NCBI RefSeq assembly: GCF_001735745.1
Contig: NZ_CP017260.1
Location: 2,370,001-2,402,000 of the forward strand
Origin: Formosa sp. Hel1_33_131
GTDB lineage: Bacteria; Bacteroidota; Bacteroidia; Flavobacteriales; Flavobacteriaceae
DNA: 32,000 nucleotides
Reading direction: 5' to 3'
Shown in pieces: positions 1-32,000 of this stretch; position 1 is the first letter of the stretch, and the number at the start of each line of letters is the position of its first letter. Below the pieces are notes generated by a model. The model had not been told where the DNA came from and ran no database searches. It saw only the letters and a list, made by a program, of their open reading frames with translations. The translations under genes were made by a program, and so were the position numbers.

Positions 1-291
1 ATTTGTATAGGCTACATCAACAGGTCTTAGTCTTATTTTGTTTTGATAATCTATAAGTGAAAATTTGTTGGGGTCAAAAGATCTTTTCTTATTATCAATC
101 ATCTCGATTCTAACTTTAATGTTGTATTGAACTATTTTTTTTGACTTTGTTCTAACATTAGTCACCGCTATTAATTGACTCGCTTTTTTAGTTTTTTCAT
201 ACTCAATAGTCAGGTTGTCCTCTTGAATTTTAATTTGAGAATAAAATACTTGAGTGAATAGGAATGCTAGTATTATTAATCTTGTTTTCAT
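1..291 (-). CDS. hypothetical exported protein, 5' part only (runs off the left edge)
   Basis: Absent from the ORF track because there is no stop codon inside the window. The minus-strand ATG (plus-strand cat at 289-291) opens MKTRLIILAFLFTQVFYSQIKIQEDNLTIEYEKTKKASQLIAVTNVRTK... The N-terminus is hydrophobic and signal-peptide-like. The frame stays open for all 97 codons down to position 1. Confidence 0.5.
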   Translation of the reverse strand, partial: MKTRLIILAFLFTQVFYSQIKIQEDNLTIEYEKTKKASQLIAVTNVRTKSKKIVQYNIKVRIEMIDNKKRSFDPNKFSLIDYQNKIRLRPVDVAYTN

Positions 292-312
292 ATTAATTTA
301 TTTTTTTTCTAT

Positions 313-350
313 TGCTGGGGCACGAGCAAAAGATGCTCGCGCTAGCGGGG
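313..350 (+). repeat. solitary REP-like hairpin repeat, variant copy
   Basis: tgctggggcacgagcaaaagatgctcgcgctagcgggg. It has the same CGAGCA/TGCTCG stem and CGCTAGCG palindrome as the four REPs that flank the RAYT genes. It differs in a 5-nt loop (AAAGA instead of AGA) and one extra G. It lies 13 nt downstream of the stop codon of the 364..1185 gene. Confidence 0.8.
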
Positions 351-363
351 TTACTCAACGTTT

Positions 364-1185
364 TTATTTGTATTCAATTTGTCTTTCCCAAACATATCCT
401 AATTCTCCTTTGGAAAACCTTTTCTTAGTAATCCAATTGTCATTCTTATCATAACTGTACTCCCAATTATTCCAATGTTTTTGTTTTCCATCCTTATCGT
501 ACCAATATTGTGTTAGGATATTATTTCGTTCATTATATGTAGAAATAAATTTTGTGTAATCACCATTTGGTCTTGTTAATTCAGATTCAATTTCATTACC
601 TTTTGTGTCATATCTATAAGTTCTTATGCCTTTTATTATTCCATCTGATTTGAAATCAGTTTCTTTAATCTTTTGGTTTTTGGAATTATATTCGTTAGTT
701 GTTTTAAAGGTTCGATTTGACTTAACACTCGATTTAGTCAATGCTATTTGATTTCCTTTAGTGTCGTATTCATTCTTTTGTAAAAAAATTAATTCATTAT
801 CAGAATTGTATGTTTTGTACTCAATAATTTTTCCATTTTCATCAAATTCAGTTGTTGTAAGTTTTTTTAGATTGCCATCTTTGTCAAAAGTGATACTTTT
901 TATAAGTTTTCCTTCTTTGTTTTTTGTGAGTTTTGTTTTTTCATAAATTGTATCATCATTTTCAAAACGCCAATATTCTATCAAATCTCCTTGTACATTA
1001 TAAATTTCCTTTCTGTTAACTTTTTGGTTTAAGGCTTTTTTACGGGTTAATTCTCCACTTCGTTTTGAACTGTATGAAGCTTCAGTAATTGTTTTAAATG
1101 TATTTGTATTTTCTTTTTTAATATTCTTTGTCGAAGAGCAAGAAAGGATTAATCCAAAAACTAATAGGTTGAGTATTATTTTCAT
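364..1185 (-). CDS. lipoprotein with YD-like beta-hairpin repeats
   Basis: 273-aa ORF. The N-terminus MKIILNLLVFGLILSCSS has a lipobox-like Cys. The body has a recurring motif: FDKDGNLKK, FDENGKIIEY, YDTKGNQIA, YRYDTKGNEIE, WYDKDGKQKH. No family assignment is possible without a database search. Confidence 0.75.
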   Translation of the reverse strand: MKIILNLLVFGLILSCSSTKNIKKENTNTFKTITEASYSSKRSGELTRKKALNQKVNRKEIYNVQGDLIEYWRFENDDTIYEKTKLTKNKEGKLIKSITFDKDGNLKKLTTTEFDENGKIIEYKTYNSDNELIFLQKNEYDTKGNQIALTKSSVKSNRTFKTTNEYNSKNQKIKETDFKSDGIIKGIRTYRYDTKGNEIESELTRPNGDYTKFISTYNERNNILTQYWYDKDGKQKHWNNWEYSYDKNDNWITKKRFSKGELGYVWERQIEYK

Positions 1186-1195
1186 AATGTTGGGT

Positions 1196-1247
1196 AACTA
1201 GTTATATCAAAACAAAAGGATGTGTTAACGGTTCTATATTTCGGATC
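1196..1247 (-). repeat. 73-nt intergenic repeat family, truncated copy a
   Basis: aactagttatatcaaaacaaaaggatgtgttaacggttctatatttcggatc aligns to the first ~52 nt of the copies at 3616..3688 and 4583..4655. The alignment stops exactly where the left REP of RAYT unit 1 begins. Confidence 0.7.
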
Positions 1248-1248
1248 G

Positions 1249-1277
1249 CCGCTAGCGCGAGCATCTTGCTCGTGCCC
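1249..1277 (-). repeat. REP hairpin (3' flank of RAYT copy 1)
   Basis: ccgctagcgcgagcatcttgctcgtgccc is the reverse complement of GGGCACGAGCAAGATGCTCGCGCTAGCGG. Confidence 0.85.
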
Positions 1278-1305
1278 TTAAACAAACTAAAGTTAGTATT
1301 TCTTC

Positions 1306-1847
1306 TCATATATCAATTTCTAAAACTGTTTGGTCTTCTTGATAATTTCTTGCACTACTATACTTCCAGTCTATTGGATCGGTAACAAAACCGCTTTCAA
1401 CAGGGTTGTTATGAATATAATCTATTTTTTGTTGTATTACTTTTTCACTCCATAATTCTATTGGTTTATTGTGTTGCTGCCAAAATTGACGTTGGTTAAC
1501 ATTGCTTTTCTTTTTACCTGCTCGTTCCATCATCCAGAATAACCACTCTTTTCTACTTTCTTGTGGATTTTCTTCTATTGATTTTATTAGTTTTCTTGCT
1601 GTAAAACCTTTAAAATCTCTTATTAATCCTGATGGATCTTCATTACTTGACCTAAATATTAAATGCACATGACTTGGCATAAAACAATAAGCAAATACTT
1701 CCATACCTTTTTCTTCTCTGCAATAATCTATACTTTCTTCTAATACATTAAAATATACTTGACGAGTAAAAATATCTAACCAATACACGGTAGCAAAACT
1801 TATAAAATAGGCTGCTGATTCGTTATGAAATTGTATTTTCTGCTCAT
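1306..1847 (-). pseudogene. REP-associated tyrosine transposase (RAYT, IS200/IS605-type Y1 HUH), frameshifted
   Basis: The protein from 1306..1788 is identical to residues 21-180 of the intact copy. The original ATG at 1847 now reads MSRKYNFITNQQPIL then stop, because the coding-strand run AAA is AA here (plus-strand ttt at 3341-3343 versus tt at 1831-1832). Confidence 0.8.
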
Positions 1848-1878
1848 AATATTATTTTTCTATCTTCTTTCTCTTGCT

Positions 1879-1909
1879 GGGCACGAGCAAGATGCTCGCG
1901 CTAGCGGGG
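1879..1909 (+). repeat. REP hairpin (5' flank of RAYT copy 1)
   Basis: gggcacgagcaagatgctcgcgctagcgggg. It contains a 6-bp stem CGAGCA/TGCTCG with loop AGA, followed by the 8-bp palindrome CGCTAGCG. Confidence 0.85.
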
Positions 1910-1923
1910 ATTGGCATCATTTT

Positions 1924-2755
1924 TTATTTTTTCAGCTCTATTATTTGTTGTTTCGCATATTCTTTTGCTCTATCATCTCCAAATTCAACAGTCTTTTCGT
2001 AATATTCGATTGCTTTTTTCTTGTCTCCTTTTAATTTATAACCTTGAGCAATATTTGAAAGAACAATATAATCTTTCGGATTAATTTTCTCAGCCCGTAA
2101 AAGTGGTTCAATTCCTTTGTCATATTCTCCCGTCAATAAATAAGTAATTGATAGATTTGATAAACTCTCAATATGATTTGGATAGAATTTCAGAACTGTG
2201 TTTGCAATTTCACGCATATTTTTGAGCAAGTTGTCATTTTCAGTATTGTATAATTGCAATTGATATGTTTGAATATCTAAAAGAAATTCTTTTTCTCCGC
2301 CATCATATTTTTCGTTGTTAGTCCAAGTCCAATTATTTCCAATTTTTGTGGAATATTCTATTGTTTTTTTAATTTCGGAAGTGAAATTTTTCCAATCAGA
2401 GACTTCTCCTAAAACATAGATTTTTCCAAATCGCATATCAAGTCTATTTGGATAAAGTTTAATTCCTTCGTTAATTTTACTTATTCCTTTTTCTAATTCT
2501 TTTTGGTCAAAATGTATTTTACTTCCTAAAAAACCTGCTGTTTGATTTAAACTATCTTTTAAAACAAGACTTTCTCCATTTGGTTCATTTGTCGACATAG
2601 CAAGAACTTCTTGCTTAGATTTCATAAAATGATAATTGAAATAACTCGTGTAAAGTTCAGCATCTTTTGGATTAGCCGAATTCCATTCAGTCAAAATTTT
2701 TAATTGATTAATAGTGTCATTAGTTTGACAATATTTTTGAAAGTCAGATTGATAG
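1924..2755 (-). pseudogene. C-terminal fragment of a TPR-repeat protein interrupted by RAYT unit 2
   Basis: The ORF-track entry 1924..2694 starts at a TTG, with no signal peptide. The frame stays open for a further 20 codons upstream (DYQSDFQKYCQTNDTINQLKI) and runs straight into the REP at 2756. The C-terminus is TPR-like (NLSITYLLTGEYDKGIEPLLRAEKINPKDYIVLSNIAQGYKLKGDKKKAIEYYEKTVE). Confidence 0.6.
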
Positions 2756-2758
2756 TCG

Positions 2759-2787
2759 CCGCTAGCGCGAGCATCTTGCTCGTGCCC
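2759..2787 (-). repeat. REP hairpin (3' flank of RAYT copy 2)
   Basis: Identical to 1249..1277. Confidence 0.85.
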
Positions 2788-2815
2788 TTAAACAAACTAA
2801 AGTTAGTATTTCTTC

Positions 2816-3358
2816 TCATATATCAATTTCTAAAACTGTTTGGTCTTCTTGATAATTTCTTGCACTACTATACTTCCAGTCTATTGGATCGGTAACAAAA
2901 CCGCTTTCAACAGGGTTGTTATGAATATAATCTATTTTTTGTTGTATTACTTTTTCACTCCATAATTCTATTGGTTTATTGTGTTGCTGCCAAAATTGAC
3001 GTTGGTTAACATTGCTTTTCTTTTTACCTGCTCGTTCCATCATCCAGAATAACCACTCTTTTCTACTTTCTTGTGGATTTTCTTCTATTGATTTTATTAG
3101 TTTTCTTGCTGTAAAACCTTTAAAATCTCTTATTAATCCTGATGGATCTTCATTACTTGACCTAAATATTAAATGCACATGACTTGGCATAAAACAATAA
3201 GCAAATACTTCCATACCTTTTTCTTCTCTGCAATAATCTATACTTTCTTCTAATACATTAAAATATACTTGACGAGTAAAAATATCTAACCAATACACGG
3301 TAGCAAAACTTATAAAATAGGCTGCTGATTCGTTATGAAATTTGTATTTTCTGCTCAT
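2816..3358 (-). CDS. REP-associated tyrosine transposase (RAYT; Y1 HUH transposase, IS200/IS605 superfamily)
   Basis: 180 aa. HUH motif in CFMPSHVHLIF. Candidate catalytic Tyr region DWKYSSARNY near the C-terminus. The size and the inverted-REP flanks match the REP/RAYT architecture. Confidence 0.9.
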   Translation of the reverse strand: MSRKYKFHNESAAYFISFATVYWLDIFTRQVYFNVLEESIDYCREEKGMEVFAYCFMPSHVHLIFRSSNEDPSGLIRDFKGFTARKLIKSIEENPQESRKEWLFWMMERAGKKKSNVNQRQFWQQHNKPIELWSEKVIQQKIDYIHNNPVESGFVTDPIDWKYSSARNYQEDQTVLEIDI

Positions 3359-3389
3359 AATATTATTTTTCTATCTTCTTTCTCTTGCT

Positions 3390-3420
3390 GGGCACGAGCA
3401 AGATGCTCGCGCTAGCGGGG
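3390..3420 (+). repeat. REP hairpin (5' flank of RAYT copy 2)
   Basis: Identical to 1879..1909. Confidence 0.85.
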
Positions 3421-3581
3421 GAATTAATTTTATTTTGCTCCAGAATTTGATTGTAGACTATGTTTAATTCGTTTTCTGATATATTGTAATTTATTTTTTC
3501 TTTTTCACTCATTTCTTGCTGAGTTTGAGAGTAGATATGTTGAGAAAAAATTAAGATTATTATCAATGTGATTTTTTTCAT
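3421..3581 (-). pseudogene. N-terminal (signal peptide) fragment of the gene interrupted by RAYT unit 2
   Basis: The ATG at 3581 gives MKKITLIIILIFSQHIYSQTQQEMSEKEKINYNISENELNIVYNQILEQNKIN. The frame then reads into the REP (SPASASILLVP...), so it has no genuine C-terminus. The ORF-track start at 3671 lies inside the 73-nt repeat and is not credible. Confidence 0.55.
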
Positions 3582-3615
3582 TTCGTTTTTGTTAGGATTT
3601 TGTTCAGCTTGTTGC

Positions 3616-3688
3616 CAACTAGTTATATCCAAATAAAATTTTGTGTTAACGGTTCTATATTCCGGGATCACATACCGTTTTGTTTGTC
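3616..3688 (-). repeat. 73-nt intergenic repeat family, copy b
   Basis: caactagttatatccaaataaaattttgtgttaacggttctatattccgggatcacataccgttttgtttgtc differs from copy c at about 6 of 73 positions. It lies 5 nt after the stop of the CoiA-like gene and 34 nt before the ATG at 3581. Confidence 0.85.
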
Positions 3689-3693
3689 ATTAT

Positions 3694-4548
3694 TTATTTT
3701 CCCTTCCACCATTTTTTCATATTATCTTTAAATATCAAACATTTAGGAACAGTCTTATCTTCATTTTCAGGTGTAAACTCCTCTCTTTCGTAACTAATAA
3801 AGTCTTTAAGGTCAATTTTCTTACCATAATTAGGTTTGAATATCGTTTTATATGTTTTATCAAAGCCTCCTTCAGTTCGTTCAGTTCCATCTTCCTCAAA
3901 CCAATGTGACTCCTCAATCCATCTGTCTGCATTGTCAAAATGTACAGGACTGACTTTTGAGCCATTCCCTTTTATCCAATAGTAAACTTTACCATAATAC
4001 ATTGAATGTAAATATTTTTCATATAATCTTGGTCTGAAATTTTCAGTACCCAAATCCTCTTTCAAAGGAACTATCCATAAAATGCTAACCTTCCGAGCGT
4101 AATATCCATTTACACGTTTAAGAATTTTTGGTAGTGTTAATGAACTTGCTTGGACTTCAATAACAATAGGTTTTCCATTTATTCTTCCGCTAATGTCTGG
4201 TGTTAATTTCTTTATGTCTTTTTCCTTATTTTCGGGTATTAATCTTTCAACTTTCCAATTCCCATCTGGAAATTCTTTTTTTAGTTCTTCACAAATTTCA
4301 GTTTTGCATTCAAAATGTAATTTCGATTCTCCACCACCATAAACAGAACTTAATCTTCCTTTATAAGCGAAATGGTCTCTTTTGTCAACACATTTTCTAA
4401 CTATCAATTCTTCAAATGTGTCTGGACAATAAAATGGTCCGTCTGATTTTTTTGCTTCATTGGCGTGAATAGGTTTATTAGTCGCACATATTTTCGCCCA
4501 ATCTTTAATTGGATGATAATTCTCTGGTTCATAAAATTCATTATCCAT
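3694..4548 (-). CDS. CoiA-like PD-(D/E)xK nuclease-domain protein
   Basis: I place the start at the ATG at 4548 (MDNEFYEPENY...). The track's upstream 30 aa are a translation of the 73-nt repeat. CoiA-like landmarks: FYCPDTFEELIVRKCVDKRDHFAYK; ESKLHFECKTEI (an H..K motif); LTPDISGRINGKPIVIEVQASSLT (a D...E-V-Q-x-S nuclease core). Confidence 0.7.
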   Translation of the reverse strand: MDNEFYEPENYHPIKDWAKICATNKPIHANEAKKSDGPFYCPDTFEELIVRKCVDKRDHFAYKGRLSSVYGGGESKLHFECKTEICEELKKEFPDGNWKVERLIPENKEKDIKKLTPDISGRINGKPIVIEVQASSLTLPKILKRVNGYYARKVSILWIVPLKEDLGTENFRPRLYEKYLHSMYYGKVYYWIKGNGSKVSPVHFDNADRWIEESHWFEEDGTERTEGGFDKTYKTIFKPNYGKKIDLKDFISYEREEFTPENEDKTVPKCLIFKDNMKKWWKGK

Positions 4549-4582
4549 TTTTAGTACTTTCTTTCGTTTTTCTAATACACCA

Positions 4583-4655
4583 CAACTAGTTATATCCAAA
4601 CAAAATCTTATGTTAACGGTTCTATATTTCGGGATCACACACCGTTTTGTTTGTC
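4583..4655 (-). repeat. 73-nt intergenic repeat family, copy c
   Basis: caactagttatatccaaacaaaatcttatgttaacggttctatatttcgggatcacacaccgttttgtttgtc. Internal inverted repeats are CAAACAAAA/TTTTGTTTG and AACGGT/ACCGTT. It ends 34 nt before the ATG at 4548. Confidence 0.85.
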
Positions 4656-4937
4656 TTTATTTTATTTTTGTAATGCCAAACCCTATCACCGCACGAAATC
4701 GAAGATTAGACGATGTCAAATCTATCGTGTGGTGAAACCCCATATCGGAACGGTTCCAACATACATGTAATCCAATAAAATAATATCTTAAGCTTCGGTT
4801 AAATTGCTTACAAAGATTTAGACTTTGGGGTCATCATCAATACTCAAATTTACACTAATTTTTTAAATGACAAAAAAACGCATCGATTTTAATAGATAAA
4901 TCTGAAATTTTATGTTGTAAAACTATTTTTCTTATAG

Positions 4938-4945
4938 TATATTTG
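4938..4945 (+). promoter_or_regulatory. Bacteroidota-type -7 promoter box (TAnnTTTG)
   Basis: TATATTTG, 25 nt upstream of the ATG at 4970. Confidence 0.4.
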
Positions 4946-4969
4946 CAGTGTAAAACAAAAGTATATACC

Positions 4970-5146
4970 ATGTTCGATTTTGATCAGTATTTAGGATTTT
5001 TAGCATTTTTATCCATATTAACCTTAGGATTTTGGTTAATGATTTTCTTATTAACCTTTGCCATTCCTTATTGGTTGGTTGGTTCTGCTTTGGAACACTT
5101 CAAAGAAAAGAGAGACGCTAAAAAAGCAAAAGCGGAAGAAGCTTAA
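4970..5146 (+). CDS. small membrane protein (58 aa)
   Basis: MFDFDQYLGFLAFLSILTLGFWLMIFLLTFAIPYWLVGSALEHFKEKRDAKKAKAEEA has two hydrophobic segments and a basic tail. I prefer the ATG at 4970 to the track's TTG at 4943, which overlaps the promoter box. A strong hairpin terminator follows. Confidence 0.5.
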   Translation: MFDFDQYLGFLAFLSILTLGFWLMIFLLTFAIPYWLVGSALEHFKEKRDAKKAKAEEA

Positions 5147-5170
5147 GTAAGCTTTCCTTTATATAAATCA

Positions 5171-5203
5171 AAATCCAAAACATTGCTGTTTTGGATTTTT
5201 TTG
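5171..5203. terminator. bidirectional intrinsic terminator
   Basis: Perfect 12-bp stem aaatccaaaaca / tgttttggattt (5171-5182 / 5187-5198) with loop ttgc, followed by a T-run. It sits between the convergent small ORF (+) and the receptor gene (-). Confidence 0.7.
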
Positions 5204-5207
5204 TTTG

Positions 5208-7655
5208 TTACCCCTCAAAACCATTCCCAAAACCGCCACGTGGCGCACGTTTTTTCTTCTGATTGAAACGGTAGGTAAAGGATAAATTGTACGAACGTAC
5301 TCGCCATCGGTAATAACTATCGCTGTAAAATGTGGGCGTCGTAGATTCTAAATTGCGACGTTGTGTGTTAAAGAGGTCATTGACACTAAATGAAATAGAT
5401 GCCTTTTCTTTGAACAGATCTTTACTAAATGCCATGTTTGTAGAAAAACGACCCTCTCGTTTGTTGACGGCATCAATTCGTGGACCATCATAACTTACTC
5501 GTGTTTGCCATTCTATGTTTCCGGGTAAGGTGTATTTGTTGTTCAAACGGATGAACCAGTTTAAGTTTTCGGAATCATAACTTAATCCTTTATAGGTGCC
5601 TCTAATAATGGATTGAAAGAGGTTGAAATTTACATTCATATTCCACTTTTTGGCTGGACGGTAGGTGAGGGTAAACTCAAACCCATAACGGTCGTTTTCA
5701 GCCAAGTTGATAGGGCCCCGTCGAATGATCGGCACACTCTGACCATCCACCACAACTTCTTCGCCAGTATCTTCACTTACATAAGTGAACACATCGGTTG
5801 CATGGTTGAAATACAAAGAGGTATTGAGTGTTAAAATGCCAAATTCGTTAAGGTAGCCAATGTCAAATCCATCCGAATAACTTGGAGTGATGTTTGGATT
5901 GCCTTGAAATAAATTCGTCGCGCTACTTCTAGAAGGAAACGGATTTAAAAAGCGTGAACGCGGTCGGCTGATACGGCGGTTATAGCCTAAAGTTAAGCTT
6001 TGCGTTTCAGAGAATTCATAACCCAAATTAACCGTAGGAAAGAGCCCCACATAATTATTATTGTTATATTCATTAGTACTGAGTTGTTGAATGGTCACCC
6101 GTGTCGATTCCAATCGCAAGCCAAATAAAAATGAAAATTTATCTTTGAGTTTACTTCCAAATTGGGAGTAAAACGCATTGACATCTTCTTTATATATTAA
6201 GGTGTTACTCACGCCAGTATCCAATACAAAAACACCGTTTTCAGAAAATTCTAATGTATAATCCGTTGTGTTTTTACTGAACCGTCCATTATAGCCCGCT
6301 TCAAAACGACTGTGTTCTCCTATGGGAAGCGTGAAATCTGTTTTGAGTAAAACACGCTCTTGATCTTCTATGGTTTGAACCCGTTCGGCAACCACAGAAT
6401 TATTATAAATGATGGAGTTTTCGTCTTCGGCACTGTTTTCAACTTGGAAATCTACGGTCAAACGGTGTTCGCTATTGCCGTGAAACTGCTTGTCAAAATT
6501 AATAGAAAACTGTGTGGTTTCATCCGTTTCAAATTCGGGAGCATAGCGCAAGGATTCACTTACAAGCGTTTTGGATGCATCCAAGGTTTCCGCCCTGTTA
6601 AGGGTCTCATTACTATTGTCATTTTTCCGAACTAAAAAAGCAGATGTTAAGGAGGTGGTTGGGTTGATATACCACTCGATGCCTGTGTTGCTGTTAAATC
6701 CTTTTCGAATCCGATCAAAGGTGCGGTATTCGTTCCGAAACGTATTTGGAGCGTCTTGAATAAATATTCCATCATCGTCGTATTCGGTATTGAAAAACTC
6801 AGTTTTTGTGGTTGAATTCCCTGGACTGTTACGGTAAGAATAGCCAGAGGTGTTAAAGATGTTTACATTTCCTGTACGGTAATTAATATTTCCCAAGCCC
6901 CCTAATTGATCTGGATGTCCTGCATTTAGAATGATGGCACCATTTAATCCAAGTAGCTTGCTACGTCTCAAAATAATATTTAAAATTCCAGCAGTCCCTT
7001 CAGCATCATAGCGCGCAGAAGGGGAGGTGATAATTTCAACTTTTTCAATCGCATCTGCGGGGAGTTGTCGCAACGCATCGGTTGAATTCAGCCCCACCAA
7101 ACCAGAGGGTTTTCCGTTTATTAAAATACGTACATTTTCATTTCCTCTCAAGGCGACATTGCCTTCAATATCCACAGAAACAGAGGGCACGTTGTTTAAT
7201 ACATCACTGACGCTGCCACCTCTTACCGTGAGGTCTTTGCCTACATTGTATATTTTTTTATCTAATTTAATTTCAACCGTTGTTCTTTCAGCAATGATGT
7301 CAACGGCATCCAATGCTTGTAAGTCTTCTGCCATTTTAAGCACTCCAAAATTAACATCTTGAGTGATGTTGTAGTTTGGTTTTGTAAGCGTTTCAAAGGA
7401 GAAATATTCAAAGGAGATGTCATAAACTCCTTTCGGAATCGCAATGCTAAAATTACCTTCGGTATCTGTAATGCCGCCACGAATTATCTTATTTTCAGTA
7501 GGGCTAAAAAATGCGATGGTCGCATATTCAAGCGGAAGCTGGCTCTCTTTTTCTAGGATAGTTCCAGAGACAACAAAGCTGTCCACTTTTCTTTGGGCAA
7601 ACAAAGAGCAATGAGCTAGAACTAAAGTAATGGCAAATAAGAAATACTTATTCAT
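5208..7655 (-). CDS. TonB-dependent-receptor-like outer-membrane beta-barrel protein with N-terminal CarboxypepD_reg-like domain
   Basis: 815 aa. Signal peptide MNKYFLFAITLVLAHCSLFAQ. VSGTILEKESQLPLEYATIAFF resembles the carboxypeptidase-regulatory fold. A plug-like region follows (VDIIAERTTVEI...NVPSVSVDIEGNVALRGNENVRILINGKP). The remainder is a long region of alternating beta-strands ending ...YNLSFTYRF. Confidence 0.9.
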   Translation of the reverse strand: MNKYFLFAITLVLAHCSLFAQRKVDSFVVSGTILEKESQLPLEYATIAFFSPTENKIIRGGITDTEGNFSIAIPKGVYDISFEYFSFETLTKPNYNITQDVNFGVLKMAEDLQALDAVDIIAERTTVEIKLDKKIYNVGKDLTVRGGSVSDVLNNVPSVSVDIEGNVALRGNENVRILINGKPSGLVGLNSTDALRQLPADAIEKVEIITSPSARYDAEGTAGILNIILRRSKLLGLNGAIILNAGHPDQLGGLGNINYRTGNVNIFNTSGYSYRNSPGNSTTKTEFFNTEYDDDGIFIQDAPNTFRNEYRTFDRIRKGFNSNTGIEWYINPTTSLTSAFLVRKNDNSNETLNRAETLDASKTLVSESLRYAPEFETDETTQFSINFDKQFHGNSEHRLTVDFQVENSAEDENSIIYNNSVVAERVQTIEDQERVLLKTDFTLPIGEHSRFEAGYNGRFSKNTTDYTLEFSENGVFVLDTGVSNTLIYKEDVNAFYSQFGSKLKDKFSFLFGLRLESTRVTIQQLSTNEYNNNNYVGLFPTVNLGYEFSETQSLTLGYNRRISRPRSRFLNPFPSRSSATNLFQGNPNITPSYSDGFDIGYLNEFGILTLNTSLYFNHATDVFTYVSEDTGEEVVVDGQSVPIIRRGPINLAENDRYGFEFTLTYRPAKKWNMNVNFNLFQSIIRGTYKGLSYDSENLNWFIRLNNKYTLPGNIEWQTRVSYDGPRIDAVNKREGRFSTNMAFSKDLFKEKASISFSVNDLFNTQRRNLESTTPTFYSDSYYRWRVRSYNLSFTYRFNQKKKRAPRGGFGNGFEG

Positions 7656-7677
7656 AAATATCGGTTAATAGTGGACA

Positions 7678-7685
7678 CAAAAATA
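7678..7685 (-). promoter_or_regulatory. Bacteroidota-type -7 promoter box (TAnnTTTG)
   Basis: The minus strand reads TATTTTTG, 23 nt upstream of the receptor ATG at 7655, inside the 112-nt gap after bioB. Confidence 0.4.
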
Positions 7686-7767
7686 ACTTCCTAAACAGTG
7701 TGTTCAGGTTAATATTGTGTTAAATAATAAGGAGTTAGATTGTCTAAATAATGAAATTATTTAAGTA

Positions 7768-8853
7768 CTATTTCATTTTTCTTCGAAGTTCCTTAGCCTG
7801 TTTTGTGGCCTCTACATTTCTTTCGATAACATGCCCAGGACGTGTCCACTTAACAGCTTCGTCTTTTTTTAATAAAGATTTTCGAATTTTGAAGTTATCA
7901 ATCGTTTCTTTTTTCTTTTCAGTTGGAATTAACCCCAACAAAGAAAACATTTCGGCATCTTTATCTTCTCCAGGATTTGGAGTTGTCAATAATTTTTCAC
8001 CTGCAAAAATGGAAGAGGCGCCCGCCATAAAACATATAGCTTGGGCTTCCATACTCATTTCTGTTCTTCCTGCGGATAGTCGTACCGTTGTTTTTGGCAT
8101 CACAATTCTTGTGGTCGCAATCATTCTAATAATGTCCCAGACGGGAATGATATTTTCAGACGCTAAAGGCGTTCCCTCTACAGGAACCAATGCATTAATG
8201 GGGACGGAATCGGGAATTCTTTCTAAACTCAACAAGCTCATGAGCATTCCAATTCGATCCTCAACACTTTCGCCCATGCCTATGATGCCTCCGGAACATA
8301 CTTTTAAAGCGCCTTTATTTACATTTTTCAATGTTTCTAAGCGGTCATCATAACCTCTTGTAGAAATGACTTCTTTGTAATAGTCTTCAGAAGTATCTAG
8401 GTTATGATTGTAATAATGTAAGCCTGCATCTGCCAAACGCAACGCCTGACTTTCAGTAATCATTCCGAGTGTGCAGCAAACTTCCATATTTAAATGACTG
8501 ATGCCTCTAACCATTTCTAAAACGCTTTCGAAATCATCTCCTTCTTTGACGTTTCGCCACGCAGCGCCCATACATACACGAGAAGATCCATTTTTTTTTG
8601 CTTTTTTAGCTAAATTAATGACGGTGTTTACAGGCATTAAGTCATTCTTTTCAATCCCTGTATGATATCTAGCAGCTTGAGGGCAGTAGCCGCAATCTTC
8701 GGGGCAGCCTCCCGTTTTTATCGAAATTAAAGTGCTTACTTGAATTTTGGTTGGGTCATGATGCAGTCGATGCACAGTCGCGGCTTCAAAAACCAATTCC
8801 ATTAATGGTTTGTTGTATATTTCTAAGATATCTTTTTTTGAGTAGGCTTTCAT
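7768..8853 (-). CDS. bioB: biotin synthase
   Basis: Radical-SAM motif CPEDCGYCPQ, typical BioB sequence throughout, and biotin-operon context. It carries a roughly 40-aa basic C-terminal extension. Confidence 0.95.
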   Translation of the reverse strand: MKAYSKKDILEIYNKPLMELVFEAATVHRLHHDPTKIQVSTLISIKTGGCPEDCGYCPQAARYHTGIEKNDLMPVNTVINLAKKAKKNGSSRVCMGAAWRNVKEGDDFESVLEMVRGISHLNMEVCCTLGMITESQALRLADAGLHYYNHNLDTSEDYYKEVISTRGYDDRLETLKNVNKGALKVCSGGIIGMGESVEDRIGMLMSLLSLERIPDSVPINALVPVEGTPLASENIIPVWDIIRMIATTRIVMPKTTVRLSAGRTEMSMEAQAICFMAGASSIFAGEKLLTTPNPGEDKDAEMFSLLGLIPTEKKKETIDNFKIRKSLLKKDEAVKWTRPGHVIERNVEATKQAKELRRKMK

Positions 8854-8894
8854 TTTAATTCTTCTTTAATTCGGGGTTATAAAAAACGTGGATT

Positions 8895-10052
8895 TTAATT
8901 TATGGATAGCAACAAACTTACCGCATTTCCTCCAAAACCGACGGCATTGACTAGTATTTTTTTTATTTTATTTGGATGTTTTTGATCCTTCAAAAATGGA
9001 ATACTAATAAATTGTTGCTGTTGCAGCATTCGGATGGCGAGTTCTAAACTTAAACCACCCGATGCCCCAAGTGTATGTCCGATTTTCCATTTGTTGGAAG
9101 TTAAAGCGGGTGTTTTATCTTTAAACAATAGTTTGATTGCATTGTATTCGGAGGTGTCTCCTTTGATGGTTCCAGGGGCGTGCATGACAATAACATCAAT
9201 AGTTTCTGGTTCAACTGAGCTCATAGCCATTGCCATGGATTTCTGAAAACAATCGGCATTGGTTGAAATGGAAATATTATGTTTTAAAGGTTCTGTTGCA
9301 TATCCAATGCCTTCAATGATTGCGATTGCATTTTTTTTAGAGCCTTTTTCTAAACAAAATACGGCAGCACCTTCGCCCACTATCATTGTATTTTGTTTTT
9401 TATTAAAATCTAAAGTTTTACATGGATACGCACTTTTATCATTAGAATAAATCTTTAAGGCTTTCATCTGTGCGATTGTGAAAGGTGTATTAGATGCTTC
9501 ACATCCGCCCACCAAAAAACGATCGGCCATACCGCTTGTGATCCAGGCTATGCCATTTAAGACCGCATGTAAAGCGGTAGAGCAGGCTATTGAATGGCTA
9601 ATCGTTGGCCCATTTGATTGTAAATCGTGACCTACCCAAGAGGATATGTTTCCTAAGGTGGTTGTCGGAGAACTTAAGGTTGAAACATTTGCATTTTTAC
9701 TATGTATAAACTCCGAGTGGTATTTTTCAAATAGGGTAGTAGCGCCCCTCGAAGATCCAATATTAATTCCAAAAGATTTATTGTTCCAAGACACTTTTGC
9801 TATTGCTTTTCTAGAAACGTCTATAGCCAGTAAAACAGAGGGATCTAAATCTTTATAATGTGCAGATTCTTTTAGTAAATTGACAACTTTCCAGTCGTTA
9901 TCGGATAGCGCACTCACCAAGGATTCAAATCCGTCGAAGGCTTTATTTATAAAGTTATGTTTTTCAGTGAGGTATTGCTCCCAAATTTGCTGGTCATTAC
10001 TTCCAAGTGCAGATATAGAGGCCATACTCATTATTGAAATTTTTTCTTTCAT
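8895..10052 (-). CDS. beta-ketoacyl synthase (KAS I/II, FabB/FabF-like) encoded inside the biotin operon
   Basis: 385 aa. Cys-His-His triad candidates: SIACSTALHA, VMHAPGT, KIGHTLGASG. C-terminal GFGGNAVSLLL. Its ATG directly abuts the bioA stop codon (TAAATG). Confidence 0.85.
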   Translation of the reverse strand: MKEKISIMSMASISALGSNDQQIWEQYLTEKHNFINKAFDGFESLVSALSDNDWKVVNLLKESAHYKDLDPSVLLAIDVSRKAIAKVSWNNKSFGINIGSSRGATTLFEKYHSEFIHSKNANVSTLSSPTTTLGNISSWVGHDLQSNGPTISHSIACSTALHAVLNGIAWITSGMADRFLVGGCEASNTPFTIAQMKALKIYSNDKSAYPCKTLDFNKKQNTMIVGEGAAVFCLEKGSKKNAIAIIEGIGYATEPLKHNISISTNADCFQKSMAMAMSSVEPETIDVIVMHAPGTIKGDTSEYNAIKLLFKDKTPALTSNKWKIGHTLGASGGLSLELAIRMLQQQQFISIPFLKDQKHPNKIKKILVNAVGFGGNAVSLLLSIN

Positions 10053-11318
10053 TTAAACTAGTTCTAATGCATTTTCAATGACTTCATAGATTCTTTCTAA
10101 TTCTTTATTTGTAATTACAAATGGAGGTAGTATGTAGATCGTATTTCCTAAGGGTCTTAAAAACACACCTTCCTCCATAAAATAATTAAATAATGTGTCT
10201 CGTAAGGATCCATATCTGTCCATTTTTACTTTTAAGTCTAATGCAAAAATCACGCCTAAACACCGAGTAGCATTTACGTTTTTATGATTTTTAATACGAG
10301 TTTCAAAATCCAAGTGTCGCGTACTGATTTCTAAAATTCTGTCTTGAATTTCTTTAGATACTAATAAATCAATTCCGGCAATTGCCGCCGTGCATGCTAA
10401 GGGGTTGGCGGAATAGGTATGTCCGTGAAAAAAACCTTTTGTAATATCGTCATCACAAAATGCTTCGTAAATTTTTTGAGTACAACTTGTCAATGCCATT
10501 GGCGCGATGCCAGCAGTAAGCGATTTAGACATGCAAATAATATCGGGTTGATGAAGCATGTATTCAGACGCAAAATTCTTAGCTGTTTTCCCAAAACCCG
10601 TCATTATCTCATCAGCTATGGCGATGACATTATTTTCTTTGGCTATGGCTAACAGTTCGTCTAATAAATCAGCATCATACATCCGCATTGAATTCGCTCC
10701 TTGAACCAACGGTTCATAGATAATAGCTGCAATTTCACCTGTGTCAACCAAATTTTTAAAATTGGTTATAACAGTTTTTAAATTGTCTTTTGTGGGAACT
10801 TTAATTCTGTCAATCGTTAGTAAAAATGACTCAAACGGCCCATTGTAAACAGATAAGCCTGAAACGGACATTGCTCCAAAAGTATCGCCATGAAATGCAT
10901 CTTCTAGTGCTATAATCCGCGTTCGTTTTTCTTTTTTATTAAAAAAATATTGAAGCGCCATTTTTATAGCTACATCGACCGCGGTAGAACCATTGTCAGA
11001 AAAAAATAGTTTGTTCTGGTTTGAAGGGAGGATAGCCATCAATTTTTCTGATAATTCTATCGCTGGTTTATGCGTAAAGCCACTAAAAACAACTTGATCT
11101 AATACGTCCAGTTGCACTTTAATCTTTGAAATAATAGAGTCATTACAGTGGCCATACATACAAGTGTACCAAGACGCAATGCCATCTATATATTCTTTGC
11201 CTTGATTATCATAGAGCGAGGAGCCTTTTGCTTTTACAATTGGCAAATGGTTTGGCTTTAATTTATGTTGTGTTAAGGGATGCCATAAATGGGCTTTATC
11301 TCTTTCAGTTAAATTCAT
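10053..11318 (-). CDS. bioA: adenosylmethionine-8-amino-7-oxononanoate aminotransferase
   Basis: 421-aa class-III aminotransferase (LWHPLTQH..., ADEIMTGFGKT, PLP-Lys context MSKSLTAG). Its start overlaps the bioD stop (TAATG). Confidence 0.95.
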   Translation of the reverse strand: MNLTERDKAHLWHPLTQHKLKPNHLPIVKAKGSSLYDNQGKEYIDGIASWYTCMYGHCNDSIISKIKVQLDVLDQVVFSGFTHKPAIELSEKLMAILPSNQNKLFFSDNGSTAVDVAIKMALQYFFNKKEKRTRIIALEDAFHGDTFGAMSVSGLSVYNGPFESFLLTIDRIKVPTKDNLKTVITNFKNLVDTGEIAAIIYEPLVQGANSMRMYDADLLDELLAIAKENNVIAIADEIMTGFGKTAKNFASEYMLHQPDIICMSKSLTAGIAPMALTSCTQKIYEAFCDDDITKGFFHGHTYSANPLACTAAIAGIDLLVSKEIQDRILEISTRHLDFETRIKNHKNVNATRCLGVIFALDLKVKMDRYGSLRDTLFNYFMEEGVFLRPLGNTIYILPPFVITNKELERIYEVIENALELV

Positions 11319-11938
11319 TATAGGGTTTCTAATAAGGGTTTCAGTAGGGTTGCGTATCTTTTGACGACCGCTTTATTAATTATTTTTTCGTCATTAATTC
11401 TTCCTATTATTGGAATACTGGTCATTTTTTTAATAATACTTTCTGAGGTTTTAAGCTCATTACCGTTAAATATAATTCCAGCAATAGCGATGCCTCTATT
11501 TTTTAATAATTCTATCGTTAAAAGTGTATGATTAATACTTCCTAGATAATGTTTGGACACCACAATAACTTTATAGTCACTTTTAATAAGGTCTAAAATA
11601 GTTTCAGAATCATTTATAGGCACTAATAGCCCGCCAGCACCTTCGATAACTAAATTGTTTGTTGTAGTTGGCTTTGCTATTTTTTTGGAGTCAATACGAA
11701 TGTCGTCTATCTCAGCTGCTGCATGTGGACTCATCGGAGTTTTCAATGCGTAACTGTTCTCAAATATTTTTGAGTGCGGATTGCTAATTAATGCTTTAAT
11801 TTTATGAGAGTCCGAGTGTGATAATTGGCCGGCCTGAATAGGTTTCCAATAATCGGCGTTTAATGCTTCAGTGACAATAGCAGATACCACTGTTTTTCCA
11901 ACATCAGTTCCAATTCCGGTGATAAATAGGCTTTTCAT
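11318..11938 (-). CDS. bioD: dethiobiotin synthase
   Basis: 206 aa. P-loop GIGTDVGKT, EGAGGLLVP motif, operon context. Confidence 0.95.
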   Translation of the reverse strand: MKSLFITGIGTDVGKTVVSAIVTEALNADYWKPIQAGQLSHSDSHKIKALISNPHSKIFENSYALKTPMSPHAAAEIDDIRIDSKKIAKPTTTNNLVIEGAGGLLVPINDSETILDLIKSDYKVIVVSKHYLGSINHTLLTIELLKNRGIAIAGIIFNGNELKTSESIIKKMTSIPIIGRINDEKIINKAVVKRYATLLKPLLETL

Positions 11939-11966
11939 GTGGGGTATATATGGGGTTTATTTATTT

Positions 11967-13100
11967 TTAAATAAGGTTACTAAATATATGAAGAATGCCT
12001 TCAATTTCAGAGGTGGAATTATAGCTATGAATACAGAACCGAATTCGTTCTGTTCCTAAAGCTACTGTTGGAAATAAAATTGCTTTTACATCGTAATTCT
12101 CTTTTCGGATTTTAGAAGCAATATCTTTTGCTTTTAAGGGGTCGCCAATAATACAACTTTGAATAGCACTTTCACTTTCAATAAATTTGTTTTGTAAATT
12201 ATGAATTTTAATGCCATTCATAAACGTCCTAATATTTCTTTTAAGCTTTGTTAGCTGATCTGTGATTTCAAGTTCATTAAGTGCAAATTTGATTGTTAAA
12301 GCGGCATGAATGGGCATAGCGGTCGTATATATAAATGGCCTCGAAAAGTTTATTAGATAATTTCGCAACTCATTTGAACCTAAAATAACAGCCCCATGAC
12401 ACCCCAATGCTTTTCCAAATGTGATGACCCTCGCAAAAATAAAATCTCCTAAACAAAGTTCGTCAATCAATCCTTTGCCTTGAGTTCCAAAAACGCCTGT
12501 GGCATGTGCCTCATCAACAATTAAGTAACACGAATGTTTTGCACAAAACTCAGAGATGTCTTTTAAAGGTGCTCTATCTCCATCCATAGAGTAAATTGAT
12601 TCTACAACGATATAAATTGTTGCTGATACCGTTTTGGTATTTAAATATTTCTTTTTTAAATCCGAAATAGAATTGTGCTTAAAACTATAGGATGTGGCAT
12701 TTGACAATCGAATACCGTCTCTAATTGAGGCATGACAGAGTTCATCAAACAAAACAATGTCGCCTCGTTGAGGTACGCTAGAAAGCAGACCTAAATTTGC
12801 ATCATAACCCGAATTAAAAAGCAGTGCACTAGGGGTTTTAAAAAACCCTGCGAGTTTATTTTCGACTTCGATGTGTATTGCATGATTTCCAGAAAGGAGT
12901 CTAGATCCTGTACTCCCATTTACAAACATAGTTTTTTTTGAGGCGCTTTCAACAGCTTTAGTAATAGTTTTTAGACGTGAAAAACCCAAATAGTCATTGG
13001 ATGAAAAATCAATTCGTTCATGAGAAGTCGTCAACGTTCTGAACGAATTGTTGTTTTTTCTTGAGGTTATTTTTGAAATCAGGGGGTTTGGGAATTTCAT
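11967..13100 (-). CDS. bioF: 8-amino-7-oxononanoate synthase
   Basis: 377-aa alpha-oxoamine synthase fold (SNDYLGF, DEAHATGVFG, PLP-Lys in TFGKALGCHGA). It is the first gene of the bio operon. Confidence 0.9.
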   Translation of the reverse strand: MKFPNPLISKITSRKNNNSFRTLTTSHERIDFSSNDYLGFSRLKTITKAVESASKKTMFVNGSTGSRLLSGNHAIHIEVENKLAGFFKTPSALLFNSGYDANLGLLSSVPQRGDIVLFDELCHASIRDGIRLSNATSYSFKHNSISDLKKKYLNTKTVSATIYIVVESIYSMDGDRAPLKDISEFCAKHSCYLIVDEAHATGVFGTQGKGLIDELCLGDFIFARVITFGKALGCHGAVILGSNELRNYLINFSRPFIYTTAMPIHAALTIKFALNELEITDQLTKLKRNIRTFMNGIKIHNLQNKFIESESAIQSCIIGDPLKAKDIASKIRKENYDVKAILFPTVALGTERIRFCIHSYNSTSEIEGILHIFSNLI

Positions 13101-13171
13101 AGTGCTAACTTAGAAAAAAAAACAAACAATTGGAAGATTATAAGACTAGAATTCTATATACAGAATGCACG

Positions 13172-13513
13172 TTAAAGAATGTCCAGAATCCGCTCGTTAG
13201 GACGTCCAATAACGCCTTTGTTTTTATGGATCACAATGGGACGTTCTATGAGTTTTGGATGGGTTGCCATGGCTTTAATTATACTTTGATCTGATAATTC
13301 CTTGCCTTTGAACTCCGATTTCCATATTGCTTCATTCTTACGCACAAGATCGATGGGTGCGATGTCTAAAACTGTAATAATTTCTTTCAGTTCAGTTGCA
13401 TCCAAAGGATTGGAAATATAATCAATAACTTCATAGGGCTGTTCAGACGCTTGAACGGTTTGAAGCCCTTCACGCGATTTCCGACAGCGGTTGTTGTGGT
13501 AAATTTTTATCAT
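13172..13513 (-). CDS. ArsC/Spx-family (YffB-like) reductase-fold protein
   Basis: 113 aa. [17 protein letters not shown] has the conserved N-terminal Cys context. ...[10 protein letters not shown] is typical of the family. Its start overlaps the prfB stop (ATGA). Confidence 0.8.
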
Positions 13514-14617
13514 AACGTATCTGGTTTTTCTTTTTGTCCCATCAGCATCAGATATGCTTTTAAGAAGGGGGTGATGTCACCATTCATCACATTGTCCACA
13601 TTCCCCGTTTCTTTAGCGGTTCGCACATCTTTGACGAGTTTATAGGGATGCATGACGTAATTTCGGATTTGACTTCCCCATTCAATTTTCATTTTCCCTG
13701 CTTCAATATCTTCGCGCTGTGCCAATTGTTTTTTGAGTTCAATTTCATACAATTGCGATTTCAGCATTTGCATCGCTCTGGAACGGTTGTCGTGTTGTGA
13801 GCGTGTTTCAGAACAAGAAATTTGAATTCCCGAAGGCTTGTGGGTTAACTGTACTTTCGTTTCCACTTTATTCACGTTTTGTCCACCAGCACCACTGGAA
13901 CGCGCGGTGGTGATGTCAATATCCGCAGGGTTGATATCGATTTCGATTGTATCATCCACAAGAGGATACACATAGACCGAGGCAAAACTGGTATGGCGTT
14001 TGGCATTGCTATCAAAAGGAGAAATACGCACCAAACGATGCACGCCGTTTTCACCTTTCAACCATCCAAAAGCAAAGTCCCCTTCAATTTGAAGCGTCAC
14101 GGTTTTGATTCCAGCAACATCCCCATTTTGGAGGTTGAGCTCTTTAATTTTGAAATTATTTTTTTCTGCATACATCACATACATACGCATGAGCATATAC
14201 GCCCAATCACAACTTTCGGTACCACCAGCACCTGCTGTAATTTGTAGCACGGCACTGAGACCATCCCCTTCTTCCGAAAGCATGTTTCGGAATTCAATAT
14301 CTTCTAAATAAGTAGAGGCAAGCTCAAATTGTTTTTCAACTTCTTCAGCAGTCGTTTCTCCTTCTTTAAAAAAATCAAATAAGATTTCGAGGTCTTCTGT
14401 GTAGGTTTGCACTTTTTCAAAATCGCTCACCCATTTTTTGTTGACTCGTAAAGATTTCATGAGCAGCTCGGCTGCTTTCGAATCGTTCCAAAAATCAGGA
14501 GAAAAGGTTTTTTCTTCTTCATTTTGAATTTCGATGCGTTTGGCATCTAAGTCAAAGATACCTCCTCAACGCTCCAAGGCGCTCAAAAAGATCTTTTATG
14601 TGATCGTGTGTTATCAT
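13510..14617 (-). CDS. prfB: peptide chain release factor 2, requires a programmed +1 frameshift
   Basis: Frame 0 starts at the ATG at 14617 ([21 protein letters not shown]) and ends at an in-frame TGA (14552-14554). The +1 frame continues [37 protein letters not shown]... into the track ORF 13510..14460. SPF (RISPFD) and GGQ (SGAGGQNVN) motifs are present. Confidence 0.95.
14551..14566 (-). promoter_or_regulatory. prfB +1 frameshift cassette (SD-like AGGAGG, then TAT CTT TGA C)
   Basis: The minus strand reads AGGAGG TAT CTT TGA C. This matches the autoregulatory RF2 frameshift site known from E. coli (AGGGGG TAT CTT TGA C). Confidence 0.9.
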
Positions 14618-14697
14618 AATTTTATTTCGAAATACAAAAATAGAATTTATAGTATAGAATGAAAATAATATGTAGTTTTATATCCAAAATAAAATTC

Positions 14698-15717
14698 ATG
14701 CAAATAGATTTAAGAAGCGATACCGTTACAAGACCCTCCAAAGGGATGTTGGACGCAATGAGGACTGCCAAATTAGGCGACGATGTCTATGCAGAAGATC
14801 CAACGGTAAATGCCTTAGAAGCTCGAGTAGCCGCTCTTTTTGGAAAACCAAAAGCCTTGTTTTTCCCTTCTGGAACGATGGCCAATCAAACGGCTATCAA
14901 ACTCCATACTCAACCCGGAGAGCAATTGATATGCGATAAATATGCACATGTCTATAATTATGAAGGCGGTGGTGTTTCTTTTAATAGCGGAGTGTCGTGT
15001 CAACTTGTGGACGGACATCGGGGTATGATGACGGCGGCTCAAGTAGAAGCAGCGATCAATCCTCCTGATTTTTACCACAGTCCATTGATCTCTTTGGTGA
15101 CCTTAGAAAATACGACCAATAAAGGCGGTGGCGCTTGTTGGGATTTTAATGAGATTTCAAAAATTCGTACGGTTTGTGATGCCCATGAATTAGGACTCCA
15201 TTTGGATGGCGCCCGTTTATGGAATGCACTCGTTGCTAAACCAGAAAGTGCACTTCAGTACGGTCAAGTTTTTGACACCATTTCGGTCTGTTTTAGTAAA
15301 GGTTTAGGCGCTCCCGTGGGCTCTATGTTGGTTGGTGACGAAGATCTGCTGAACAAAGCCTTGCGCGTTCGAAAAATGTTGGGTGGTGGCATGCGTCAAA
15401 TAGGATCGCTGGCAGCAGCAGCATCTTACGCGTTGGACCACCAATACGATCGCCTTAAAGACGACCATCAAAAAGCAAAAGACATTGCAGAAGTGTTGCA
15501 ACAGTTGGAAGCTGTTTCAAGTGTTGAACCTGTGGAAACTAACATTGTCATATTCAAACTAAACCCAAACATCCCTGAAGCGCTGTTTTTAGACAATTTA
15601 AAAGCACACGATATTCTTGTAAGCGATATGGGAAGTGGCAAGTTGAGAATGGTCACACATTTAGATTATACCGATGCCATGCATGCCAATCTTTTAGAAA
15701 TTTTGCGCAAACCCTAA
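14698..15717 (+). CDS. ltaE: low-specificity L-threonine aldolase
   Basis: I place the start at the ATG at 14698 (MQIDLRSDTVTRPS...), which is the family's typical N-terminus. GTMANQ and the PLP-Lys context FSKGLGAPVGS are present. The track's extra 13 aa look spurious. Confidence 0.9.
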   Translation: MQIDLRSDTVTRPSKGMLDAMRTAKLGDDVYAEDPTVNALEARVAALFGKPKALFFPSGTMANQTAIKLHTQPGEQLICDKYAHVYNYEGGGVSFNSGVSCQLVDGHRGMMTAAQVEAAINPPDFYHSPLISLVTLENTTNKGGGACWDFNEISKIRTVCDAHELGLHLDGARLWNALVAKPESALQYGQVFDTISVCFSKGLGAPVGSMLVGDEDLLNKALRVRKMLGGGMRQIGSLAAAASYALDHQYDRLKDDHQKAKDIAEVLQQLEAVSSVEPVETNIVIFKLNPNIPEALFLDNLKAHDILVSDMGSGKLRMVTHLDYTDAMHANLLEILRKP

Positions 15718-15764
15718 TTATTTTTTGTAAGTTTATGGATTGAAAAAACTTAATCTAAACGCTT

Positions 15765-17897
15765 ATGAAACTCAAAATCTTTTCTCTAATTTTAATAAGT
15801 TCACTTTTTTCTTGTGATACTAAGACTCAGAAATCAATGTCAGAATTACCAAATGCTCCAATAGCAAAACAAATTCCTAAAAATTTAACAATGCACGACG
15901 ATGTGCGTGTTGATGAATTTTATTGGTTAAACGATAGAGAAAATCCAGAAGTGATTGACTATCTCAATAAAGAAAACGACTATTATAACGCCCATACGGG
16001 GCATACCAAAAAATTTCAAACAGATTTGTTTGATGAAATGAAGTCTAGAATTAAGGAAGATGACAGTTCAGTCCCTTATAAATATAACGGCTATTGGTAC
16101 ATTACTAAATATGAAAAAGGGAAAGATTATCCTATTTACACACGAAAAAAAGAAACTTTAGAGGCGGCAGAAGAATTGCTGTTTGATTGTAACGACATGG
16201 CCAAAGATCATTCGTATTTTAGATTGGTTGGGTTGAATATAAATTCTAATAACGATTTAATTTCTTACGGGATTGATACCACAGGCAGACGTCAATATAC
16301 ATTACACATCAAAGATCTTAAAACCAATGAAGTTTTTAAGGATGAAATTTCTAATACAACGGGTGGCAGTACTTGGGCAAATGACAACAAAACCTTGTTT
16401 TATACGCTGAAAGACGAAACAACGTTGCGTTCCGAAGCGATCTATAAACACCGATTGAATACAGATCCAAAATCAGATGAATTGATTTATGAAGAAACAG
16501 ACGACACTTTTGGAGTCAGTGTTTATAAAACCAAATCTGACAAATATTTGGTCATTGCGAGTTACAGTACCTTAACATCGGAATATCAGATTTTAAATGC
16601 TAATACTCCTGATGGCGATTTCAAAATATTTCAAGCGAGAACTCGAGGTTTAGAATATGGTATTTCTCATTTTGAAGACTCCTTTTATGTCGTCTCAAAT
16701 GCCGATGGCGCTCAAAACTTTAAGCTATCAAAAACATCGGAAACACAAACTGAAAAAAAATATTGGAAAGATGTGATTCCGCATCGAGAAGCGGTATTGT
16801 TGGAAGACATCGAAATATTTAAAGACTTTTTAGTGGTTTCAGAGCGTGAAAACGGATTGAATCACATCCACATCAAACGTTGGGACGGAACTGATAGTTA
16901 CTACCTTCCTTTTGACAGTGAAACTTATACAGCTTACACCACTACGAATATTGATTTTGACACCACTGTTTTACGATACGGCTATCAGTCTTTGACCACA
17001 CCTTCTTCTGTGATTGATTTTGACATGGTGACGAAAACCAAAACCGTTCAAAAAGAACAAGAAGTATTGGGAGGAAAGTTTAAAAAAGAAAATTATACGT
17101 CTGAACGTTTGTGGGCGACCGCTGTGGATGGGACTCAAATCCCAATCTCTTTAATACGCCGTGTGGATACTAAAAAATCATCTGACACTCCTTTGTTATT
17201 ATATGCTTATGGATCTTATGGAAGCACAATTGACCCGTATTTCTCCACGGTTCGAATGAGTCTTTTAGACCGTGGGTTTATTTTTGCAATTGCACACATT
17301 AGAGGGGGACAGTATTTAGGTCGTCAATGGTATGAAGATGGAAAACTATTTAAAAAGAAAAATACCTTTTCAGATTTTGTGGACTGTTCAAAATATTTAA
17401 TTGAAAACAATTATACCTCTGCTAAGCATCATTATGCGATGGGTGGGAGTGCTGGTGGATTGTTGATGGGAGCGATTATCAATTTAGCTCCTGAATTATA
17501 CAATGGCGTCGTAGCGCAGGTGCCTTTTGTAGATGTCGTCACCACCATGTTAGACGATAGTATTCCGTTGACCACAGGAGAGTATGACGAGTGGGGGAAT
17601 CCTAACGAAAAAGACTACTACGAGTATATGAAATCGTATTCACCTTATGATAATATTTCCAATAAATCGTACCCTAATATGTTAGTGACCACGGGACTGC
17701 ACGATTCACAAGTTCAGTATTGGGAGCCGGCTAAATGGGTGGCGCGCTTGAGAGCACAGAATAAAAACACGTCTCAACTGTATCTTCAAACCAATATGGA
17801 GGCAGGACATGGAGGTGCTTCTGGACGTTTTGAAGCTCTGAAAGAAGTGGCAGCAGAGTATGCGTTTTTATTAGATCTTGAATCGATTTCAAAATAG
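15765..17897 (+). CDS. ptrB: oligopeptidase B (S9A serine protease), lipoprotein-type signal
   Basis: 710 aa. The N-terminus PIAKQIPKNLTMHDDVRVDEFYWLNDRENPEVIDYLNKEN parallels E. coli PtrB. Catalytic Ser in GGSAGGLLMG. Asp and His regions are LHDSQV and EAGHGG. Confidence 0.9.
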   Translation: MKLKIFSLILISSLFSCDTKTQKSMSELPNAPIAKQIPKNLTMHDDVRVDEFYWLNDRENPEVIDYLNKENDYYNAHTGHTKKFQTDLFDEMKSRIKEDDSSVPYKYNGYWYITKYEKGKDYPIYTRKKETLEAAEELLFDCNDMAKDHSYFRLVGLNINSNNDLISYGIDTTGRRQYTLHIKDLKTNEVFKDEISNTTGGSTWANDNKTLFYTLKDETTLRSEAIYKHRLNTDPKSDELIYEETDDTFGVSVYKTKSDKYLVIASYSTLTSEYQILNANTPDGDFKIFQARTRGLEYGISHFEDSFYVVSNADGAQNFKLSKTSETQTEKKYWKDVIPHREAVLLEDIEIFKDFLVVSERENGLNHIHIKRWDGTDSYYLPFDSETYTAYTTTNIDFDTTVLRYGYQSLTTPSSVIDFDMVTKTKTVQKEQEVLGGKFKKENYTSERLWATAVDGTQIPISLIRRVDTKKSSDTPLLLYAYGSYGSTIDPYFSTVRMSLLDRGFIFAIAHIRGGQYLGRQWYEDGKLFKKKNTFSDFVDCSKYLIENNYTSAKHHYAMGGSAGGLLMGAIINLAPELYNGVVAQVPFVDVVTTMLDDSIPLTTGEYDEWGNPNEKDYYEYMKSYSPYDNISNKSYPNMLVTTGLHDSQVQYWEPAKWVARLRAQNKNTSQLYLQTNMEAGHGGASGRFEALKEVAAEYAFLLDLESISK

Positions 17898-17914
17898 ATT
17901 TGAAAAAATTATTG

Positions 17915-17922
17915 TAATTTTG
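17915..17922 (+). promoter_or_regulatory. Bacteroidota-type -7 promoter box (TAnnTTTG)
   Basis: TAATTTTG, 23 nt upstream of the start at 17945. Confidence 0.4.
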
Positions 17923-17944
17923 TAGCTTACTTAAATACACAAAC

Positions 17945-18988
17945 TTGGTAAATAAAGATAAATTGATATTTGATAATGTACTAGAGCTGGTTGGAAACAC
18001 GCCTCTTGTGAAGTTGAATACTATTTTGTCGGGTTCTCCTGGTACCTTTATTGCTAAATTGGAATGTTTCAATCCGGGACATTCTTCTAAAGACCGTATT
18101 GCACTTCATATTATTGAAGATGCTGAAAAAAAAGGGATTCTTAAACCAGGCGATACCATTATTGAAACAACTTCTGGAAACACAGGTTTTAGTATTGCGA
18201 TGGTCAGTATTATCAAAGGGTATAAATGTGTATTAGCCGTCAGTTCAAAATCGTCTTTAGATAAAATTGACATGCTCAAGAGTATGGGAGCGAAGGTCTA
18301 TGTGTGCCCAGCACACGTAAGTGCCGACGATCCACGTTCGTATTACGAAGTAGCAAAACGTTTGCACAAAGAACTTGAAGGATCGGTCTATATCAACCAA
18401 TATTTTAATAGTTTAAATACAGAGGCGCATTACCAATCTACGGGGCCAGAATTATGGCAGCAAACCCAAGGTAAAATCACGCATTTAGTAGCGTGTAGTG
18501 GCACAGGTGGTACCATTTCAGGGGCTGCAAACTATTTAAAAGAACAAAATCCAGACATTAAAATTATAGGCGTGGATGCTTATGGTTCGGTGTTGAAAAA
18601 ATACCATGAAACCAAAGAGTTTGATTCCAATGAAATATATCCCTATCGCATTGAAGGGCTTGGTAAAAACTTGGTTCCTACAGCTACCGACTTTGATTCG
18701 ATTGACGAGTTTGTTAAAGTCACGGATGAAGACAGTGCGCATACTGCAAGAGAGTTGGCACAAACGGAAGGCTTGTTTGCAGGCTATACGTCAGGAGCCG
18801 TTGTTCAGGCCGTCAAACAACTCAATCAAAAAGATACTTTTAAATCTACAGACGTTGTTGTTTTAATTTTTCCAGATCACGGATCCAGATACATGAGTAA
18901 AGTGTTTAATGACCAATGGATGGAAGATCAAGGCTTTTTTGATGCTAAAAATGAGGTGGTTGCTCAAAGTATTGAGTTTATTGAGTAG
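17945..18988 (+). CDS. PLP-dependent cysteine synthase / cystathionine beta-synthase-like enzyme lacking CBS domains (candidate cysteate synthase, CapA-like)
   Basis: 347 aa. Fold-type II PLP enzyme: [11 protein letters not shown]-Lys in [20 protein letters not shown]. The start is a TTG, so the exact start is uncertain. The CapA-like reading rests on context only. Confidence 0.85.
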
Positions 18989-19015
18989 TTGTAATACATT
19001 ACCAAAACCTCAAAT

Positions 19016-19465
19016 ATGAAATTTAAATACATTGAAATTAAAGACGCTTATTGAGAGATTAAAAAATTTCTTGAACACGCTTCAGGTGAGAAAATAAATA
19101 ATCTGAATACCAAAATTGTTGATGACTTAAAATTTTTGGGCGATGATAATTATTTCTTACTTATTGAATTTATTGAAAAATATAATTTGAATTTCGATAA
19201 GTTCGAATATGATAAACACTTTGAATCCGAGGGCGATTTCATTGGATTCAAAAATCTGGTACTTGGACTTTTAAAATTGCCTGTATTGATAATAAACAGC
19301 TTAATTATAAAATACTTTTCGATAACTCTATATATTAGGATTGATAATTTTTTCTTTGATAGAACAAATGAGAAAAAAGATTTGACATTTGGTGATTTGA
19401 TTTTAAGTAAGCTAAAGTGGGAATTCTGTCTTAGAGATGAATGTAGAGTTCAACTTGCAAAATAA
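19016..19465 (+). pseudogene. DUF1493-like small protein with an in-frame TGA at codon 13
   Basis: The ATG at 19016 gives MKFKYIEIKDAY, then TGA (19052-19054). The same frame continues EIKKFLEHASGEKINNLNTKIVDDLKFLGDDNYFLLIEFIEKYNLNFDKFEYDKHFESEG... into the track ORF 19136..19465. The DL.F.GDD...F.EKY...F.F..YF..EG pattern resembles DUF1493; that recognition is from memory. Confidence 0.5.
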
Positions 19466-19719
19466 AGACACTACTATACGGAGTTTGAAACTTAGCTAAC
19501 AAGAGCTAATACAAAATTGAAGTATTAAAAAAAAATGGTATAGGAATAATGGTAATTGATACAGCACCAAAAGAAATTGAAAAAATGAGAAAAGAAACAC
19601 TTGATGAAGTTAAAGAATTTGCAAAAGAAAATGGTGTCGATTTTTGGTATTGTTCTTGATTTAGAACTTAAAATCGAGCAATAAATCAAACTTTATTAAA
19701 AAAATATTATCTTTGGTAT

Positions 19720-19965
19720 ATGAAAACGACAGATTTAAATACCGCATTACTTGATAATTATTTTGGACTTATAAAAAATTTAAGTCCAGAAATTAAAATT
19801 AATTTAATCGAAAAAATCGCAAAAACCTTGAAAGGAAATGTTACAAGCAGTAACAGTTCATTAACTGATGCATTTGGTGCGTGGAAATCAAAAAAATCAG
19901 CAGATGAAATATTAATTGAATTAAGAGATCACAGAAATTTCGATAGACAAATTGAAGCTTTATAA
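19720..19965 (+). CDS. antitoxin partner of the PIN toxin (VapB-like role)
   Basis: 81-aa ORF whose stop overlaps the PIN gene start (TAATG). The C-terminus ...FGAWKSKKSADEILIELRDHRNFDRQIEAL is typical of the small antitoxins found upstream of Bacteroidota PIN genes. Assigned from context. Confidence 0.6.
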   Translation: MKTTDLNTALLDNYFGLIKNLSPEIKINLIEKIAKTLKGNVTSSNSSLTDAFGAWKSKKSADEILIELRDHRNFDRQIEAL

Positions 19966-20360
19966 TGAAATGTTTATTAGACACAAATATTTCTATTTAC
20001 TTTATGAAAGGTCTTTATAATCTTGATGAAAAAATCAAAAAGGCAGGAATTGAAAATTGTTATATTTCTGAAATAACACTTGCCGAGTTGAAATTCGGAG
20101 TTGAAAACAGTGAACAAAAAAAGAAAAATAAAGAAGTATTAGATAATTTCATAAACGGAATTAAAATTGTTCCTATTTATAACTCTCTTGACTTTTATGC
20201 AATTGAAAAAGCAAGATTAAGAAAAAACGGAAATACTGTAGATGATTTTGATTTGTTAATTGGAGCAAGTGCTGTTTCAAATAACATGACGCTTGTAACA
20301 AATAACATCAAGCATTTCAAAAATATTAAAAATATTGAAATTCAAGATTGGACGCAATAA
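19965..20360 (+). CDS. vapC: type II toxin VapC (PIN-domain ribonuclease)
   Basis: 131 aa. Acidic PIN residues fall in the expected places: LLDTN (D6), ISEITLAEL (E), DDFDLLIGASAV (D), and a LVTNNIKHF tail. Confidence 0.85.
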   Translation: MKCLLDTNISIYFMKGLYNLDEKIKKAGIENCYISEITLAELKFGVENSEQKKKNKEVLDNFINGIKIVPIYNSLDFYAIEKARLRKNGNTVDDFDLLIGASAVSNNMTLVTNNIKHFKNIKNIEIQDWTQ

Positions 20361-20558
20361 AAAACACAAAGAAGGTTTATCAACTGATTTGGAAACAGCG
20401 AAAGAAATTGAACAGAAGTTAGAAGAACATCGCAATAGTAAAAACTAAATTCAAGGTATATAAACCAATTAGCCTCCACTTTCTTAATTCAAATCATTCA
20501 CACAGGGTTCATATCTGTTTAATTGCTTAAATTATTATGTATTCATAATATTATTGTA

Positions 20559-20566
20559 TAATTTTG
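20559..20566 (+). promoter_or_regulatory. Bacteroidota-type -7 promoter box (TAnnTTTG)
   Basis: TAATTTTG, 23 nt upstream of the ATG at 20589. Confidence 0.4.
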
Positions 20567-20588
20567 TGGAGCAAACTAACTAGGAATC

Positions 20589-21851
20589 ATGATGAGAGAT
20601 TTATTCGAAAAGATATATAAAGACAAAGGTCCTTTAGGTAAATGGGCAAGCTATGCAGAAGGCTATTTTGTGTTTCCAAAATTGGAAGGTCAGATTTCCA
20701 ACCGTATGAAATTTCAGGGGAAAGATGTCATCACTTGGAGTATAAATGATTATTTAGGTCTTGCAAACCATCCTGAAGTTAGAAAAGTGGATGCTGAAGC
20801 TGCCAAAGATTATGGGTCTGCCTATCCGATGGGCGCTCGAATGATGTCTGGTCACACTTCGCTTCATGAGCAACTACAAAATGAATTAGCAGAATTTGTA
20901 AGTAAAGAAGCGACCTACCTCTTAAATTTTGGATACCAAGGAATCATGTCCACAATTGATGCATTGGTTGGGAAGGATGATATTATCGTGTATGATGTGG
21001 ACTCACATGCTTGTATTATTGACGGCGTTCGTTTGCACATGGGAAAACGATTTACGTATAAGCACAACGATATTGAAAGTTTAGAAAAAAACTTGGAGCG
21101 TGCCACCAAAATGGCTGAACATACAGGCGGTGGAATTTTAGTAATTTCCGAAGGTGTTTTTGGAATGCGCGGCGAACAAGGGAAGCTAAAAGAAATTGCA
21201 GCGTTGAAAAATAAATTCAACTTTAGATTTTTAGTAGACGATGCACACGGCTTTGGAACATTGGGAAAAACAGGCGCAGGCGCAGGAGAAGAACAAGGAG
21301 TTCAAGATGAGATTGATGTGTATTTTGCAACCTTTGCCAAATCCATGGCAAGTACAGGCGCTTTTATTGCCGCTGATAAAGAAATTATTGATTATTTAAA
21401 ATACAATTTACGTTCACAAATGTTTGCAAAATCCTTGCAAATGCAATTGGTGAAAGGCGCTCTCAAACGTTTGGACATGCTTCGAACCATGCCCGAACTT
21501 AAAGAAAACCTTTGGATGATTGTAAATGCATTGCAATCGGGCTTACGCGAAAGAGGATTCGATTTAGGAACCACTCAAAGTTGTGTGACACCCGTATATC
21601 TAAAAGGAAGTATTCCTGAAGCGATGGCCTTGGTAAAAGACCTGCGTGAAAATCATGGAATTTTCTGTTCCATCGTGGTATATCCAGTGATTCCTAAAGG
21701 ACTCATATTGCTGAGGTTGATTCCAACGTCTATGCATACCTTAGCAGATGTAGATGAAACTTTAAAGGCATTTTCTGTAATTAGAGAACGCTTAGAAAAA
21801 GGAGTTTATAAGCGTCTTTCTGCTTCTGTTGCAGCAGCCATGGGGGAGTAG
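20589..21851 (+). CDS. serine-palmitoyltransferase-like alpha-oxoamine synthase (candidate cysteate-C-fatty-acyltransferase, CapB/SulA-like)
   Basis: 420 aa. INDYLGLANHP, DSHACIIDG, DDAHGFG. The PLP-Lys context TFAKSMASTGAF resembles the TFSKS motif of SPT rather than the TLGKALGG of Kbl or the FGKALG of BioF. A genuine bioF is present elsewhere in the window. Confidence 0.85.
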   Translation: MMRDLFEKIYKDKGPLGKWASYAEGYFVFPKLEGQISNRMKFQGKDVITWSINDYLGLANHPEVRKVDAEAAKDYGSAYPMGARMMSGHTSLHEQLQNELAEFVSKEATYLLNFGYQGIMSTIDALVGKDDIIVYDVDSHACIIDGVRLHMGKRFTYKHNDIESLEKNLERATKMAEHTGGGILVISEGVFGMRGEQGKLKEIAALKNKFNFRFLVDDAHGFGTLGKTGAGAGEEQGVQDEIDVYFATFAKSMASTGAFIAADKEIIDYLKYNLRSQMFAKSLQMQLVKGALKRLDMLRTMPELKENLWMIVNALQSGLRERGFDLGTTQSCVTPVYLKGSIPEAMALVKDLRENHGIFCSIVVYPVIPKGLILLRLIPTSMHTLADVDETLKAFSVIRERLEKGVYKRLSASVAAAMGE

Positions 21852-21855
21852 TTAG

Positions 21856-22971
21856 TTACAACTCTTTTCTAAACGTACATCGTTTTTTAATCAACACGGG
21901 ATTAAAATCGCGCCATAATTTTTGAATCGCCAAATTGTCCGCTAATTCTGGCGTTCTTCGACATTCTAAAATACCTTTCTCTTGAAAGGTTCTATGAAAT
22001 GCGCTAAAAATAATGGAATGTACGCCCTTCTTTTGGTATTCAGGATGGACGCCAATTAAATAGAAATTCACTTTTTTTGACTGCTTTGCTTTCAGAATAT
22101 GAAAAATTCCAAACGGAAATAATTTACCGTTTATTTTTTGTAGTGCTTCTGCAAAAGAAGGCATTACAACTCCAAACGCAACCAATTCATCTGCCTCATT
22201 CACCACAAATTTAATGTATTCCGGATTGATGAAATTTAAAAATTTCTTCTTTAAAAATGCTTTTTGAATGTCTGTAATCTCTACAAACGAGGACAAGGAT
22301 GCATAGCTTTGATTAAATAAATCAAACATCTTATCTGCATACGGCATTAGGTCTTTTGTTTTATTAAAATCCAAAGCCTTTAAGTTGTAACGATCTTTAA
22401 TGACTGCTTCGAGTCGGTTTGAATCCGCGATTAAAATGTCACTAAACTGATGCTTATGTTCTACATATTCTTTTTCAACTTTAAAGTTCAACAAATTTAA
22501 GTGTTCCACATAATAGGAGTGATTATACCAAGAAACCATGGTGCCAATTTCATCATAGCCATAAGTGAGAACCCCCACTTTGTCTAAGTTAGAAAAACCA
22601 ATAGGCCCTTCCATATAGCTTAAGTTTTGCGCTTTTCCAATGGTTTCTACTTTGGCTAACAATGCTTTTGTAACTTCAAGATCGTCAACCATATCCATCC
22701 ATCCAAACCTAATTTTATGGCTATCTTTATTCCCGACTTCCAGCCAATTAATGATGGCCGCCACACGCCCTACAATTTCCCCATCTTTATAAGCTAGAAA
22801 CAACTGCGCATCCGCATTTTGGAGCACAGGGTTTGTGTTTTTGTCAAACACTTTAATTTCTTCGCTTATGATTGGAGGAACCCAATACTTAGAATCTTTG
22901 TAGAGTGAAAATGGGAACGTTACAAATTGTTTTATCTCCTTCTTAGAAACCGCTTCTTTAATGGTTATCAT
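21856..22971 (-). CDS. GNAT-motif acyltransferase-like protein, function unknown
   Basis: 371 aa. The C-terminal region carries an acyl-CoA-binding motif of GNAT motif-A type (FYLIGVHPEYQKKGVHSIIFSAF). It starts 6 nt after the stop of the upstream porin-like gene and is convergent with the SPT-like gene, 4 nt apart. Confidence 0.7.
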   Translation of the reverse strand: MITIKEAVSKKEIKQFVTFPFSLYKDSKYWVPPIISEEIKVFDKNTNPVLQNADAQLFLAYKDGEIVGRVAAIINWLEVGNKDSHKIRFGWMDMVDDLEVTKALLAKVETIGKAQNLSYMEGPIGFSNLDKVGVLTYGYDEIGTMVSWYNHSYYVEHLNLLNFKVEKEYVEHKHQFSDILIADSNRLEAVIKDRYNLKALDFNKTKDLMPYADKMFDLFNQSYASLSSFVEITDIQKAFLKKKFLNFINPEYIKFVVNEADELVAFGVVMPSFAEALQKINGKLFPFGIFHILKAKQSKKVNFYLIGVHPEYQKKGVHSIIFSAFHRTFQEKGILECRRTPELADNLAIQKLWRDFNPVLIKKRCTFRKEL

Positions 22972-22977
22972 ACTGCT

Positions 22978-23964
22978 TTAGTCCTCATCAAAATTAGTAT
23001 TCTTTTTCTTCTTTTTTCTTTTATCAGCATTTTGGGAACGGGATTTTCGTTCGCCTTGTTCTTCTGCAGACGTGCCATTATCAGGTTTGTTTTTATCCTT
23101 GTGGCGATCCAATCGATAGGAGGCTCCAAAATTCAGACTCATGACAGCAGGTGTGTTTTTAGTATTGAATGTGAGGGCCGTGTCTAGTTGTAAATTCTTA
23201 TTCAACAAATAACCACCTCCAAATCGAAACAAATTATCTGCATAAAATTCACTTTTTATACCTTGTGTTTCTCCAAAAATTACCCATTTTGGATCGAAGG
23301 AATGTGTAAGCGTCAAAATGTATTGAAAATCCGTTTGCTCACTTCCAATGCGATCTAGCATAAAATTTGTGATAAATACCCATCCTCCAGAAAAATTATT
23401 CTGCGTAATGACAACCCCTCGATAGCTGAGCCCTTCTACTGTCGGTGCTGTGTATGGACTGTCTTTGATATCATAATTTACACCTGCGGCCACAGAAACG
23501 GCAGGTAGTAAACTGCTCCATTTGAATCCATTATTGGCGTGGTAACTGTATAAATTTGGTTTGTCTTCTTTGTTTTTATGGGGGTCATACACCAGATATT
23601 TGGCTCCAATGTTGAGGTTTTTAAAATTTGCACGTTCAATTTCTACATCCTCAAGCGATGTATAAGTTTGGGTGTCCTTCTGAAAAGTTCCTTGAATATT
23701 AAATTCTAGAGCTTCTTTCCAAAAACCATAATGGGCTGCAAAATCAACCCCATATCCAGAGACTTCATACTTTGGATAGAGACCTCGTTTTTCCTTAATC
23801 ATATATGGACCAACTTCAAACTGCAAAACTTTGGTGCCTACAGAAAATGCACTCTGGGAAGCGCCCGGTCGGTTTGAGTTTATAACATCGGTATATTGTG
23901 CGTGCACAGTGCTACACATACACAGAAGTATTGTAAAAGTAATGAGGTTGGATAGAATTTTCAT
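22978..23964 (-). CDS. outer-membrane beta-barrel channel (MetA/phenol-degradation-type transporter-like)
   Basis: 328 aa. Signal peptide ...CSTVHAQ. NRPGASQSAFSVGTKVLQFEVG matches that OMP family's N-terminal signature as I recall it. Alternating beta-strand pattern follows. It ends in a charged 45-aa tail containing KRKKKKK. Confidence 0.65.
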   Translation of the reverse strand: MKILSNLITFTILLCMCSTVHAQYTDVINSNRPGASQSAFSVGTKVLQFEVGPYMIKEKRGLYPKYEVSGYGVDFAAHYGFWKEALEFNIQGTFQKDTQTYTSLEDVEIERANFKNLNIGAKYLVYDPHKNKEDKPNLYSYHANNGFKWSSLLPAVSVAAGVNYDIKDSPYTAPTVEGLSYRGVVITQNNFSGGWVFITNFMLDRIGSEQTDFQYILTLTHSFDPKWVIFGETQGIKSEFYADNLFRFGGGYLLNKNLQLDTALTFNTKNTPAVMSLNFGASYRLDRHKDKNKPDNGTSAEEQGERKSRSQNADKRKKKKKNTNFDED

Positions 23965-24210
23965 TTAAAAAGACTTTTACCAAACCTACATATTTTTTTT
24001 ATATTTTTAATTGATAAGACATAATTTCTTAATGGAAGGGCCTCTTTTTTCTTGTGGGTGCAATCATTTATATAATAATTTATGAAACGAGTAGGCTAAA
24101 ATTATTATCAACTAAGGAATGATTAATAGCGAACCTGCCTGTGGCAGGCAGGCAGCATGTGTCCTTAAAAAAACAATAGATATAGACACATGAAATAAAA
24201 ATAAGAATTG

Positions 24211-24218
24211 TATTTTTG
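24211..24218 (+). promoter_or_regulatory. Bacteroidota-type -7 promoter box (TAnnTTTG)
   Basis: TATTTTTG, 17 nt upstream of the ATG at 24235. Confidence 0.4.
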
Positions 24219-24234
24219 AAAAAATAATCTACCG

Positions 24235-24501
24235 ATGTTACAAACTGCGTCTTTTATTGGATTGCTAAAAACGCTCCTAATTTTTGTTTTGGTCTATACC
24301 ATTTTCAAGTATTTGATGCGCTTATTTGCGCCCTTTATAATGAAGTCTATTGCCAAAAAAGCAGAAGCCCATTTTAGAAATCAATCCGCTCCAAAACCCC
24401 CTACCCAAAAAGAAGGGGAGATTAGTATTGATAAAATGCCCAATTCTAAATCATCAAATAATAATGTTGGGGAATATGTCGATTATGAAGAAGTTGAATA
24501 A
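24235..24501 (+). CDS. DUF4834-family small membrane protein
   Basis: 88 aa. N-terminal TM segment LLKTLLIFVLVYTIFKYLMRLFAPFIMK and acidic C-terminus GEYVDYEEVE, as in Bacteroidota DUF4834 proteins. Recognised from memory. Confidence 0.65.
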   Translation: MLQTASFIGLLKTLLIFVLVYTIFKYLMRLFAPFIMKSIAKKAEAHFRNQSAPKPPTQKEGEISIDKMPNSKSSNNNVGEYVDYEEVE

Positions 24502-24513
24502 ATAACTGAGACT

Positions 24514-26922
24514 ATGAACCCTAGCTTAAAACAATTTGGCACCCATTTTTTAGTGATTTTAGGGTTTGTTCTTGTGGCTGTTTTATATTTCAATCCCGTT
24601 CTAAAAGGAAAAAAAATCTATCAAAGTGATATTGTCCAATATACTGGGATGGCCAAACAGCAAATCGATTTTCGAAAAGCTTACGATGCCGAATCCTATT
24701 GGACCAACAGTGCTTTTGGTGGCATGCCAACCTATCAACTCGGTGCTAAATACCCTCATAATTACATTAAACAACTGGATTTAGCACTTCGTTTTTTACC
24801 CCGTCCAGCGGATTATCTATTTTTATATCTATTAGGATTTTACATCCTGTTATTGGTTTTAAAAGTTGACTACAAAGTTGCTGCTTTAGGAGCGTTCGCC
24901 TTTGGGTTTTCCACCTATTTAATTATTATTTTAGGGGTAGGACATAACTCCAAGGCCCATGCCATTGCCTATATGCCATTGGTATTGTCAGGAATTATTT
25001 TAACCTTTCAAAAGCGCTATTATTTAGGGTTTATATTGACCGCCGTAGCGTCCGGTTTAGAGCTTGCGACCAACCACCCTCAAATGACGTACTACTTAGG
25101 GTTTTTAATTATAATTTTAGGATTCTCGTATTTGATTCAAGCCATCAAAATAAAAGAACTTCCATCATTTTTTAAAGCGTCCGCCATTCTTTTAGTCGCT
25201 GCTGTTTTAGCCTTTGGAATGAATGCCACTAATTTGATGGCCACTAGTGAATATGCCAAAGAAAGCACCCGCGGACAAAGTGAATTGACCATCAATTCGG
25301 ATGGCAGTGCCAAAGAACAAACAACAGGTTTGGAGAGAGCCTATATTACGCAATTCAGTTACGGAATTTTAGAAACGTTTAACCTGTTCATCCCTCGATT
25401 TATGGGTGGTGGAAATAGAGAGAACCTTGGCAAAGATTCGGAAACCTATAAAGCCTACCGTGCATTGGGAGCAACTCCCTTACAAGCACTTCAGGAATCG
25501 AAACAAGCCCCCATGTATTGGGGCAATCAACCTATTGTGGAGGCGCCTGCCTATATTGGAGCCGTTGTGATTTTTCTTTTTGTATTGGCGTTGTTTCTAT
25601 ACCAAGGTCGTTTCAAATGGTGGCTGATTGCAGGGGTATTGATGTCTTTGTTTTTGTCTTACGGAAAAAATCTATCGTTTCTCACCGACTTATTTATTGA
25701 TTATGTTCCACTTTACAACAAATTTAGAGCAGTAAGTTCCATTCAAGTGATTTTAGAATTGTGTATTCCATTGTTAGCGGTCTTAGGATTGTCACAATTA
25801 TTTCAAAAAGACGTCAGCTCAGAAACGAAGCTGTATGCCTTAAAAAAATCGTTGGGCATTGTAGCCGGATTGACAGTCTTGTTTTTGATTTTTAAGAATA
25901 GCTTGTTTGATTTTGTTGGGATGAGTGATGGACAATTTAAGGAGTATTATGGAGCTTCTTTTGTAGAAGCGTTGCGAATGGATCGTAGCACTATTTTTAC
26001 AGAGGATGCATTGCGAACTTTGTTATTGGTCTTAGCTGTTGGAGGTTTGATTTTTGCCTATCTCAAACAAAAAATCGCTCAAAACACCACGATCGTTATT
26101 TTGGGTGTTATTCTTATTTTTGACCTTGTAGGGGTGGACCTTCGCTATGTGAATAATGATAATTTTGTTTCTGCAATTAAAGTAGATCGCCCGTATCAAG
26201 CAAGTAAAATTGATAAAGAAATATTAAAAGACACCACAAATTTTAGAGTCTTTGATATGTCCGACAATTCTACGAAAGCTTCTTATTTTCATAACTCAAT
26301 AGGAGGGTATCATGCCGCTAAATTGAAACGTTTTAAAGCCTTGCAAGAATTTCATATTGATAAAAATAACTTTGAAGTTCTTAATATGCTCAATACAAAG
26401 TATATCATTTATCAAAACAAAGAAGGAGAAGTGCTGTATTTTGAAAATGAAAAAGCAAATGGAAATGCTTGGTTTGTAGATGCAATTGAAACCTTTGAAA
26501 CCGCAGATGAAGAAATTTTATCCTTCGATAAAATAAACACAAAAACAACTGCGACCGCCAATACTTCAGAATTGAAGTCGCAACGTTTTGCAAAAGATTC
26601 TACCGCTTCGATTCAATTGGTGAATTACAAACTCAATCATTTGGTGTATGCAACCCAAAACCTTGAAGATGGATTTGCAGTATTTTCAGAGGCCTATTAT
26701 AAAAATGGGTGGAACGTTACTATAGATGGTGTCGAAGTAGAACATTACAATGTGGACTACGTACTTCGTGGCTTGGAAATCCCAAAGGGAGAACATACAG
26801 TGGTATTTTCGTTTAATCCAGCCGTTGTAGCTACAGGTTCAAATATCTCCTTGGGGAGTACCATTTTGTTGGTGCTGCTAATTCTAGGTCAAGGACTTCT
26901 AATTTATAGAAAACCATCGTGA
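24514..26922 (+). CDS. YfhO-family polytopic membrane protein (glycosylation-associated)
   Basis: 802 aa. Many TM segments in the first ~550 aa and a soluble C-terminal domain with a final TM. The N-terminus (FNPVLKGKKIYQSDIVQYTGMAKQ...) is typical of Bacteroidota YfhO-like proteins. Confidence 0.75.
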   Translation: MNPSLKQFGTHFLVILGFVLVAVLYFNPVLKGKKIYQSDIVQYTGMAKQQIDFRKAYDAESYWTNSAFGGMPTYQLGAKYPHNYIKQLDLALRFLPRPADYLFLYLLGFYILLLVLKVDYKVAALGAFAFGFSTYLIIILGVGHNSKAHAIAYMPLVLSGIILTFQKRYYLGFILTAVASGLELATNHPQMTYYLGFLIIILGFSYLIQAIKIKELPSFFKASAILLVAAVLAFGMNATNLMATSEYAKESTRGQSELTINSDGSAKEQTTGLERAYITQFSYGILETFNLFIPRFMGGGNRENLGKDSETYKAYRALGATPLQALQESKQAPMYWGNQPIVEAPAYIGAVVIFLFVLALFLYQGRFKWWLIAGVLMSLFLSYGKNLSFLTDLFIDYVPLYNKFRAVSSIQVILELCIPLLAVLGLSQLFQKDVSSETKLYALKKSLGIVAGLTVLFLIFKNSLFDFVGMSDGQFKEYYGASFVEALRMDRSTIFTEDALRTLLLVLAVGGLIFAYLKQKIAQNTTIVILGVILIFDLVGVDLRYVNNDNFVSAIKVDRPYQASKIDKEILKDTTNFRVFDMSDNSTKASYFHNSIGGYHAAKLKRFKALQEFHIDKNNFEVLNMLNTKYIIYQNKEGEVLYFENEKANGNAWFVDAIETFETADEEILSFDKINTKTTATANTSELKSQRFAKDSTASIQLVNYKLNHLVYATQNLEDGFAVFSEAYYKNGWNVTIDGVEVEHYNVDYVLRGLEIPKGEHTVVFSFNPAVVATGSNISLGSTILLVLLILGQGLLIYRKPS

Positions 26923-28199
26923 AAAAGGTACTCCTCATTACATACTATTGGCCACCTGCTGGTGGACCGGGCGTTCAACGTTGGTTGAAGTTCGTGAAGT
27001 ATCTGCCTGATTTTGGTATAGAACCCATTGTTTATTGTCCAGACAATCCCAATTACCCCATTACAGATGCTTCGTTAGTAGCAGATGTAAGTTCCGATTT
27101 AACGGTTTTAAAAACACCCATTCGCGAACCCTATAAATGGGCACAATTATTTTCTAAGTCCAAAACAGCAAACCTATCTAAAGGGCTTATTTCAAATCAA
27201 AAAAAACAATCAATCCTCGAAAAACTACTCCTTTTTGTAAGAGGGAATTTTTTCATTCCCGATGCGCGAGTCTCTTGGATTCGTCCTTCTGTTTTGTTTT
27301 TATCGGACTATATTACGACTCATCAAATTGATACGATTGTCACCACGGGTCCACCTCACAGTTTACATTTGATTGGGTTGCAATTAAAACAAAATCATGC
27401 GATCAAATGGGTGGCAGATTTTAGAGATCCTTGGACGCAAATAGGGTATCATAAAAAATTAATGCTAAGCTCGTTTGCTCAAAAAAAACATAAAAAATTA
27501 GAAACTGTGGTGCTTCAAACCGCAGATGAAATAGTGGTAACTAGCTTCAAAACTAAAACAATATTTTCAGAATTAACCACCACACCAATAACGGTTCTTA
27601 CCAATGGTTTTGATTTTGAAATCACCAACGATAGCACATTAGATTCAAAGTTTACACTATCACATATTGGATCTTTACTAGCGGGACGCAATCCCTATAT
27701 GTTATGGACCGTTTTATCGGATTTGATAAATGAATCCGATGAATTTGCTTCGGCGTTTCAACTCAATCTTATTGGATCGGTCAGTACAGAAGTGATGGAT
27801 GCCATTCGGATTTATGGATTGGAAAACTATATTAGTAATATTGGATATATTCCCCACAACGAAGTTTTAGAGTATCAGAAAAAGACTCAATTATTGCTAC
27901 TTATTGAAGAAAATTCAAAGGAAACGGAATACATAATTCCAGGAAAATTATTTGAATATATGGCGTCTAAACGCCCCATAATAGCCATTGGACCTGAGGT
28001 TTCTGATATAGAAAAAATCTTAAACCAAACCGGATCGGGTACTTATTTTAGATATGACGAAGCCGCGGCACTCCGCACACTTTTGTTAGAGCATTTTGAT
28101 GCCTATCAAACACAGCAATTAAACGTGGATTCAAAAGGATTGGAAGCCTACAGCCGTAAATCATTGACCCAACAATTGGCTCAAAAACTTCTGGATTAA
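26919..28199 (+). CDS. glycosyltransferase (GT-B fold, GT4-like)
   Basis: 426 aa. MKKVLLITYYWPPAGGPGVQRWLKFVKYL... has the pattern of a GT-B N-terminal domain, with an EYMASKRPII-type C-terminal motif. Its GTG start overlaps the YfhO stop by 4 nt, suggesting translational coupling. Confidence 0.85.
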   Translation: MKKVLLITYYWPPAGGPGVQRWLKFVKYLPDFGIEPIVYCPDNPNYPITDASLVADVSSDLTVLKTPIREPYKWAQLFSKSKTANLSKGLISNQKKQSILEKLLLFVRGNFFIPDARVSWIRPSVLFLSDYITTHQIDTIVTTGPPHSLHLIGLQLKQNHAIKWVADFRDPWTQIGYHKKLMLSSFAQKKHKKLETVVLQTADEIVVTSFKTKTIFSELTTTPITVLTNGFDFEITNDSTLDSKFTLSHIGSLLAGRNPYMLWTVLSDLINESDEFASAFQLNLIGSVSTEVMDAIRIYGLENYISNIGYIPHNEVLEYQKKTQLLLLIEENSKETEYIIPGKLFEYMASKRPIIAIGPEVSDIEKILNQTGSGTYFRYDEAAALRTLLLEHFDAYQTQQLNVDSKGLEAYSRKSLTQQLAQKLLD

Positions 28200-28204
28200 A
28201 CATA

Positions 28205-28245
28205 AAAACTCCGTAGTGATGTGGGATATTCATCTACGGAGTTTT
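28205..28245. terminator. hairpin between convergent genes (possible bidirectional terminator)
   Basis: 12-bp perfect stem aaaactccgtag / ctacggagtttt (28205-28216 / 28234-28245) with a 17-nt loop. The loop is long for a canonical intrinsic terminator. Confidence 0.5.
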
Positions 28246-28260
28246 CAACTAACTAACTAA

Positions 28261-29172
28261 TTATTTTCTTCGTCTTACGGGCGTTCTTTTTGAGTTTACT
28301 CTCGGCGTTCTTTGGGCAACTGTTCTTGAATTTCTTGTGACCGGTTTGCTACGGTTCACTTGATTCGATGTATTCGTTCGTACCCTCTGATTGGAAGTTA
28401 CAACGCTGTTATTGGATCGATTTGTTGATGGACGCGTTGTTCCTCGTGTTGTTTGACGGTTCTCAGAGTGCGTTGTGTTGTTCGTCGTTCGTCTGGTACG
28501 TCGGTTGGTTCTATAGCGATCACTTTGATTCGATCGGTTGTTTGCGACTCTATTGTGACCCCGTTGATTTCTATATACATTCGGACGACGATTGTTTCTG
28601 TACGGTCTTTGGTACTGATATCTGACAGGCGTATAATGTCTTCTATAAGGTGTCTTGAAAATCACACAATACTGAACATTTGGTACGCTGTAATACGAAT
28701 ACCACGCGCTAGGGGTGTAGTATCGGTGTTGACGGTTCACATAGCCATTACAGTGTGAATTGTTGTAGCGATCGTAGTTTATACGCATGTTGCCAATCCA
28801 AGACACCCGACCTCTGTAGTCATAATTAACATGCACATTTCCGGCTTGGCTGATACGTCCATAATAATCATAATATATAGGGGTATTTTCAATTTGAATG
28901 ACGGCCCCATAACTATCATATTGAACATAAGCACTGTAATCGTAGCCTGTATTGAAACTGATGTTTATTCCATTATGATTTGAAAATTGAATAGAATTTT
29001 GACGCTGTCTGAGCACATTAAAATCAAATTGTCCATCGTTAAAAATAGCAAATTCAATCCCTTGTTCATTAAATACAAAAGAATTACTAGTTCTCGATTG
29101 CTTAGAAACTGTGCTTGCAGAAACGGTTCCGAATAAGGTTAAAGTGACGAGGGCTAAAAATAATTTTCTCAT
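28261..29172 (-). CDS. secreted protein with tandem 16-aa repeats and an Arg/Asn/Thr-rich basic C-terminal tail
   Basis: 303 aa. Signal peptide MRKLFLALVTLTLFGTVSAS. Repeats YDYYGRISQAGNVHVN / YDYRGRVSWIGNMRIN / YDRYNNSHCNGYVN. The last ~130 aa are dominated by R, N, T, S, Q and P and end RTPVRRRK. Confidence 0.7.
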   Translation of the reverse strand: MRKLFLALVTLTLFGTVSASTVSKQSRTSNSFVFNEQGIEFAIFNDGQFDFNVLRQRQNSIQFSNHNGINISFNTGYDYSAYVQYDSYGAVIQIENTPIYYDYYGRISQAGNVHVNYDYRGRVSWIGNMRINYDRYNNSHCNGYVNRQHRYYTPSAWYSYYSVPNVQYCVIFKTPYRRHYTPVRYQYQRPYRNNRRPNVYRNQRGHNRVANNRSNQSDRYRTNRRTRRTTNNTTHSENRQTTRGTTRPSTNRSNNSVVTSNQRVRTNTSNQVNRSKPVTRNSRTVAQRTPRVNSKRTPVRRRK

Positions 29173-29282
29173 AATACAAAGTTTTAAAAGTTAAACACAA
29201 CTCTGTATTACCAAACAGCATGCCAAGAATCACAGCTCTAGTTTAGTTGACTGACGGTCAAATAAATAAATTTAAAACAAAC

Positions 29283-32000
29283 TCAATTTAATTTACTTTT
29301 TAGAAAATCAGCTGTTGAAGATTTCTTTGATTTGGTTATAAATTCTGGCGTGCCTTCAGCCAATACATAGCCGCCATTGGCACCGCCTTCAGGACCTAAA
29401 TCGATCACATGATCGGCACATTTAATCAGTTCTAAATTGTGCTCAACGACCAATACCGAGTGCCCTTTGTCAATCAAGGCATTGAAGGATTTGAGTAGTT
29501 TTTTAATGTCATGAAAATGAAGTCCCGTCGTAGGCTCATCAAAAATAAACAAACCCGTGTCTGCTTTGGAACCTTTTCCTAAAAAGGAGGCAAGTTTGAT
29601 ACGTTGTGCTTCACCACCAGAGAGGGTCGAAGAACTTTGTCCAAGGGTCACATACCCCAGCCCCACATCTTGAAGTGGCTGTAGTTTTGTTTTTATTTTA
29701 GTCACGTTATGCATTTCAAAAAAGGCAACGGCATCATCAATCGTCATGTTTAAAATATCATCAATTGTTTTGTCATGGAACTTAATTTCCAACACTTGTT
29801 TCTTAAAGCGTTTTCCATCACAGTCGTCACAAAGCAATTGGACGTCAGCCATAAACTGCATTTCAATGGTGACAGCACCTTCGCCTTTACAGGTATCGCA
29901 ACGGCCTCCATCGACATTGAATGAAAAATGTTTGGGTTGGTAATTTCTTAAAACACTTAATTTTTGCTTCGCGAATAGCGCCCGAATATCATCATAGGCT
30001 TTGATATACGTCACAGGGTTGGAACGTGAAGAACGCCCTATGGGGTTTTGATCGACAAACTCGATAAACTTAACGGTGCTAAAGTTCCCTTCAATACTCG
30101 TGAATTCGCCCGCCTTTTCGCCATAGCCTCCAATGGATTTTAGCAGTGCAGGATACACAATTTGTTTGACAAGCGTACTTTTTCCACTTCCAGAAACACC
30201 CGTCACAACCGTGAGCATGTTTAGTGGAAGGGTCACATCAATATTTTTTAAATTATGTTCTCGAGCGCCTTTGATGGTTACACTGTATTTTGACGTCCGT
30301 CGTTTTTTAGGAACTTCAATTTCCAGAGTCCCATTGAGGTACTGAGCTGTTAAAGTATTACTTTTTAAAAGCGATTTGTAAGTTCCACTCGCCATCACTT
30401 CGCCACCAAAAGTACCTGCTTCGGGTCCAATATCAATGACGTAATCTGCGGCTGCCATGATGGCTTCGTCATGTTCCACCACAATCACTGTGTTTCCTAA
30501 ATCCCGCAAGGCATTCAGTACATTGATCAGGCGTTCGGTATCTTTAGAATGGAGTCCAATACTCGGTTCGTCCAAAATATACATAGATCCCACAAGACTG
30601 CTCCCAAGGGAGGTAGCCAGATTGATCCGTTGGCTTTCGCCCCCCGATAAGGTGTTTGATTTTCGGTTTAAAGTCAGGTAATCCAGCCCCACATTGGATA
30701 AAAATTCCAAGCGGTTATTAATCTCTTTGAGCAATCGTTTTGCAATTTCTCGTTCTTTTGCGTCTAGCTTGATGGTCTTAAAAAATGCAATGATATCCTT
30801 GAGTGATAATTCCACCAAATCGGTAATGGAGGCACCTCCAACTTTTACAAAATTGGCTTCTGGTCGTAAGCGTTTTCCGTGGCAACTTCCACATTTTGTT
30901 TTTCCGCGGTAGCGAGATAACATCACTCGGTTTTGAACTTTATAAGCTTTGGATTCTAATTCGGCAAAAAAGTCGTTTAAACCTGTAAAATGAGAGTTCC
31001 CTTTCCATAACAATTTTTGGTGTTTGGCTTCTAATTCAAAGTAAGGCTTGTGAATTGGGAAGTCAAATTTATGGCTGTTATTAACCAGTTGATCCCTGTA
31101 ATATTTCATGCTTTCCCCACGCCATGGAAACACCGCATTTTCATAAACCGAAAGAGAGGTATTTGGAATCACAAGGCTTTCATCAATACCAATGACATCT
31201 CCATAGCCTTCACATTTTGGGCAGGCGCCATAAGGGTTGTTAAAGCTGAATAAATGCGTGTTGGGTTCTAAGAATTTTTGACCATCGAGTTCAAATGAAT
31301 TGCTAAATTCACGGGACTCCGAAGTCTCTATTTTTTCAATTTGACAACGTCCTTTTCCTTCAAAAAATGCCATTTCAATCGCATCTCCCAAACGGTTGTA
31401 AAAATCTTCTTCGCCTTTCACAATAATCCGATCGACAACCAAACTGATTGTTTTTGGTAGTTTTTTAAAATCTTCAATCTGCTCAATACGCTCTACGGTA
31501 TCACTCACTTTGATTCTTGCAAATCCCTGGTGTTGCAGAGCCTGTAGTTTATTTTCTAGTGTTCGCCCTTCTTCCAGATGGATGGGAGCAAGGAGGAGCA
31601 GTTTATCGCCTATTTCAAGCGTTTTGATATAATTAATGACATCGCTGGTTGTATCTTTTTTCACTACATTGTTAGAAGTAGGGGAATAGGTTTTCCCGAT
31701 ACGCGCGAATACTAATTTTAAATAATCATAAATTTCGGTGGTAGTTCCAACGGTGGAACGCGGATTGGTAGAATTTACTTTCTGTTCAATCGCAATCGCC
31801 GGCGCAATGCCTTTGATATAATCGACATTTGGTTTGTTGAGCCGCCCCAAAAACTGCCGTGCATAACTCGATAAACTCTCCACATAACGTCGTTGGCCTT
31901 CGGCATAGAGGGTGTCAAATGCCAAGCTTGATTTCCCCGATCCAGAAAGTCCTGTGATGACTACCAATTTGTGTCGTGGAATCGCAACGTCTATATTCTT
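29283..32000 (-). CDS. uvrA: excinuclease ABC subunit A (N-terminus beyond the right edge)
   Basis: Two ABC ATPase modules ([40 protein letters not shown]) and zinc-finger Cys pairs. The frame stays open upstream of the track's Met to position 32000 (..[17 protein letters not shown]..), so the gene is truncated by the window. Confidence 0.97.

Follow-up and report, generated by a model that had tools for sequence, protein, structure and literature searches.

RAYTs are generally viewed as immobile, vertically inherited, single-copy genes that mobilise only their REP/REPIN partners (PMC2817692 and PMC6006769, among others). The presence of two nearly identical REP-RAYT-REP units within a 32-kb stretch of the genome of Formosa sp. 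Hel1_33_131 (hereinafter the window, i.e., the whole sequence analysed; Table 1) raises the question whether such a unit can itself be mobile and, if so, what moves it. The 665-bp unit, which consists of a RAYT gene and two inverted REPs, is probably an insertion sequence that moves autonomously in the population of this bacterium.

Table 1. Features of the two REP-RAYT-REP units and their surroundings (positions in the window)
Feature	Position	Strand	Remarks
Solitary REP, left-end type	316..350	-	5-nt loop; just upstream of the next gene
Truncated 85-nt cassette-leader repeat	1195..1245	-	upstream half replaced by the right end of unit copy 1
Unit copy 1	1246..1909	-	664 nt; copy 2 minus one T
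Right-end REP, copy 1	1246..1277	+	adjoins the truncated 85-nt leader repeat
RAYT pseudogene (copy 1)	1306..1847	-	-1 frameshift in codon 6, TT vs TTT
Left-end REP, copy 1	1879..1909	-	
TPR gene without its first 20 codons (signal peptide)	1924..2755	-	begins with codon 21, adjoining the right end of copy 2
Unit copy 2	2756..3420	-	665 nt; holds the sole intact RAYT gene found in the window
Right-end REP, copy 2	2756..2787	+	TCGCCG-CTAG-hairpin; inverted relative to the left-end REP
Intact RAYT gene	2816..3358	-	180 aa; AOR29313.1 / WP_069677492.1
Left-end REP, copy 2	3390..3420	-	CCCCG-CTAG-GCGCGAGCA-TCT-TGCTCGTGC-CC; 9-bp stem, conserved G.T pair
Small secreted-protein gene, first 53 codons	3421..3581	-	cut off by the left end of copy 2

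Alignment of the two copies reveals a single 1-nt indel, TT at 1831-1832 in copy 1 against TTT at 3341-3343 in copy 2, and identity at 664 of 665 nt (99.85%), in agreement with an earlier sequence-only reading of this locus, according to which the two segments are the same but for a single T. The similarity breaks off sharply at both borders, which are the outer ends of the inverted REP hairpins; a larger segmental repeat, in which identity would extend past the REPs, was considered, but neither copy shows identity beyond them. Read along the sense strand of the RAYT (the minus strand for copy 2), the ends of the unit are fixed as CCCCGCTAGCG... on the left and ...GCTAGCGGCGA on the right. Direct repeats are absent from the flanks of both copies, in agreement with the claim that neither has a target-site duplication. 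A point against an autonomous element is that only these two copies, one of them dead, are detectable in the isolate, and that the intact protein is represented by a single GenBank accession. The cassette-leader repeat that is truncated next to copy 1 is found in full at 3616-3700 and 4583-4667. An Rfam search with the whole window matched no family, and GC skew, tried as an indicator of replication direction and strand bias, only follows the strand of the genes and gives no information over a stretch of 32 kb.

The inverted hairpin repeats that were said to bracket the units share a 28-nt core that is the same at all four unit ends (1249-1276(-) and 1880-1907(+) in copy 1; 2759-2786(-) and 3391-3418(+) in copy 2), with 0 matches to this core in shuffled sequence. 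The arms of the unit, with the inverted REPs on either side of the RAYT gene, are 52 nt long and 81% complementary. The hairpins fold with energies of -9 to -11 kcal/mol (z down to -4.4), and the comparison across Flavobacteriaceae shows that 96% of the cells are paired, with compensatory changes in 3 pairs and the G.T pair kept in 24 of the 25 sequences. RAYT-associated REPs consist of a GT[AG]G head and a GC-rich imperfect palindrome; the repeats of the unit show an imperfect 9-bp hairpin, but their head is CTAG. The only other REP in the 32 kb is the solitary one that had been noticed previously, now placed at 316-350, in which about 15 nt past the hairpin also match the left end of the unit. 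A scan allowing no mismatches identifies 1-2 exact REP matches in each of the species-representative genomes; the representative of the species itself is a metagenome-assembled genome with a single exact match (L030). Taken together with the one solitary copy in the window, these counts make the REPs look scarce.

The protein encoded in copy 2 belongs with the RAYTs rather than with ordinary IS200 transposases, the alternative against which the sequence-only reading was to be checked: it scores 94.1 bits with the NCBI curated RAYT model NF047646 (REP_Tyr_transpos, cutoff 80) and 35.3 bits with NF033573 (transpos_IS200, cutoff 55). Its Pfam domain is Y1_Tnp, and its best sequence matches in PDB are IS200-like proteins. 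The conserved motifs include the HUH motif H60-V-H62, W123-Q124, Y144 within DYIHNNP, and W161-K-Y-S-S. Both the HVH motif and the string YSSARNY (residues 163-169) reported previously are present, but the catalytic tyrosine inferred from the alignment to E. coli TnpA_REP is Y144 rather than the tyrosine of that string, with Y144 corresponding to Y115 and N148 to N119. The resulting signature (Y144-IHN-NP) is of the class 2 type, Y---NP together with HUH being the hallmark of class 2 TnpA_Y1 (PMC6006769).

The assertion that each copy contains a 180-aa gene does not hold for copy 1, where the frame that starts with the ATG at 1847 runs into a stop after 15 codons; the 180-aa protein is thus encoded by copy 2 alone. 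What is left in copy 1 is a 160-aa ORF with a GTG start (1306..1788) that lacks the first beta-strand and is annotated as a remnant of 124 aa in GenBank (AOR29311.1) and of 160 aa in RefSeq. The frameshift is not a sequencing error because it recurs in two independent metagenome contigs, L055 and L056.

Among the known systems, the best fit by motifs appears to be RAYT/TnpA_REP subclass 2.6, with subclass 2.4 as the alternative (Quentin et al. 2018; the former is group 5 of Bertels, found mostly in Bacteroidetes). An inverted REP is present on either side of the gene, the protein of 180 aa is close to the subclass median of 179 aa, and the motifs WQ, YIH[QN]NP and C-terminal SS, listed in Table 1 of PMC6006769, are all present. 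The REP-RAYT-REP layout, even with the same REP sequence, is also found in Flavobacterium, Maribacter, Euzebyella and other genera, where this REP stands next to RAYT homologues with 70-83% identity, and the layout recurs in L013, L019, L025, L028 and L031. The differences are the CTAG head in place of GTAG, a serine instead of asparagine before the HUH motif, the apparent scarcity of REPs, which in RAYT systems are scattered over the genome in many copies, and the copies themselves. Whereas a single fixed copy or divergent copies would be expected, and subclass 2.6 copies within one genome share on average 40.7% identity (PMC6006769), the two copies here are 99.85% identical and, as described below, come with a filled/empty polymorphism at a TPR gene and at least seven left flanks. 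Near-identical RAYT duplicates are uncommon but on record, amounting to 2-7.7% of RAYTs (PMC5581495). As regards the REPs, subclass 2.6 has been described as having 'atypical secondary structures' (PMC6006769).

With the IS200/IS605 family (IS608, ISDra2, IS200), the unit shares a Y1 HUH transposase, a hairpin at either end, insertion without target duplication and near-identical copies. It differs from that family in failing the IS200 profile, in the tyrosine signature (Y---NP, here YIHNNP, as against Y---Q), in the absence of tnpB, and in the ends, which are inverted copies of one hairpin, whereas the family has no terminal inverted repeats and carries a different subterminal hairpin at each end, both oriented alike. 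Furthermore, in contrast to IS608 and ISDra2, no conserved tetra- or pentanucleotide, 3' of which members of the family insert, adjoins the left end across the seven flanks compared. REPINs resemble the unit in being mobile segments bounded by two inverted REPs, and a relative (L049, 1160-1275) contains a doublet of the same REP, of about 110 nt, with no gene inside. In the unit, however, the spacer is about 600 nt long and encodes a transposase, so that the element would be autonomous, and it is located inside genes, whereas REPINs are reported to be almost solely intergenic, with a duplication rate of about one per 10^8 generations.

The location of copy 2 turns out to be composite. Excision of 2756-3420 in silico yields an open frame of 330 aa, in line with the claim that one copy sits inside a gene, but the further implication of a simple insertion into a single gene fails. 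The 120 homologues listed for the TPR protein all have a length of about 297 aa and cover only residues 54-330 of this frame; the 53 codons in front of that part correspond to the N-terminus of a small secreted protein whose full-length relatives, of 124 aa, are unrelated to the TPR gene (the TPR remnant is annotated in GenBank as a 256-aa protein, FORMB_22940). The restored frame was accordingly rejected as proof of simple insertion, given that the TPR homologues lack its first 53 residues, which belong to another protein family; the frame is a chance in-frame fusion of two genes, to judge from these matches. The 53-residue fragment and several other proteins of the island have no Pfam hits. 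Because the flanks of copy 2 come from two different genes, a later recombination between unit copies is required.

The insertion itself can be followed in the natural population. A search for empty-site alleles identifies an uninterrupted TPR gene, AGTCAAGA^CTATCAATC, in metagenome contigs L009 and L054; contig L053 contains the left junction, from TPR codon 20 to the left end of the unit (AGTCAAGA|CCCCGCTAGCG), and the right junction, from the right end to TPR codon 21 (GCTAGCGGCGA|CTATCAATC), is found in the window and in L002, L057 and L059. The flanks of this site are 99.65-100% identical to the window, and not a single base is duplicated or lost across the three alleles, with the cut position ambiguous by one C. 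Together, the three alleles reconstruct a clean insertion of the whole unit into the TPR gene, of which near-identical strains have an intact version. These junctions are not inventions of de Bruijn assemblers because no shared k-mer spans them. The support for recent movement comes from these population alleles and not from the evidence adduced in the sequence-only reading, which had proposed recent self-mobilisation; of that proposal, the recent movement stands with the insertion polymorphism, and the role of the unit's own RAYT as the mover is a plausible extension. The alleles support the view that the unit still moves or moved very recently.

Across the contigs, at least seven distinct left-end flanks (ending in ..AATTC, ..CCAAT, ..GTACT, ..AGCAT, ..CAAGA, ..ATTCA and ..ACTTC) and two right-end flanks are observed. 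In nearly all contigs the right end of the unit lies next to a gene for a 273-aa protein, whereas the neighbour of the left end, often a truncated gene, changes in almost every strain. One-sided rearrangement beside a fixed copy, or recombination in a variable island, could explain the imbalance between seven and two flanks as well as repeated transposition could. Contigs with the RAYT gene are nearly all short (51 of the 53 blocks are below 5 kb), as expected since the repeat breaks assemblies. One contig (L058) is a cyclic path in which the short reads collapse the two units, so that left and right flanks cannot be phased and a single site gives a matched pair; linking the flanks through short-read contigs was abandoned after this case. 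A metagenome scan with a left-end-specific 28-mer identifies 4 contigs, including one known junction and two relatives at 89-92%. No proteins ending in the left-end read-through peptide (PASASILLVPSKRKKIEK and variants) were found, the match being too short for the database searched, and a plasmid search yielded only distant homologues with at most 50% identity.

These observations have to be weighed against readings in which the RAYT does not move its own gene. The strongest of these, albeit unlikely, holds that the RAYT is immobile and that the unit represents portable homology within a hypervariable island, where recombination, homologous or illegitimate, and the swapping of cassettes among strains generate the copies and flanks. 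Indeed, the region from about 4768 in the window to the DUF2721/fumarase side has differing gene sets in L001, L002, L006, L009, L050 and L051; the breakpoints of the island coincide with the unit ends and the leader repeats; nearly all contigs share one junction between the right end and the 273-aa gene while the left flanks vary; L051 carries a 5'-truncated unit; and the flanks of copy 2 themselves call for a recombination event. However, recombination between existing copies cannot account for how a copy first entered the TPR gene. Both junctions there lie at a single position, between one pair of adjacent bases in a gene that is otherwise intact, without shared homology and with the same unit ends as at the other site, and the identity of both copies ends exactly at the ends of the REPs. 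A separate reading, for which the odds appear still longer, goes beyond a mobile element and casts the unit as the engine of the cassette island: the constant right end and the changing left neighbours could reflect one-ended, RAYT-mediated capture or deletion of neighbouring DNA by analogy with IS91/ISCR. If so, unit events combined with the conserved leader repeats would shuffle cassettes, and a Y1 enzyme of the domesticated type would generate gene-content diversity in a streamlined marine bacterium.

It is also quite unlikely that the unit, although mobile, is moved in trans by another REP-recognising enzyme, such as a second RAYT-like protein of related strains, the transposase of a REP-targeting IS, or a host nuclease or recombinase. 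Known ISs do take REPs as targets (PMC2817692), and in several contigs the unit is adjoined by a second Y1-type gene (L006, 750-1223; Pfam Y1_Tnp, 26.9 bits), but the latter has a different hairpin of its own (CAAAGTCCCCCGACTTTG), is truncated by the unit and is absent from the 32-kb window. Moreover, REP/RAYT pairs are reported to be mutually specific (PMC6006769), and the persistence of the same REP beside the RAYT homologues of other genera likewise speaks against an outside enzyme. As for an assembly or sequencing artefact, metagenome assemblers do mis-join over the repeat, as in L058, and the sole difference between the copies falls in a short T run. Nevertheless, the window matches the finished isolate genome of 2,735,158 bp, all four unit junctions of the window are found at 100% identity in contigs L003-L005, L010, L056, L057 and L059, the isolate arrangement together with the frameshift is reproduced in the independent contigs L003-L005 and L056, and the frameshift is seen again in L055 and L056; this explanation is effectively refuted by the independent contigs.

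The autonomous REP-flanked element, accordingly, is the preferred reading, in which the unit moves from site to site in a hypervariable island of cassettes, and its copies, we infer, recombine later. The RAYT would bind the imperfect hairpin with its 5'-CTAG head at each end on single-stranded DNA, cut the outer boundaries, at N|CCCC and CGA|N, using Y144 and the HUH-bound metal, and move the segment by 'peel and paste' in the style of IS200/IS605, leaving no duplication. Given that the inverted REP ends meet a single-strand enzyme in opposite orientations on each strand, the mechanism would not be simply that of IS608. The unit is presumably moved by its own RAYT; transposase activity, expression and an excised circle are predictions of this reading. 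The putative history would start with a resident copy next to the 273-aa gene; further copies would have entered the TPR gene and the gene for the small secreted protein in its vicinity. Two copies in direct orientation would then have recombined with loss of the DNA between them, leaving copy 2 with the flanks of two genes, and the frameshift in the resident copy would have come afterwards.

If this interpretation is correct, a bona fide RAYT with its own REPs and, in a natural population, an insertion polymorphism inside genes would represent an extant intermediate that links IS200-type insertion sequences to domesticated RAYTs. With its defined ends and an empty site, the 665-bp unit would then provide a tractable system in which to study the cutting and joining of DNA by a RAYT in vivo and the losses that domestication entails. 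For the organism itself, an abundant bloom-associated flavobacterium, the unit and its recombination shape a variable gene island.

Two segments of 664 and 665 nt (copies 1 and 2, see the table) make up the window's sole long repeat. A single base sets them apart (TT at 1831-1832, TTT at 3341-3343), and their similarity breaks off sharply at both borders. The 28-nt core GGCACGAGCAAGATGCTCGCGCTAGCGG closes both segments in inverted orientation and occurs in four exact copies in the window but in none in shuffled sequence; no direct repeats flank either copy. The duplicated REP-RAYT-REP unit is a real feature, and the sequence-only reading proved accurate in describing two copies identical save one T, ending at their REPs rather than within a larger segmental repeat, lacking a target-site duplication, and accompanied by a single solitary REP. 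Some 15 nt past the hairpin of that solitary REP are similar to the leader that separates the left-end REP from the RAYT start codon (ends being read along the RAYT sense strand), and a looser similarity to this leader runs through the entire spacer as far as the ATG of a downstream gene of 206 aa; the solitary REP thus has the look of a left-end remnant that has come to precede a different gene.

Features of the unit and its surroundings (L numbers, public contigs of the same population or related genomes; caret, empty insertion point; slash, junction)
Feature	Location	Strand	Remark
Copy 1	window 1246-1909	-	
Copy 2	window 2756-3420	-	
Intact RAYT gene	window 2816..3358	-	180 aa, copy 2
Fifth REP	window 316-350	-	solitary, left-end type, 5-nt loop
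Solitary REP and adjoining sequence	window 291-350	-	
53 codons upstream of copy 2	window 3421-3581		
TPR site, empty	L009, L054		...TTTAGTCAAGA^CTATCAATCTG...
TPR site, left junction	L053		...TTTAGTCAAGA/CCCCGCTAGCG...
TPR site, right junction	window, L002, L057, L059		...GCTAGCGGCGA/CTATCAATCTG...
Left-end flank 1	window copy 2		small secreted-protein gene
Left-end flank 2	window copy 1		directly past TPR stop codon
Left-end flank 3	L001, L008		truncated 204-codon gene
Left-end flank 4	L002, L006, L007, L048		3' part of second RAYT-like gene
Left-end flank 5	L055		upstream hairpin region of second RAYT-like gene
Left-end flank 6	L053		TPR codon 20
Left-end flank 7	L050		second type of leader repeat
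Right-end flank 1			TPR codon 21
Right-end flank 2			truncated 85-nt leader repeat ahead of 273-aa gene
Second RAYT-like gene	L006 750-1223; L002 933-1400; L055 1-95		
~85-nt leader repeat	window 4583-4667, 3616-3700, 1195-1245; L006 1-55; L009 160-243; L050 200-285		
Second leader repeat	L054 1153-1190; L002 2916-2950; L050 3834-3870, 1562-1572		CCCCCGTATTCTATGATTAAAACAYGCAAYTAAT
GC-rich hairpin	L001 ~5205		CCGCCACGCTTTAGCGTGGTGGCG
Gene-less doublet	L049 1160-1275		
Homologous RAYT gene, 5' part replaced	L031 ~4185-4700		

Public assemblies found by exact-protein look-up, with shared flanks 99.65-100% identical to the window, contain the site in the TPR gene in three states. Combined, these reconstruct an event in which the entire unit entered between neighbouring bases (its position being uncertain by one C), with 0 bases duplicated, 0 lost, and the same unit ends as in copy 1. 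The junctions are not assembler inventions because the empty allele and the unit have no common k-mer across them. The three states rescue the claim of mobility, which, at this one site, is well supported by the compared alleles. Of the recent self-mobilisation originally proposed, the movement stands, whereas catalysis by the unit's own RAYT, through a single-strand mechanism, is a step that we infer.

Judging from its flanks, copy 2 in this genome is not itself a simple insertion. The 53 codons upstream of it are 64% identical to the N-terminal part of a secreted protein of 124 aa, and the true TPR start, seen in both empty-site contigs, is MRKILGTLIAILISQIGFSQD/YQSDF.... Because its flanks belong to the TPR gene and to the 124-aa secreted-protein family, respectively, copy 2 joins pieces of two different genes; the unit described as lying inside a gene does cut gene sequence, but not that of one interrupted gene. 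Exact removal of 2756-3420 gives an open 330-aa frame, and its reading as a restored gene was rejected as coincidence, given that TPR homologues cover only residues 54-330. Among the matches listed, nearly all TPR homologues have about 297 aa, with one 256-aa remnant and a few of up to 354 aa.

Seven distinct flanks adjoin the left end of the unit and only two the right end. One whole contig (L058) runs from the TPR 3' end through the unit to TPR codon 21, a cyclic path, which shows that assemblers collapse the two copies; flanks across the 665-bp unit are therefore joined arbitrarily and cannot be phased from short-read contigs, and the larger number on the left may in part be genuine and in part an artefact. 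Another contig (L051) retains only the last 222 nt of the unit. Related strains possess another RAYT-like gene, divergent in sequence (Pfam Y1_Tnp; motifs NHIH and YIHLNP) and equipped with a hairpin of a different kind, CAAAGTCCCCCGACTTTG; the unit interrupts this gene twice, once in the 3' coding part and once in the upstream hairpin region.

The copy 2 protein matches Pfam Y1_Tnp and passes the NCBI curated REP-associated tyrosine transposase model (94.1 bits, cutoff 80) but fails the IS200/IS605 model (35.3 bits, cutoff 55), in agreement with its initial assignment to RAYTs rather than ordinary IS200 TnpA. Since IDYIHNNPVESGFV aligns with VDYIYINPVKHGWV of E. coli TnpA_REP (PDB 4ER8), the predicted catalytic tyrosine is Y144 (equivalent to Y115); N148 aligns with N119. 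The YSSARNY segment was rejected as nucleophile, being the conserved C-terminal W-x-Y/F-S-S tail. The length and the WQ, YIHNNP and SS motifs agree with subclass 2.6 (PMC6006769 Table 1), that is, Bertels group 5, mostly Bacteroidetes (Quentin et al. 2018, PMC6006769), a placement that fits as far as motifs go. The sequence-only reading had credited each copy with a 180-aa gene, which does not apply to copy 1: the missing T falls in codon 6, so that the ATG frame from 1847 stops after 15 codons and only a 160-aa GTG ORF without the first beta-strand remains. In the finished genome from which the window is taken (Formosa sp. Hel1_33_131, 2,735,158 bp), the annotated products are AOR29313.1, which is intact, and AOR29311.1, a remnant of 124 aa. 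The frameshift is a real allele because two independent metagenome contigs (L055 and L056) share it.

The history of the window as a whole most likely comprised four steps. A resident unit would have lain beside the 273-aa gene; new copies would have entered nearby, in the TPR gene and the small secreted-protein gene; recombination of two direct copies, with deletion of the DNA between them, would have produced the composite copy 2; and the frameshift would then have arisen in the resident copy.

Read in the orientation CCCCG-CTAG-GCGCGAGCA-TCT-TGCTCGTGC, the REP is predicted to fold as DNA into a 9-bp stem with one G.T pair (-9 to -11 kcal/mol; z-scores down to -4.4), and the complementary strand, with a C.A mismatch, has a weaker predicted fold. 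In an alignment of 25 distinct REPs from Flavobacteriaceae loci, 96% of cells pair (18-61% in slid controls), three pairs show compensatory changes, with the loop-closing A-T changed to G-C in 11-12 sequences, and all but one sequence (24/25) retain the G.T pair. The same REP sequence lies directly upstream of 70-83%-identical RAYT homologues in Flavobacterium, Maribacter and Euzebyella, with a more variable inverted REP downstream. A 92%-identical relative (L049) contains a gene-less doublet of about 110 nt, two inverted copies of this REP around a spacer of about 45 nt, whose stems show compensatory changes; by its sequence, it appears to be a REPIN-like or MITE-like derivative. In Euzebyella saccharophila (L031), REP-containing sequence replaces the 5' part of a homologous RAYT gene, recalling the REP insertions within tnpA_REP genes reported for subclass 2.4 (Quentin et al. 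2018). A contig attributed to a gammaproteobacterium (L027, titled Testudinibacter sp., Pasteurellaceae) also contains an exact match to the flavobacterial REP, together with three hairpins related to it, which may reflect contamination or horizontal transfer.

The units reside in a hypervariable cassette island between the side of the TonB-dependent receptor (window ~4768 upward) and, beyond the window start, that of DUF2721/fumarase, with gene content that varies even between near-identical strains (window ~1-4768; L001, L002, L006, L009, L050, L051). Its genes include those for a CoiA-like nuclease, TPR, 273-aa repeat, HTH and TonB_C proteins and an OMP beta-barrel, along with a truncated ORF of 222 aa and unknown family; homology picks up again at the GC-rich hairpin. 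Two conserved leader repeats occur, one or the other standing ahead of most cassettes. Successive cassette genes carry the ~85-nt repeat (core GTGATCYCGRAATATAGAACCGTTAACA...TTTTGTTTGGATATAACTAGTT, with an AACGGT/ACCGTT inverted repeat; no Rfam match) 10-30 nt before their start codons, and the upstream half of one copy is replaced by the right end of unit 1. The second repeat precedes other cassette genes; the left end of the unit cuts it after 12 nt in L050, and copy 1 occupies the spot where it begins in other strains.

RAYTs have been described as single-copy and non-jumping (PMC2817692; Bertels and Rainey preprint), and within-genome copies have a mean identity of 40.7% in subclass 2.6 compared with 99.4% for IS200 (Quentin et al. 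2018, PMC6006769). Duplicates at least 95% identical are recorded for 2-7.7% of RAYTs (PMC5581495), so that a near-identical pair alone is uncommon, not new. The unit works like IS200/IS605 elements in its hairpin ends and insertion without duplication but falls outside that family on four points: its protein scores below the profile cutoff, its tyrosine signature is different, its end hairpins are inverted instead of parallel, and its insertion sites share no conserved tetranucleotide. The novelty lies in the filled/empty polymorphism, whose ends coincide exactly with the REPs. The unit is a known kind of gene that acts unusually, in an IS-like manner.

Follow-up and report, generated by a model that had tools for sequence, protein, structure and literature searches.

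The island at the start of the DNA studied here, a 32,000-nucleotide stretch from the marine bacterium Formosa sp. Hel1_33_131 (the window), holds genes that change from strain to strain and, at their borders, copies of one repeat, R. What is R doing there? It could receive the genes, serve their expression, move by itself, or be a leftover without any function. We put the chance at somewhat better than even (about 55%) that R serves as an attI-like docking site within a small, integron-like cassette platform on the chromosome. This would place an integron-like platform in a phylum nearly devoid of integrons, with no integrase gene alongside.

Table 1. Positions of the features discussed; window positions unless a related contig is named.
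Feature	Position	Strand	Remarks
206-aa exported protein gene, start	1..291	-	continues off the window
Solo REP	305..349	.	directly behind the AAC box of the lipoprotein cassette
Lipoprotein cassette	350..1198	-	ORF 1185-364, weak RHS/YD-repeat match; 5' end GTTACCCAACATT (1198-1186), 3' end AACGTTGAGTAAC (362-350)
R copy A	1196..1247	-	5' part lost to RAYT1/REP insertion; junction GTT 1198-1196
RAYT1 unit	1246..1911	-	differs from RAYT2 only by a 1-nt deletion (codon 6)
TPR gene, 5'-truncated	1924..2755	-	first 20 codons missing; Pfam TPR
RAYT2 unit	2756..3420	-	intact 180-aa Y1 transposase between inverted REPs
LprI-family lipoprotein gene, 5' fragment	3421..3581	-	53 codons; cut by RAYT2
R copy B	3616..3700	-	between CoiA-like gene and LprI fragment; junction GTT 3619-3617
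CoiA-like nuclease gene	3694..4548	-	first cargo gene; Pfam CoiA_nuc; no matching 3' AAC box
R copy C	4583..4683	-	4583-4655 of the sequence-only reading plus a 27-nt upstream extension, GGTTTGGCATTACAAAAATAAAATAAA; backbone copy adjoining the promoter region
R copy C, junction core	4584..4597	-	sense GGATATAAC-TA-GTT; GTT at 4586-4584, cargo-specific sequence from 4583
REP-like inverted pair	4682..4742	-	between leader and copy C; read directly from the sequence
Non-coding leader	4760..4844	-	downstream of P_U; >90% identity among species
P_U, Bacteroidetes-type promoter	4845..4874	-	-33 TTTG 4874-4871, 18-nt spacer, -7 TAAATTTG 4852-4845; reads into the island
Duplicated small-ORF/fumC intergenic region, copy 1	4845..4966	-	copy 2 upstream of fumC, beyond the window start
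attC-like hairpin sites in relatives	L015 13766-13890; L016 15294-15415; L108 4868-4986		

The repeat and its distribution

A repeat search of the window places R, as one family in a single orientation, at 1195-1279 (truncated), 3616-3700 and 4583-4667, with copy-to-copy distances of 2421 and 967; an nhmmer profile built from the copies matches these three places only, and the 12-mer core GAACCGTTAACA occurs exactly three times. The three co-oriented copies described in an earlier, sequence-only reading are thereby confirmed, and the spacing of 967 between C and B is reproduced. The 73-nt extent given there describes a real repeat, but the similarity, 91% between the full copies B and C over 85 nt, reaches ~12-27 nt beyond its upstream limit (to 3700 and to ~4683). 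Copy B begins 5 nt past the stop codon of the CoiA-like gene (3694-3696). Copies B and C do end 34 nt ahead of the next ATG (3581 and 4548, respectively), as that reading had it; copy A, truncated at 1246/1247 by a RAYT/REP unit and complete in L008, ends 10 nt ahead of its ATG (1185). R is always downstream of the promoter P_U, at 10-34 nt from the start codon, or 87 nt in L016, which carries a diverged orthologue of copy C. The position of copy B so soon after a stop codon, together with the hairpin potential of R, might suggest an intrinsic terminator or an insulator between transcription units. But no gene lies upstream of the first R copy, a U-tract is missing, the weak stems are not conserved, and the genes behind R lack promoters of their own, which makes such a role very improbable.

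R seems to occur at a single locus only, with a small ORF on one side and fumC on the other, as judged from the window, one metagenome-subset scan and contigs retrieved by protein look-ups. An exact-pattern search of 185,579 species genomes and of viral contigs returned 0 matches, and the metagenome-subset scan matched three contigs (L007-L009), all from this locus. Against Rfam 15, nothing in the window reached the gathering score, and 3500-5000 gave no match even with E values of up to 5 allowed. The possibility, raised earlier, of a MITE or a known Rfam family thus finds no support in the genome, viral and metagenome-subset scans or in Rfam. More generally, R could be a small non-autonomous mobile element, either a MITE or a palindrome-associated unit mobilised by a Y1/HUH transposase, for instance one of the island RAYTs, that ended up between genes. 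It is an imperfect palindrome with 9-bp outer arms, it shares the island with two RAYT genes and many REPs, and REPs are repeatedly found directly behind the AAC boxes described below. We nevertheless consider this decidedly unlikely: the copies number just three and share a single locus and orientation, and the contigs from protein look-ups add no other locus; no target-site duplications flank them; R has no sequence relationship to the three REP types observed; and its conservation runs past the palindrome into a core that other species have without the palindrome.

The repeat accompanies the backbone

The copies of the window are predicted to fold weakly (z 0.5 to -2.2), and no pairing is seen between the left end of R and the upstream gene's 5' end. 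An inner stem, ACGGT/ACCGTT, had been proposed; it is not preserved in L002, L008 and L009. Among the copies, sequence blocks are conserved, and changes in the stems break pairs with no compensation; the window's R does not show the marks (covariation, conserved unpaired bases) of an imperfect attC hairpin recognised by its structure. Because it shows conserved blocks without structural covariation, R looks attI-like, and because it goes with the fixed backbone (L105, a metagenome strain, carries an R identical to copy C ahead of a different gene), it does not look like the attC of each individual cassette. It also contains a second half-site, AATATAGAAC-C-GTT, 32 nt upstream and in direct orientation.

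This backbone starts with a promoter. TTG/TAnnTTTG is the Bacteroidetes-type promoter consensus, and P_U is the sole TTG-N(16-22)-TAnnTTTG on the island sense strand within 1-5000. It can be aligned with the promoter of fumC in relatives and is kept in all members of the clade. Ancestrally, 140 nt separate the small ORF from fumC; the Formosa clade has this intergenic region in duplicate, around U, the island and DUF2721. The leader downstream of P_U has no consensus structure and no Rfam match. Since the island genes are co-oriented and lack a canonical promoter of their own, P_U gives, on sequence evidence, the integron arrangement of a promoter followed by co-oriented, promoterless cassettes.

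What follows this backbone differs from strain to strain and from species to species, whereas the repeat and its flank are constant, which answers a question put by the sequence-only reading. The island is empty in L010, each of L011-L016 has its own set of co-oriented low-GC genes, and six same-species contigs (L002, L007, L008, L092, L095 and L105) also differ in island content. As in an integron, variable cassettes thus accompany a fixed platform, both between the window and these six contigs and among species L010-L016. The variable cargo includes a CoiA-like nuclease, a restriction-modification pair, the defence candidate PDC-S18 and lipoproteins.

The point at which cargo meets backbone is sharp. 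The window and L105 part exactly after ...CTAGTT, and the last 16 nt of R (GGATATAAC-TA-GTT) are kept in all related occupied islands. The core motif ATAT(A/C)(A/C)(A)(C/G)TAGTT precedes the first island gene in L011-L015, and the motif ATATnnnTAGTT lies 10-45 nt ahead of it in all occupied related islands. TAGTTG is found upstream of 10/22 island genes and 0/101 control genes. In some pairs (L011/L014, L009/L015) the similarity of the 5'-UTR persists past GTT. One could argue that R has no function of its own and that segmental duplications, in a REP-rich hotspot prone to recombination, have left its copies behind as neutral relics; deletions and chimeras mediated by RAYTs are demonstrable here (L003-L005 vs the window; the LprI'/'TPR join) and the array is visibly decayed. 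This is quite improbable, given that the core is conserved across species in which the neighbouring TonB receptor is 80-88% identical and the surrounding non-coding DNA has diverged, that it recurs behind a TAnnTTTG box at a second, unrelated locus in L107, and that R copies stand ahead of unrelated genes with sharp boundaries.

Cassette ends and attC-like hairpins

The units themselves have a recognisable form: GTT and a unit-specific sequence at the 5' end, the complementary sequence and AAC at the 3' end. First, in five of the eight testable units (permutation P ~0.001), the 4 nt behind GTT and the 4 nt ahead of AAC are reverse complements of each other. Second, terminal complementarity reaches 11-13 of 14 nt in 6/16 units, a level seen in 2% of mismatched unit pairs, and 14/15 with one indel in the unit of L013, the ends of which were read by eye; only the first 5 nt of the termini are common to the units. 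Third, the lipoprotein cassette (11/14) pairs by ACCC/GGGT in the window and L008 and by AGAC/GTCT in its L108 homologue, two compensatory changes that keep the pairing. These are the boundaries of an integron cassette, at G|TT and with a 5' end complementary to ...AAC, except in CoiA, LprI, TPR, TonB_C and P420, which have no matching ends. The boxes observed, N(Y)ACAAC and GTTG(K)NN, agree with RYYYAAC/GTTRRRY in the AAC/GTT triplets only, in line with the mismatch to the canonical sites recorded earlier.

Between units, relatives carry complete imperfect hairpins (...AAC - ~4 nt - TRTATA... / ...TATAYAC - 2-5 nt - GTT...); those named L016c and L108c, with folds at z = -2.4 to -2.7, have a common 17-bp stem with three compensatory pairs and two conserved mismatches. 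Several inter-unit spacers of L107 show no fold. In L108, a bottom-strand group II intron sits exactly at the AAC box, in agreement with the published behaviour of group IIC-attC introns (PMC3001079), and L016 holds a group II intron remnant.

These data also bear on the view that R acts in cis on expression, for instance as a leader, as a hairpin for RNA processing or stabilisation or as the operator of a regulator; selection would keep it in front of island genes, and its copies would have spread as a side effect of ordinary homologous or illegitimate recombination between alleles. The constant placing of R between P_U and the start codon, its blocks conserved without structural covariation, two direct half-sites three helical turns apart as in an operator, the 5'-UTR similarity past GTT in some pairs and the meeting of the CoiA gene with copy B at a microhomology, AAAATAAATAA, would all fit. 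However, R has no TAnnTTTG box, no Rfam match and no significant fold, and this view leaves unexplained the unit-specific GTT.../...AAC complementarity with its compensatory changes, the exact breakpoint after GTT, the attC-like hairpins and the intron insertion. We therefore hold it to be unlikely, though far from negligible.

The island as it stands

The island is, as had been remarked, AT-rich, with a G+C of ~0.28-0.32 in 1-5000 vs ~0.35-0.42 across most of the remaining window. The picture of tidy ~1-kb single-gene units does not survive: both cassette ends are present in the lipoprotein unit only, a RAYT has made the middle unit a chimera, and the homology of the CoiA gene to relatives elsewhere, CoiA-like homologues residing in defence islands, is limited to ~-20 through the stop codon. 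Likewise, the supposed single gene for an exported TPR protein consists of the 53-codon start of an LprI gene, RAYT2 and a 5'-truncated TPR gene; intact versions exist in L092/L093 (LprI family, 154 aa, PF07007) and in L105 (TPR, 297 aa, directly behind U and R). Both RAYT units had been recognised correctly and match Y1_Tnp; RAYT1 is probably a pseudogene. Behind the last gene of the array there is neither R nor a hairpin site, and the 206-aa exported protein gene is followed by DUF2721 on the opposite strand and then by fumC (L006, L007).

A Pfam scan that took in the island genes and the main window ORFs (>=100 aa beyond 8 kb), with the biotin-synthase and TonB-receptor ORFs judged from precomputed Pfam matches instead, revealed no IntI-type integrase, as the sequence-only reading had stated for the window; no recombinase gene was found in the 32 kb, or among the island ORFs or called genes within 10 kb of nine related loci. 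If R is a docking site, swappable promoterless genes would join the fixed promoter P_U at R: cassettes would circularise, and a folded single-stranded site would recombine with the double-stranded core of R at or next to G|TT. The catalyst would be a recombinase encoded elsewhere, be it an IntI-like tyrosine recombinase or something else, and the genes, once inserted, would be expressed from P_U. The half-site AATATAGAAC-C-GTT may bind additional recombinase subunits, as the attI1 direct repeats do. Copies B and A, internal to the array, would then be duplicated docking sites, arising probably by unequal or REP/RAYT-assisted recombination between alleles, and the array may later have been blurred by decay and by illegitimate events (the CoiA gene and the RAYT chimera).

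Relation to known systems

The likeness to integrons involves 1) a fixed promoter, here P_U, reading into co-oriented, promoterless, strain-variable genes; 2) a junction at GTT and cassette ends complementary around the GTT/AAC triplets; 3) imperfect hairpin sites with conserved mismatches and covariation, here in relatives; 4) a bottom-strand group II intron at the start of such a site, here in L108; and 5) cargo in which defence-type genes are enriched, as has been reported for sedentary integrons. In contrast to integrons, which are almost absent from the host phylum Bacteroidota (PMC9024848), the platform has no adjoining intI, its promoter is a duplicated housekeeping (fumC) promoter, its boxes differ (NYACAAC/GTTGKNN vs RYYYAAC/GTTRRRY), its L boxes are TATA-rich and its terminal pairing extends over 11-14 nt, against 7 in integrons. 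The array also contains further copies of the putative docking site; repeated attI-like sites are no feature of known integrons, and this speaks against the docking reading, as do the missing recombinase gene, the non-canonical boxes, the units with no matching ends, the L107 spacers that show no fold, the last gene with neither R nor a hairpin behind it and the 5'-UTR similarity past GTT in some pairs.

The comparison to a cassette array of CALIN type, made earlier, holds for the variable content, the co-oriented promoterless genes and the GTT/AAC ends, and for a short, integrase-less and partly degraded array, but the 73-mer is not a per-cassette attC and the window's R copies do not behave as attC sites. 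Because promoter and docking site are conserved across species, the array does not have the appearance of a mere remnant, unlike a CALIN. In Bacteroidales, the recombinase-associated arrays rAID-1 are headed by a gene for a XerD-family recombinase, and their intergenic motifs have been called 'reminiscent of integrons' (bioRxiv 10.1101/471110; PMC12247911). Compared by description, both share the phylum and co-oriented short low-GC genes with conserved intergenic motifs, and some of the island cargo looks immunity-like (LprI, the RHS/YD-repeat lipoprotein). In contrast to rAID-1, there is no XerD-family recombinase at the head of the array, where P_U and the non-coding leader stand instead, and the cargo is mostly of anti-phage or nuclease type. 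Among repetitive elements, MITEs differ from R in their many dispersed copies and target-site duplications. REP/BIME elements with their RAYTs, also palindromic intergenic repeats, share the island with R but not its sequence, and a RAYT/REP insertion has destroyed one of the R copies. The REPs themselves are repeatedly located just after AAC boxes.

Repeat R and its reading as a docking site

At a probability of roughly 0.55, we favour the reading of the 73-nt repeat R as an integron-like docking site. The repeat itself is real: a repeat search of the window returned one family at three places (copies A, B and C, see table) in a single orientation, the full copies being 91% identical and the spacings 2421 and 967 nt, and a profile of the copies had no further match in the window. 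The surrounding island was rightly described in the sequence-only reading as AT-rich, with a G+C of ~0.28-0.32 at 1-5000 vs ~0.35-0.42 in most other parts of the window. On the sense (minus) strand, the copies stand 34 nt (B and C) or 10 nt (A) 5' of a start codon, and copy A is truncated by RAYT1, a Y1-transposase unit. An element so placed might be purely a regulatory leader, which we consider unlikely. Rfam, whether at gathering or at permissive thresholds, and a search for tRNA and tmRNA yielded no matching family, which answers the earlier suggestion that R might map to a known one, and the window copies fold, as RNA or DNA, no better than shuffles. A σA-type promoter inside R was rejected, as there is no TAnnTTTG box, and a dif/Xer-like site (TTAACATAA) occurs in copy C alone and was judged a coincidence.

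Among the variants of R (the three window copies and those of the related contigs L002, L008, L009 and L016), the blocks GACAAACAAAA, ATATAGAACCGTTAACA, TTTT.TT and ATATAAC.AGTT are kept, differences in both predicted stems disrupt pairing instead of compensating, and the inner stem once proposed for R is not conserved. Two half-sites, AATATAGAAC-C-GTT and GATATAAC-TA-GTT, also lie in direct orientation within R, at a distance of 32 nt. Conservation in blocks, pair-breaking stem changes and the two half-sites together lead us to read R as the docking element of a platform. In integrons, attI is a sequence-specific, double-stranded site with accessory repeats, whereas attC is structure-specific; R behaves as expected of an attI-type docking site, unlike an attC site. 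We rejected the idea that R serves the upstream gene as its attC, since its left end is unpaired with the 5' end of the CoiA-like gene. The array glimpsed in the sequence-only reading stands in part, but the 73-mer would be the docking site of the platform and not each cassette's own site, and what the window holds of the array is small and decayed.

R could alternatively be a small mobile element. We hold this distinctly improbable: the exact two-block pattern gave 0 matches in species genomes and viral contigs, which disposes of a genome-wide MITE, and it occurred in 3 metagenome contigs, all of this locus. A viral match to a looser pattern was random. The remaining probability goes to the copies being neutral relics or R a terminator. 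Among the islands of related species, only that of L016 has a full R homologue. We read copies B and A as extra docking-element copies inside the array, which could have arisen by unequal exchange between REP/RAYT copies or by site-by-site recombination; copy A of L008 retains the 27 nt by which the backbone copy extends upstream.

Positions of the features in the window and in related contigs
Feature	Contig	Positions	Description	DNA fold (kcal/mol)	z
R, copy A	window	1195-1279	cut short		
R, copy B	window	3616-3700			
R, copy C	window	4583-4667			
P_U	window	4874-4845	fumC promoter kept in U		
Leader 3' of P_U	window	4760-4844	~85 nt, non-coding		
Duplicated intergenic copy	window	4845-4966	by small ORF		
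RAYT1	window	1246-1911	Y1-transposase unit, inverted REPs on flanks		
RAYT2	window	2756-3420	Y1-transposase unit, inverted REPs on flanks		
REP at AAC box	window	305-349			
REP at AAC box	L095	1610-1740			
REP at AAC box	L011	14610-14760			
REP at AAC box	L008	990-1050			
attC-like site	L015	13766-13890	between its two units	-18.9	-2.6
attC-like site (L016c)	L016	15294-15415	3' of R-M unit	-16.2	-2.4
attC-like site (L108c)	L108	4868-4986	before lipoprotein homologue	-14.4	-2.7

A duplicated promoter reading into a variable island

The TonB-dependent receptor beside the island is 80-88% identical to receptors of related Flavobacteriaceae MAGs, and across the family the ancestral order is receptor, small ORF (opposite strand), ~140 nt and fumC. 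In the Formosa clade, the intergenic region between the small ORF and fumC has been duplicated, one copy lying by the small ORF and the other before fumC, with the non-coding region U, the variable island and a DUF2721 gene between them. U has kept the fumC promoter (P_U): TTTG, 18 nt, TAAATTTG. The Bacteroidetes promoter consensus at -33/-7 is TTTG/TAnnTTTG, which P_U matches. It is the sole such promoter on the sense strand of the island, and all members of the clade have kept it. The leader 3' of P_U is >90% conserved across species and also present in the more distant L009; it showed no conserved RNA structure and no Rfam match. Expansions of the same region in other genera consist of ordinary opposite-strand genes and were set aside as a different phenomenon, and 'TAGTT' at the DUF2721 stop codon was rejected as the far end of the array, since it is also in the empty locus and varies with the codons.

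The island differs between species: it is essentially empty in L010, holds one gene in L012 and in L013, two in L011 and four, in two cassette units, in L015, carries the defence candidate PDC-S18 in L014, and in L016 combines a type II methyltransferase and a restriction enzyme, the latter frameshifted, with an ORF of 141 aa and the remnant of a group II intron. All these genes have the orientation of P_U. Content also differs among contigs from the window's own species population, where the gene after U-R is one of 420 aa (L002 and L007) or the intact TPR gene (L105), and further combinations draw on LprI, TonB_C, a GIY-YIG protein and a beta-barrel protein of the outer membrane. The sequence-only reading had proposed to ask whether content varies between strains while the repeat stays fixed; it does, identical R preceding different genes in the window and L105. 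Two side observations concern these contigs. A 106-aa ORF in L008 (2066-2386, minus strand) begins with a Cas9-like RuvC-I motif (LGLDLGTNSIGWA), continues as hydrophobic sequence and is probably a gene fragment. In a 12.6-kb contig (L001/L102, 1-9900), the 3' fragment of a RAYT links the lipoprotein cassette to unrelated sequence with an HTH protein and a further TonB receptor; either the strain is rearranged or the assembly is chimeric at the repeated RAYT.

Junction core and complementary unit ends

In every occupied island of L011-L015, a short palindrome and then ATAT(A/C)(A/C)(A)(C/G)TAGTT stand 19-42 nt before the first gene, and the last 16 nt of R, GGATATAAC-TA-GTT, are the same element. 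Within 60 nt upstream, TAGTTG is found for 10/22 island genes vs 0/101 control genes, and GTTG for 13/22 vs 9/101. In L105, R is identical to copy C and divergence begins exactly after ...CTAGTT, with CTAT... before the TPR gene vs GTGG... before the CoiA-like gene, which places the first R in the backbone and the exchange of cargo at GTT. Many units carry, 6-22 nt past their stop codons, NNACAAC, ~4 nt and a TRTATA box, a layout that mirrors, in inverted form, the TATAYAC-(2-5 nt)-GTTGNNN found upstream.

The two ends of a unit also match each other. In five of the eight units with an ACAAC box, the 4 bases that follow the 5' GTT match, in reverse complement, the 4 that precede the 3' AAC (permutation P ~0.001): GTAG/CTAC in L012 and in unit 1 of L015, GTGG/CCAC in L013, GTAA/TTAC in L009 and GTGT/ACAC in the R-M unit of L016. 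Terminal complementarity reaches 11-13 of 14 nt in 6/16 units, a level attained by 2% of mismatched unit pairs; read by eye, the ends of L013 are complementary at 14/15 with one indel. Only GTTGT is common to the units; beyond it, each unit has a sequence of its own that is nonetheless self-complementary, a pattern that speaks for a paired structure being recognised and against a transposase-type inverted repeat. The window lipoprotein is such a cassette, with ends GTTACCCAACATT (1198-1186) and AACGTTGAGTAAC (362-350). Its homologue in L108, from another organism and 68% identical, ends in ATTAGACAACATT and AACGTTGTCTAAT, two compensatory changes keeping the pairing. The terminal complementarity test detected no matching ends in CoiA, LprI, TPR, TonB_C or P420. 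An unconstrained search for GTT.../...AAC inverted pairs was abandoned for its high background in AT-rich DNA, which leaves the test anchored on gene boundaries as the only meaningful form. A second intergenic repeat, CCCCCGTATTCTATGATTAAAACAYGCAAYTAAT... ending CAAC-GTT or CCC-GTT, was seen in L095 (1012-1066), L002 (3834-3890) and L007 (1547-1560); depending on the strain, it comes after the gene for TPR, P206 or, in part, P420.

attC-like sites, introns and mobile units

Three inter-unit sites in relatives consist of an AAC-box, a spacer, a long imperfect stem, a variable loop, the returning stem, a spacer and a GTT-box. L016c and L108c are homologous, with a 17-bp stem, three compensatory pairs and two conserved interruptions. 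A group II intron in L108 (~2830-4868, minus; Rfam RF02001, 108 bits) lies on the strand opposite to the cassettes, its 5' end abutting the AAC box exactly; its reverse transcriptase (RVT_1+GIIM, 383 aa) has no endonuclease domain. A truncated relative occupies ~15990-16650 of the L016 island, also on the opposite strand. Group IIC-attC introns are described to insert in the attC bottom strand, opposite to cassette transcription, between gene and attC (PMC3001079). At a different locus, L107, a TAnnTTTG box is directly followed by TATATAC-TA-GTT and then GGCAGTAATAC; the 3' end of the first unit, GTACTACTGCCAAC, is complementary at 13/14, and about nine co-oriented small genes come after. No integrase was found at this locus, and several of its spacers have no fold.

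The exported TPR protein of the sequence-only reading turns out to be a chimera of 53 LprI-family codons, RAYT2 and a TPR gene lacking its first 20 codons; the LprI-family gene is intact in L092, and the TPR gene in L105. RAYT1 and RAYT2 differ by a single nucleotide, deleted at codon 6 of RAYT1, on account of which RAYT1 looks like a pseudogene. The differences of L003-L005 are simple RAYT-RAYT homologous deletions, and recombination between RAYT copies accounts for these as well as for the LprI'/'TPR chimera. REPs of three sequence types very often lie directly 3' of the AAC box ending island genes (GAGTAAC|CCC, TTAAAC|CC, GTAAAC|CCCC, GGTAAC|CCCCC), as if they targeted or replaced hairpin sites; none were seen in the remaining 27 kb of the window.

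The CoiA-like protein has 100% identity to one annotated in Formosa sp. Hel1_33_131. Its gene meets copy B at a shared AAAATAAATAA and looks like an illegitimate capture. Homologues in other bacteria lie in defence islands, beside CBASS, Hachiman and type ISP systems, and the similarity is limited to ~-20 through the stop codon. In other genomes, as in L099 (5606-5965) and L100 (5615-5974), a conserved 119-aa gene precedes the CoiA-like gene; its absence from the window suggests the uptake of just one half of a two-gene module.

Comparison with integrons and rAID-1 arrays

Integrons are the textbook device to capture and express genes. The locus resembles them in its promoter, which is directed into the array, its docking site, its promoterless cassettes of common orientation, the GTT junction, complementary cassette ends, structured attC-like sites in relatives, targeting by group II introns and defence-type cargo. 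It differs in other defining points. First, there is no integrase gene in the window, as had been noticed at the outset, or in the 10 kb around any of nine related loci. Second, the boxes agree with RYYYAAC/GTTRRRY at AAC/GTT alone, which bears out the mismatch already suspected. Third, terminal pairing exceeds 7 bp. Fourth, the docking site is repeated. The rAID-1 arrays of Bacteroidales, compared by description, belong to the same phylum and resemble integrons in a similar way, but their defining XerD-family recombinase is missing here. Bacteroidetes are nearly devoid of integrons in the largest survey (PMC9024848), and we found no paper on native integrons in Flavobacteriaceae in the literature searched.

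A broader proposal, which we consider possible though rather doubtful, is that marine Flavobacteriaceae carry an unrecognised cassette-capture system, in which a duplicated housekeeping promoter with the docking core TATAWAC-TA-GTT, short and sequence-specific, would recruit structure-defined GTT...AAC cassettes with long unit-specific terminal pairing. It would be serviced by a recombinase other than a linked IntI, e.g. a Xer-like or HUH/RAYT-type single-strand enzyme, and would stand beside integrons as a counterpart either independent of them or deeply diverged, in a phylum believed to have none. If true, abundant Formosa relatives associated with blooms would bring cassette biology to Bacteroidetes, by way of a conserved platform that has attC-like cassettes but no linked integrase, the hunt for the recombinase would have a concrete locus and junction sequence, and the turnover of defence and immunity genes between co-occurring strains would be explained. 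Cassette gain and loss are directly testable in the Helgoland time-series metagenomes.

Other features of the window

A second low-GC patch (0.26) lies amid housekeeping genes at 19000-20500, with a PIN-domain protein (19965-20360) and small ORFs; it is probably a toxin-antitoxin insertion and contains neither R nor the junction core. At 13510-14460, the release-factor 2 ORF begins at position 31 of the PCRF profile, presumably reflecting the usual programmed +1 frameshift upstream.
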